64,000 nt of DNA, from contig NC_135257.1 in assembly GCF_964204865.1 (NCBI RefSeq), positions 9,610,001-9,674,000 of the forward strand. The letters are read 5' to 3'. The notes below the pieces were generated by a model, which saw only the letters and a list, made by a program, of their open reading frames with translations, was not told the origin of the DNA and made no database searches. The stretch comes from Styela clava (lineage: Eukaryota). This document shows positions 1 to 64,000 of the stretch, piece after piece (positions within the stretch are counted from its first letter, which is position 1; every line of letters starts with the position of its first letter). Made by a program: the position numbers and the translations under genes.

Positions 1-3000
1 TCGACCTATCCAACAGGCTGAATGAAAAGCCGACCAATCCAGAACAATGTCTTTTTGGAAAACAATTCACGGATCACATGTTTGCCGTTGAATGGACGAG
101 AAAGAAAGGATGGGGAATTCCACAGATCAAGCCGCTTCAAAATCTGAGCATGCATCCCGCTACTTCAGCACTTCACTATGCCATCCAGGTTGTTAACTTT
201 TATGTGCAAATAAGAGTGTCATGTTGTCAAATATTGACCGATGACTACAGACTGGATCTTGTTGTCAAATATTGACAGATGTTAGTTTACAATAGGTTAT
301 TGGATTAACTCAATTCGTCATTTTCTTCATGCGTCAATCTTGGTATGCCACAGTAACAGGTGATTTTTGTTATTCAAAAAAATTGGATTTGGAAGGTGGA
401 TCAATACCTATTCTTTCTTAGCTTTTACCGGTCTGTTTCGTAAGTCCGTTCAGTGTTTACCCTATTACACTCGATAATTACTAATCCTATTTTCAATACA
501 ATTAACAAACAGCTGTTCGAAGGTATGAAAGCATATCGCACGGTCGATAATCGAATCGCCATGTTTCGCCCCATGCATAATATGGACAGAATGCTAAGGA
601 CAGCTCAAAGAGCAGCACTACCGGTAAGTGACAATTTGAACCATTTGAAAGTGATGTATCCAGATGTCGTTAACTTGTAGTTTTCATTGTGACATAAGAA
701 GAAATCGATTGCCGCCAATCGGCATATGTATGCACGTTTGCTTATCCACGTGATACGTAACATTTCGTGCTGCTCAAATATGCAGGTGCATTTTTTATTT
801 CAAAACCAAAACACCTTTGTTGCAACAAAATTAATCGAATTAAGCTCTTTGTTTTCCTATTTCTAATTTCGACCAAATCCACTCTGTGAATTAGGACGTC
901 AACTCTTGTTTAAATTTATCCAATTTACTTGTATTGAATTTTTGTCAAAAACAGTAATTCATAATGAGCGCGGGCAACAGACATGTCGTCTTTCTGCAAA
1001 TCAGAAAAGTAGTTCTCATAAAAGCTTGAGAAGTTGAGAACAATGATTGCCGCTTTGAGCGAAAGCTACATTTGTTTAGAATGAATTAGGTCAAATTTTG
1101 AAGGACACTCAACGCACGATGAAGGCTGGCAACATAATACATCATTGAAAGTTCTTTTCGCTTTGCCATATGACAAGGTATACTTTCGCAATATTATGTT
1201 TGTAATATTTTCGTACTGGCTTGTAAAAGCTAGTTTTCCATACGAAGTTATCAAAATATTACAAGAATAAAAATCACAAATAACACTCATTCAATATTGG
1301 TACATCCTATGTCATCGTTGCATCATATTTCGGTTGTTTACACATTCAGTGGTATTTTTCTTCCGGCGTTTTCAAAAGCGTAACCGGAATGGAGCTTCGC
1401 CTTCAGGCCAGCGTATGATGCAACGATTACTCACTAACTTGCTATGATGATCGGTCTATGATGTCATATATTGTTATACGAGTCTCGGATGATAAATTAC
1501 ACCAAAAATAGAGGTCGAAAAACATTTGCTTCCATTCTAAGCGCATTATCAACTCTGATGGACTATAATATTTGATTTTCCTCTATCGTGACTGGATGAA
1601 AACCTTTAATGTATGCGATCATTGTAGTAATACGATATATACACAGCTTTTAATTCCATTTATTTCCGTTGCGTTGACTTATATCTAAATAAATCATTTG
1701 CTACCCTGCAATTCCGAAATTAGTTTTACGTACATGAGCGAAAAACAAATTTTGACTGAATTATTCTTGTGAAGTATGAATCCCATTTAGAAGCCCGCAG
1801 TACATCATCTCTCGTGAGAAAATGACTATGTATATTTCATATATGAAGGCAAAGCTAAATAGCGGAATTAGAAATAGGAAAACTCCATTTGCTTGTTTGA
1901 AATGTTATTTATTTCCTTACAAAAGTGTACCTTTTTCGGGGAATACTGAAGAAACGCAACGAATTCAGTGGAACTTATGAATGACTAATTAATTTATTGT
2001 TGTCACAAATATGATCAGTGTTTTGAGTATTGTTCATATTGTAGTTTTTCGATGATCTTTAATCAGAATATAATTTCAGTTGCGAGACGGCTTGTTCTTA
2101 GTTAAATGCTCGTTTTTCCTTTTCTAGGAATTTGATAAAGAAGAATTTTTGAAATGCATTTCCGAATTAATTAGAGTCGACAACGAATGGGTCCCATTTT
2201 CAACCAAAGCTTCTCTGTACATAAGACCAACCTTCATAAGCACAGAGGTAAAGTACACTTATCTTTGCTAAAATTTGATCTCCTTCAAGCATGATTTAAA
2301 GTTTTGATTCGGTTTATGTGGCGTTATCACTCTTTACAACTGAACTGTTACTTTCATTTGATAATCAAAACATATCACTATTTTGCAGCAAACGCTTGGA
2401 GTTAACGTACCAAATTCAGCTTTATTATACTGCATTTTATGCCCGGTCGGCCCCTACTTCGAAACAGGAGCATTCGAACCAGTCTCACTTATGGCAGATC
2501 CAAAATATATAAGAGCTTTCCCAGGCGGTGTTGGAGCTTACAAATTAGGAAGGTATGTATGTAGTTTTTATCGAATTTCATATTTCCACTTATAATTTCT
2601 CCGCAAATGCTCGCTGGCTTGAACTGTTTGTCAAATGGTCGGTTCGTATTTCCCTCATTCAGGATTAACAGACTCTGTATCATTTCCTGTTAGATGCATT
2701 GCTCGCGTAATATAGAAACAGCTCACTCGCCCCCGAACGACTCTATGATGCTATTTTATTTAAATACATACGTCATCTTCGATTTTACAAACCGAGGTTA
2801 TTTTTCAGTACTTTTCCATTAATCTATCAATTTGTTTCGACTCTAATCGATATAATAATCACGCACCAATCTTATATTTAAATATATTGTTATTTATGGG
2901 CGGCTGATGGTGATAAATTCAGGTGATTACCTATGAAATTGTATGAACTTAAAAAGCCTACGACACTCGGCTGTGACCTTGCTGTGTTGTATTATTACAC

Positions 3001-6000
3001 GTTATTTTCAACCTTATTTTCAGCAACTACGGTCCAACGATAGAGGTTCAACAAGAAGCGCAATCTCGAGGTTGTCAGCAAGTTTTGTGGTTGTACGGTG
3101 ATGATCACGAGGTAACAGAAGTCGGGACAATGAATGTTTTTGTATACTGGATCAATGAAGAAGGAGGTGAGTTCTTCTTAGATGCTTACGGCTTATGCTT
3201 ACGATTACCTATCGAATCGTGATCCATCTTTGGATATTTTAGGCAAAAATATTATTTATTATTCGGATAATTCTTGACAAACCCATTTCTGAATACTCAT
3301 CAACAATCAGGTTAGAAATCAAAATCATCTTTCTGTGAAAATTTAACGCTTTGCTGTGTACCCGTTGCGGCCTACCGCAATATTAAGATTTTATTCCTCA
3401 CTCTACAGAAGTGTTTCTGTATTTTGGGGATCACTTTCTGAATCTAAAAGTAGCCTAGGTTTTAGTAATTAGCTAGTAATTTTGAAACTATTCGCTGTTG
3501 ATGAATGGTGATTGGTCTTGCAGTTTCGATTTTTACGGCATTATCATTAAAACAAGACATGGTGAATTGTGGCTTCGAGACTTGTCGGCTGAACGCGAAA
3601 ATTTATTTTTAATTCGAGCCTTGTGCAATACATCCTCAATTATGGTATTTGAGGCTAACCACTAATCACATCCTTTCAATTGTATGTTCCATTTGTATGG
3701 AATAACAGATTTGAAGGTATTTTAGGCTTGGTGTACTCTGCGCCATACTCATATGCTAATACTGCAATTTGTCATTTAGTTTGTCACTATGAGATTAAAA
3801 AACTATTCATTTTGTATCACGATTTAATGACTACATGATTCGTTGGTTAATATTAGATTCATGATTCATTGTACATGTCTCGTTACATTTGATGACAGGT
3901 ACATGCAATAAATCTTTTTCCCACGAAACTTAACAAAAACTTGTAGTTTATGATTGGATTTGAATAAAAATCAAATCGAGAGAAGCATCTGGCTACATGT
4001 CGTGTTTCATCTTATGTCATAGCGCCCAAACTCGTGTTCAATATCTGCTTTTGAGATTTGAATCTATCAATTCGCCTTCAAAGCATAAAAAATGTATGTA
4101 TGCTGCCAGTGCAGTATGCTCATATTTCAATGCCATAAGACAAAGACATAAAATAGAGTAATAGACAGTAAAATACATCTTCTTCATGAAATTAGCGATG
4201 TAATTAAATAATTCTTGGAACTGATCCTCGGGGATGGCAGCGTAATTACATGGTCAACATGCAGATTTGCAGCATTTCTAACCGTATGATGACCAATGAA
4301 TGATAATTCAGTTATGTGCGTTCACATTGCAACAATCGTTAACATTATGCCCTGCAAAAAACAACTGGTGTTGTAAGGCATCACGACCCGGCACATGTAA
4401 CCTATAATTACCGGTCATAGAATGAAGTACCGTCTGATTGTTGCAAATGAATCGTGTATACGAGAATTGTAATGTCACGTGTATTATCCAAAATTGTCAG
4501 CCAAACAAAATTTCGTGATTCGAGGAACCGGTAGAAGTTTTATATAATGTTTACAACTCAAAGTGCTATTGAATTATATATATTGAATAAATATATTCAA
4601 TGAATTGTGGTATGCTAAAACTACATGACAAGCCATACCTAGTTTGGACTATTTTTTTTTCAGCTAGGTACCATCAGCCATGATAGCCTCCCTCGATAGG
4701 GCAGACTGCATTCCACATTAAAAATTTCCAATTGCTATTTATCACATGGTCTCGTTTTTCAATTTCAGATTTGATGATTACCATTCGCTTTGAGTGAGAC
4801 TCTAAATATCTTCATTTTTGTTTGAATGAAATTTCTTTCCAAAATTTACCCAGTGAAACCATATGATCTTGTGGAGTTTAACTGCAAGCATGTCAGCAAA
4901 ACTAACTTTAATGCACTAATGAAATCTATTTTATTTTAGAGAAAGAACTCGTCACCATGCCACTGAGTACAGGAATTATTCTTCCGGGTGTGACACGTAA
5001 CAGTCTTATCGAACTCGCGAGTGACTGGGGTGAGTTCAAAGTAACTGAAAGAAGGTTCAACATGGGTGATGTGAAGAAAGCTCTCAAAGAAAACAGGGTG
5101 AGACCTTTTTAATTTAATATTGTGGAAATTTTTTGAAACGAAATGGCATAGTTTTCCAGTAATAACCCTTTGTACAGCCTGATTAAAGGGGGCGTCGACG
5201 TATCCCACTTAGCATCAAATTTAATGTTCACAATATAATGTTTAGTTACGGTCCATGTGAACAGTTTTTCCATAAGCTAGAAGCTGTGGCCATTTTTTAA
5301 ATTTATTTTATTTGGAACAATAAAGCACAACATGATTGTTACAATACCTATCAGCCCCTATGCCAATATGCTAATGTAGCTTCATATTGATTCCGTAACC
5401 CTCGGGATTCAAGTATACCTAATATCAGAAGGTCGCTAGAGGTGCCCGGTATTATTTTGTTTGCGCTATTTTCCGAAATTAAAGTCTATGACTACTAACG
5501 TAACTTACTCCCGTTAATTTTAGCATAATGAGGCTAATTTTCTAACTAGTTCTTTAGAGAAACCCGTTTTCGGCCTGTGCGTTTACATATAATTTTACTT
5601 ACTGAATTGAATATGTTTGGTTACAAATATTTACGCCTTTGCAAGGATTCGATGAACCATTCACAGCTTGGAATGATAATATAAAAACCTCCACTAGACT
5701 AGTCGAACATGTTTCCTTTTTTACAGAAGTTTTCATTTTTATATTACAGTTGATAGAAATGTTTGGCGCTGGTACAGCTTGCGTAGTTTGTCCAATAAAT
5801 CGTATTTTATATATGGATGAAGAATTACTTATTCCTACAATGGACAGCGGTGCAGAATTATCAAAACGATTTTTAAACGTTCTTACCGATATTCAGGTAA
5901 CTGGAATATTAATGAAATTGATATAGTTTCCTTATATTGCAAAAAAAAAACGAAGTTTGTGCACCAAGATGGCGCACAACCTGAACATAGTATGTGTACC

Positions 6001-7991
6001 AGGTTAGGCTTATCAGGTTGAGTGCCATCTTGGTGCACATACTTCTGGAGCGCCAAAAATCTTCCGCAGCAACAGTATGCGAAGACCCCCCTTGTACTAC
6101 GAAACAATTGTTCCGAGAATAGAATGTTGAAATTCTAAAGATGTATAGAATTCCCAGTGTTGGGAATAGCTCGTTTTGTTTCTTATATAATCGAACAATT
6201 GGAAATGCGATATTCGGATGACTGGTGAAAATTAGGTCATCCACCGTTCGACGAATTGTTTGATTGTGTTGGTTGAAAGTCTAAATTTAATTCCAACGTT
6301 GTTACACTCTGTGGGGGGCTTCTATTAGTCTTTGCAGGTTCTAGGTATATAGCTCCATAGAAGGATATTGAAGTTGAGACGTTAAATAGTTAGAATAACA
6401 TTCATAGTTTATATCGGTACCTAAAACCTATTTTCACTACAAAAGGTTTATCTTTTTCGATAATACCCAGGCGCACACTTGACGTACACACTCTGAGCAT
6501 TGTCAAGTTGTGTCGCTAAAATGGATTGCAAATGAGTTTAAGTGTGGACTGATTCTATATAATTGATTCTCCTCGTTAGGAAGCGTGACTCTTATCCGCG
6601 ATCGGCATCTTAACAACGCCTCCATTTTGTAGACCAATCAGGATGCAAAATAAATACAAAATGTTTATATTTTTCGATAATACCCAGGAGCACACTTGAC
6701 GTTCACACTCTGTGAATTGTCAAGCTGTGTCGCTAAAAATACGATTGCGAAAGAGTTTAGCGAGCGGTAGTCTGATTCTATATCATTGATTCTTCTCGTT
6801 AAGGGCGTGACTCTATCAGCGATCGGCATCTTAACAACGCCTCCATTTTGTAGGCCAATCAGGATAAAGACAAAAAAATGAAACATTGTCTGCGTTGCGC
6901 ATTATGCTGATGCTATGATGTTTTATTCATTTAACCCAATCTGAAAAATCAATATATACTGATATTTGCATATGCTGCGCCAAAGCGCGTGGATTTATTA
7001 TTTCATGTACTGACTTAACTTATTTTATGACCAAATAAACAAGCCGATAAGCCGATTTTAATTATATGGAACACTTTTTACAATTACCATGGCATGGAAT
7101 AGGTAATATTATATATACTCCAAATTCTTATCGCGTAACTTAGTTTACAGTAACTCGTGTCATATAACGATTTATAAATCAGACTTCCATTTCGTCTTAG
7201 ATTAGACTCATTTCTACCCATTTTATTTTTATGACTTGTGAAAAAAATGGTTCAATATTGTAACAGTTGGATTGGTTGTTTTTTCAAAGACCCAATAATA
7301 TTGCTAAAAGCAACCGTTTCACCATAAATAATTCAGTACTTGCATTTTAGAAACGTAGGATACGTTTTATTGGAATTGATCAGACGACAATCTTTATTAC
7401 CAGCCCGGATAAATTGTACATCTTGCAAATTAAAATATAATCATAGTCACAAAACATAATTTACTAATAAAGATATGTATCATAGATAGAAGTAGCATTT
7501 CATAAGTATATTGATAAGTACATTTTTTCTGCTATTTGCGATGCGACTAACGACTTGTAGTAATATACTGATATCCGGTTTAAACTGCAGCCTGATTAGC
7601 AATTTGCTTAGTCATGCTGCCTTACAAATATTTTTATTATTTGTTATTTGTAACGATCATATCTTTGCCCATTGGCGACTGGATCATGTCATCAAGCCTT
7701 GCGTGAAGTATAAATGAACGCAGCCATTTTAACCGTGCAATTATGAATATATATCGGAGGCAAGTTTGTATTATACCATTTTACAGCGTATGTATATGGC
7801 GTTATTTCCGCGTTTGTCTCACAATGAGTAGCCTCCCATTGTTTTACTGTCTGTATATGATATTCATAGCTATATCAAGTTTCCGTTTACTCAGGAACTC
7901 AACTTTGTATTTTCAGTACGGAAGAGTGGAGAGTGACTGGTCGCATACTGTCATGGATAGTTCCGAAGCCGCACGTATTCATAGCATTTGA
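1..7991 (+). CDS. BCAT: Branched-chain amino-acid aminotransferase (PLP fold IV), 5'-truncated by the window edge; exons <1-188, 513-623, 2128-2247, 2389-2552, 3024-3166, 4940-5097, 5750-5896, 7917-7991
   Basis: All introns are GT-AG and splice in frame. The translation contains BCAT hallmarks: [45 protein letters not shown] (PLP lysine), [28 protein letters not shown] (CXXC) and [11 protein letters not shown], with TGA ending at 7991. Confidence 0.97.
5952..6050. mobile_element. Short hairpin MITE-like element, copy 1 (BCAT intron)
   Basis: Long inverted arms gaagtttgtgcaccaagatggcgcacaacctga ... tcaggttgagtgccatcttggtgcacatacttc. Further copies lie at 19512 and 63308. Confidence 0.8.
6447..6880 (+). 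repeat. Diverged tandem duplication, two ~217-bp units, in the last BCAT intron
   Basis: Units start near 6447 and 6664. Both contain ttttcgataatacccagg.gcacacttgacgt and gcgatcggcatcttaacaacgcctccattttgtag.ccaatcaggat. Confidence 0.85.
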
Positions 7992-10900
7992 ATTTGAGAA
8001 CAAGATAAACCTGGCACTCTTATCGACCAATAAGCGTTTTGTAGACGACCATACCTCCTCCAGTCAACATAGACAAACCTTGATACACGAGGGCTTTCAA
8101 ATATAAAAATCAATGTCTGTGGAACACGTATATAGTTTGCCTTTAGGCAGCACCGGAGATTTTGTGTTCGTATTCCATTTGAAAATTTAATATTATTCAC
8201 TGCTTATTTACATATTGTTGAAAATCAGGATCAATGGCTTAGAATTTTGAAATCTAGACGAAGAATCTGATTGTTTCAATTCATAACCTGTTTGAAATTC
8301 AATCGTTTTTCTCATGAACGCAACACTATTTATTGGCTCATGCGTCTACAGAAGTTTGAAGATTTTATCAGCTTTCAGTTTATTTTGTTTTTTTCCCTAA
8401 GTACAGGCGTTTGATCTTTACATCATGACACATTTTGTCTTTTATGGCAGATTTCGTGATGCCGTTGTTTTTTGCTTTTCGTTTTAATTACAAAATTTCG
8501 TTCTTTATTTTTTTAGATTGCTTATGTTTGCCGTGCTAATACGATATCACACCGAGTACACACCTAAATTTTTCCATGTGGGATATTTTTGATCTTTTTT
8601 CTTTGTTCTTCAACATTTGGTCAATCTGTCTCGTGAAACTTTTCTATCAATGGCCCTTGTTTAGCTAATTCAATTTTCAACCGACCTTGCTTGTCATGAT
8701 TCAGTCCCGAAATCAGCTAAACCTGTTTTAATATACACAGATTTCATTTGATTTTCTCACGTATACACAAAGTCTTGTATGCTTGCCTATTTATTTAGTT
8801 TTTAAGTTATGCTTTTCACGTTCATATACACAATTTTGTTGCTTTAGTTTTAGCTATCCGCTTTATCGCCAAATAAAGTTGAAGCCACAACTGTTGAATG
8901 ATATACTTTTTTTCACTTCATAAAGGATGTCATAGGATTTTATTTTTACCGGCTATAAGATTATCCATTTCCACGCAGGCTTGTCACATTTGATATTTCT
9001 TATCAATGTTCGCAGGCTTTTGTTATCATTTACACATGCAGCTATAAGAACATCATACACTGTCGAAAATAACCACCAAATGTAGCAAAATCCGATATGG
9101 AGTGTTCCATTTTTATGAAGCGTATTAAACATTGAATATATTACAGAGGACGCGCCATTTACAAACAACTTCATGTATATCTTTTTTGATCGCAAGCAAC
9201 ATATAAATTTCAATCTTTGCGTTCAGAGTGTTTAAAATATAGACTATTTGGTATATTTTCAAAAAATTAATGCTCCCGCCCGCCATCTAGCGTTGTGCTA
9301 TTTCTTATGCTATGGTAAAATTATTATAAAGAAGCCCAGTTTATACACAAAGAATATTAATTATATTTGCTTTGAATGTTATAATGTGTTTGCTGTATAT
9401 AATTGATAGTGCGTTTTGTATTTATTATAGTATTCTTTAATTTACAAAACGAGTACAATCTCGACTGTAATCGCCTGGTCAACTTAAGACACTGATTTTC
9501 TGTATTTCTTTCGCAGAGTTAATAATTGTTTGTTTGTCTCGCTAGTTAATGTATGTTGAATCAGACAATAATTCTAGTATTTTCATGGCATTAAATGACA
9601 ATAATTTTTTGTATATGGATTTTTCCAAAATCTGCGATATGCATTCAAGAATACTGAATTCGATATTAGCTGGACTATAGATGTCGTTTAGTAGTGTCAA
9701 ATTATGTTCATATAGAATTAAATTGCTTATTTCAACGAATAATCTAAAACTGTCAGAAACACCCATTTTCTTGGTACCCCATTTTACAATTTGTAACTGC
9801 AAACACTCGAGTTTTCTTGCTTAAAGGTAAATGTTTCTCCTTGCCCAAAATAAACTGTGTTCGCCGATATTGCTGTAAATTTTGTAGATATCAATATGTA
9901 TGTAGATTAGGTTTCATTTTGTTGTTTTGTGAAAATAAAAGTTCACGAAAATCCAGATGTCTGTTTCTTGATGGCTAGCGACGATTTGAGAAGATGTTCA
10001 TTCAGTGTTCATTGTCATTACATAGGAGATGTTTTGCACTGTTTGAATTATACTACCTATTACCTAATGAAATTTTGCTTGTCATGTGCAGGTTTTTTTA
10101 AACCTTTTATCAGGGCCCGCCTCATGAATCGCCAGTAATTTCCTGCACGCCTCATTCAGTGTTAACCGGCACCAATGATTTCCCTACACCCCCTACAGTC
10201 ATTGTCTTCTCGCTTTTAAACTATTTACCAGATATTTGAGCTTACATTTAATTAATTGATAACTACGAAAAAATAAAAGAAGGCAACAATCCATACGAAA
10301 CTTATCAATAAGATGTTATCAGTCTGATTATTTATATCAATTTGTCGTTCGGTTACCCCGCTTCAACAGGTGAAGAGACAAGGCGTATTATAGTTAATAT
10401 AATACGCTTTATTATTCAGTTAAACGACCTAATTCTTTTCGAAAACGTGTCAATAATATATAATTGAAATTTTTTCATCGTTATTGTTAATGTTCACTCA
10501 TCGTTTCATTCGTGTACATTAAATAAAAATAACGATATTATATGGAATATTAAAAAATCCGGAATCTAGAACATTTTCAATCCTCCAAAAAATCATAATG
10601 GTTATTGAAAGAGAAGTAAAATTTTCTGTGCATTCACTATTTTTTTTTTTGAGATTAAATTTGTACACAGGCGCTTCCGTAATCTTGCTGGTAAATAAAA
10701 GACGCTTGTTCATTCATGAAATGTGTATTTTACTCATTATTATTGGATCGAACATTTGATAATTCATGGAGATATGTTACAATGCTTTTATCCAATTTAA
10801 AACTTCCCCCAAATTATACATTTACAATTTCAGCCAAATATTTTTTTGGTGAAAAAACATTGTGAGGCGATTCAGGTATCCCTGTTGCGTCATTGCCACG

Positions 10901-11000
10901 AAAATATATCATTTTAATATGTATTATGCTGAATAAGAGAACACAGTAAATGTTATAGTCGCCTACAGTAAAGTATTTGAAATATTTCATATAACTAGAA

Positions 11001-12739
11001 CTATCCTCTTCTTCCAGCTTTTCCATTTCTCACAAGTGGGCAGTAAGTTCGGACGACATGAGTCTTGATTCCTGCTTTTTTTAGTTGTCTCTGGATGAGC
11101 TTTCTCAATGTTGGCGTGTTGCGCCTGAGTTTGGTCAAAACCCATACAGCTCGCTCGTCTTAACGTGGGATATAATATAATAAATATTTATGAAACTACC
11201 TGTCGAGAAGAAGAATAAATTTGTCGAGAAGAATTTACACTTACTATTTGGGAGGCAAAGTGAAGCGATGAGAAAGCGACGTCGTCTATCAGCGTAAAAA
11301 GAGACAAGGTTGCGGTGACCTTTAACCTCTGTAATAAAAATGAAAAAGAAATCAGTGAAAGTATTCAGTTATGGGGAGAGTTAGATTTGAATTGATTATA
11401 AATTTCGCCGTTTCTTATTCTTCGTGCTAACAATGTCTTTGCGCAATTTTAATGCAAATTTCAACTCACCCTTTGACAGAATTGACTTGCTGGTTTTGGG
11501 ATAGTTGTATCGTATGATGTTTCTCCAGGAAGCAGCTGTAATATAGTAGAATAAACGGCGTCATCAAGACGTTGTTAGGGTCCTAACATTTTGGAATACG
11601 GACTTGATAGTTGCAATGATATTTTAATATGAGTGAGTGTGAGTTCGCCTACATGTAGATAACTAAAATGAATGGCGTTAGCAAGACAATGTTAGAATAC
11701 TAACTTATTTCATATATAGATCTCATAGTAGAAATTATTTGCTCATTACAGGTCAGTGACTGCTCATACATAGCCCTATTTAGAGTGAAAAGCGTTGTAT
11801 GATTACTCTCGTCGCAAAGTCATAATTTTGCAGTGATAAAAAAGCCATGAAATTTCGAGAACTGAATATGCAAATTATTCGTAATCTAGAGGAGACAGAT
11901 ACAATTGAAAAAGGTGTATTTTTATGCTTCGACTGACTGTCATATTGCAATATTTTATTTTTGCAAGAAAAAGTGATATAATTTCCATGCAGAGCAGAAA
12001 TAAATGGTATACTCACTGAAATCTTTTGACAGATCATATACGTTTCCACTGATATGCTTGGCATCGATCTGATATACTTGATGTGGATTAGGTCTGCAAT
12101 TCAAAAATAGTTTTACTATGTTAGGTTTTCCATAAAAATAGTCATATTTTTGTTTTTTCTCACCCGTATTTTAAGCTGATTTTGATCGCAGATTTCTTTC
12201 CTCTTTGCACAACACTAAAACGACTGCATTTATACAAGTCAGTAAATTCATCCTTACTGTTCATTGCCCAATTCCAACCTCCGGAATACTGAATTTAGAA
12301 TATATAAATAGTACAATATTTGAAAGTTATATCAAAAATTTTCAGAATATTTGAGTAAAATAACCGAACATTTAGCACGATAGCGCAAAAATTCTGAGCA
12401 AGAGAAACAGCGATAATTATTAATTTTCATAACGTTGGCGTATATATTTCAAGATAAGTCCTACTTATACAAGCTTTTTAGTAGCAAGTCCAAATATATG
12501 AATGCAATAAATACATAAAATTCTGATTTATTTTACAGTTAGTGTATTTAAATAAGGTTTTAGGTAGATGTGATATCATAAATGCATACAGTAAGTTTAA
12601 TTGTGCATAGATATTCAGGAATTATGTTCCTTACCTGCTTGAAATCAATAGCTGCCGTCTTTTTCAACTTCTCGCAGGCCAAAACCCCCCAATTGGATAT
12701 TTGGACAATTACAGCAATGAAAATTAGCAACTTCAACAT
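11001..12739 (-). CDS. Secreted lipocalin-like (ApoD/bilin-binding-type) protein, 204 aa; exons 12739-12635, 12288-12164, 12093-12017, 11535-11470, 11328-11245, 11158-11001
   Basis: Six exons join through GT-AG introns (phases 0,2,1,1,1) into one 615-nt ORF: MLKLLIFIAVIVQISNWGVLA|CEKLKKTAAIDFKQYSGGWNW...YKC...FYADRRRRFLIASLC...AVWVLTKLRR...TYCPLVRNGKAGRRG*. It has a hydrophobic signal peptide, an SCR1-like DFxxYxGxW motif, an SCR3-like WVLTK followed by a helix, and four Cys spaced as in ApoD-type lipocalins. The last acceptor is a weaker AAG. Confidence 0.8.
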
Positions 12740-13642
12740 TTTTTAGATGTTTTCGGTCCGCCAGACAATCCTAAAATGTTCAAATATTAACTATCGACGA
12801 TAATTATACCAAAGACACTTTATCATTAAAATATTACTATGAAAAAATGCAAGTAAAAAGCAATTGCCTTTGCGTGACATTTAGACGACTGATAGTAGCC
12901 ACACACTTGTAAAAATATTGCTGGAATCGCAGACTAATCCAATGTTTTTTTAAGTAGTGTGCCATCTGTTTTATATGGGTCATAGTCATATTGAGTAGAA
13001 GCATGTATATGTTTACGGAAATGACTAGGACCTACCATAATCTCACGAAAACTTCAATATGTTATTTGCGTGAGTTTACGATAGAAAACAGGGATATTAA
13101 AGCTGTTCGGAATAAAAAATGTTTAAAATATTGGGTGAGATATAGTTTTAGAATTGCATAATATTTAGTATCAATACGTGACATGTAATCAATCAGGCAC
13201 AAGATTATTATATCTGACTCTACATTCAAGAGTATGATATTATATGATGTACTGATGTATAGGATATATATATAAAGAATATCAGAAAAGTTTAGTCATA
13301 AAAAACACACAATCTGGTTCATACACACGTATGGTGTTTACGGAAATGGTACTAATCTCATGAGCGTGTCTCTGAGATTTGCGTAATCTTTCGTTTTATT
13401 TTCCTGAAACTGTTTTAAATATTATACTATTATCGATATTTATATATATGTAATTTTCCATGGTGTTTTAGGGTCTGTTATTCGCTGTCGATACATGATT
13501 CATTTGGCACGAGACGAAACAAAGAAGCGTGAGACAGTTCTGGTACAAGTCCCCGTGAGTCCGAGCTCCTTCAAATTTTAAAGCTCGATTCTCATGTACG
13601 GCCCAGTTACCTGTTGTCACGTCAAATGTCGAGTCGCTGATA

Positions 13643-13981
13643 GTGGTGCTGATTCTTGTAAGCCACAAAATGAATAATCTTTCAAAAAGAAAAGGTAACA
13701 GAAAATATAATCCTGATTACATTAACTGTGGTTTCATGGAGGCAGGAAATGACTTTGAGCCAATAGCACAATGTGTTGAGTGTCAATGCTTCGTTGCGCG
13801 TGAGCTTGTCTCCTATCAAGCCACGACTTGATCTGAAAATACACAATATGCAAGCTCAAATTTTTCATTAGTACACTACATGTGGATTATCTCTTTTCTC
13901 ATTTATTAACATTTGATTGTGGGTCGCACAGAAAAAGGGCAATAAGAGTGGGTTAGGACTGAAACGGGTTGGGAGCATCGA
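13643..13981 (+). mobile_element. Internally deleted hAT Buster/Charlie transposon remnant (left boundary uncertain)
   Basis: The N-terminal transposase peptide KRKGNRKYNPDYINCGF...AQCVEC (ZBED5/ZBED8/Buster-like) is joined near 13783, in another frame, to the C-terminal peptide SLRVSLSPIKPRLDLKIHNMQAQIFH* (stop 13871). A Charlie-like right end follows (gtgggtcgc...gggttgggagcatcg). Confidence 0.75.
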
Positions 13982-14508
13982 ACTAAATCATCCACTAATA
14001 ATCTTGGTTGCACATTATTTATTGGACATGAAGCGTATATATGGATCGTTTTACTAATTTCAGCAGTCGATGCTGAGAAAAATTGCTATTTTCCAGAATG
14101 AAATAATTAATCGCTTACATTTCCATTAGTTGAAGAAGTTAGACAACTATTACTTTATTCCAAATTCCTAATTCTGGACCCGTGGTCTTAGTCTAGAGTA
14201 GACCAACTTGCGCGATATTATTTTTTCGTTAAATAAAAATAAAATCCAAGGCAAGCAAATCAATTGAAATTACAAATGTATGTTATTCACGTAACATAAT
14301 TTCACTCTTTTAAATGTAACATAAAATTCCACTCTTTATTATGTGAAGCTAATTTGGCTAACACAGACAGTCCCCGAACTCGTAATCGAACTAAAATATG
14401 AAAAATCGGAATAAAATTATGGCCTAACCCTAACCTGGTACACATATTACGGCCTTACGGGAGTACCCTTTTTTGCTCACAGTAAATGCCGAATTGTCAG
14501 TAATAACG

Positions 14509-14536
14509 TATATATATATATATATATATATATATA
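14509..14536. repeat. (TA)14 microsatellite
   Basis: Seen directly. Shorter (TA)n tracts lie near 15410 and 27380. Confidence 0.95.
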
Positions 14537-16762
14537 CCGTATTTATTAACTCGTGTCCAAAAATCTTGGGTGATTGAACAATCAAAAAATAAATGAAATT
14601 GGTCTTCAATTACATTTTCACAAAATCCACACAGATTTGAATTCCACAAGTTAAATTCATATAAAATGTTATTTAGAACAATGACTTCAAGAAAATATTT
14701 TATTTAAAAAGATCTCAGTCTAGTTTCAATAGTTGAAAAATAATTACCGTATTTGAAAATTATGGCAGTCAATTAAAGTCATTAGGTAAATTTATTTTAT
14801 TTTTTTCCAAAACCTCTGTTGTTTTTTCAGACAATAAATTTATTTTCTATTATATATATTTATACGATAAGCGGCACGTATCTTCACACAATGTACTGAA
14901 TAAAAAATCATGAAAATCAAAAACCAATGTTCATATTGTGCAAACAATTAAAATCTCTAGACTTCTTAATATAATCCAACATTTTGCAGCCAATTAATCT
15001 ATAGTAGTCCAAATACTCATTTGCACTTTATTCTATACACCGAAATGTTTTATCAGTTGAAAATAAGAGGCTTTCTGTTCACCAAATGATGTAATTCACA
15101 GACTACAAGCTTTTATAAAGAAGATTTTCTATGAATCGAGAATTAAACCAAAGTTTCCTTTCAATGAATAATGCAGTTCTATGTCTCGTAAATAATAACG
15201 TTCAATGGTCTTTCAATTGCTCTCTTTCGACTGATCAATGAGGTGATACAATCATTTCAGTTTTCGAGAAATAATGATATGCTTAACGTATCAATCCCAT
15301 CTTTTATTTTCGGGCCAATCAGTGTTTTACGTCCACAGGAAACAAAATATTAAAGAGTTCAGTGATTTCACGAATTTTTGGGAATAAAAGCCGGTAAAAA
15401 TGTAAATTGATATATATATATATATATGTAAAACGAGAATTGTTAAATTTTTCATACGTCAAATTTGGATAATGTTTTGTATTTCACCCCAAATTTCATA
15501 TCTCCACAAATATTGCGCCATTAATTCAAAACAATCAGTCATCTTTTCGCTCGGATCCAATAGTACTCATATCAATAGCTCCGGCGGTTGTACTTAATTT
15601 TGAATCAAACTAATCTTTTCAATGAATAAATAAGGGTTTAAATTTATGGTTTGGGTGTAGGTCGAATAGGCTATATATACTAGTAGTGCGGTTAGTCACT
15701 GAACTTTCGTGTCCGTATATCGAGACCATTGCTCTCTTCAAGTAACTACAGGCTTTTAGAAAGGAGAAGGGGGAAAAGGTGACTTAGAGAAAAAGACACA
15801 AATGAAAACACCATGCCCATTAAAGTTTCAACAAACAATTATTAAAAAACTTGTGTTTATTATGTGAAAAATAAAAGCACCAACAAAATTCCTGTCGTTA
15901 AAAATGGTCACGTTTACATCAACCAGAAAACTACATGAATGCATCTGATGACCACATTGCCCAAAAAGCTGAGATTAAAATTGTTTTGTTTGTGCCACTT
16001 TGAGTTTTCCCTCGTGGGATGGGTTTCAAACGACTGTGCTAAGAAATTGGTTCCTTCCACATCAGTTCCTTGTTTTCAACGAACGTTGGACGGTTTTTTC
16101 GACGGGAACAATAAAGACTGGGAGCACAGTTCATAGAATTTACACCGCGATACTGACATTTATATAACTACTTGAATATCATTCAATCTTCGAATGAAAA
16201 CACGGCTATTCTTGAATACAATAAAGGCAACCGACACCGACATAATGGGCGGATTATCAAGGGAATGCTGCACGCCCAACAAAGCATCACAAGTCTATTT
16301 ACTGGAGTCTCTTGTGTGATCTACAAGGAGGGGGAAAACAACGTCCGAAATAAGGTATTCTCTACAACTTGTATGGTTCCAAGAGTAAATGCGATTTCAC
16401 CGGTATGAACAGATAAACCATTCATATCTCCCCTGGATGTAATGAGGTATATATAATAAGAATTCACCAATGACATAATGCTGTTAGCACGTATGGCACT
16501 TACAGAACTAGCGACAAGCATAAAAATCATGGCTACAACTACAGAAAATAAAAACTTTTCACCGTACCAGCCGTTAGACAAAATGAAATTAATAAAACTG
16601 GGTTGCCGGAGAATTTGGTCGCCATATTCGAACTACATTCCAGATGTTACACTAACATTAAGCATCGGTCGTATACATCCATTTTTAAGATTTCCGTCTT
16701 CAAGGAAGCCGAGTTTCATGTAAGCTCTAAAAATTATTGTCACATTCGATAGGTTAAAATTC

Positions 16763-16928
16763 ATTTTGCACCCAGGATATGTGCACCTGTATACTTATAC
16801 ACGCACCAATAGACAATCACACCCGCAGATTTTATCACCCAGATACAGATTGCATCCGCAGATTTCAGCAACCAGGTTACACCATCCTAATGTTAGAAAT
16901 AAAAACGAACTCACTGCAAACACGTACG
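16763..16928 (+). mobile_element. Degenerate copy of the 'catttg(a/c)accc' repeat family
   Basis: Contains ttgcaccc, gtgcacc and gcatccgca motifs, and shares the tail ttagaaataaaaac with the reverse complement of 54050-54185. Confidence 0.5.
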
Positions 16929-16929
16929 C

Positions 16930-17373
16930 CAGGGGTCGGCAACCTTTTGTCGCTCGCGGGCCAAAATAAGGGTTGCAAGTCATTGGCGGGCCGCACATAT
17001 TTTTAGAAAGTTCAAAACCCAACGGATGATTCTTTTTATAATAAAAATGAAGCAGTAATACATCTCTCGAATAGAATATAGATTTATTACCTCATTGCAT
17101 CGCATTTTCGGCGCCATTGAACCCTTTGCACTTAGCATCAACTTTTCTGCGTTTTGTTGCCCTTTGTCTAATTATAATTAAATTATAGGCTCATTAAACG
17201 AGTAATTGTGAATTTCATACTTGTTAGATCATAATATAATTTAGTCTACACGCGTCTCACAATAAATTGTGTAACGTGAAAATATAATCGTTAAAACAGC
17301 TGTTTTGTGACTATAATTCAGTGAACCGCCGCGGGCCGGATTATGTTACTCCGCGGGCCGGACCAGACCCCTG
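16930..17373 (+). mobile_element. Non-autonomous hAT (Charlie/Buster-type) MITE
   Basis: Termini CAGGGGTC...GACCCCTG, subterminal gcgggcc repeats, and an 8-bp TSD acgTAcgc/ccgTAcgc. Confidence 0.88.
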
Positions 17374-17750
17374 CCGTACGCGATTAATTTAGATCTTCAT
17401 GATTAATTTCGATCAAAAGAAAACTCGAAACAGGCGAGAAATAAAACGCATATACGGGCACCATTATGGCTCAATACAACTTGCTTCACATAAATCCTAC
17501 ATTTGCCCTGTCGGGATCCTTCCTCGCTTTTTATTTTCTCCACCGTTCGGCATTAATGTTAAAACCTCGCTCTCAACCTGCCAACAACTTTTATAGCACA
17601 GCTTCTTTACCAAACGTATTTCGTTCGATGACCAAACCAACGATCGAAATCGATGAAATAAAATTTGTATGTTTGTGGACACATATTTTACTCTAGCAGT
17701 GATATTTAACAACAACATTCTATGCAACACAACAGACAATAATAATATTG

Positions 17751-17756
17751 TTTATT
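17751..17756 (-). promoter_or_regulatory. Candidate polyadenylation signal (AATAAA) for GAPDH
   Basis: tttatt on the + strand about 175 nt past the GAPDH stop. The position is plausible, but the motif is common in AT-rich DNA. Confidence 0.45.
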
Positions 17757-17930
17757 TCAGCTAATACGAACACGCTAATTAAATATAGGTCTTAAACGAG
17801 AAAAAAGACTGAACTTATATTGGGAGAACGGAACTGCAGTACAGAAATCAAAAATACTTGCTTTCAGATCAAAAACATTGAAAATGTTGCTGCGATTAAT
17901 GACTTCAATAAATTCAACCATGAATCAAAA

Positions 17931-18953
<1,023 letters not shown>

Positions 18954-19511
18954 TTAGAATAAATGTGATTAGGTAACAAAACTGAAAATGCGACAAACTG
19001 ACTGATACAAGACATAAAAAGTAAGTATTTGATACATACATGTACATGATCTGATTGACACAAGATAATAGAAATCTCGCTTTTGCTGCGATAACAATAA
19101 CTCTTTAATGAAAATGCGCACAAAATATAAGGTGTCATATTCTACGACCTCTGTTTTCTACTCCAGCATTCTGTGCAGATCGCCGATCGATTTTAATTGT
19201 TTTCATTGGTCAATATACCACGCCTCTGTTTACTAGCAGGCGCAAGAGCACACATAAATCGTTCATTTACGTTTCGAGGTGCACGTTCTTTGCGCATGAT
19301 GACTCATAGCCACTGGCGTATTTTGAGGAAATATGCTAGCAATTTCCTGGTTGCCTTTTAAAAAGGCAAATTTTCAGCATAAACCTACTACTGGAGTGCT
19401 TTGAGTGATGCACTATACAAACATTTCCTAAAAATAGTATGGAGGAAAAGTAGGAAAGGAACCTTAAGCTTTCATTATTCACTTTTGGGGAATGGAACAC
19501 AAAATTCGGAA

Positions 19512-19613
19512 CTCCAGAAGTATGTGCACCAAGATGGCGCACAACCTGAACATAGTTTGTGTACCAGGTTAGGGTTCAGGTTGTGCGCCATCTTGGTGCA
19601 CATACTTCGCGAG
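19512..19613. mobile_element. Short hairpin MITE-like element, copy 2 (upstream of GAPDH)
   Basis: Essentially perfect ~35-bp inverted arms (gaagtatgtgcaccaagatggcgcacaacctgaac / gttcaggttgtgcgccatcttggtgcacatacttc) around a loop containing gtaccaggttaggg. Confidence 0.85.
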
Positions 19614-22203
19614 CGCTCAAAATACAGTCATTCATGTTCACTGATATTCCTGGCTACAAAGTATTGGGAATATGGAAAACATATTATACTAAGATTTATG
19701 GTTGCAGTAAGTAACTATGATTTTCCTACACTCGAAACAAAGTCAATGTGTCCACCTGCATGAATTGAAATTCCACTGCAAGAGGCCATAAGTTGTTTAT
19801 GTGTTATGTACCTTTTAGTGACAATTCCAGTCTGAATAGATCACAACCATTATACTAGTACTCAGTGATACTTAAACGAAATGAATGTTGAGACACTAAA
19901 CAAAATATCGCAATCAGTAGGCAGCCATGATTCAGTTATATTCAGTAATCATCATTTGATTACACTTGGTGGGCCGAAAAGAAAGGACAGGAAAGCTATT
20001 GAAAAATAATGTACCAAGAAGTTTAATTAAAATAACTCAATCTATTTGTCTTTGAAACATTGATGTATATATAAACAATGTTAAGGTTTTGAGCATCGAA
20101 ACAGCTAGTCATGGAATAAATATCTTCCCATTGATTATATTGCTTCAAATGCCTTATCTTATAGCTATGTTTACTAAATACAGTAATAAGGAGGAAATGG
20201 GTTCAAGATGGTATGGAATATCCATACTTAAAAACATCCACAAACTATCAGCATTAAAAACTGGAGTAAGTATCACAGTATAACAAATTTGGTGCACGCA
20301 ACGTCAGTATAAATACATCGACAACACTGTAATAGATTGCAAGGGAAGCACTTTAATCGGGAATTATTTATTTTAACAAGAAAGTTCATCTGGCACACAA
20401 ACATTTTCAGTGATTCTGGCAGAATTAAGCAATCTAAACTAGCTATAGAATATTGTGCTAACTGATATTCAAAGTACATGTGAAAACAGTCTAAACTATA
20501 TCTACAAGTACTTTCAATAATTTAAAGTTTTGATATAGTCTGCCAACTTCACTTGTTGTACAATTTTTATATAAAAAGTCCTAGTGGGAAAATAAACACT
20601 ACAAACTGTTCTGCAATGCCAATTCGAAATATACACGACAGTTTGAAGTAACGATATAATGTCTTTTAATCACATGAAAAAGTGACGGTTTAATTTGACA
20701 CGCCCCTTTCTTATGGCCTTGAATTTCTTTCGGCGATTGGCTATCCATTACCTACACCAAAACCGCCCACGCGGTCAAAACTGCTAACTTGCATTAATTG
20801 CACATGCCCCTATGTTGTAATAAATTCCTTCTTATCATATTGCGGCAAACCTGGATTCCAGGGCTAAACTATCAGTCGGTAACGCTTTTACCACCAATGC
20901 AGTTAAGTTAACTCTTCAACTGAACTTGCGGGTCAGACTGGTCCTAAATCATTTAATCGTTCGTATTTCAACATTCAGACATTCAAACACACATTCAGCT
21001 TTCACCAATATAGGTTTAAACATTTTCAAATACCTGGGGATCTAATAGGAAGACCATCTTCAACCTTCGCATCAGACTGGTACGTGCGTTATACACGAAG
21101 ATGCCGGTTGTTTTATGGCGATACGTGACCTCAGGAACGTGCCGATTGTCGAGAAGGTTGCGGATTTCACAGTCTCGTCGCGCACACACACGTTCACTTG
21201 TGCCAATGAGGCGTCGAATTTGCACGTGAATCCACCACGACTTTCCGCACAATCACACGTATCGGTGGAGGGCGCGGAGTGAAGTCGGCGCAGCTGCAAT
21301 ATGTTACTGCGACAGGGAAGTATACTCTTGACTTCGTGCCTGTTCTTGTCGTCATTTCCTATTACCGTTAAACCTTTCAACAGCAACAACCATTCAAAAG
21401 TTGCATCTCCTGTTCGTTGAGGCCTATGGACCATTAGTAACTGGATCAATAAGTTCTACTCATGTGTTATCTCCCGAGATAGCAACTGATGTCGTTCCTC
21501 GCGTTCTTGCCCACAGATACTCTTCGAGTTTCATTTCGCTATGAAAAGGATGACGTGCCGGCTGTATCACTGTGCGAATTAATCATTCACGTTGTGCAAC
21601 TGTGATAACAACAAAAACGACATGTGAATATTTAGGAAATGCTTGCAGATAACATTATCTACCGAGGCTTTTCATTTTTCGCAACAGTACCCGACATTTC
21701 GAATCTACTCATCGTCGTAGTTACTCGCAGACGATACTATTATGTAACATTTTGAATCAAACATGTTGCAAACCAGACACTCTTTATTTTTTGACCGAAT
21801 GATGCGAAGCCCAGACACCGCCACTAACTCTTTGCGATGTATAGCTATAAGACGCATGGATACTGTGAGTTTTTAGTTGTAATTGTTTCCCAGTTGTCGC
21901 GACTGTTCTGTTAAACAGACTGACCAGTGACCATATACTATACTTGAGTTATATTATCCCGAATTCAACCTCGTACGTGTGACTCCACCGTGTAGCTCGA
22001 ACGTTCCTACAAGTCCGGTGAACCGACCAGCATAATTCAATGCCACTGAGCGCACGTGTACAAACACGACGTGAGCATATTTTCTAACAGCGGGCGGATC
22101 GGAACGCCGATTTTCCCTATTCAAATGCGTCTTACACACAGTCACTTACGGACTGTTTTTTCCCATCCTTGTCGCCATTTTCATGTTTACTTTTGTTATA
22201 TTT

Positions 22204-22391
22204 GGTTCCATTACATTTGAACCTACGTACATTTGAACTCACGACGATTGCATCTGCATACTATTGCACCTACAGAATTTTTTTTTGTTTTACGGATATT
22301 TGAACCTATACTAACCTAACCCGCATATAGATTGAACCCGCGGATATACACATGGGTTCAAATGTACTTGGTTTCAAATGTACGGTCACCG
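22204..22391 (+). mobile_element. 'catttgaaccc' family element (Helentron/HINE-like), copy 1
   Basis: Starts ggttccattacatttgaac and ends gtttcaaatgtacggtcaccg, with internal inverted and tandem catttgaaccc motifs, flanked by TT on both sides. Confidence 0.75.
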
Positions 22392-22508
22392 TTATATTTA
22401 CATTCAAATACTTTAAAAACAAACACCATGGCATGCCTTTTTGAAAATTTTTGATAACAACACTACAGTTCTGTCACAGTTGACAAACGGTAAAAGAATA
22501 CGTTATCA

Positions 22509-22916
22509 CGGTGACAGCACATTTGAACCTTTGAACTTAAATTTGAACCCATACATTTACACCCGTAAATTGTACCCAAGACATTTGAACCTCCATATGT
22601 TTGCACCCACCGACATCTGCACCTTCGGACATTTGAACCCATACATTTCCACCCATGGATTTTAGCATCCGCATATAGATTGAACCCGTGGACATTTGAA
22701 CCCATGTACATTTGAACCCACGAACATTTGAACCCGCGTACATTTGAACCCATGTGTATATCCGCGGGTTCAATCTATATTCGGGTGCTAAAACCCATGG
22801 GTTAGGGTTGGTATGGGTTCAAATATCCGTAAAACAAAAAAATTCCATACGTGCAATTGTCGTGGGTTCAAATGTACGTGGGTCCAAATGTACATGGGTT
22901 CAAAAGTAATGGAACC
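22509..22916 (-). mobile_element. 'catttgaaccc' family element, copy 2 (inverted, with an expanded internal array)
   Basis: Ends are the reverse complement of copy 1 (cggtgac ... taatggaacc). It carries many tandem catttgaaccc units. Confidence 0.8.
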
Positions 22917-23670
22917 AATAAATTCATTTTACCATGCTATGTCGTTTACTTTCTCTTGCTTATGGCTGTCCCTATTGCTATGTAACAATGAAGGTGGCCA
23001 CTACTCTCTGCAGTTTATTTATTTGATTAACCGTATTAGTATTCATTTACGGCTTAACCGAGTTTTTAGTATTTAGTAGGAAAATCAAGCAGAAATGAGG
23101 AATAGGAATTGACGTTTCGCCTTTATTCTTCAGGTCTTACAAACTTCGAAAGGCATAAAGTACACATTAACGATCACAAAATTGAGTTCTATTTGGAGGC
23201 GGCAATTTTGTTTTAGTGTGTAAGTGCGCCGTCGCCGCCGAGTTTTTTCCCTGATAATTTTGCGCCACACGAACTAGAAGTTTAGGAACCGCTGATGTAG
23301 TGTATAACGCTCAAATATTAAACTGTGTCTTTACTAAAAAAAAACTATGCAATATTGTTTTGATAATTTATTCACCAACTCTTTTGGTTGGGTTAATAAA
23401 ATTTTGATCACACGTCTGAAAGAGGTATAATATATTACTTGTAGGTAAAACTTACAATATATGACAATTACTTATGGATGCTCGAGAACCGTATTGGAGG
23501 GCTCGCAGGTTTGACACCCCCGCAAACGAGCTCGTATAAGACCTAATGTAAAAGCTAAGTGATGATTAAAAAAAAAACGAAGCATCAAAACATCCTAGAA
23601 AACCAATGCAGAGGTGCACAAGTAGCAGCTTATTGCTCGCGTCATTATTTTTGATTTGTGAAAAATGAAA

Positions 23671-23834
23671 CATTACATTTGAACCCGTAATTTGAACTCA
23701 CGACTATTGCACCTATGGGATTTTACTGATATTTGAACCCATACTAACCCTAACTCATAGATTTTAGCACCCTCATATAGATTGAACCCGCGGATATACG
23801 GGTGCAAATGTATGGGTTCAAATGTACGGTCACC
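23671..23834 (+). mobile_element. 'catttgaaccc' family element, copy 3
   Basis: cattacatttgaaccc...attgaacccgcggatatac...gggttcaaatgtacggtcacc is colinear with copy 1. Confidence 0.78.
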
Positions 23835-25144
23835 AAAAAGTGGCAAAAGCGGAATTAAAGCAAAACGCCAAAATGAATGAATAACGACGCATTTGCTCTG
23901 CACATTAAATATCACAAGTTCAAGAACTAAGTATAAAATATAAAAGACCAAACTTAAGTACATCTATTGCGGATAAATGGGGGAGTAAGAAGAAGTTAGC
24001 AAGTACAATAAAGTTTGCCAATTGCCCAAACCCAATTGAACAACATGGAAGCTCATATTAAAACCATTGTGTCCCATTATTTCAGAAAAGGCGCCAAATA
24101 TATCTCCCTCTTAGACTCCGCTAGAATGTATGGTGATGGCTATTATTCGACCTTCCTCTTAAAATTCAGCCTCAAATATCACAGACATTCGTGATTTCTG
24201 CACTTATTTTGAAAGTAATGCACGATCGAATGTATTCATTTTTGTGTTTAGTCGTATATTTTCTAAAATTAGAATCGATTCTGGAATGAAGATTCGAATT
24301 TATGCAAGGTTCAAATTTAAAATCTGGCCGACCGATTAAACAGTGTATGTTGTATTTTGTTAGAGAGTGCTGAATCAGCTGAGATAAATAGTTTCATGTT
24401 GAAGAATAAATTTTTGATTACCCACGATGTTTTGACTTGATTAAAGTTATGTCGAACGCGTAAAACGGTCACTTGTCACGCGAGAAGCATTGCGAGCTAA
24501 AGAAGTTTGATGAGGGAAACCTGGAGTGAACAGAATCTGAAAGTTTTTCTTTGATAAGGCCGACCGAGAAAATTTCAATCTATATTCCAAGCAAGTTGAC
24601 TAAGAAGTATCGCAAAAATTGGCATAGTGGCGTGCTTATGATATTAAAATTTCGTTATTTGTAGAAAGTGGTAATTAAAAGGTTTTGAATACATCAGACG
24701 AAAGCGTGTGTGCTTTGGTTACCTAATATTCTAAACATTGATGAAAACTTCTATATAATTCTTTGGATTATTTAAATGCACTGTTTTTACATACTCTATC
24801 GCATTTATCATTCAATAATTTGGTGTGTCTGACCGACGCAAATAAAAATTCAAAGCTGTTACGCTCAATCAACCCTTTCAATGCATCGCCCTTATTCTGC
24901 TCTTCCCTTCTTGTGGCCCTAACCGCAATAGTATTATGTGCACTTATAGGACATTTCACAATTCATTGTAGATAGCAATTCATATTAATAAATATATACA
25001 TTATATTAATTGATGAAAGAATAAATCTAAATAATTTTAGATGATTATGGATACACAAAAGCGTTTAATATTTTGTAAATAATAGAATGATAGTAATGTT
25101 AAGATACATAGAGATATTCGCAAATTTTAGAAAGTGCGAAGTTA

Positions 25145-28100
25145 TTATTTTAGCTCGTAAACAAATTTGATGTCAGTATGCCCCAATTTATACTCAATCA
25201 ATTTGTCCATCAATTCCGATTGTGCGACAGTCATCAGCTGCTTCCAGTTTCCGACCTCCCCTAAATAAAATATCTTTAGATCGAGTCACTTAAAGTCTTT
25301 TACGTTATATGCTAGACTAGACCAAGAAAACGAACAGAATATAAATGTGCTACTACTAAAATTGGGAATATCTAAAATTATTTGAAAGCGCCGAACATCA
25401 TATTCTGGCGTGGAACGCTATATATTTTAATTTATTTGACCCTCTTAGGCCGTAGTATGAAATTAGTAAGATTATCCGATAAGTATCACATAATGCTGTG
25501 ATGTTATGCGCAGCATATTATGTTGCTTTAGTTATGGGTTTTCCCAATTCGAGAAACCCATCATGTTACCTTTTCTGAATAGATTTATTTTTGAAAGATT
25601 TGGATGAGATGTCTGTTTCATGACACTAAACGTAGTCGCATTTTCTATTTCCTCCACTCTCTTATCATCAACTTCAACGTTCAAAAATTTTGCCAAACGT
25701 CTAATTTCTTGTTTCGTGTCCTGCAAAAATATAGTGGCAAAGTTGTAATCGCGGTGAGTGGTGATCAGACTGATGATCATATTGCGAAATATATTTGGAA
25801 ACATTCTAAATCAGCATTTTCTACGACGAAAGAGGGAGACTGTTGATCTATATACGTTAATATTCTATTGTCGTACAACCTGTAAGTTATTAATGGTACA
25901 CCTTCTGGACGATGGTCTTGAGGATAAAGTATTAAAAAATTTGAGCTAATTCAAATTTACTCATGTATGTCGTTGTGTGTTGATGATAACACGCTTACTC
26001 GTTTCATATCTTCATAATAAATGAACATGACATTATCTTCGTCCTTATGTTTATACCATCCCAGTATGTGTTCAGCATAACAATCTCCATCTTTCATGAA
26101 TGTTAATTGTTTTCCTGTTGACATCAAAAACATATTTGAACATGTATTATTGTGACACATGAAAAATCGTGCAAGGATGAGGATGTATGCGGGAAAGTGA
26201 TTCTAATATCCAAGTTTGTGAAAATTTCAAATAAATTCACGATCGGGAGGTTCATTCGCCATACTATAGTTACTATTCAACGCGTTATTAAAGCACCAAC
26301 TTCCACGAGAAATCGGCATTCACCAAATATCGTAAATATTCGAGATGTCTCGCAAAGTACACTCTTCTCGCATGGTCTCAAGAAATTGACATTCGCCAAT
26401 ATACAAGCTAACGAGGTCAAAAATTTCTTTGTTATCACTTTGGCCTGTTTCATTTTGGCCTGTACTTATAGTATATAGGTACATGGTAAATGTCAAGTTG
26501 AAATAGTCTTGCTTTGGTGTTGCCTATACTTTATAAAGAAAACTCAGTTATTATAGAGGCTCCACAACCAAGCAAACTTCAACAGTAAAAAATAGCCATC
26601 GAAGGTAACAGCCATTAATGCCTATTTTAATATGACCAGAAAATTGATTCACCGGACGACAACTATCGACACATTATTTACGGAATTGCCGTAAATTTGT
26701 CAATTCACCCATTCCATTGTCTTTTACACGGAATACAAAAAGTAATGCGAAGCAAGCGCCAGTTCCGTGCAAAATCTGCTTGTTCCGCGCGGGCGGAAAA
26801 AATTGTTGCTTTTATTGGAATAAAATGTTGGCCCAGGTGAAGAAGCTAATATTGGAGAGGATGACGTACAATTTATTTCTTCTGCACCATACAATCTTAT
26901 AGCTCCTATTAAATTTAACAAATAGACAAACCCTGAATATAGTCCGAGAAAAATTGTGGCCAATCCAGACTGAATGCGTATCGGGCGTTGTCGAAAGGTC
27001 CACTTTTGCTGCAAAAATGATACCAGGAAACAGCTTGATCTTTAGGATTGCGTAGAATGACAATGATCTGCAAATTACCAATAACGGGTTGTCAAGAAAA
27101 TACACTTAGTAGTTGCTTGATGTGTATTATTAGTATTAAGACCCGCCTTGATGCAGTAAGCAACATTGGGCATCGACGAATAATTCAGTCCGTTCGTACA
27201 AATTGGGTTTCTGAGTTCTTAGTTAAAGCAACATATTTATCATTTTGACTTTGAAACTGAAACGTTACAATTATATTCATGCAAATAAAATTATTTATTT
27301 ATTACTTCTTCGAAAATATTCTCTAACTAATCCCCATTATTATGACCGCCAAAGCTTACCCAAACCATTTGCTTAAATCTATATATATATATATATATAT
27401 ACATGCATGTACTCAAACATGTCGTTAATTCCAATCTGCATAAAATTACTACTATTAAAATCAGCTCCCCTCTCATATTTTTTGCACAAAATTATTGTCC
27501 CCCACATAGTTATTTATATTGAGATTAGCCAATCGCTATGATTCTATACAGTGAATTTTATATTTGGAATATAATGTATGTCACCTTCCCACCACTCTTT
27601 TTTATTTTTTCGACGTTCACCAAATTTTCTGGTAAATGAGTTTGAAAACATTTAGGATGAACGGGAAGATATTCCAATAACTGAAATTTCGACGCTGAAA
27701 GAAAAATTAAGATATATATTATTCTCTACGCTTATACTTCTTTCGCTATGTTTTGTTAAATTGTGTTTTTGAGCGTAAATCGTGCATGATTAACGTTCCA
27801 ATATTATTCTATACTATACCAATCCACCACAGGGGATGTGAATAATATGTTTAGCCTAATATTAGAAAATACTAATAAATATATTAGAAAGGGGTGCTCT
27901 TGTGTCATGCATGCATAATGACTTCTTTGCTAGTTTTATTCGCAGCATTGATTGTATTGATAAATGCCAATTTATCTTTAGGGAAATAAATCAATGATGA
28001 TTTTTGTGACTGGATAAAAATGACCTACGGCGACTGCAACATTCAATATTTTTAAATGACTTGAATTTTAGGAAATTCACTCGAAGCAAAGGCATTATTT

Positions 28101-31100
28101 CAGAAATTAAGTAGATTGGACACTTCATCTGTAAAATAAGCACATTATCAGAATATTTCGTCGATTGGAAAGAATTTGCAGTTAGGTCGCCAACTGAAAA
28201 TCAATTATATGTGATATTCGTTTGAATCCGGTCCAGGATATTTAGTACGTGTATAGGAGCACTAGCCCAAATAAGATATTAATACCTCGTACTTCTATAG
28301 GGTTAATGTTGTCATTTTAGTAAGATATTACTGTTGTTTTTCAGATTAATAATATCAAGCGGACTAAAACAAGTCAATTTAGACTTTCTCAGAATTATAA
28401 ACCGTCATAACTTTTTTTTTCACTAGATATAATCGATTTAAATAGCCCCAGGTCATATCACAATGACGAATCAGTTTTAATATAATTTATCTCAGTTACA
28501 CGCTTGATTGAGACACTTTCGTGCCAGCTAATTTACTATATAAACTACTCATTATTCACTGTTTGATTATCGTATTGCGATCGTATCGTACTTTTATCGT
28601 ATTGTACTGCGATCAAAGAGGTACTGTGATGGTATGTTGGGTTTGACAATAAAGATATTGCCTCGTTAAAGTGTATGACAGGCTTGGGAGATTGGTGAAA
28701 TTTAGGCATTAAGCTACTACCGCTGCGGTTCGTCGTTTAACGACAGATGCTAATCTGTCGTCTATCACAAAACCAACAACAAGTCAAAATATATATCTAC
28801 CTTCTTACCCCTAAACCTGAACGTATTTGTGAAAGTGAAGTGTGCACTTACGGGACTAATATCACCGAACACACTAAAGATAACTAACTTTCGTTGACAC
28901 GTTTTGAGTCACAGACGCTAAATATTCATTCCATATCCTCATAGTGAGTGAGCCCAACCAGACGAACTTTGAATGATTTATCTAGAATTTCTTCCGACCT
29001 GGAAATTGGATTAATAAGAATATTGATTGACAAGACTTTTTTGCGTCTAGAGAGGTCTGCCACTGATTCATCCGTTCGGAAACCTGAAGTTCGTTTCCAA
29101 AGATTTAGCATATTCCAAACGGTGTTGTTTATTGGGCTCCACATCAAGACAAGGATAAAGACACGTCAGCAATTGCTACGGAGATTATCTAGATCAGCGT
29201 TTCCCAAACTGTGTTCCGCGAGCGTCTTCCGAGTGTTCCGTGGAATAAATCAAAAATATGTCTATATGGGTCACCTTGGCAATCTAGGGATTGTGAAGTT
29301 GTCGCCCAACTAACCGTTCAATATCGCATCACCGTCGGCTTATAGCGGACTAACCAAGGTAGGGGAGTGGCATTTTCGTTAACCGTCGGCCTAGCTTTTT
29401 GACTTTTAAGTTCACTATCAAGTTTGCAGCAATCCTTTTGGTTTTGCTATGGGCAAACAAGTAGGTCTAAAGAAGGAAGGCAGATGGTTAACTTTTCTTC
29501 CGCCATCTCTGCCCGGTTTTACTTTGAAATGCTGAAAAAATTACTCATAGTCGCTAAACTTCAGCATTAGCATTTCTCCATTAGAGGCAAACACTGCGTA
29601 ATGGGAAGTAAACGACATAGAATAGACATACACAGCATTCAAATTAAGAAACATTAAAACATTTATAATAAATGAAATATGTGAAATATTCAATCATATT
29701 TTATATATGTTAAACGCAATTATGTTAGTATTCGCGGCGCATTTGGCAACTAGTCACGACAAACCCACCACATTACATCGTTTTCTTTATCAATTTTACC
29801 CTTTTATTTTTTCGTGTTCCGCGAGGCGAGAGAAAAAGTGCAAGTGTTCCGTGGCTGAAAAAGTTTAGGAAACGCTGATCTAAATAAATCTATAAGATGA
29901 CTGATGAATTTCACAAACGATGCAGATCCAGGATTTGAGACCTTAGGAACTTCAGAGGAGGCGAGGTTGTGTGTGTCCGGGAGCGCTGGCAATCAACATT
30001 TAGCCGAAGCAATCGATTTAACTTCACCACTTCAATTCAATGTGCGGTATATACTTTAGTTATAACTGATACCAAATTGGCGGTAGAACATTCTCAACGA
30101 AAACCATATAATTTGTCAATTAAATGACCTCGTTATTCTAGGTGGCCAGTAGTGACTGTTACGCAAAAAAAACTTTATGACTGACAAAAAGAATAATTGA
30201 ACGATATTTACCAGGTCCGACCACTGATCATTTCAAAAGCGACAATGGTAGGCAATTGCCAGCAGTCTGAATTTTTATCAAGACTGCACTGTGTTGAAAA
30301 TAATTTGAGGAACATTTCCGCTCTGTCTTTATATGAGTGTATAATTTCGGTGCCGTTAATTAATGAGAGGAGGAACAGCTGATCTGCAGTTGATTAAGAC
30401 TTCCTTGTTGTAGTTTTTTGCTGAATTTACATATTTCCTTTTAACCCTATCAAGTATTTTTTTGCATTTTTTTTATGTTCGTGACTAAGTATTATAATAA
30501 TAATATTAGTAATATATGGGAAACGTTGCTGCAAGTGTTAAATTTCACCCCTCATGCGTTAAATTTTATTTGACGAGAAACTTTTCGGTTGCGGCGGATA
30601 ATTTTTGTAGCTGTGACAGCTTCAAAAATTAATCTAAATTTGTTCTTCATTTTTTTAAATTGCAGGTGTTGCTAAATTATTGTGTGTATAATGCGTAACT
30701 GTAAGGGCCCGCATGTATATCTTCCTGATTTATCGTAAGCGAATTGCACAACTTCAATGCTATCGTGATACGGATGAAAATGTTCACTGACAAACGTGAG
30801 TGTGCAATCGTTTGCGAGATCAAGCAGAATAAGAATCATCTCTAATCTCAGTTCACTTGTTAATCCGTAAGTCTACAGAACACAGAAAGCAAACTAAACT
30901 AATTTACCTTTGACTAATTCCATTTTTTCCAATGGTGGAAACATCCCTAGTCCATTCGGTCCATATAATAATTGACTTACGATCGCCGATGTCCAATTTA
31001 CGCCTATGAAAGATAATGGTATCGTACATCTCATGCTATACAACACTTATACTATATAATACGATACTATATATAAGTTAATTCAAGTATTACCCATTTA

Positions 31101-31451
31101 AAGCATGTTGAATAGGTGATTTATATGAGCAAATGGTGGGCTGAAAATGTAATGCAATAGAGTGAAATACTTTTATTTCTTCTGTGCTTTTCTATTAGAA
31201 TTTGAATAAGTTTACAAACGGAATTTACCCGTCTTTGGGAAAGATGCGAGGAAAACTGAATTTTGTTCAACTTCCAGTTTTTCGTATGCATATTTTGCAG
31301 TTTCTGCTTCAAATCCAGGAAGAAAACGATGTCCCTTCCATTCCGTTTCTTTGAACCTGAGAACTCCGTCAAAATGATCGTTGATATCATTCATAGTTTG
31401 TTCAAAAATCCATCGCTTTTCATTCGGGATTGCAGAAATGAAAGCTTCCAT
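25145..31451 (-). CDS. Cytosolic sulfotransferase (SULT1-like, Sulfotransfer_1) paralogue A, 315 aa; exons 31451-31229, 31003-30908, 27694-27585, 27067-26932, 26114-25999, 25720-25570, 25260-25145
   Basis: In-frame GT-AG splicing gives 948 nt. Motifs: 5'-PSB loop SFPKTGVNW, catalytic His in FQTHLP, 3'-PB RNPKDQAVSWYHF, YEDMK, RKGEVGNWK, and dimerisation motif KQLMTVAQSE (KxxxTVxxxE). Confidence 0.95.
29195..29877 (+). mobile_element. Non-autonomous hAT (Charlie-type) MITE in SULT-A intron 2
   Basis: TIRs CAGCGTTTCCCAAACT / AGTTTAGGAAACGCTG, repeated gtgttccg subterminal motifs, and an 8-bp TSD atcTAgat/atcTAaat. Confidence 0.9.
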
Positions 31452-31658
31452 TTTAAAAAATGAATAATGGTAGGAATAATTTCTACGCAGTGGATAAAAT
31501 ATTTTTATCGATTCAATCCCCCCAACTCAGTAAACAGCACCTCTGTTCCTCCCCCAAATACTTTCATCAATCAAACAAGAGAGCAATGCTCAAATATATG
31601 GACACGCAGAACAATTCCTAAAAAATCACAGGCGTTGACTTACCAGTACCTGTATAAA

Positions 31659-32140
31659 CAAAGCACCACATCACAGCAACTAAACAGACAAAAACAAAAA
31701 AAAACGATGGTCGCAAATTGGTTGACAAAGATATTATCGACGTATTGGAAATGCGCACCCCCCTCCCCCATTCCCCCTCCTTTAATTGTTAAAATGCGAA
31801 AGCTTCAAAGATGGTTAAAAGAAACACAACCTTACCCACCTGCCAAGTTTCATCTTTTTATCTCTCATATTTTATGGATTTTCAAGCTTTTGACAGCTAC
31901 GAGTTAGTTCAGTGCCACCGCGCTGTGTTACGGAACCAGAACTTCCCTATCTTTAAAAACATTGGGCTTCGGATTGCATTTCTGACTGTCATATATTTTA
32001 AGAACACGGTTATTTCGAACAAAACTCGTCAAATCATAAACAAAGCACCACATCACAGCAATCAAACGGACAAAAAAATACGGTGGTCGCAAATTGGTTG
32101 ACAAAGATATTATCGACGTATTGGAAGTGCGCACCCCCCT
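31659..32140 (+). repeat. Two ~105-bp direct repeats upstream of SULT-A, probably transposon remnants
   Basis: caaagcaccacatcacagcaa...tggtcgcaaattggttgacaaagatattatcgacgtattggaa.tgcgcacccccct occurs at about 31659-31764 and 32041-32140. Confidence 0.8.
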
Positions 32141-34892
32141 ATTCCTCCCCCTACCTGTTCTTTGCAAAACTAGCTTATTCAATTTATCACGGTATTATAA
32201 CAGCAGATACCACAGTCTACAAATATATTCACACCAAGCGAAGCAGTACAGTACCTTCAGCATCACCGCCATTCACCGGTAACCTCCAAAAACAAATCTC
32301 ACAGAGCTAACAGAAATATTTGAAATAAATAAAAGTAATAGCCTTCTGGAGAAAAATTTCATCTTTAACCACTAAAAATTTCAAAGCAATTGGTCCAGTG
32401 ATCAAAGAGAAAAATGGTTTTTTAATATTTCCACTAGGTGTCCAAAAGGTGTCAAAGAACAACATAACAACAAAACGATCGTTATGTCCACTAAACGTGT
32501 CCAATAAGAGAAAATAAATAAAGCTTGATAAAAAAAAATTGTACAGTGGTGGCACATATTACTTGCATTATTTGTTAGGAGTGATATTTGCACTTGTTAG
32601 AAGTGAATTTTGCTTGCGAATAGACTAAAAAAATTTATGTACCTACATTAGTCATTAAATCAAAGTAGCATAACTTTCAATGCCACGGTTGTGAATAATT
32701 ATTAGTTATAATATTAATTATTAGTAGTGCTAATTGCGTAATAAGGATTTTTTCTTAAATGTGCTAATTGCGTATTTACTAAACATACATCGGGGATTAT
32801 TGACAAAATACATTTGGAATTTATAATTCAAATATGAGCTTTCTTTTTCTGATAATAGATCTGCCTGCGAAATAATTTGACCAGGTAATCAATAAGACTT
32901 CTGTAAAATGGAGATTGTTATTTAAAAAACATCGGAATCACATTACAATGAAAACACTTTTTAACCTGAACCTTACGACCTGTAAGCCTCTCAATTCAAT
33001 CCTAAAACCACGGCCACTACGTTCTGCGAATTGGAGAACTTCCTAAGCAGTCTATCAGCTAAAGTTGAAACGCCGGTTAATTCGATATATAAAATAAATC
33101 TTTCTTTCTTTTTCCAAACTTGATGTCGAATTAGTGATGTGCATCGGTCTAAAAATAAAAACGATTTGCGTTTTTTTATTCCGTTATCACCAACTGCATG
33201 GGCGTAATCGCCCACGGCTATAATATTTTAATCAGTTACATATATTTATTTTTTTGTATGAAAACATAAATCTTTTTTATCTAGGCTAAATTTTTCTAGG
33301 CATTGGCATTCTTGCCGTCATCAACTCATTATTCTGATTAGTTTGGATTGACTAAAACTCCCGCTACATCCCTTACACCGATCCAATACCACCGATTTAT
33401 ACCCCAAAGACATACCGATCATAACTTTTGTTTACGGTACATGGAGATTTCAGACAATCTGACTGACATGTTGGCCCGATTATTAACTATATACGATATA
33501 AATCTGGTTGAAACAGATCGTATTCGGACATATTTGGTCATGATCCATACTTAACAAGAACGAGTCCGTATCACCTACAAATTGAAGACAAAACCGGTAA
33601 AAAATTGTAACATTATCATGTGCCATATCTGAATTACCGTCAACGAAAAAACAAGAAATATATATTGTCGCCGGACAGTAGTTAGAGAGAAATTGTTATA
33701 CATCTACATGCCTTTAAAGTAAAATAATTATTTGAAAATATTGTTTTGAAAAATTCTTAAATTAAGCTGCTAGGAATTGAGATGGCCTGCATCTTTGCTA
33801 TTTTCAGAATAGAAGATACATGCTCCTTAATTCAACAACTAGCTCACTCTGAATTCACATGATGTAAGTCCTAAAACATTTTCGTGGTATTTTATTAGTT
33901 GAACCATTTATCAGCTGTCTCAGCAAATCTTAAACTATTAGACAGCATTAAGATCTCATTTTTTGTGTTCCATGTGCGGTTAAATAAATTACAGTTTGTG
34001 CTTGTTTGGAAATTATTGTGAACAGGTAAAACGACATATTTCCATGCAAGACGCAACTTTAGTAAGGCAGTTTGAGAAGTGAAACCCGAAGAAAACGGAG
34101 TTTGTTAAAATACATGTAGATTAAAATAAAACGTTTCTATGATGAATAATACAGGATTTGAATCTCTTCTATACTTCCAAGCAGTGTCTACTAAAGAAAA
34201 GGTAATGCACATATTGGCATAGTGGCGTGCCCAAAGTAAAGACATTTTATTGGACACGAGGTGTACATATATATATATGGATCGTTTTTAGACACGGAGT
34301 GGACCTATGGATGGGTTTGTTCTTATGTTTTTGTTCTTTTTCTCATCCTTCTTGTTTGTATTTTTCTTCTCATCGTTATTATAAAAATCGCATTTCTCTT
34401 TAATTATTTACTGAATCATTTGCTATAGATTTTCAGTGTTTAAAGATTGTATTTTTCGCTAGAAAGCTAGTACTTTTATTTATTTTGAATATTTCGGTGA
34501 ACTACGACGTCATCAAAATTTTGCTCACCTTGTGGCGGTTCAGCGAATACATATCAGCGGGTTTCGTGCTCAGCGTACGTCGGCGGATTTCGTGCTTAGC
34601 GAAAGTGGGAAGTTTTTTTATGGGGGACGGTAGACCCCAGTACGGTACCTGCAGTACGGTACAGAAGTGGTCAGTTGGTATTTCAATTCACGTTGAAACT
34701 GAATTATGAAGAATGGATCATGGTCACAGGACCTGGGAAAGCTGATACAGTCCCTGTACCGTTACCGTAACCCTGATACAGGTGTCATACTAGCAAGTTA
34801 CGGTAGTCACCGCATATGATGTTCGGGGAATTGATGATAGAATATTTCGGTTCCCCCTCCGCGTCAATATATTTTAGCATAGCTCTCTTGTG

Positions 34893-35180
34893 TTATTACT
34901 CATCGATCTCGATCGGTAAGTATGTTGATAGGTATTTGTCTGTTTGTTTGTTTCACCTTCGTACGTTACGCGATATCTCACGAAATTGAATCTGCTCCAA
35001 ATTTTACATGTGCATTCATCATATCTCGGACCAGGAGCCTATTGATCTTGGGTGAATTATGTCGTATAATTAACGAGTTATTAATTAATTAGGAATGTGA
35101 CACGCGGTGTCGCTATTGAGTCAGAGCGAAGGAATCGAAACCGCAGATCGACAAGTCTGCGGTCTCCGATTGTTGTTTAG
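34893..35180 (+). mobile_element. Helitron/DINE-1-like non-autonomous element, copy 1
   Basis: Has an attact..atcgatc start, a (gttt/gtct) microsatellite, a conserved core (gaattatgtcgtataatta.cgagttattaattaattag) and a 3' hairpin ccgcaga...tctgcgg. Two more copies lie at 47.1 and 47.5 kb. Confidence 0.75.
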
Positions 35181-36394
35181 TTAAGTTGTTTTTCTTGCTG
35201 GTATTTTTCTTCTCATTGTTATGAAAAAATCGCTACTCATTAACTACTGGACCAATTGCTTTAACATTTTTAGTGGTTAAAGATTGTAACGAAAGTTTCT
35301 TTGTGCTCTATGTGATTCGTTTTTCACTTCGAAATTTTGTGTGATACTTCTTTGAAATTGATAAAAAACTATTTGTAGCTCTTTTGCAACCTCTCTCGTG
35401 CTACGCGAAAGTCCGAAATTTGTCGACCGTACCGTACATTAGGCTAGGTAAGGTATACGTATACTGTATAAAGTAAGGTAGACTACTGCTTCGTTTAGCT
35501 TCCGTGTTCCTATACTATAGCACCGCTCTCTTGTTTTCAAAACGTGGTATTCTGGAAATTTCAGACAAGGGTGTGTTTTGCAAATATTCCGGTTATTGCT
35601 GAAAACTCATATATATCACTCATTGGCTTTTTATCTTTTTAAAACTTTTCGGCTTACCCTGTACCGCTGGGCCCACGTACACGAAAATTCTCAATCAACC
35701 CTTCTGGCTTACTGCGACCAAATATATCAAAAGGTGTGACCTAATCACGTGTTTTTGTGGTCGTTGACCGCTAGTTACACGAAAGAATACAGAATACTTT
35801 ATTGTAGATATTTTTCTGTAATATATATACATATTTTAATTTTTGAGTGATATAACAATAAAGCTCAATAATATGAAATGAATAACTGATTACAGAGATA
35901 TAATGGCGTTGAATGTTTGGGGAACTAAATGGTAGTATTGTTATGATATTCTTAAATAGAAGAAAGTGTCTATAGGCAATAGTTTTCTTCTGTTATTGTT
36001 CGTACAGTTGCTTTACCTAAAATAGTGCTGTTTTGCAGCGCCCTAACTGCACTTATTCGCAATCTTTTGTCAGATACTTCGATGGAACAGTTTATGCGAT
36101 CTGATATCGCTATGTCACTTCTTTTTGACAACAGCTATAGAGCCTTGATTCTCTTCCAAATAGCAAAAAAACAACGATTTATATAATAAATAAAAGTCAT
36201 AAAATTATCCCTGGAATGAATTTTATTAAATCAGGCCAGTTATGGTAATACGGCCTGGGGTTATTAAACCTAATTTTGACCACCGTTGAACATTTATTTA
36301 TATTGGCAGTTTAGTTTTCTGCAATGTTGTATGAAAGGTTTAGTAAACATATTGATAAAATGATCAATTTATGAATAAAAGTGTGACAATGTTA

Positions 36395-39300
36395 TTATAT
36401 ATCGTAAATAAATTTGATGTCAGTATGCCCCAATTTATCTGCAATCAATTTGTCCATCAATTCCGATTGTGCAACAGTCATCAGCTGCTTCCAGTTTCCG
36501 ACTTCCCCTAAATAAAACATCTTTTGGTCTATTGTATTTAGTTACTCAGAACGGAGCATAGTATTCTGATAAACAACGCTATTTTTTGTAATTTATTTCA
36601 TCCCTCTGGTCTGCATAATGAAATATTTTAGTAAAATGATCACCACTTGCTGTGATGGCATGATCAGTGCATTATGTGGCTTTCGGTATACATAGGTTAT
36701 TCCGATTCGTTAAATCTATCACGTTACCTTTTCTGAATAGATTCAATTTCAAAAGATTTGGATGAGATGTCTGTTTCATGACACTAAACGTAGTCGCATT
36801 TTCTATTTCCTCCACTCTCTTATCATCAACTTCAGTGTTCAAAAACTTTGCCAAACGTCTAATTTCTTGTTTTGTATCCTGTAAAATATATAGGGACAAA
36901 CATTATGCGAATAGTTTGTCAAAAACGCCATTTCGAATCAGTATTTTGTACAACGAAAGATAGAACATGTTGATTAATATTTTTTACTACTCTATTCTCT
37001 TCTCTTACACTTTTTAAGTTTTTTAATGGTAAACCTTGTGGATGATGGATTATTAATAGTGTATTTTAAATTTAAAATAAATATAATTGACTCAGGTGTG
37101 TATGTCTTGATCACATCATAATCTTACTCTTTTCAGATCTTCATAATGAATGAACATGACATTATCTTCATCCTTGTGTTTATACCATCCCAGTATATGA
37201 TCAGGATACCATTCTCCATCTTTCATGAATGTTATTTGCTTCCCTGCCATCAAAAACATTTAAAATAATTTGGTTTGAGCCGCAGGTAAAATGTACGATA
37301 TTGAAGATACTTAAGGTCTCAGAGTTTGCATAACTTCACGATCCAATATATCTAATCATAATTGTTTTTGCGCTGTTATCAAAAGATTGTCAGCTTCAAT
37401 GAGCCACGCGCTATAGATCATTCTATACAAGAATAGTTTCGTTTGTATTGGGAAATAAATAAAAATGGTATCAAAAAATTGTCTTATATGTATCCTCCGA
37501 CACGTAAGCTCATTAATTTCAATTGTTATATAACAAATGGACAAACCCTGCACATAGTCCGAAAAAAATTGTGGCCAATCAAGACTGAAGGCGTATCGGG
37601 CGTTGTCGAAGGGTGCATTCTTGCAAAAGTGATACCAGGAAACAACTTGATCTTTAGGATTGCGTAGAATAACAATTATCTGCAAAATCGCAACAAACCA
37701 GTTATTATGAAAAAATAATTCATATGCCATTTTCGGATAAATGCGGAAGAAAATAAACAGCCTATTGGTATTTCAATGTTTCTGTGTCAACTCGAAAGAG
37801 TATCGAGATTTTTATAATAAATGTATTGCTCAATAAACAACCTCAGGCATTAGGTTAAATTTCGATGTCAGTTTGATTGAGTTTCAAGGTTTTTGCTTTA
37901 ACGGTATATTTGAATTTGAACTTGATCGGTCCGTTTTGGTATACTGTATTCTTTCCGCTGAGCAATGGTAAGTGCATAGCAATTAAGCGAAAGAATTTTT
38001 TATGAATATTATTTGAAAATATGGTAACACGAACGGAAATGAAGTAAACTCACTCACAGGTGGCCACTGGCGTAACAATTGACATATATATTTAAAAGTG
38101 ATGAAACTTTATGAAATATTACAGTAATAATCTTGCAATCTAAATTATTTGCGTGTAAAATAAAACGTTTTTCGAACAAAGTCTTTGTGCAATTCACCAT
38201 TTTTTCATTAATATGATTTCAAGAGTTACAACCATTTTCCGGGATTTATGTGCCCATCCGAACCCTATAAATGTCGTACAATATAATGTAAATAAAAACA
38301 CCATGCTTCAAATCAGCCTATCACATTGGTTCTCTGCAACGATATTTGAAATACATGATAAAATGTAGTCGTCACCTTTCCGTCATTCTTTTTTATTTTT
38401 TCGACGTTCAACAAATTTTCTGGTAAATGAGTCTGAAAACATTTCGGATGAACGGGCAGATATTCCAACAGCTGAAATTTTGATTCTGAAAGAAACACCA
38501 AGATATTGTTTGTAATACTTCAAACGCTATTTTGTGGTTGTACCATGAGCAAAAACGTACCTGACCAACGTCTCTGCATTATTCTACGCCAATTGCCCTT
38601 AGGGGTGAACATGAATATTTTTATCTTAATATTATAAGGTATTTGCAAGAAATGGTGTTGAAACAGATTCGTCTGAGAGGTGACCTTTTCATAGTGATGT
38701 TTATGCCAGTTTTCTTTGCAGTATTGATTGTATTGATAAATCATAATTTGTCATTTTGCAGCTAATTCTAAATATACATTTTAGACTTGATTTTCCGCGA
38801 AACAATGAAAAATGAGTTACAGCTCTTGTAACATGTGGTACAAATATAGTTAAAAATGACTTTGACCAATATGGCGTGATAACGAAAAGAAAAGATGGTC
38901 TGCTGATAGTGTGAACTTATCGACGAGGAAACTGTAAATTATATGACTGAATTATCAATTACAAGAAAGATACTATGATCATCAGTGAGGGCATCATAAT
39001 ATAAGTCTGGTCCGGTATAACAATTCACATAATTCATTATAAAAAAAATGTTCTGTATATTCCTACCTTTGTCATGTAGCGCCAATAAAGAAAACAACTT
39101 GGTTGCGTTATATAATTTACCTTTGGCTACATCCATCTTTTGCAATGGTGGAAACATCCTCAATCCATTCAGTCCATATAATATTTCACTTACGACCGCC
39201 GATGTCCAATTAACGCCTATGAAAGATAATGACATGTTATAATATCCTGTACTTTTCGAACTAAATACACGATGCAGAAAAACGTTACCAGAACTTTAGA

Positions 39301-39739
39301 AGAATTAGCGGTTATTTTATAGCAATTTTGAATAGTGATCATTCATGGCATTTTATACAGGTGATTTATCTGAACAATTAGCGAACTGAAAAGGCATTTC
39401 AATAGTGAAATGAAATACTTTTATTACTATTATGCACTACCAACTGTGGTGTCTGAATTCATCATGGACTGTAGTGTCTAGATCTAAATCAGCCTATTTT
39501 GTAAAACCAACTTTACCGGTTTTGGGGTAAGATACTAGAAAGACCGAATTTTGTTCCAGTTCCAGTTTTTCGTATGCGTATTTTGCAGTTTCTGCTTCAA
39601 AACCAGGGAGAAAACGATGTCCTTTCCATTCAGTTTCTTTGAACCTGAGAACTCCGTCAAAAAATTCGTTGACATCTTTTACAGTTTGTTCGAAAATTGC
39701 TCTCTTTTCATTCGGGATCGCAGAAATGAAGGCTTCCAT
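36395..39739 (-). CDS. Cytosolic sulfotransferase paralogue B, 313 aa; exons 39739-39517, 39216-39121, 38485-38376, 37679-37547, 37243-37128, 36878-36728, 36507-36395
   Basis: Same seven-exon structure, 942 nt in frame. Motifs: SYPKTGVNW, FQTHLP, RNPKDQVVSWYHF, RKGEVGNWKQLMTVAQSE. Confidence 0.95.
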
Positions 39740-42461
39740 TTTAAATAAGTAGGGTTGAAAAAACAGGAATAATTTCTATGCTGTGGATAAAATATTTTTA
39801 TCAATTCAATGCTACTTACTGAAGGGGGTTTATATTTTCCGCAGAATAACACGATTCGTTGCTAGAGCAAAATATTATATTATATGATGTAAAATGTAAT
39901 ATAACAATTGCTAAATATAACTAACTAAAAATTAGAAACTTTAATTATAACAAGCTTCAATATAAACTACCAACTATATCAATTTTGCAAATAATCGTTA
40001 TTGTTTTGCCAAACCAGCACTTTTCTATTCATATTCCTGAACTGACCGACTTATCTAATGACCTGAAGCGGCGTTTCAGGAACTTGGATGAAAATTATTG
40101 CAATTTTGTATTTTGAGATAAATGTCGCTGCTTGAGTGCCCCCTAACGTCAACTGTTCACTTGTAACGAGTGCTCATGATAAATTCGATGTTTTTGACAC
40201 AAATGCATTTAACAGTTATAATTCACATACTGCTTAATTTACAAATGCTGTAGGAACTTGATCCTCTAAACAAAAAAAGGTTCCCCGTTAAACTCGGTTA
40301 GCTGTGAACTTTCACTTAGTTCACCTGCCAGACGTAAAATATTCTATGTCCAAAGTTTTTTCCAGGAACATAATGTGGAATTCACTATACCTCATAGCTG
40401 TTTTCCTTCTCGTATTTACACGAATTGCGAATGGCGTAGTATAAAATACTTATATACTGCGCCCATAGCTTTGCTCATAGATCATTCTCGATTATTTCTC
40501 GTTCCTGTGACCTATGTTTGAGCAACGTTCGTAAAAAGAAGCTTTATTTATTGATAATAAACCTGCACGCCTGCCAAATCATTTGACAGGAAGAATTTCC
40601 CAAAAAGATTTGTAACTGTCCTTATTTATATTTGAACTTTTTGCATTGAGATTGTTATTGTACATCGGGCTACCATTAGAGAGAAAACACTCGTTTCAAC
40701 CTAAATACTTGACTAAAGTTAGCCTCTCAATCAAAAATCGAATCGACTAAACTTGTACCGCCCTCAATTCGGTATCATATATATATATATATTTCTCTCC
40801 TTTAAATTTGATGTGAAAAAAGTAGGTTATCATCGACAGGACGTAATCCGCGCCCGCAATAGGCATTTACGTCGAGAATATTCTGATCGATATTGACGTA
40901 TTAGAAGTTTCGAAGTGTTGAGAAGCAATATTTGGAAAACATTCATCTTGAAGATGAAAGAATGCTTTTTTGGATCGGAATGAAAAGTTAAATTCTAAAA
41001 AACTAGAATAACAAAAGAGATATATCTTGACATCGTCATTTTTGCCGTTATTCAACTCCATATATACGGATTAGTTTTGATTTTCTAACTCCCACTACAC
41101 CTGTTAAAATACCATCGAATAAGACCCTACATCCCTGCGGATGGTAACCTGTATTTTAGGTGCACAAAGATTTTGGACAGTCCTATTGACAAAATGGTGC
41201 GATTGCTAACTCCGGAATTAATCTTCAGACAAATATTTCGAATAGCCCATATTTTGTTCTTTCATAGAGCGAAAGGTCCAGATTCCCCAAATTTTTTTTT
41301 ATCGAAGCCCTGTTTTTTCAATGCAATTTTGACATATATATGACCTTTTTCCTCTTAATGAGTTATTGACAAAAAACATGTTTATTGTGGGTGAACGCTC
41401 GACAATGTGTCTGAGTGATGGGTTCTATTTTTTAGTAATTCATGTGGTGAGTCACAAACAATTACTTATCTCCCGTGGATTCTAGATTTCATTCGAAAAG
41501 ATTATTAAATTCGATTCTGAAATTATCGGGTATTCAAAAATCCGCAGCCTCACTCGTGACCCATAGGCTACTCAGTAAGAACGAGTCTGCATTTTCCCAA
41601 AATTGAATCGTTAATGTTATGAATGTCCAAAATGCAGATAATGGTGACTTCGCATAAGGGGAGATAATAGCTGGCATATCCAATCAAGCAATGTATGTTG
41701 TATTTTGCTAAACCACTGGGTCCTGCCCAATAGCTTACTCAATTAACCCCTCTGGTTAATGTGATCAAATATAACAAACGCTATGAACCAATCACCTGTT
41801 TTTGCGGCAGTTGACCACTAGTTACACAAAATAAAACAGTTCACACTTTATAGTATTCTGTATTGATAAATATGTACATGTTATAATTTTTGAATGATAT
41901 AACAATAAAGCTAAATAATATGAGATGAATAGCTGATTACAGAGGTATGGGGTTAAATGTTTGGGAATTAACTAAATGGCAGTACTGTTAAGATATATAT
42001 AGAGAGATATTTTCAAATGTGAGAAAGTGTCTGAGCAATATTTTTCTTCTGATATTGTTTGTATAGTTGTATCAACGAAAATGGTTCTTTTCGGCAGCGC
42101 CTTAACGCCTATCCCCAATCCTATGTCACATTCTTCAGTGATACAGTTTGAGTGCTAGGTGACGGTGATGCCGCTATGTCAATGCTTTAATAACAACAGC
42201 TTTATATGCGTGGTTGCCTTTCAAACAGCAAAAACGGTTTATATATATAATAAAGTAAAAACGAATAAAAAGATTTCAATCAATGTGACACTGAAATAAA
42301 TTTTATTGAAACTGGCCGGTCATTGTAATACGACCTGAGGGCTAGTAAACTTAATCTTGACTACCGTAAAACATGTATTGGCAGTTTAGTTTTCTGCAAT
42401 GTTGTATGAAAGGTTTAGTAAAATCATTAATCAATTTATGAATAAAAGTGTGACAATGTTA

Positions 42462-45400
42462 CTATATTTCGTAAATAAATTTGATGTCAGTATGCCCCAA
42501 TTTATCTGCAATCAATTTGTCCATCAATTCCGACTGTGCAACAGTCATCAGCTCCTTCCAGTTTCCGATTTCTCCTATATAAAACATCTTTTGATTTATA
42601 GTATTTAGTTACTTCGTACGGAGCCTAGTATTCTAATATACAACGCTAATCATTGTAATTTATTTCATAGCTCTAGGCTGCATAATGAAATATTTTAGTA
42701 AAATGATCCGATAAGTATCACCACTTGCTGTGATGGCATGATCAGCGCATTATGTGGCTTTCGGTATGTATTATTCCGATTCGATAAATGTATCACGTTA
42801 CCTTTTCTGAATAGATTCAATTTCAAAAGATTTGAATGAGATGTCTGTTTCATGACACTAAACGTAGTCGCATTTTCTATTTCCTCCACTCTCTTATCAT
42901 CAACTTCAATGTTTAAGAACTTTGCCAAACGCCTAATTTCTTGTTTCATGTTCTGTGAAACATATATGGTGATAAAATTGCATCAGGATTGCTTGTGTTT
43001 AGATCCAGTCTGGTGTTCACAATACAAAATTTTTTTCAAAAACGCCATTCCGAATCAGTATTCTGTACAACGAAAGATAGAGCCTGTTGATTATTATTCT
43101 TTACTACTCTGTTCTCTTCTCTTACACCAGTGGTTCCCAACCGTTTATGGCTCGTGGCCCCCTTCTGACGCCTTTTTGCACTCGTGGCCCCCCCTGTTCG
43201 CTATTCCAAAAAAACTAAACGTGCTGGATTGTATTATGTTTTTACTACCTTGTATAGAAGGCAAAAGCAAACCCCAGACAAGAAACCAAAAGATTTTTTG
43301 TATACAACCAATGGGAATCTTGCGCTTGGTACTGTCTAACAAGATTTCTTTATGTTGGACGCCGTCTTTGATATGGCTAGACAAATGTCACTGTCAACAC
43401 CAAGATGGTTTTACCTGGGGATGATTTTTGTCGCAGTGGTTTTGGAGTTTAGATGTACGTAATGTTTTATTGCTCATTACATGCGAGCAATGCAAGCATT
43501 GAGCACGTTCTTTGTCGTCTCGATTTACTTTGGTAAAACCAAAGCCAACGTAACCGTCGTTCCGCTTTCGTATTTAGGATATTGGGTATTTACAAAGACG
43601 TTTTCACGTCTATAATACGATGGCTAAGGTTATCTTGCGGTCTAGTGAAATTGCCCGTCTACAGGTGAGACGCCCTAACGGCGAACTATTTTGACTGTTA
43701 CATTCCAAATTCCATTATGATCAAACAATTCACGTACAAGAAAGCGAATACACCCTGCGATCGCAAATAACCTCTTAAGGGCAATTAAAGTGCGGTAAAC
43801 GCTTGAATGGAGAATTTTATTTTAACTGGAAAATATGCAATCGAAGTCCTTTTATGATCAATTATTAGCCATGTGCCGTGGCCCCTCTTAAACTGCTTCG
43901 TGGCCCCCAGTTGAGAACCACTGTCTAACACCTTGTAAGTTTTCCAATTGTACACCTCGTGATTGGTGGATTATTAATGAAGTATTTTAAATTTAAAATA
44001 ATTGTAATTGACTCATGTGTGTCAGAATGTGTAAAAATCTTACTCTTTTCAGATCTTCATAATAAATGAACATGACATTATCTTCATCCTTGTGTTTATA
44101 CCATCCCAGTATATGATCAGGATACCATTCTCCATCTTTCATGAAGGTTATTTGCTTTCCTGCCACAAAACATTTGAAATAATTAGGTTTGAGTCGAAGG
44201 GAAAATGTACGATGTTCGAATGAATTTCACGCACTATAGATTATTTTTTAAAATAATGTCGCGTTTTTATTCAGACGAAAATAGAAATGTTATCAGAGAG
44301 GTTGGCTCTTCTGTCTCCTCGAACCTGTTAGCTCATAAATTTCAATTGTTATTCAACAAATGGACAAACCCTGCACGTAGTCCGAGAAAAATTGTGGCCA
44401 ATCCAGACTGAAGGCGTATCGGGCGCTGTTGAAGGGTGCATTCTTGCAAAAGTGATACCAGGAAACAACTTGATCTTTAGGATTGCGTAGAATGACAATA
44501 ATCTGCAGAATATAGAAATAAACTGGTTGTTGAAAACACATACTTAGTCATTGCTTGACAAACGTTATCGTTGTATACCACGCCAAAAAGTCGTATGATA
44601 TATTTGGATAAAATGCCAAGGAAAACTGAAAACCCATTAAGTATTTCAACGTTTCTCTGTAAACTCGAAGATTAATTGAGACTTACTTTTTATAATAAAT
44701 ACCTTGTCAACAACTTTGAGCATCGTTAAATGTCAATTTCAGTCGATGAATGTTATGCGGCATAACAACTATATATATAAAGTTTTAACGTAGCCTTGGA
44801 TACAAATTAGGTTTCCAAGCTTTAAAACAACATATTTATTATTTTTGCTTTCGGAACTGATCGATCCGTTTTGGTGTGCTTCATTTCTTCGTATTGGGCA
44901 AAGATTAAGTACGCATCAATCAAACAAAAGACAAACTTTTTTTTATGAATATTATCTGAAAATGGTAACAAGAACGAAGGCAATTCAACTCAAGCATGAG
45001 CAGCGACTGTCGTGACAATGACGATGAGAGCAATGACAATTAATACAGTTATGAAAAGTGATAAAATAAAACAAGAATATTTTTGCAATCCAGAATAATT
45101 CCGTAACAATGGAACCTTTTTCGAACCAAGTATTTTTCCATTAATATGACTTCCAAAGCTTACTATTTTTTTTGCCTGATGTTGTATACATTCCGAAACC
45201 CAGAACGTCGAAAAACTAAATTGAAAAAGAATCACTATGCTTCAAATCAGCTGTTCGCGCAAAAAAATTTCACTCAAATCGTTATTTATTCAGATCGCAA
45301 TAGGTCTATGCAACAGGTTTTCATAATTGAAATAAAGATAAAATGTAGTCACCTTCCCACCACTTTTTTTTATTTTTTTTAAGTTCACCAGATTTTCCGG

Positions 45401-46361
45401 TAAATGAGTTTCGAAACATTTAGGATGAACTGGCAAATATTCCAGTAGCTGAAATTTCGATGCTGAAAGATAAATGAAAATATTGGTTTTCTGAGCATAA
45501 AACATACCATGTTATTTTGCATCGATGGCATATTTATATGTGTAAATTTTAATATTTCTAGCCTAAAATTAGAAAATAATTAAGAACAATGTCATATCGT
45601 TTATAACTTTATATGCTTTGGCGAATATAAAGTTCATGACGCCTATGTCAATTTTCTTTGCAGGATTGATTGTATTGATAAATAATAATTTATATTTTTG
45701 ATTCTAAATATAGAAACAAAACGTGGTATTTCATATTTTGTGACAGGATGGAAAATCTGTTACGGCCTGATGTACCTTCGGCTATTTCCATCTTTTGTAA
45801 AGGTGGAAACATCCTCAATCCATTCGGTCCATATAATAATTGACTTACAATCCCTGATGTCCAATTTACGCCTATGAAAAATATCGGTATGTTATATCCT
45901 GTATATATATATTATACTACTCGACTAAAATGCACGGTACATAAAAAAACTTAACGAAAGGTTTGTATTAGAACAATTTAGAATGTTAAATATATGAACA
46001 TTTCGTGAACTGGATATTCATTTCGAACAGAAAGGAAAAATTTTCATTGCCAATTATGCGCTACTAACTCAGGTGTCTGAAATCATAAAATATACCATTA
46101 TAATCTGCCTATATATATATATTCAAATGAAGGATTACCAGTTTTGGGGTAAGATGCTAGAAATACTGTATTTTGTTCCACTCCCAGTTCTTCGTATGCA
46201 TATTTTGCAGTTTCTGCTTCAAACCCGGGAGGAAAACGATGTCCCTTCCATTCAGTTTCTTTGCACCTGGGAACTCCGTCAAAATGATCGTTGACATATT
46301 TCTTAGTTTGTTCGAAAATTCCTCGTTTTTCATTCGGGATCGCAGAAATAAAGGCATCCAT
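42462..46361 (-). CDS. Cytosolic sulfotransferase paralogue C, 313 aa; exons 46361-46139, 45871-45776, 45462-45353, 44502-44370, 44159-44044, 42952-42802, 42574-42462
   Basis: Same seven-exon structure, 942 nt in frame. Motifs: SYPKTGVNW, FETHLP, RNPKDQVVSWYHF, RKGEIGNWKELMTVAQSE. Confidence 0.95.
43128..43923 (+). mobile_element. Non-autonomous hAT (Charlie-type) MITE in SULT-C intron 5
   Basis: TIRs CAGTGGTTCCCAAC / GTTGAGAACCACTG, cgtggcccc subterminal repeats, and TSD tctTAcac/tctaacac. The paralogous SULT-B intron has the empty site (single tcttacac at 37003-37010). Confidence 0.92.
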
Positions 46362-47072
46362 TTCAAAGAGGAATAATTGGAAAAATAGGAATAATTTCTA
46401 TGCTGTGGGTAGAAAACTTTTATCAATTTAATCGTACCTACTTTGTAAAATACTCTTCTATTGACTAGTGTGATTACTAACTTTCATCAATCAAATAAGA
46501 GGAGATTAACAACGCTTTCTCAAAAATATGAAGTCCTACTATTGCAGGAAATCACGACTTGTTTGTAAAGGAATAATATTATGATATGTGACATAAAATT
46601 TAAAATATTAATTTGCTAAATGTCACGTAAAATTATAAAAATTAGAAATGAGTTTTTATAAAGGATAGTCAACCTCAATTTAACAGCTTCAATATAAACT
46701 TCCACAATTTTCAAATTTGCTAATAAGGGGCCGATCACCTGAATCGGCATTTGAAATTTGATCGAACTTATTTAAAGTTTCTTTTTTTTTTTTGCAATTT
46801 GCAACAACTATACAATCACAGAAAAGGTGGCTGGTAGTTTTAACATTAGAATGACAGAAATCACATGACTCTGATGAACAAGTGTGAATTTATACAATCT
46901 ATCGTTTAGTACTATGGCACCATGGAACATTTTTACATGAAAAGATTGCAATTTGGTTTCAATAGTACAATAAAAGATATCCATATACAATTTATAACCC
47001 AATTAAAATCACTCTCTAAAAAAAGGGTCTGCCCATTGATCAGGGGATATAAATTTGATCAGGTTCAACCTT

Positions 47073-47377
47073 TCATTACTATCGATCTTAAGATCGGTAA
47101 GTATGTTGATAGGTATTTGTCTGTTTGTTTGTTTGTCTGTTAGATACACGCGATATCTCACGAAAGCGAGATTGAATCTGCTCCAAATGTACATGTGCAT
47201 TCATCATAGTTCGGAACAGAAGCCTATTGATTTTCGATGAATTATGTCGTATAATTAGCGAGTTATTAATTAATTAGTGATGGGACACACGCTGTCACTA
47301 TGGAGTAAGAGCGCTGTTTTGGTGGATCCCCTAACCTCCGATCGATAAGTCTTTGGTCTCCGACCGATATTCTCGTT
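47073..47377 (+). mobile_element. Helitron/DINE-1-like non-autonomous element, copy 2
   Basis: Colinear with 34893-35180 (gatcggtaagtatgttgataggtatttgtctgtttgtttgttt...ggtctccga). Confidence 0.78.
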
Positions 47378-47513
47378 GATACTTTTATTTGCTTTTTCTG
47401 TTTCAAATGTTTCAGAAAGAAAATGAGATACATTCTTATCAGGGTCACTTAATACACTAAAATCAATACAGTTTCAAATATTGTTTAACCAATCGTCAGG
47501 TAAAACTCCAGTG

Positions 47514-47777
47514 ATATTACTTATCGATCGTTGATAGGTATTTGTTTGTTTGTCTGTTCACGAAAGCGAGGTTCAATCTACTCCAAATTTTGCATGTGCA
47601 ATCATCATAGCTCGGATCAGAAGCCTATTGATTTTCGATGAATTATGTCGTATAATTAGCGAGTTATTAATTAATTAGGGATGGGACACACGGTGTCACT
47701 ATGGAGTGAGGCCACTGTCTTGGGGGGATCCCCTAACCTTCAATCGATAAGTCTTCGGTTTCCAACCGAATTCTAGT
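47514..47777 (+). mobile_element. Helitron/DINE-1-like non-autonomous element, copy 3
   Basis: Colinear with copy 2 and ends in ttCTAGt, a Helitron-like 3' terminus. Confidence 0.78.
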
Positions 47778-49000
47778 ATTTAAAGTTTCTTGGTATTTTG
47801 ATATTGATATCGCTTCTTGAGCGACCCCTAACGACGACTGTTTATTTTTATCTAGTGCACCTAAATTCAATGCCGACACAACTTCCGTTCTCGCTGGCAG
47901 AGTAGTTTTGACCGCATTATATTTTGCCTGAATTGTGGTCTTTGTGTAATGGCGTAATGAATAACTATTCAAAGAAGATTCCCGTCACAAATATATTTAG
48001 CATTCATAATTCAGGCACGATCTTCTTTATTGTTGAATAATATACCTGCCAAATTAGTTAACCACCTAATCAGAAAAACTTTCTTAAAACGTTTGAAGTT
48101 TTGCATTCTTATGCACTTTAAAAATGCATGTCACGCTATTTATTTATAAGATGATTCATGGTACTATGTCACGGTGCTAAACGAATTACATAGTTCCACC
48201 AAATTGCTATGTTAGCACTCCAAGAACATGAGAGAAATGCTCGAATATATGGACACAAAAGCCAAGACGAATTAGTACGGGTGTTCAATCTTTCACAGTA
48301 GAATAGCAGTACCTAAGTCTTCACATTTTCGCATGAGTACCAGCAGCGAAAGCGGAACCGCCACAAGGTGCGCAATTTTCAATCCATGGGTCCACAGAGG
48401 GATTTTCAACACTTCTTTTCCCAGATTTTGTCAACTAACTTTGGGGGCTCAAAAACGACAATATGGTATTGGACACGGAATGGACCTATGTATCGTTTTG
48501 TTAAATTGTTGTTGCTGGTATTCTTATTTTTGTGTTGTAAAAAAATAGCCTTTTCTTTAATTACGAGATCAATTAAAAATTACGCGGAGTTCAGCGAGGT
48601 CGAGAATTTTTTGAAGATAAACTACCGGTATTGTTAATATTTGGTACTACCTTATTTTGGCCTTTGAGCATTGCTAGGACTCGTACAGAATTTGGTCAAC
48701 ACCCCAGTTTCAGTAAGGCCAAAATTTTGTTATCCGAAGCCGAATATACACGGATTCAAAACGTTTTGAGCTCGGTAGATGGGGTAAACGTTGGAATTTC
48801 GTCAACACAATGTCGGATTGGTTGCTAGAAGTACCTGTGTAATAAAATTTTCTTTCAACCCGCGGTGTTGTAAGGCTTTCGACACATCGTGGCAGTTTGA
48901 AGCCAAATTACCAACTTGTGAATAGATTAATATTTGAACGGGACTTAAGTTCACCCACTGTGGGAGGGGCGAGCAAAAAATAATTATATGTATGCATAGA

Positions 49001-49090
49001 TTCCATTATCTTTAAACCCACGTGCATTCACACACGCATATTATTCGCACATACAGACATTTGCACCCACGGACATTTGCCCCCAGTGCA
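49001..49090 (+). mobile_element. Truncated 'catttg(a/c)accc' family fragment
   Basis: ttccatta start followed by gacatttgcaccc.cggacatttgcccc units. Confidence 0.5.
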
Positions 49091-50898
49091 TTTGGATTTC
49101 CTTTCATAAACCTAGTTTAGGAAAAACCCCGAAACAGGTAAAAATAGCATGTAACGGCAGATACGTAAAATATCGAGTGGGAACAATAAGGAAAAGTGTC
49201 GTAAACAATCTTGCTTCCAACAAATCGAGATCCGTTTCTCGTTCCCTGTTTACTCTTCTACACGTTTAATTATTGGCGCAGTTAACTGTAACTCGATGAA
49301 TCAATGCATTGCCAGTTTTCAAAAGTGTAATTTATAGCATGTCAGCCTCCAAACCCCAAAGTGACTATAAACCGTATTGGGTGAGGACACGCATTGGTAA
49401 CGTTATAAGCGCTTTTGCGACGTCACACCCGCTATTTTGTGTCCAGAGTTCTATCGCTGTATGATCCTAACTAAGTGATTTACACCTGCGATCGTTGAAC
49501 AATTGAATAAAAAAAAACAATGCTTAACAATTCGGACTAAACTTTCGCAGCGGCAAAACGAATAAACATTTTTCCGAAAAATTAATTTTCCGCAGATGTT
49601 TTTCAAATGACTCGGCTCGGCAATATGGTCAGCAGATACGAAGTTAGGGTTAAAGTCATCCAACTTCACTCGATAAATTAACACCCAATAAGCCCAAAAA
49701 TATTAAACAAAGAGATACACATTTTATTGTAAAAATTCCTGATGTAAGTATTGCTACTTACACAGAACTTATTTTAACAAACTGGCAGAACTACAATACA
49801 AACTATACTACAGAAACTTGCAACTATTAGTACGGTACATGTCATGTTATTAAAATATGCGTATCGCAAATTTTCAACAAGGTGTACATTGCCAAAATAT
49901 ATTGAAAAATAAACTACATGCATGGAATGAAGGATAACGGTATATATCAAGGTTACAAGAACATCTAATAACCTGGAGTGTATAACACAATATATTATCT
50001 ATTTGACTTGATCTCCTCTTTTGAGTGAATATTTAACCTTATATTGAGAAAATGCTTCGAAATTTTGAAAGCGACATTGTGGCAAGATGGGAAATTATAT
50101 TTCAAGCAGTCAACTTTATCTGTCAGAAAAGTAACTGGCGAACATAAATTATAAAAGGCATTATTATTGGCGCGAAATATAGGATTGCTCTTTTTGGATG
50201 GGTGGCATAAATATTGGGTAAAATTATCAATTTTGGAATTTTTATCATGTGTGTAAGACCGAAATAGAGTTAGTAAAGAATGTGGGCATTCATCGGGATT
50301 GACACTTTATATTGAAACAAACAAACAATTTGAACCCCGCGTCTTTATAGGGTTCCGCCCGAAACATCATGGCTAATTTTTCACTGTTGAATATCATTGC
50401 AATTACAATTAAGTTTTATCAACTAGAACGTAGAAGACATTATGGCGTTGCTAGATCACCTAGTAAATATTTTACATTCTCCGACGCAAAAGAATCAAAA
50501 TATCCTGCCAATAAATTGTTAAGAGCTGTCTGTAAATTTTGTACGTTATAATGTACAACTTGTACGCTTCGATGAAATTCATTAGGGCGCAAAATTTGCT
50601 AGCCATGAGATCGTTTACATTCTATAATTTTCGGAGCAACTAACTGTTGCAACAGCTCGTTAAAATCAAGAAAATTTTCCCGATAAAATTCGGGCATTTC
50701 ATCAGCTTCTGGAATGATTAATGTAAAACGCAGGCTTTAAACGTTTTGACATGGTGTGACTGTGAACAGGTATCACAATACCAGTTCAAAAAATACTTGC
50801 TCCAAACGCATGCTTGACGTTTCACACTTGCGAGGGAAAGCGGTATGTGTTTTTCATAAGGAACGCAGAGCCGCTACGTTGCAACGAAAATGCGTAAC

Positions 50899-51236
50899 GA
50901 AGTAATTACGGAACGTCGCTGTTGAACTCAAGTTGGCGCAGCGGACATGTGAATGGGTATTGTGCAATTTTACTGGTGAACATGGTGAAAATTTTACAAC
51001 ATTGAATAAAATAGCTTACGCAATTTTATTGGTGCACGATAAATTCAATCTAATGAAGTAATTAGAGAACGTCGCTGTTGAACTCAAGTTGTCGCAGCGG
51101 ACATGTGAAGAATTGGAGAACATTGAATAAAATAGCTTATAATGCAATTTTACTGGTGAACATGGTGAAAATTTTACAACATTGAATAAAAAAGCTTACG
51201 CAATTTTACTGGTGCACGATAAATTCAATCTAATGA
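50899..51236 (+). repeat. Recent tandem duplication, ~157-bp unit x2 with an internal partial re-duplication
   Basis: gaacgtcgctgttgaactcaagttg.cgcagcggacatgtgaa...tgcaattttactggtgaacatggtgaaaattttacaacattgaataaaa.agcttacgcaatttta.tggtgcacgataaattcaatctaatga occurs twice almost identically. Confidence 0.9.
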
Positions 51237-51656
51237 TACCAATCGGAAGCTATCTTTAACCTCTACAAATATGTCGATATCATGTTAGAATAAAACAAGA
51301 AAAAATCGTAGTTTTTATTATTATTTAATTCAAAAGCTTTTCAAAAAAATCCACGCTTTTCAATTTTGACGATTTTTGTTTGATAATCGCGATATTTTAT
51401 CTCCGTCTCATAATTAGTCTCCTAGATTGTCTTCCAAGCAATATAAAAAACTTGTCTGAATATAATGTAAGGTTCGTGAGATATGAGGTTTTGAAGTTGC
51501 ATTACTCACACGGGATGGTGAGAAATAGCAAATAGCAAAATAAACATACTGAACTTACTCGGATAAAATGCAAAACAGTAACAAATCTCCAAAAAATTTG
51601 ACGAACGAAACCTTATCAGCAGACTGACGAAGCTGAAACAAACCGAAGCTGTCATC

Positions 51657-52797
51657 CAGGGCTGCCACTTTTGCCTGCCTAAAAATATCTAGATTAACCT
51701 CAAAAAACACATCTAGATTGAAAAACAAAACATCTAGAAAATGCATCTAGATATGAAGTCATTGTATATAATAAAAATTAACGAAACAACAAACAAGAAC
51801 ATACAAAGTTTATTATATTGCATAATACAGTAATATTAGATGTCGAAGAAGCAAACATCATAACATGGAATTCAATTACCACCTGCAGAACTTTGTTTTT
51901 ATCATCTGAAGGAGCAATCCATTCCTTAGAGAGGCGTAGGCCAATTTTTTCTAAATTTTTGCTGGTAGTGTTTAAACTTTGGCATTTCGAAAGGTTGATG
52001 TTTATGAAGAAACAAATTCAATAGCAACTTGAACAACACAAGTTATTGTCACCCATCTGCCGCTTGGCAACGATACAATAGGCAACGATACAATAGGCAC
52101 AATAATACACTGGCTCATCGGACCAACGTCGTCCTTTCTATTAAACGTAGGGTTAGTTCGGATACCTATAATTTATACTATTCGGATAACGGATATATCC
52201 GGGTATTTCGTATTTTAACTATCCGGTTAACTGGATAGTTACTGCTAATTTCAGAGAACCGATTTCACAAGATTGTGCTGATTGACTAAAATCCACCACA
52301 CAGTTCTATTGTAAATACGTACATATGTACCGGTATTATTTATCTCGAATAAAAATGATTGTGCATTTTGATGTTGCATGTGTCAATGAATTAAAAATTT
52401 AAGCTCTGTAATCGTACAGAAGTACAGCTGAATAATATAATGAAACATTTTTTTAAAATACTGTGTCCTAATTGTCTTTCCCTCGAAGTTATTTTCTCAT
52501 ATTCAAATCCTATGTAAAAATTTATATTATTCCCTTTTTGTTGTTAAATTTTTTGGAAGTTTTTTTTGTGTCTAGAGCATATTTTCTTTTAAATTTTGAC
52601 TCGTACTAAATTTTGGTGTCGCAGATTCACGATGACCATTTCTTTAAGCTTTCAAGTTCAACCGTAAATATATACTACTACGGTTCAACATACACCTGAC
52701 TTAGATAGAATAGATTTATTTCGGCTCATACATTTTACATCTAGATCTTGATAAAACATCTAGATCAAGCTATAAAACATCTAGAGTGGTAACCCTG
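51657..52797 (+). mobile_element. Non-autonomous hAT element with subterminal ATCTAGA arrays
   Basis: TIRs CAGGGCTGCCAC / GTGGTAACCCTG. There are four atctaga motifs near the left end and three near the right, with a degenerate 8-bp TSD ctgtcatc/ctgccacc. Confidence 0.8.
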
Positions 52798-53158
52798 CTG
52801 CCACCGCTGTGAAGCTAGTAGCAAACGTTCTTCTAATTTTGAGCAGCGATGCGTTAAATATCTTTTTTGTGCTCATTGAAGGGTGATATTACAGTTTTGT
52901 GCTTATTGAAGGATGATGGAGTAAAACGTAGGCGATTTCTAACTTCCACACGGCAAAATTTCTCTCGATTATAGATATGGAAGAAATATCAAAATAAGCG
53001 GTAAATTCAAGTGCAGTTTGGAATCTGAATCGATAGCACAACAGCAGTTATTTTTACACTAAGGTTCTATTTACTGATTTGTCAAAGTACGTTGTCTAAC
53101 ATGTCATATATTCGCCTCAATGAATACGCACAAAACTAGTCCGTGTGCAAGACTTTCA

Positions 53159-53551
53159 ACATATTCAACAGGGGAGTACCCCCTTTTCTAAGTTCGAGTA
53201 TTTTTAGGTTCAATGTGTGTGACAAACTTTATGTATTGCACTTTGATATTAAATTATAAAATCGCGTGCCTCTATTGCGGAAGGACATGTAATTAATATT
53301 TGAAAATTGTAAAACTTACCACTTTTTCGTTTTACGTAATTTTGATGAATAGGGAGGTGTATCTTTAACAGGGTAAAACTTCATTTTCTGAGTTCGAGTA
53401 GTTTTGGTTCAATGGCTGTGATAAACTTCATATATTCCACTTTGATATGAAATATTATGCAAAGGACATGCTAATATTATTTGAAAAATGCAAAATTTAA
53501 CCGTTTATCGGTATACGTAGTTTTCATAAATAGGGGCATATTCAACAGGGG
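53159..53551 (+). repeat. Diverged tandem repeat, ~190-bp unit x2 plus the start of a third
   Basis: Repeated anchors: aacaggg, agttcgagta, ggttcaatg, cactttgatat, aaggacatg, atttgaaaa, tacgta, aataggg. Confidence 0.8.
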
Positions 53552-54049
53552 ATATTTATATTCAATTTATTGCAAATTATTTGTTATGCTTTTTCTACCA
53601 AGCAATTCATGCCTGCGCTTTGTAAATGTTAATTTTAGTTTTATTTGATAAATATCTTTCCTGGTTTGTCATGTCAATTTTACCTGTCTACATTTTTTTC
53701 AGGAGTAAATAATGACACGCCTACAATTCTGCCAAGTATTTCAACCGTTTCGCTTCGACGCACACAGAGGTCAATGTCTACTAGCTTCACATTGGTGATG
53801 CTGTCGCGTTCCCACGATTCGCCAAACACTAAATGACGTCCGATATGCATCATTGCACTCGGTGTCTCCACTTGGTTTGTAGTCACTTTGCCAAACATCA
53901 CCGTAAATTCGATGAGCCATTTATGATTGTACTACGTTTGCGGTATTTCTTTGAAAGAACATGACCGACAAGGGCAAAGTGGTATAGTATTATATGACTT
54001 CCAATGAATGTAAGAACGTTACGATGGTGATCAAGATTACACTTACAAT

Positions 54050-54185
54050 TTGTAATCTGTTTTTATTTCTAATATGCAATCTATATGCGGATGCTGCAAT
54101 CTGTGGTAGCAAATGTCGATGACTGCAAAAGTGTGCAATTGCAAATGTCCTGAATGCGGTTTACGGGTGCACATGGGTTGCAATC
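54050..54185 (-). mobile_element. Degenerate 'catttg(a/c)accc' family fragment
   Basis: The reverse complement contains gtgcacccg, gacatttgc, agcatccgcatatagattg (shared with the 22.6-kb copy) and ttagaaataaaaac. Confidence 0.5.
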
Positions 54186-57100
54186 GTATAAAAAATGGTA
54201 CCCATGGCCCATAAAATTTGGAAATCAATATATGGTTCATACCTTATTTTACTTTTGTCATCAGACAAACGTTGGTCATTAACATTACATTGTCATAGTG
54301 ATTTTAACATATATATTTATGAAAACACATTGGACTGAGTCAAAACTAAAATTCACCCATCTCCTATTTTATAATTCGAAAACTTCACCGGTAATTACCA
54401 TCTCAACTGATACGATTGCGCCAAGAGGGTATAATCAGCCAGGGATAATCGCATCCCGCTTCACTTTTTTACTCGTGTCCCTTACCCTGAGAATGTTATC
54501 AGCTTCGCAATGTCCAATCAGAATAAACAAAAATGTTCGCACGATATGTTTCACGCATGATCGAAAATATTTGCGTGTCGTCTTGCGCTCATGTCCTCCG
54601 CGAATACAACAATTACTGTATACACCGCCAAAGTTAATTTTTTTAGTTTTTATGTGGTAGACACCTTAACTGTGAAAACGCGTATATAAGTAGAATTCAT
54701 AAGTCACCATTTTATAACCCTTCAAATTATGTTCCATTCCAACTAAAATTGGACATTTTTTTGCCACACAACCAAATGCGGTGACGAAATGGGCCGATGC
54801 AATATTCCGATAAACCGTAATAGTATACTTTTACCGCGAGAAAACTAATAATAATATTAATATATATTCAAATTCTGTGCTATATTATAGTATCGGCGGA
54901 CCAAATTGCCGTGAAATAAAGCTTTAATATCGCAATCATGCAAGTAGATTAGTGTTAAATATCATTGAGGGTCTATCTATCCCATTCGTGCTTAATCTTA
55001 TTTGTAATCGATCATTATCTTACGGAAATAAAAATATCACGTTAAGCAGCTTTCAATACGTAAATTGTTCTGATGCAATTATTTTGGCAAATTGAATCGA
55101 TCCATTAGTTTTCTATTGTTGATAAAATATTTGTATGTAGATTTGGTTGGCACATTTGGTCGTCCCTTTGTAACCTAATAGCAGAGATAAAATTAGAGCT
55201 CTAATAGCTATAGAAATGCCGACACCGCTTTCAACCCGGGTAATAAGATAATCTACGGGAGGTTAATGATATCAAATTTTCTTCGTGAGTCATTTTATAT
55301 GCTGGGATAGACAATTATTAGCCTTTCTTCCTCGTTTTGTGACCTCATTTATACAAGTCAAAACAGGCCAATGCTATCAACGATCAGGTCAAGTAAGAAT
55401 TAAGGTAATTTCAATATGGCCATTTTATTCAAAAAATACCTTAATACGCGCCAATCCATGGCTCACACTTAATACTATTTTTTGAAAGGAGATGATAATT
55501 ACAAAATAATTTTCCTACGCATATTTGATAAAAAGAGAAATTTTCAATATTTTTAAACTGCTTTTTTTGTATATTTTCTTATTGATTTCAATATTTTTTC
55601 AAAGACAACGACCTACTATACTTAACTTTCAATAATATACTGTGGTTGAGCAAAGATGAGGCATTCTTGCATTCCTAAGCGTCACGGCTTTATGATCGCC
55701 AATCTTTAACAATTCTTTTAGGGTGAATTTGAAAGCAAGCGTGTACTTGAATGCAAGAGCAGTATATTTTCTTCCAATATAACCCTTGTTTCTCGTTCAT
55801 ATTAATTAATATTTTATTTCAAGTCATAGTTATATGGACAAACAAGATTTTATTTTTTTATGATACACTATTTCAATGCCGAAGTTATCTAGACGAATGT
55901 TCGAGTTGTATGTATTAGCTTGTTATCAAGCTATTGGGAGAAGGTGTTTTGAATAGCGGTATTTCATGGCAATTGAAAATGAGCCGTTAATAACAACAAT
56001 GCCTGTCCTCTTTATCACCTTGTTCCCGGTCAACAATTCAACATTTGATTGATCGTTCCATATGAAACTAGACAAAATTCGTCTATCATTTTGCGCGTCA
56101 TAATGAATAAGGTAAGAAGATCGTGAGGGAACTAACTATGCAGATTTGCAGATAATGACTAGAAGGCAATATTTGTTGCGCATGAAGTTTTGAAGCCATT
56201 GCAAATTGGTATTTAAGCAAATAACAATTATAAAAACTGTTTGTATTTACTTATAGAGCATGCTTTCTTCCACAATTTTAAACAGGCGAACCCAGAACAT
56301 TGTACAACTATCGCGACTTGGAAATTCAAAACAAGAGTCCAAGCAGACGAAAAATAGACAAATTCCGACGTCATTCGGGGGTTTACGATATACGCCCCTT
56401 CACGCCTTGACTCTGAATAATCATATTCAAACGATTACTCACTTAGATACGTGATCAAAACAATTATTATCAGAAAGAGAGTGCTCTCTTTAGATCTTCA
56501 TCTTGAAGTAGACAATATTTATTATAGATTTTCTTAAAAACTACATTGCGTGACAAAGTGATTGTTTACCCCACACTTCGAACTCGTGTCAATGCTTTGA
56601 CCCTGCCTATAACCTAGCAAAATGGAGGAAAGGGATACTAAAATTGTCGGTACACTTGGCAAAGGACAAGTGCGTGTTTTTTATTTGTATCGAAGCAGAC
56701 CCCTTTCTAAGAATTGTACATTTCTGTCTTCCATACCTTCCTATCATACAGCATATTATTTTAATGGCTCATTATACTAAATAAATTGATTTTATTAAAA
56801 CCTCGTTACGTAAAAAGTAAAACAGCCTTCGTCGCGTTAGCGGTCGCAACATTATTGCAGCAGGCTGTTTACTCCTAATCAAGAATTGAATACTTTATAT
56901 ACTAGGAACATAACATAATATAATGAATGAAAAGTAAAAAGCTGCATTTGAAAGAATATTAACATAAGCAATTTGAATTTACACATATTGTGAATAAAAT
57001 TTGGCAATATTTTACACATTTCCTGATACCGAGTTAGGATGCAAAGCCAATGAAAACAAATAATCATCATTATATGTAAAAAAAAATATGAATTTGGCAA

Positions 57101-57231
57101 CGACCGTTCGTAAAATGAAGTATAACAATTACGTTTCACATACTACAATAATTCGCAATTAAAATATATATAATAATTCTCTCGCGGCTAAAACAGGTCT
57201 AAATGTTAAAATCAAACAGAATAACAAGGTA

Positions 57232-60172
57232 TCATGGCGAAATTGTCTTTTTCACTACCTCATCGCTTGAGCACATCGAAGCAGATGGGGGATTCTGAGT
57301 ATTCGATAATGCAACAGTTTCACCTTCGCAAAAAACACTCGATATTATTTCAATTTTGCCTGTTTTTAATGGGTCCATCAAGAGTACGTGTGCATTAAAA
57401 GGAACGGGATCGTCTCTAGAACTTTCTGGTTGATATGGAATTTCTGTCACGTGATGAAATCCATTTTTGGCATAAAAATGTGAGGTTACCGAACTGTGGC
57501 TGATTGCAGCTATCACTGGGCAATTATTTCTGTTTGCTTGAGCATCGCAATCTGCTTTATTTGATAAAGAGCCGGATGTCGCTTGATTTTCGGGTGACAG
57601 AACGTCGTCTTCTTTTATATCTTTTTTCCGATTACTTACTTTTCTGCGAAATTGTTTTTTATTTGGTGTATCGCTACATTTTCCATTCGATTCGTGCTTT
57701 GGTAATGTTGTAGGGCTTGGAACTGGCATATGATGTAGTAGCGCAAGTCCATGAAGAAACTTCATCCAATATTCACGATGAGAATTCTCTATTTGTGGAG
57801 TTTGTTTCAACTCTTTAGAGCATGTCGGTTTTATATTTGATGAATCATTATCTTCATGTGAATGGCTGGAAAAAATATTCCACAAACGCGTTAAAATTCC
57901 AACATCATTTGACTGCGGGTGATTTTCTTCGACATCCCGGTGAATATCAACAAGTGAATTTTGGCCATTGCAAGCTTCGCCATTTTGTAGCTTTGACATT
58001 TCAATTAAAATTTCCTTCTGGTGCTGGTCGTTTGCCGTTTGATATCGAAGCATGATTTCGACAGTTTTTCGAAAAACTACACTACCTAGTCCATGCAAGC
58101 ACAGATCGGGATCGATTGCACAAAATAAACCATTCCACATAGGAGCACGAGCCTTTCGTAGTAATTTTGTGACGGTCTCTTGTTCCCACAATTCGTACCT
58201 GATTTTAAAAACAAGATATTTTCGTACAATAACATTCTAAAATAAAAACGAAGAAGAAGTCTATTTAAAAATTTCAAACAGAATTTTTTAACGTTCTACT
58301 CGAAAAAAAGAGATCTTATCGACAAACAGCACACCCAGATCTGACTTGTATGTAAATATAAGGTCTTCAAAAAAAGCTTTAATTGATGACTAAAACCCAC
58401 TCGTTCTATGAACCTATGCTATGTTTAAAACTGTACTCATAAAGTTAGATTTAACCAGTCACCACAAAATGTCTCATGCATCGACCAATATGCTTTTTCA
58501 TGAAAACGCGGAAACGATACTATCCTATCACCGATAGAAATCACCAGATAGAAACCATCCCTGAATCGTTAAAAAATCATATTAAACGATGCTCACTCTA
58601 TTACGCGTTGCAAACAATCCTGACTAACTTCCGCCAGCTTATACTTTTTGTAAGCTTCCCAATACAAGTTGTCGTCCTGCAGTGCCCAAGCTATCCCATC
58701 ATCTGCCGGGGGAACAAATAATAACGCACCTCTGATATCCAGCGCCTCCTGAAAAATAAAGAAAAAAGGATTTTTAATAACATAATCTCAAAATTGGTAA
58801 TTTTATGCTATCGCATCACGTGACCGATATTACTTTTCAGAAATTTGAAACGATAATAATAATTCTAGCTAAATAACACTGTTTCTTTATATAAACCGTA
58901 ACTTTGATAAACAAACTTCGACTCAGACTTGTTTTATCCCCCAAAGCGATTATTTAAAATGACTTTTCGTCAGTTCAAGCGATATACAGTTAAAGTCAAT
59001 GTGACTGATAACTCATTTCCTTTTACCAAATTAGAGCAATTTAAAATGAAAAGAAAATGCCGAAAATTATGCTGGTGGTTGAAATTGTGGTAACTTTGTT
59101 TAACTCCAAATTCGATATGGCGTTCTATTTGTCGCAAACTCAAATCGAAAGAGTCATTCGAAATATTGTAAAATCTGGAGGTTAAATAAATACACCGTCT
59201 AGATGTGAGTAGAATATTTTTATATGGACTGTGTAAAACTCTTTGCCACTGTTAAGGGTCAATTTGAGATTTTAGTATTAAAATCAGATTTATTATTTTA
59301 TTACTTACGTACTCCTGTGCCTTATTTATTTCTATTATCCCTCGACCAAGCTTGATCTGGACTTAGTGCAAATGGTCGAGTCGCGAACAATTTTAGATTA
59401 GGCTTGGCAAAAAATGTCTTTTATGTAATAACAGTAAACGTTAAGTAAAATACCAATTATTTTTAACACATACAATAGATATATATACCTACATCAGAAA
59501 AAGTTACAAATATTTCATTTCACTCTAAAACCTTATCGATTACGGATGCCTGACAGATAATTTAATTTAGGAAATTGGGCGAATAAGGATGTGACGATGG
59601 CGCTAACGGTGACTTATTTCATTGTTGTTTTTTACCTTTCGTCCTTCTTGAGTTTTGATTTCAGTATCTTGACATCTTAGAACCATCAGGATTCCCTTCC
59701 CGTGACGGACTGCTACGTCATAGTTTGCTTCCAAATACCGTCGCATGAATTCTGGTCTTTTCCCCTCGTTCGGTTCCAAATGAGCATACAGAGGATATTT
59801 TTGGAATGACTTTACCAAAACCTTTTTCGCCTTTAACCAATCTTCCTCTGAATCGGCGACATCCATCTGCCATCTATTTATAACAAATATACATGTACAT
59901 GTGTGTCTTTTAATATTAGTTATGCACATTCGCCATTAACCCTGGCCTCCCCCACGCTGGAGGACAATACCAGTGTTTATGAAAATATATACAAAAAAGT
60001 CAATACACACATGCATAATGTTAAAAACTACATTGTATCGTAACATGCTAAAATAATGTTTGACTTAAAAGTGCACAACCAATATTTACTATTACTTTAT
60101 TAAATTGTGCCATTACAGTAAACTTTATCTTACACAGTATAAGAGGTTTACTCACTTGTATCTCTTTGTCAT
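57232..60172 (-). CDS. Uncharacterised 457-aa protein, probable GNAT-family N-acetyltransferase with a large internal insertion; exons 60172-60156, 59873-59636, 58748-58597, 58198-57232
   Basis: Four exons splice in frame (1374 nt, GT-AG). GNAT-like elements appear in order: KKVLVKSFQKYPLYAHLEP...RPEFMRRYL, IRGALLFVPP, motif A-like WNGLFCAIDPDLCLHGLGSVVF, and motif B-like SHFYAKNGFHHV. The gene model is well supported. The family call rests on motif recognition only, and the 17-nt first exon is less certain. Confidence 0.72.
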
Positions 60173-63100
60173 TTTCAAATTCTAATGTCGTGAATTTATT
60201 ATTACATAGAATGTAATATAGAATATATTAGATCCTAAAATCATAAATTACATTTCAATACATTTTTATAAAAATATATACCACGTCATTCGACTTTGAA
60301 CAGTTTCATATACAGTATAAATATGCTATAGTGGATAATATTGTTAAAATAGTGAAGTGCCATATAAATTCTTTGTAAAGTCAAAAGAAGACTTTAATTC
60401 AATTTTTCGTAATAACATAAGGGGGTCAGAATAATTTTTCAAAAAATAATTATACAATCAAAGCCCTCAGAAAGGTTTTCCTTGAGCAAAACCAATTTTC
60501 GAATTCGCGACATGAAGCCAATTATTAGTACCCTTAGTAGTTGTTTTAAAGATATAACATATTACAATCACCTAGTGTTGCAAAGACAAATTTTATCTAA
60601 TATCAATATTGCTATCGACCGACACTTACTTACTTGTGCTGATGTATCTGTACTATCAGATTTATACTGGCCACTAGCATTTGAGATCTCTGATTTATAT
60701 AGATTTCCCAATGTTCAAGCATATAAATCGAATTTGAACAAATTGTTTATTATTGTTATATATTTAACAATAGCAAAATGGAGAAATATAAAAGGAGAGA
60801 AAACATTTGGGAGCAAATATTATACTTCCCCTTATTTAAAATAGCACCTCTTTTGAGAGTGATTGATTTTTAAAATGATTTTATCAGCACACGTTTTTAA
60901 CTTTAAAATCCAATAGAAAGAAAATATTGGTTGACTTGTGTAATCCATCGGTTTTATATTCTTTGTTCTCAAAGGGTAAATTTATATACTCTTATTCATA
61001 AAACGATATCAGGAATTATTTTATTGTCTATTATATCAAAGATGGAAACTCTTCATTGAATTTGAATGACCTGCTTGAGTTACAAAAACATTGCGAATCT
61101 TTCTTTATATTCAAAATTTATTTTATTACACGACGTTGTTGAAGTAAACATACTGTTGTCACCATCAAAAATTTGCGATTTTGAAGTAATAAAATTCTGA
61201 AATCCATTTTGACTGGTAGCCTATATCATAAGCCTTTAATATAGTAAAATGTCACGGACGATGAAAGTTTTAATCTTGCTATGCTTAACATGAATCGCGA
61301 GAATTAGTGGTTGAAAGTATTAAAGAAGACAAAAAGTAAATACAAAAGTCCAAGCACACACAAAAATCTATAGGTGATACAAAACAGCGCACAAGGATTC
61401 ATATATAATATATATATTATTTATATTTTTCTGAGGCAAGTTAAAAAAATACCGAATTAAAAAAGTCACTGTGCCTTATCACGGCCCATCGTACTGTACA
61501 AACAACTAGTATTAGATTCTCAGTCTGAATCGTTAAAATAAAACGATTTTCCAATCCCGACGATTCGAAATGGTTAAAAATTTATGTTTATCAAATATGG
61601 AGCATATACGCAGTGTGCCTGCCAGACATAATCTATTCATTGTCAGCGATGATAATAATGTTATATAATATTGGATAGCACCAATTGCAATGGAATGCGG
61701 AAACTAATTCAAAAGATTATCTTGCCCCGTTAACTTTTGTTAAACTATATTCTCCTTGCACAGGGGTATTTATTGTTCGAAACGAAGTAAGCCGAACCAA
61801 CATACCAAGAGTACAATCTAACCCTGCACAGTTTCACGTCAAAACAGTTTTGTACTTGATTGATACACAGTTATATCAATAAAGTAACTTTTCAAAGAAC
61901 GTTGCTCATTTCCGTACTTTTAGAAATACCTAGAACATTAACATCAAATCAGATTGATAATAGTAAAATAAAGAATCGTGACCGAATCCAATTTACTTCC
62001 TGGAGACTGGTTCTCATTTTGGGCTCATGAATGCTGCGTGTTCAAACATAGTGGTGTGTTTTACCTATATACGATAGATTTCCTAAATTTACTACTTTCA
62101 TTCAGTGCAAATGACTCATTAAAATACACGACGGGTGAAGCAATTCAGGTCTTCGACAAATACTTCACTTAACGGCTATATATTGCTATTCTTGAGAATT
62201 TTTCCATCGTGTACCACCCATGCTGTGCGTGAATATAAACCAGCAGATAGTTTTGATAAGGTATCTTACAATGCGCAAAAATTTCCCCAGCTGAAAAATA
62301 ACAAAGAAAATATTACGAAGAAGTATTTTAAGGTTGTATTTTTTGGCTCACTGTTTTTTGTACAAGTACAGAATTCCATGTCGCATAATGTCGTCTACTA
62401 CACTTCAAATGCCCAATAGCGTGACGAATTAGCACATACTATATCGAGATGCCGTGACTGCACTTGGTGGTCGGGTGCCCGTGACTGGAATAATTGCAAG
62501 TTGTGTATTTTTTTAACGTGTCAGCGTCCAGTTATTATAAGCAAGACTAAGGGTATATTGTCAGACCATGTATTATTTATATAATAATTTTAATAATAAT
62601 ACATTTTCACACTAATATTTCACTATTATCCTCCAACGTTTATTCTGCGAACACAATAGTTATCTTTAGATATTTAAACACTCATTGCTAATTATATAAT
62701 CAATGAACCCCGGAACTAAAATGGTGTTTTCACAAAACTCAAAGCATATCACAAATGAAGCCTGTATAGTTGTTTACCCCTGGTGGGTGAACTGAATATC
62801 CCTAAACTGCTATGTTATAATAGAAATTCGGTCCTTTCACCTCTCGTTCCCCCTGAAATAAGTCCCTTTGTAAACAAGATTTACACAATACGAAACGTTA
62901 ACCACCCGCACGTAGACTCTTCAAATAGGTGTTATGACTGCAAAAGTCACTTGATCAAGCGTAATATATATGAATTGCCCTCGAATGAAAAATCAAAACA
63001 GAATTTATAGTAGTATTAAATTATGCAATTGGCTCAAACTTAACAAAGGGTAAGGATGATAGGATGGAAAACATACATGATCGATTTTGAAGATATACTG

Positions 63101-63307
63101 AAACTGGTTCTTCCGTGTTTGAGAGAAAGTGTTTGAATTACAAAAGAGTCGCGGGGGGTCGTGAGGCCTGAAAGTTAAGTAGGTTGGAAATAAACTTGAA
63201 AAATACACATTTGTAGGGCGTGAGGTTGTTTTAGCCTGTCGTTGCTGTTTTTCCATTCTTTCACAATTGATAATAATATATGCTACAAAAGTACCATCAT
63301 CCTGGTC

Positions 63308-63410
63308 CTCCTGAGATATGCGCACCAAGATGGCACACAACCTGAACTCAGGTTGTGTACCAGGTTAGGGTTCAGGTTATGCGACATCTTGGTGCGCATA
63401 CTTCAAGAGC
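63308..63410. mobile_element. Short hairpin MITE-like element, copy 3
   Basis: Same family as copies 1 and 2. Flanked by the direct repeat accatcatcctg(g/a)tc at 63293-63307 and 63411-63425. Confidence 0.8.
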
Positions 63411-64000
63411 ACCATCATCCTGATCTGACCCATAGTATACAAATGAAGCAAAAGTAAAAATGATTTCTTGGTAAATTTACGTCCTCTCGTCAATATTTGA
63501 AAACTCCCTTCTCCATAATTGTATCGCGTGCGTTTCCAATAAAAGAATCTGATCTGGAAATCCTTCAGATATATTGATGCACTAGTATTAGCAGAAGACG
63601 CGAGAAAAAGTGCAATGTATTAATTATTTTAAATATATTTATATATATATGCACTTAATTTGTGGTGTTTAAAGTTAGTACTGTGACTTAGTTCATATAT
63701 ATATATATATGTAAATGCTCGGTGGCAGTACAAGTGTTCATTTTTAGTCGAGCGTTGGCGTTTCGACTGAAGAAATCCGCATGACCCATATCGAAGCATA
63801 TTCTCAGGAGGACTGATGAATTCTAATTATCGCTCCGTGTTTAGTACAAGAGCTGCTGTTTTCGTAGTCTAGTTTTTTTGTATAGCAATGTATAATTTAT
63901 TCAATTTTCCTATGAATTGTGATAGTCCATAGAACTATATCACAAATCAGGGCAGACCATTTTAGAGGGCATGACAACAACTTCCCCTTGGTAATTAAAA

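What the first reader, a model, noticed from the sequence alone, without database searches (positions are those of the whole stretch)
11001..12739. Hidden six-exon gene encoding an extremely cationic secreted lipocalin
Seen: the ORF track lists none of its exons in the correct frame, yet six GT-AG-bounded exons splice into a 204-aa ORF with a signal peptide. By hand count the 183-aa mature chain has about 40 Lys/Arg against about 11 Asp/Glu. The usual SCR2 motif (TDY) is replaced by YADRRRRF, an extra 66-nt exon adds a basic amphipathic segment (TASWRNIIRYNYPKTSKSILSK), and the tail ends KAGRRG. Established: GxW near the N-terminus, a late W-x-L-x-R/K motif and four cysteines typify ApoD/bilin-binding lipocalins, most of which are not this basic. 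Inference: a divergent outlier lipocalin that may bind polyanions (sulfated glycans, membranes, nucleic acids) or anionic ligands, or act as an antimicrobial, adhesive or matrix protein.
Basis: partly seen in the sequence, partly recalled or inferred. Interest (0 to 1): 0.8.

Follow-up and report, generated by a model that had tools for sequence, protein, structure and literature searches.

The report
Very basic sea-squirt lipocalin gene
This is a real, spliced and expressed gene of the sea squirt Styela clava that encodes a small secreted protein of the lipocalin (ligand-binding barrel) type with an unusually strong positive charge; public databases already list the gene, but only as "uncharacterized".

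Summary
Six minus-strand exons (12739..11001), all bounded by GT-AG, add up to 615 nt, which is 204 codons plus a stop. All five junctions appear in intron-free contigs from three independent studies, and none appears in a DNA run. The spliced product is identical to NCBI "uncharacterized protein LOC120345386 [Styela clava]", so the gene is not hidden from public annotation.

Direct Pfam and PDB sequence searches find no lipocalin. The assignment rests on indirect evidence:
- The only non-self hit in the whole genome is an intronless lipocalin-like ORF.
- A profile of 18 such ORFs matches the protein: 28 bits by hmmsearch, hhalign P 1e-4, and 0 of 200 shuffles reach the real score.
- That same profile hits bilin-binding protein (E 1e-6) and ApoD.
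- AlphaFold with this family alignment gives an 8-stranded barrel plus a C-terminal helix, with Z 12 to L-PGDS and beta-lactoglobulin.
- The gene has six coding exons with intron phases 0,2,1,1,1, the pattern published for chordate lipocalins.

The mature chain has 40 K/R against 11 D/E (net +29). The 27 relatives sampled range from -17 to +10.

The "extra exon" claim is only partly right, and function is untested. The scan had already found lipocalin arrays elsewhere in this genome.

The parts
12740..12929 (-). 5' UTR (at least 190 nt, no intron in the X2 contig)
   Evidence: The X2 contig runs colinear from 12635 to 12929 (table 8). The X1 contig leaves the genome near 12779, which is unexplained.
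12635..12739 (-). Exon 1: start codon, signal peptide (residues 1-21), Cys22 and N-terminal segment up to ...IDFKQ. It ends in phase 0, two residues before GxW.
   Evidence: (joint 12288-12635 in X1, X2, X6).
12164..12288 (-). Exon 2: SCR1 (G38-G39-W40), strands A to C, Cys56. It ends in phase 2.
   Evidence: (joint 12093-12164).
12017..12093 (-). Exon 3: strands D and E. It ends in phase 1.
   Evidence: (joint 11535/11532-12017).
11470..11535 (-). Exon 4 (66 nt, phase 1 on both sides): basic segment predicted as two helices (101-113 and 118-123) inserted between strands E and F. The allele at 11533 gives Ala104Ser.
   Evidence: (joint 11328-11470; table 5c).
11245..11328 (-). Exon 5: strand F with the altered SCR2 (Y-A-D), the RRRR turn, and strand G with Cys149. 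It ends in phase 1.
   Evidence: (joint 11158-11245).
11001..11158 (-). Exon 6: strand H with SCR3 (W158...K162), helix A1 (170-180), strand I, Cys192, the basic tail KAGRRG and the stop codon. It carries about +14 of the net charge.
   Evidence: (100% match to P0001 residues 154-204).
10716..11000 (-). 3' UTR (at least 285 nt), much more polymorphic between runs than the coding sequence.
   Evidence: tables 3 and 8 (the X2 contig reaches 10716; X1 pieces reach 10640).

Best explanation
A single-copy, six-exon, transcribed gene of Styela clava (NCBI LOC120345386) encodes a 204-aa precursor. A signal peptide of about 21 residues is removed, leaving a 183-aa secreted protein.

The protein folds as a divergent (outlier) lipocalin: an eight-stranded barrel, a C-terminal helix, four cysteines in the columns conserved in its relatives, and a helical insert in the E-F loop at the open end of the barrel.

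It is related to a large lipocalin-like expansion in this genome, but its charge has drifted or been selected to an extreme (+29). Half of that charge lies on exon 6 (strand H, helix A1 and tail), and an RRRR turn sits at the closed end of the barrel.

Shown: gene model, splicing, transcription, homology to the Styela family, the charge outlier status.

Inferred: the fold (model built with a family alignment), and the function. My preferred function, at about 40%, is that the cationic outer surface docks the barrel onto polyanions such as sulfated tunic or granule glycans, microbial envelopes or nucleic acids. The barrel may or may not still carry a small ligand.
For: Gene model and expression:
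- exon structure, and all five junctions in three studies with none in the DNA run.
- no intron-free copy elsewhere in the genome, so the spliced contigs are mRNA and not a retrocopy.
- the product is identical to the NCBI protein.

Homology:
- The best non-self genome hit is an intronless ORF on C19 (E 0.097 genome-wide). Pairwise BLASTP gives E 2e-4 over residues 6-174.
- That ORF hits PDB 1bbp at E 5.5e-5.
- The profile of 18 relatives against P0001 gives hhalign P 1.1e-4 over 147 columns. The score of 33.4 compares with 13.9 +/- 2.5 in 200 shuffles, maximum 24.8. hmmsearch gives 28 bits over residues 5-166.
- The same profile hits 1bbp at E 1.3e-6 and ApoD 2hzq at E 3.7e-3.

Fold:
- AF2 with a 28-row alignment gives pLDDT 68.6 and pTM 0.66, with lipocalin strand order.
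- Foldseek finds 232 PDB hits at E<=1e-3, and the listed top hits are all lipocalins.
- VIA-align gives Z 12.1 to L-PGDS, with 153 residues aligned at rmsd 3.1.

Gene structure: intron phases 0,2,1,1,1 with six coding exons equal the pattern reported for amphioxus and vertebrate ApoM/Ptgds lipocalins (PMC3184775).

Charge: +29 against -17 to +10 in 27 relatives.
Against: - Neither the six exons singly nor the full protein reach any Pfam lipocalin model, even at E<=10. phmmer against PDB finds no lipocalin.
- Single-sequence AF2 is uninformative (pLDDT 38).
- The confident model used an alignment made of lipocalin-like relatives, so the fold is not an independent test. Its confidence is only moderate.
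- No orthologue was found in 1.84 billion representatives with exon 6 or by word search, so conservation cannot be assessed.
- All four coding differences between alleles are non-synonymous, which is compatible with weak constraint.
- Nothing here tests binding, localisation or tissue.
- No SignalP run was possible.
Confidence: 0.8

Rival explanations
1. An ordinary small-ligand carrier lipocalin. In this reading it is one more fast-evolving member of the huge Styela lipocalin expansion, and its charge is a by-product of drift or only tunes solubility or localisation, with no dedicated polyanion-binding or defence role.
For: - The genome holds at least 150 matches to the related intronless ORF, and earlier notes report about 80-100 six-exon loci. 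With so many members, extreme ones are expected.
- One relative already reaches +10.
- All four allele differences change the protein.
Against: - +29 is 19 units beyond the next relative and 30 or more beyond the family median.
- The reading frame and all four cysteines are kept in the contigs of every run laid.
- The coding sequence is about ten-fold less polymorphic than the 3' UTR (table 3).
Confidence: 0.3
2. Not a lipocalin at all. In this reading it is an orphan basic secreted protein, its weak similarity to the Styela family is spurious, and its barrel model is imposed by the alignment.
For: - There is no direct Pfam or PDB sequence hit.
- hhalign probability is only 56%.
- The model reaches only pLDDT 68.6 and was built from a family alignment.
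Against: - 0 of 200 shuffles reach the real hhalign score, z about 7.8.
- hmmsearch gives 28 bits over 160 residues.
- The only non-self hit in a 377-Mb genome is a lipocalin-like ORF, and it is colinear.
- W40, D138, W158 and all four Cys fall in family-conserved columns.
- The intron before GxW and the intron before strand H sit where the six-exon Styela lipocalin genes have theirs.
- The phase pattern is 0,2,1,1,1.
Confidence: 0.07
3. A precursor that is cut at its many di- and tetrabasic sites (RRRR, LRR, KK, GRRG) into short cationic peptides. This would be analogous to the known cationic peptides of Styela clava blood cells, with the barrel serving only as a carrier.
For: - There are many basic clusters, and the C-terminus ends G-R-R-G.
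- S. clava is known for cationic antimicrobial peptides (clavanins; mentioned in PMC5090204).
Against: - The basic clusters lie inside predicted strands, turns and the A1 helix of a compact disulfide-linked domain.
- No repeated peptide units or acidic spacers typical of such precursors are present.
- No evidence of processing is available.
Confidence: 0.05

Closest known systems
Styela clava intronless lipocalin-like family (e.g. NCBI LOC144411842, G000:C19:6244943-6245650; array at C1:7.10-7.14 Mb)
   Same: - Signal peptide, and a Cys before an I/D-W/F...G-x-W motif.
- Four aligned cysteine columns.
- D of SCR2 and W...T-R/K of SCR3.
- A long segment with a conserved Trp between strands E and F.
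- Profile match of 28 bits.
   Different: - Those genes are single open frames without introns, whereas this gene has five introns.
- Identity is only 15-21%.
- They keep TDY(E/K)NY and are mostly acidic (net -17 to +10), whereas this protein is +29.
Bilin-binding protein / insecticyanin / apolipoprotein D (PDB 1bbp, 2hzq)
   Same: - These are the nearest solved structures by sequence, reached through the family profile.
- 1bbp is Foldseek rank 1 for the model.
- By my recollection of ApoD/BBP (not tested here), they share a four-cysteine, two-disulfide layout with a Cys ahead of GxW.
   Different: - There is no direct sequence hit from P0001 itself.
- SCR2 is altered.
- There is a helical insert of about 25 residues in the E-F loop.
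- The charge is extreme.
[quoted passage not shown]
   Same: - Best structural alignments: Z 12.1 for L-PGDS and 11.9 for beta-lactoglobulin.
- Six coding exons and intron phases 0,2,1,1,1, as reported for ApoM, Ptgds and the amphioxus gene (PMC3184775).
   Different: - Sequence identity in the structural alignments is 7-15%.
- It was not tested whether introns 4 and 5 sit at the same structural positions as in vertebrate genes. By my recollection the vertebrate fourth intron follows strand H, whereas here the last intron precedes it.
- There is no evidence of enzymatic activity.
Siderocalin / lipocalin 2 (own knowledge, not tested here)
   Same: It is a secreted lipocalin of innate defence that is basic and uses positive charge to hold an anionic partner. 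LCN2 chains are among the Foldseek hits.
   Different: - In siderocalin the key basic residues line the calyx. Here the model puts the RRRR run in the F-G turn at the closed end, and most of the charge on helix A1 and the tail.
- The net charge here is far higher.
- No ligand is known.

Membership tests
Lipocalin family (calycin fold) | Eight-stranded antiparallel up-and-down beta-barrel followed by a C-terminal alpha-helix and a ninth strand | tested here: met
   The AF2 model with a 28-row family alignment has strands 41-45, 58-63, 69-75, 83-92, 95-97, 132-138, 143-150 and 154-161, helix 170-180 and strand 190-192. The listed Foldseek top hits are all lipocalins. VIA-align gives Z 12.1. Caveats: pLDDT is 68.6, and the alignment consists of lipocalin-like relatives.
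Lipocalin family (calycin fold) | SCR1: G-x-W in strand A after a short N-terminal 3-10 helix | tested here: met
   G38-G39-W40 is present. W40 is an invariant column in alignment A3. A helix at 33-36 precedes strand A.
Lipocalin family (calycin fold) | SCR3: basic residue (R/K) at the end of strand H | tested here: met
   W158-V-L-T-K162 aligns with the family's W-V/I-x-T/M-R.
Lipocalin family (calycin fold) | Direct match to Pfam PF00061 / PF08212 above the gathering score (an operational criterion, not a structural definition) | tested here: not met
   No lipocalin model is listed for the six exons or for P0001 at E<=10. The bridging ORF itself reaches only 14.6 bits against a cut-off of 23. 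Membership therefore rests on transitive profile evidence and the fold.
Lipocalin family (calycin fold) | Chordate lipocalin gene structure: six coding exons, intron phases 0,2,1,1,1 | tested here: met
   Cumulative exon lengths of 105, 230, 307, 373 and 457 nt give phases 0,2,1,1,1. The pattern is as quoted in PMC3184775. Positional equivalence of introns 4 and 5 with vertebrate introns was not tested.
Kernel lipocalins (all three SCRs) | SCR2: T-D-Y-x-x-Y at the end of strand F | tested here: not met
   The aligned column reads A137-D138-R139-R-R-R where relatives have T-D-Y-E/K-N-Y. Only the Asp is kept, so the protein is filed as an outlier lipocalin, not a kernel lipocalin.
ApoD / bilin-binding-protein-type lipocalins | Two disulfides linking C1-C3 and C2-C4 | tested here: inconclusive
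   Cys22, 56, 149 and 192 fall in the cysteine columns of the relatives. Model coordinates could not be read, so the pairing was not checked.
Styela clava six-exon lipocalin arrays (earlier findings s1-825803, s1-819797) | Shared intron positions and detectable sequence similarity | tested here: inconclusive
   The array genes in L003 have the first intron two residues before x-x-W and the last exon starting before the W-V-x-W-V strand, as here. However, tblastn of P0001 against that array gives only noise. The middle exons were not mapped.

The most novel reading that the evidence does not exclude
A lipocalin barrel has been converted in tunicates into a polycationic effector. In this reading it is a secreted protein of about 21 kDa and +29 charge that works through its surface, binding or permeabilising microbial envelopes or cross-linking the sulfated glycans of tunic or blood-cell granules, rather than through its pocket. 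That would be a function class not described for lipocalins.
Probability: 0.25. Interest if true: 0.6.

Novelty: new variant of a known kind. Interest (0 to 1): 0.42.

Why it matters
Lipocalins are mostly acidic to mildly basic carriers of small hydrophobic molecules. A member with net charge +29 and pI above 10 would show how far the barrel tolerates surface re-coding. It is also a concrete candidate for a polyanion-binding or host-defence protein in an invasive, biofouling sea squirt already known for cationic antimicrobial peptides.

The gene also gives an intron-bearing relative of a very large intronless lipocalin-like expansion in this genome. That is useful for working out how the expansion arose, for example by retroposition.

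The practical gain is modest. It provides a family name and a testable hypothesis for a RefSeq "uncharacterized protein".

Tried and rejected
Searches that found nothing useful:
- Exon-by-exon Pfam scan at E<=10: nothing.
- Exon 6 and exon 2 against PDB sequences: only chance hits, spackle and neurofibromin.
- Exons 2 and 6 against the own genome: only self.
- Pfam PF08212 against the own genome: no match.
- Full protein against Pfam and PDB: chance hits only.
- Single-sequence AF2: pLDDT 38, unusable.
- E. coli Blc as a seed for a broad lipocalin profile: returned only enterobacterial Blc at 75% identity or more. hhalign against it was weak (P 0.038), although it aligned the homologous C149...W158...TP region. 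This was a poor use of one protein search.
- Word search with the bridging ORF: only itself.
- tblastn of P0001 against the six-exon array 3.7 Mb away: noise.
- Literature searches for the locus name and for cationic lipocalins: nothing specific.
- (bacterial promoter/terminator scan) was irrelevant to a eukaryotic gene.

Idea rejected: that the four arginines line the calyx like siderocalin's basic residues. The model places them in the F-G turn.

The identical database protein P0001, fished with exon 6 alone, was used instead.

Full report
**1. The observation**

The feature lies on the minus strand. Reading 12739..11001 in three frames and locating the boundaries gives six exons:

| Exon | Window coordinates | Length (nt) |
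|---|---|---|
| 1 | 12739..12635 | 105 |
| 2 | 12288..12164 | 125 |
| 3 | 12093..12017 | 77 |
| 4 | 11535..11470 | 66 |
| 5 | 11328..11245 | 84 |
| 6 | 11158..11001 | 158, stop included |

Each intron begins with GT and ends with AG. The exons sum to 615 nt, which is 204 codons plus a stop. The in-frame ORF pieces that contain the exons are only 34-59 aa long, which explains why a prokaryote-style ORF track would not show them.

Residue counts taken exon by exon, plus the four split codons (G, T, E, N), give 41 K/R and 11 D/E in the precursor. After removal of a 21-residue signal peptide (VLA|C by the -3/-1 rule; no SignalP was available) the counts are 40 and 11. Net charge is about +29, and pI is 10.5 (Biopython) to 11.3 (another pK set).

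**2. Is it a real gene?**

One run search found nine probable RNA runs that hold 17-29% of the words of a 2-kb stretch. That share is about what the exons and UTRs make up. It also found DNA runs that hold all of it.

Laying X1, X2 and X6 (three studies) and the DNA run X10 on 10600-13100 showed the following:
- All five predicted joints (11158|11245, 11328|11470, 11535|12017, 12093|12164, 12288|12635) appear in the three probable RNA runs, with CT..AC ends, which is GT..AG on the minus strand.
- None appears in X10, whose 5.9-kb contig is colinear with the genome.
- A single 1,091-nt X2 contig spans 10716..12929 across all five joints. This gives a 5' UTR of at least 190 nt and a 3' UTR of at least 285 nt.

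The genome holds no intron-free copy of these exons, so the spliced contigs are mRNA, not a retrocopy. These are contigs, so neither strand nor expression level can be read from them.

The apparent odd joint 11532|12017 with "AAG" between the two sides in X2 and X6 is an allele at 11533 (Ala104Ser).

The four coding differences seen between runs are I6T, W17L, A104S and H186P. All are non-synonymous. Even so, the coding sequence is roughly ten times less variable than the 3' UTR (table 3).

**3. Is it hidden?**

No. A representative search with exon 6 alone (51 aa) returned P0001, a 204-aa protein 100% identical over its residues 154-204. Its full sequence equals the exon translations. The word search names it "uncharacterized protein LOC120345386 [Styela clava]", with no precomputed Pfam domain.

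So the organism is the sea squirt Styela clava, and the gene model is already public. What is missing is a family assignment.

**4. What is it?**

Direct sequence evidence is blank:
- No Pfam family for any exon.
- No lipocalin model for P0001 at E<=10.
- No lipocalin among PDB sequences.
- No other protein shares words with it.
- Exon 6 has no relative at E<=0.001 among 1.84 billion representatives apart from one repeat protein that matches by chance.
- Single-sequence AlphaFold failed (pLDDT 38).

The link came from the genome itself. Searching G000 with P0001 gave the six exons and one further hit, a 236-aa intronless ORF on contig 19 (E 0.097 for the whole 377-Mb genome).
- Pairwise BLASTP gives E 2e-4 over residues 6-174. 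It aligns the Cys after the signal peptide, GxW, Cys56, the D of SCR2, Cys149 and the W-x-x-T-K/R strand.
- That ORF (NCBI LOC144411842) hits bilin-binding protein 1bbp at E 5.5e-5. It hits Pfam Lipocalin below threshold.
- It has at least 150 matches in the genome. Many are intact intronless frames of 212-240 aa, with a tandem array at C1:7.10-7.14 Mb.

A profile of 18 of these ORFs (A2) gave the following:
- It hits 1bbp at E 1.3e-6 and ApoD 2hzq at E 3.7e-3.
- It matches P0001 with hhalign P 1.1e-4 over 147 columns.
- In a local control, the real hhalign score was 33.4. For 200 shuffles of the mature chain with the signal peptide kept, the score was 13.9 +/- 2.5 with a maximum of 24.8.
- hmmsearch without filters gives 28.0 bits over residues 5-166.

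In the 28-row alignment A3, W40, Y96 and D138 are invariant. All four cysteines of P0001 fall in cysteine columns of the relatives.

**5. Fold**

AlphaFold2 on A3 gave pLDDT 68.6 and pTM 0.66. Its elements, in order:
- helix 33-36
- strands 41-45, 58-63, 69-75, 83-92 and 95-97
- two helices, 101-113 and 118-123
- strands 132-138, 143-150 and 154-161
- helix 170-180
- strand 190-192

This is the lipocalin order A to H, A1, I, with a helical insert in the E-F loop.

Foldseek against PDB gives 232 hits at E<=0.001. The listed top hits are all lipocalins: BBP, C8 gamma, beta-lactoglobulin, LCN2 and Bla g 4. VIA-align gives Z 12.1 to L-PGDS (153 residues aligned, rmsd 3.1) and 11.9 to beta-lactoglobulin.

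Because the alignment consists of lipocalin-like relatives, this is a consistency check rather than an independent proof. The statistical link in section 4 justifies the alignment.

**6. Gene structure**

Intron phases are 0,2,1,1,1 with six coding exons. [quoted passage not shown] 2003. Hence the exon number is canonical, not raised by one.

Exon 4 is a symmetric phase 1-1 exon of 66 nt. It corresponds almost exactly to the predicted two-helix insert (residues 103-125 against helices 101-123). The relatives have an equivalent or longer segment with a conserved Trp there.

Whether it arose as an inserted exon is an open inference. By my recollection of vertebrate lipocalin genes, the first three introns (before GxW, in the C-D loop and in the E-F loop) match, while the last two may not. 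This was not testable here.

The six-exon lipocalin array that an earlier follow-up reported 3.7 Mb downstream (L003) is hit exon by exon by my family profile. It shares the position of the first intron and of the last exon's start. Even so, P0001 shows no direct similarity to it.

**7. Charge**

Trimmed at the column of Cys22, the 27 relatives have net K+R-D-E between -17 and +10, with a median of about -7. P0001 has +29.

By exon, the net charge is about +2, +5, -1, +4, +5 and +14. Half of it therefore lies on strand H, helix A1, strand I and the tail.

The RRRR run is the F-G hairpin turn in the model. In lipocalins that turn lies at the closed end of the barrel next to SCR1 and SCR3 (established knowledge of the fold). 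It is therefore probably a surface patch and not pocket lining.

AT-rich codon bias cannot explain 18 arginines, and neighbouring family members in the same genome are acidic.

**8. Mechanism and rivals**

Most likely this is a secreted outlier lipocalin.
- About 40%: the cationic surface docks it onto polyanions (sulfated glycans, microbial envelopes or nucleic acids).
- About 30%: it is an ordinary carrier whose charge is incidental.
- Smaller odds: it is a peptide precursor, or it is not a lipocalin at all.

Nothing here tests function.

**9. Novelty and verdict**

The gene is known to annotation but unnamed. The lipocalin assignment and the charge outlier status are new. They amount to a new variant within a known family, in a genome where this scan has already reported large lipocalin expansions.

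Interest is moderate: 0.42.

Noticed in passing
window 17931..18938 (-): An uninterrupted 335-aa ORF that reads as a complete glyceraldehyde-3-phosphate dehydrogenase, about 5 kb from the lipocalin gene. It is either the functional intronless gene or a processed copy.
   Followed up: no
G000: e.g. C10:20928228-20928848(-) with C10:20932538-20932852(+); C9:6578523-6579152(-) with C9:6582813-6583136(+); C13:1996291(-) with 2000516(+); C17:12770214(+) with 12766314(-): Many dispersed copies of the intronless lipocalin-like ORF (open frame of about 217-218 aa) are paired, about 4 kb away on the opposite strand, with a 111-aa open frame that matches residues ~42-151 of the same query. This looks like a repeated unit spread over many chromosomes, possibly carried by a mobile element or by a recurrent segmental duplication.
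   Followed up: no
G000:C1:7104559-7144095 (L013-L031): A tandem array of at least 12 intact intronless lipocalin-like ORFs on both strands within 40 kb, 31-61% identical to the C19 ORF.
   Followed up: partly
window ~12771-12779 (-), 5' UTR: The X1 transcript-like contig leaves the genome here and continues for 35 unlike letters, while the X2 contig stays colinear to 12929. An AG (minus strand) lies at 12772-12771. This could be an alternative 5' exon, a trans-spliced leader or an assembly chimera (table 7).
   Followed up: no
window 10716-11000 (3' UTR) versus 11001-12739 (CDS): Between runs, the 3' UTR shows about 17 variable sites in 285 nt, while the 615-nt coding sequence shows four. All four are non-synonymous: I6T, W17L, A104S and H186P.
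   Followed up: partly
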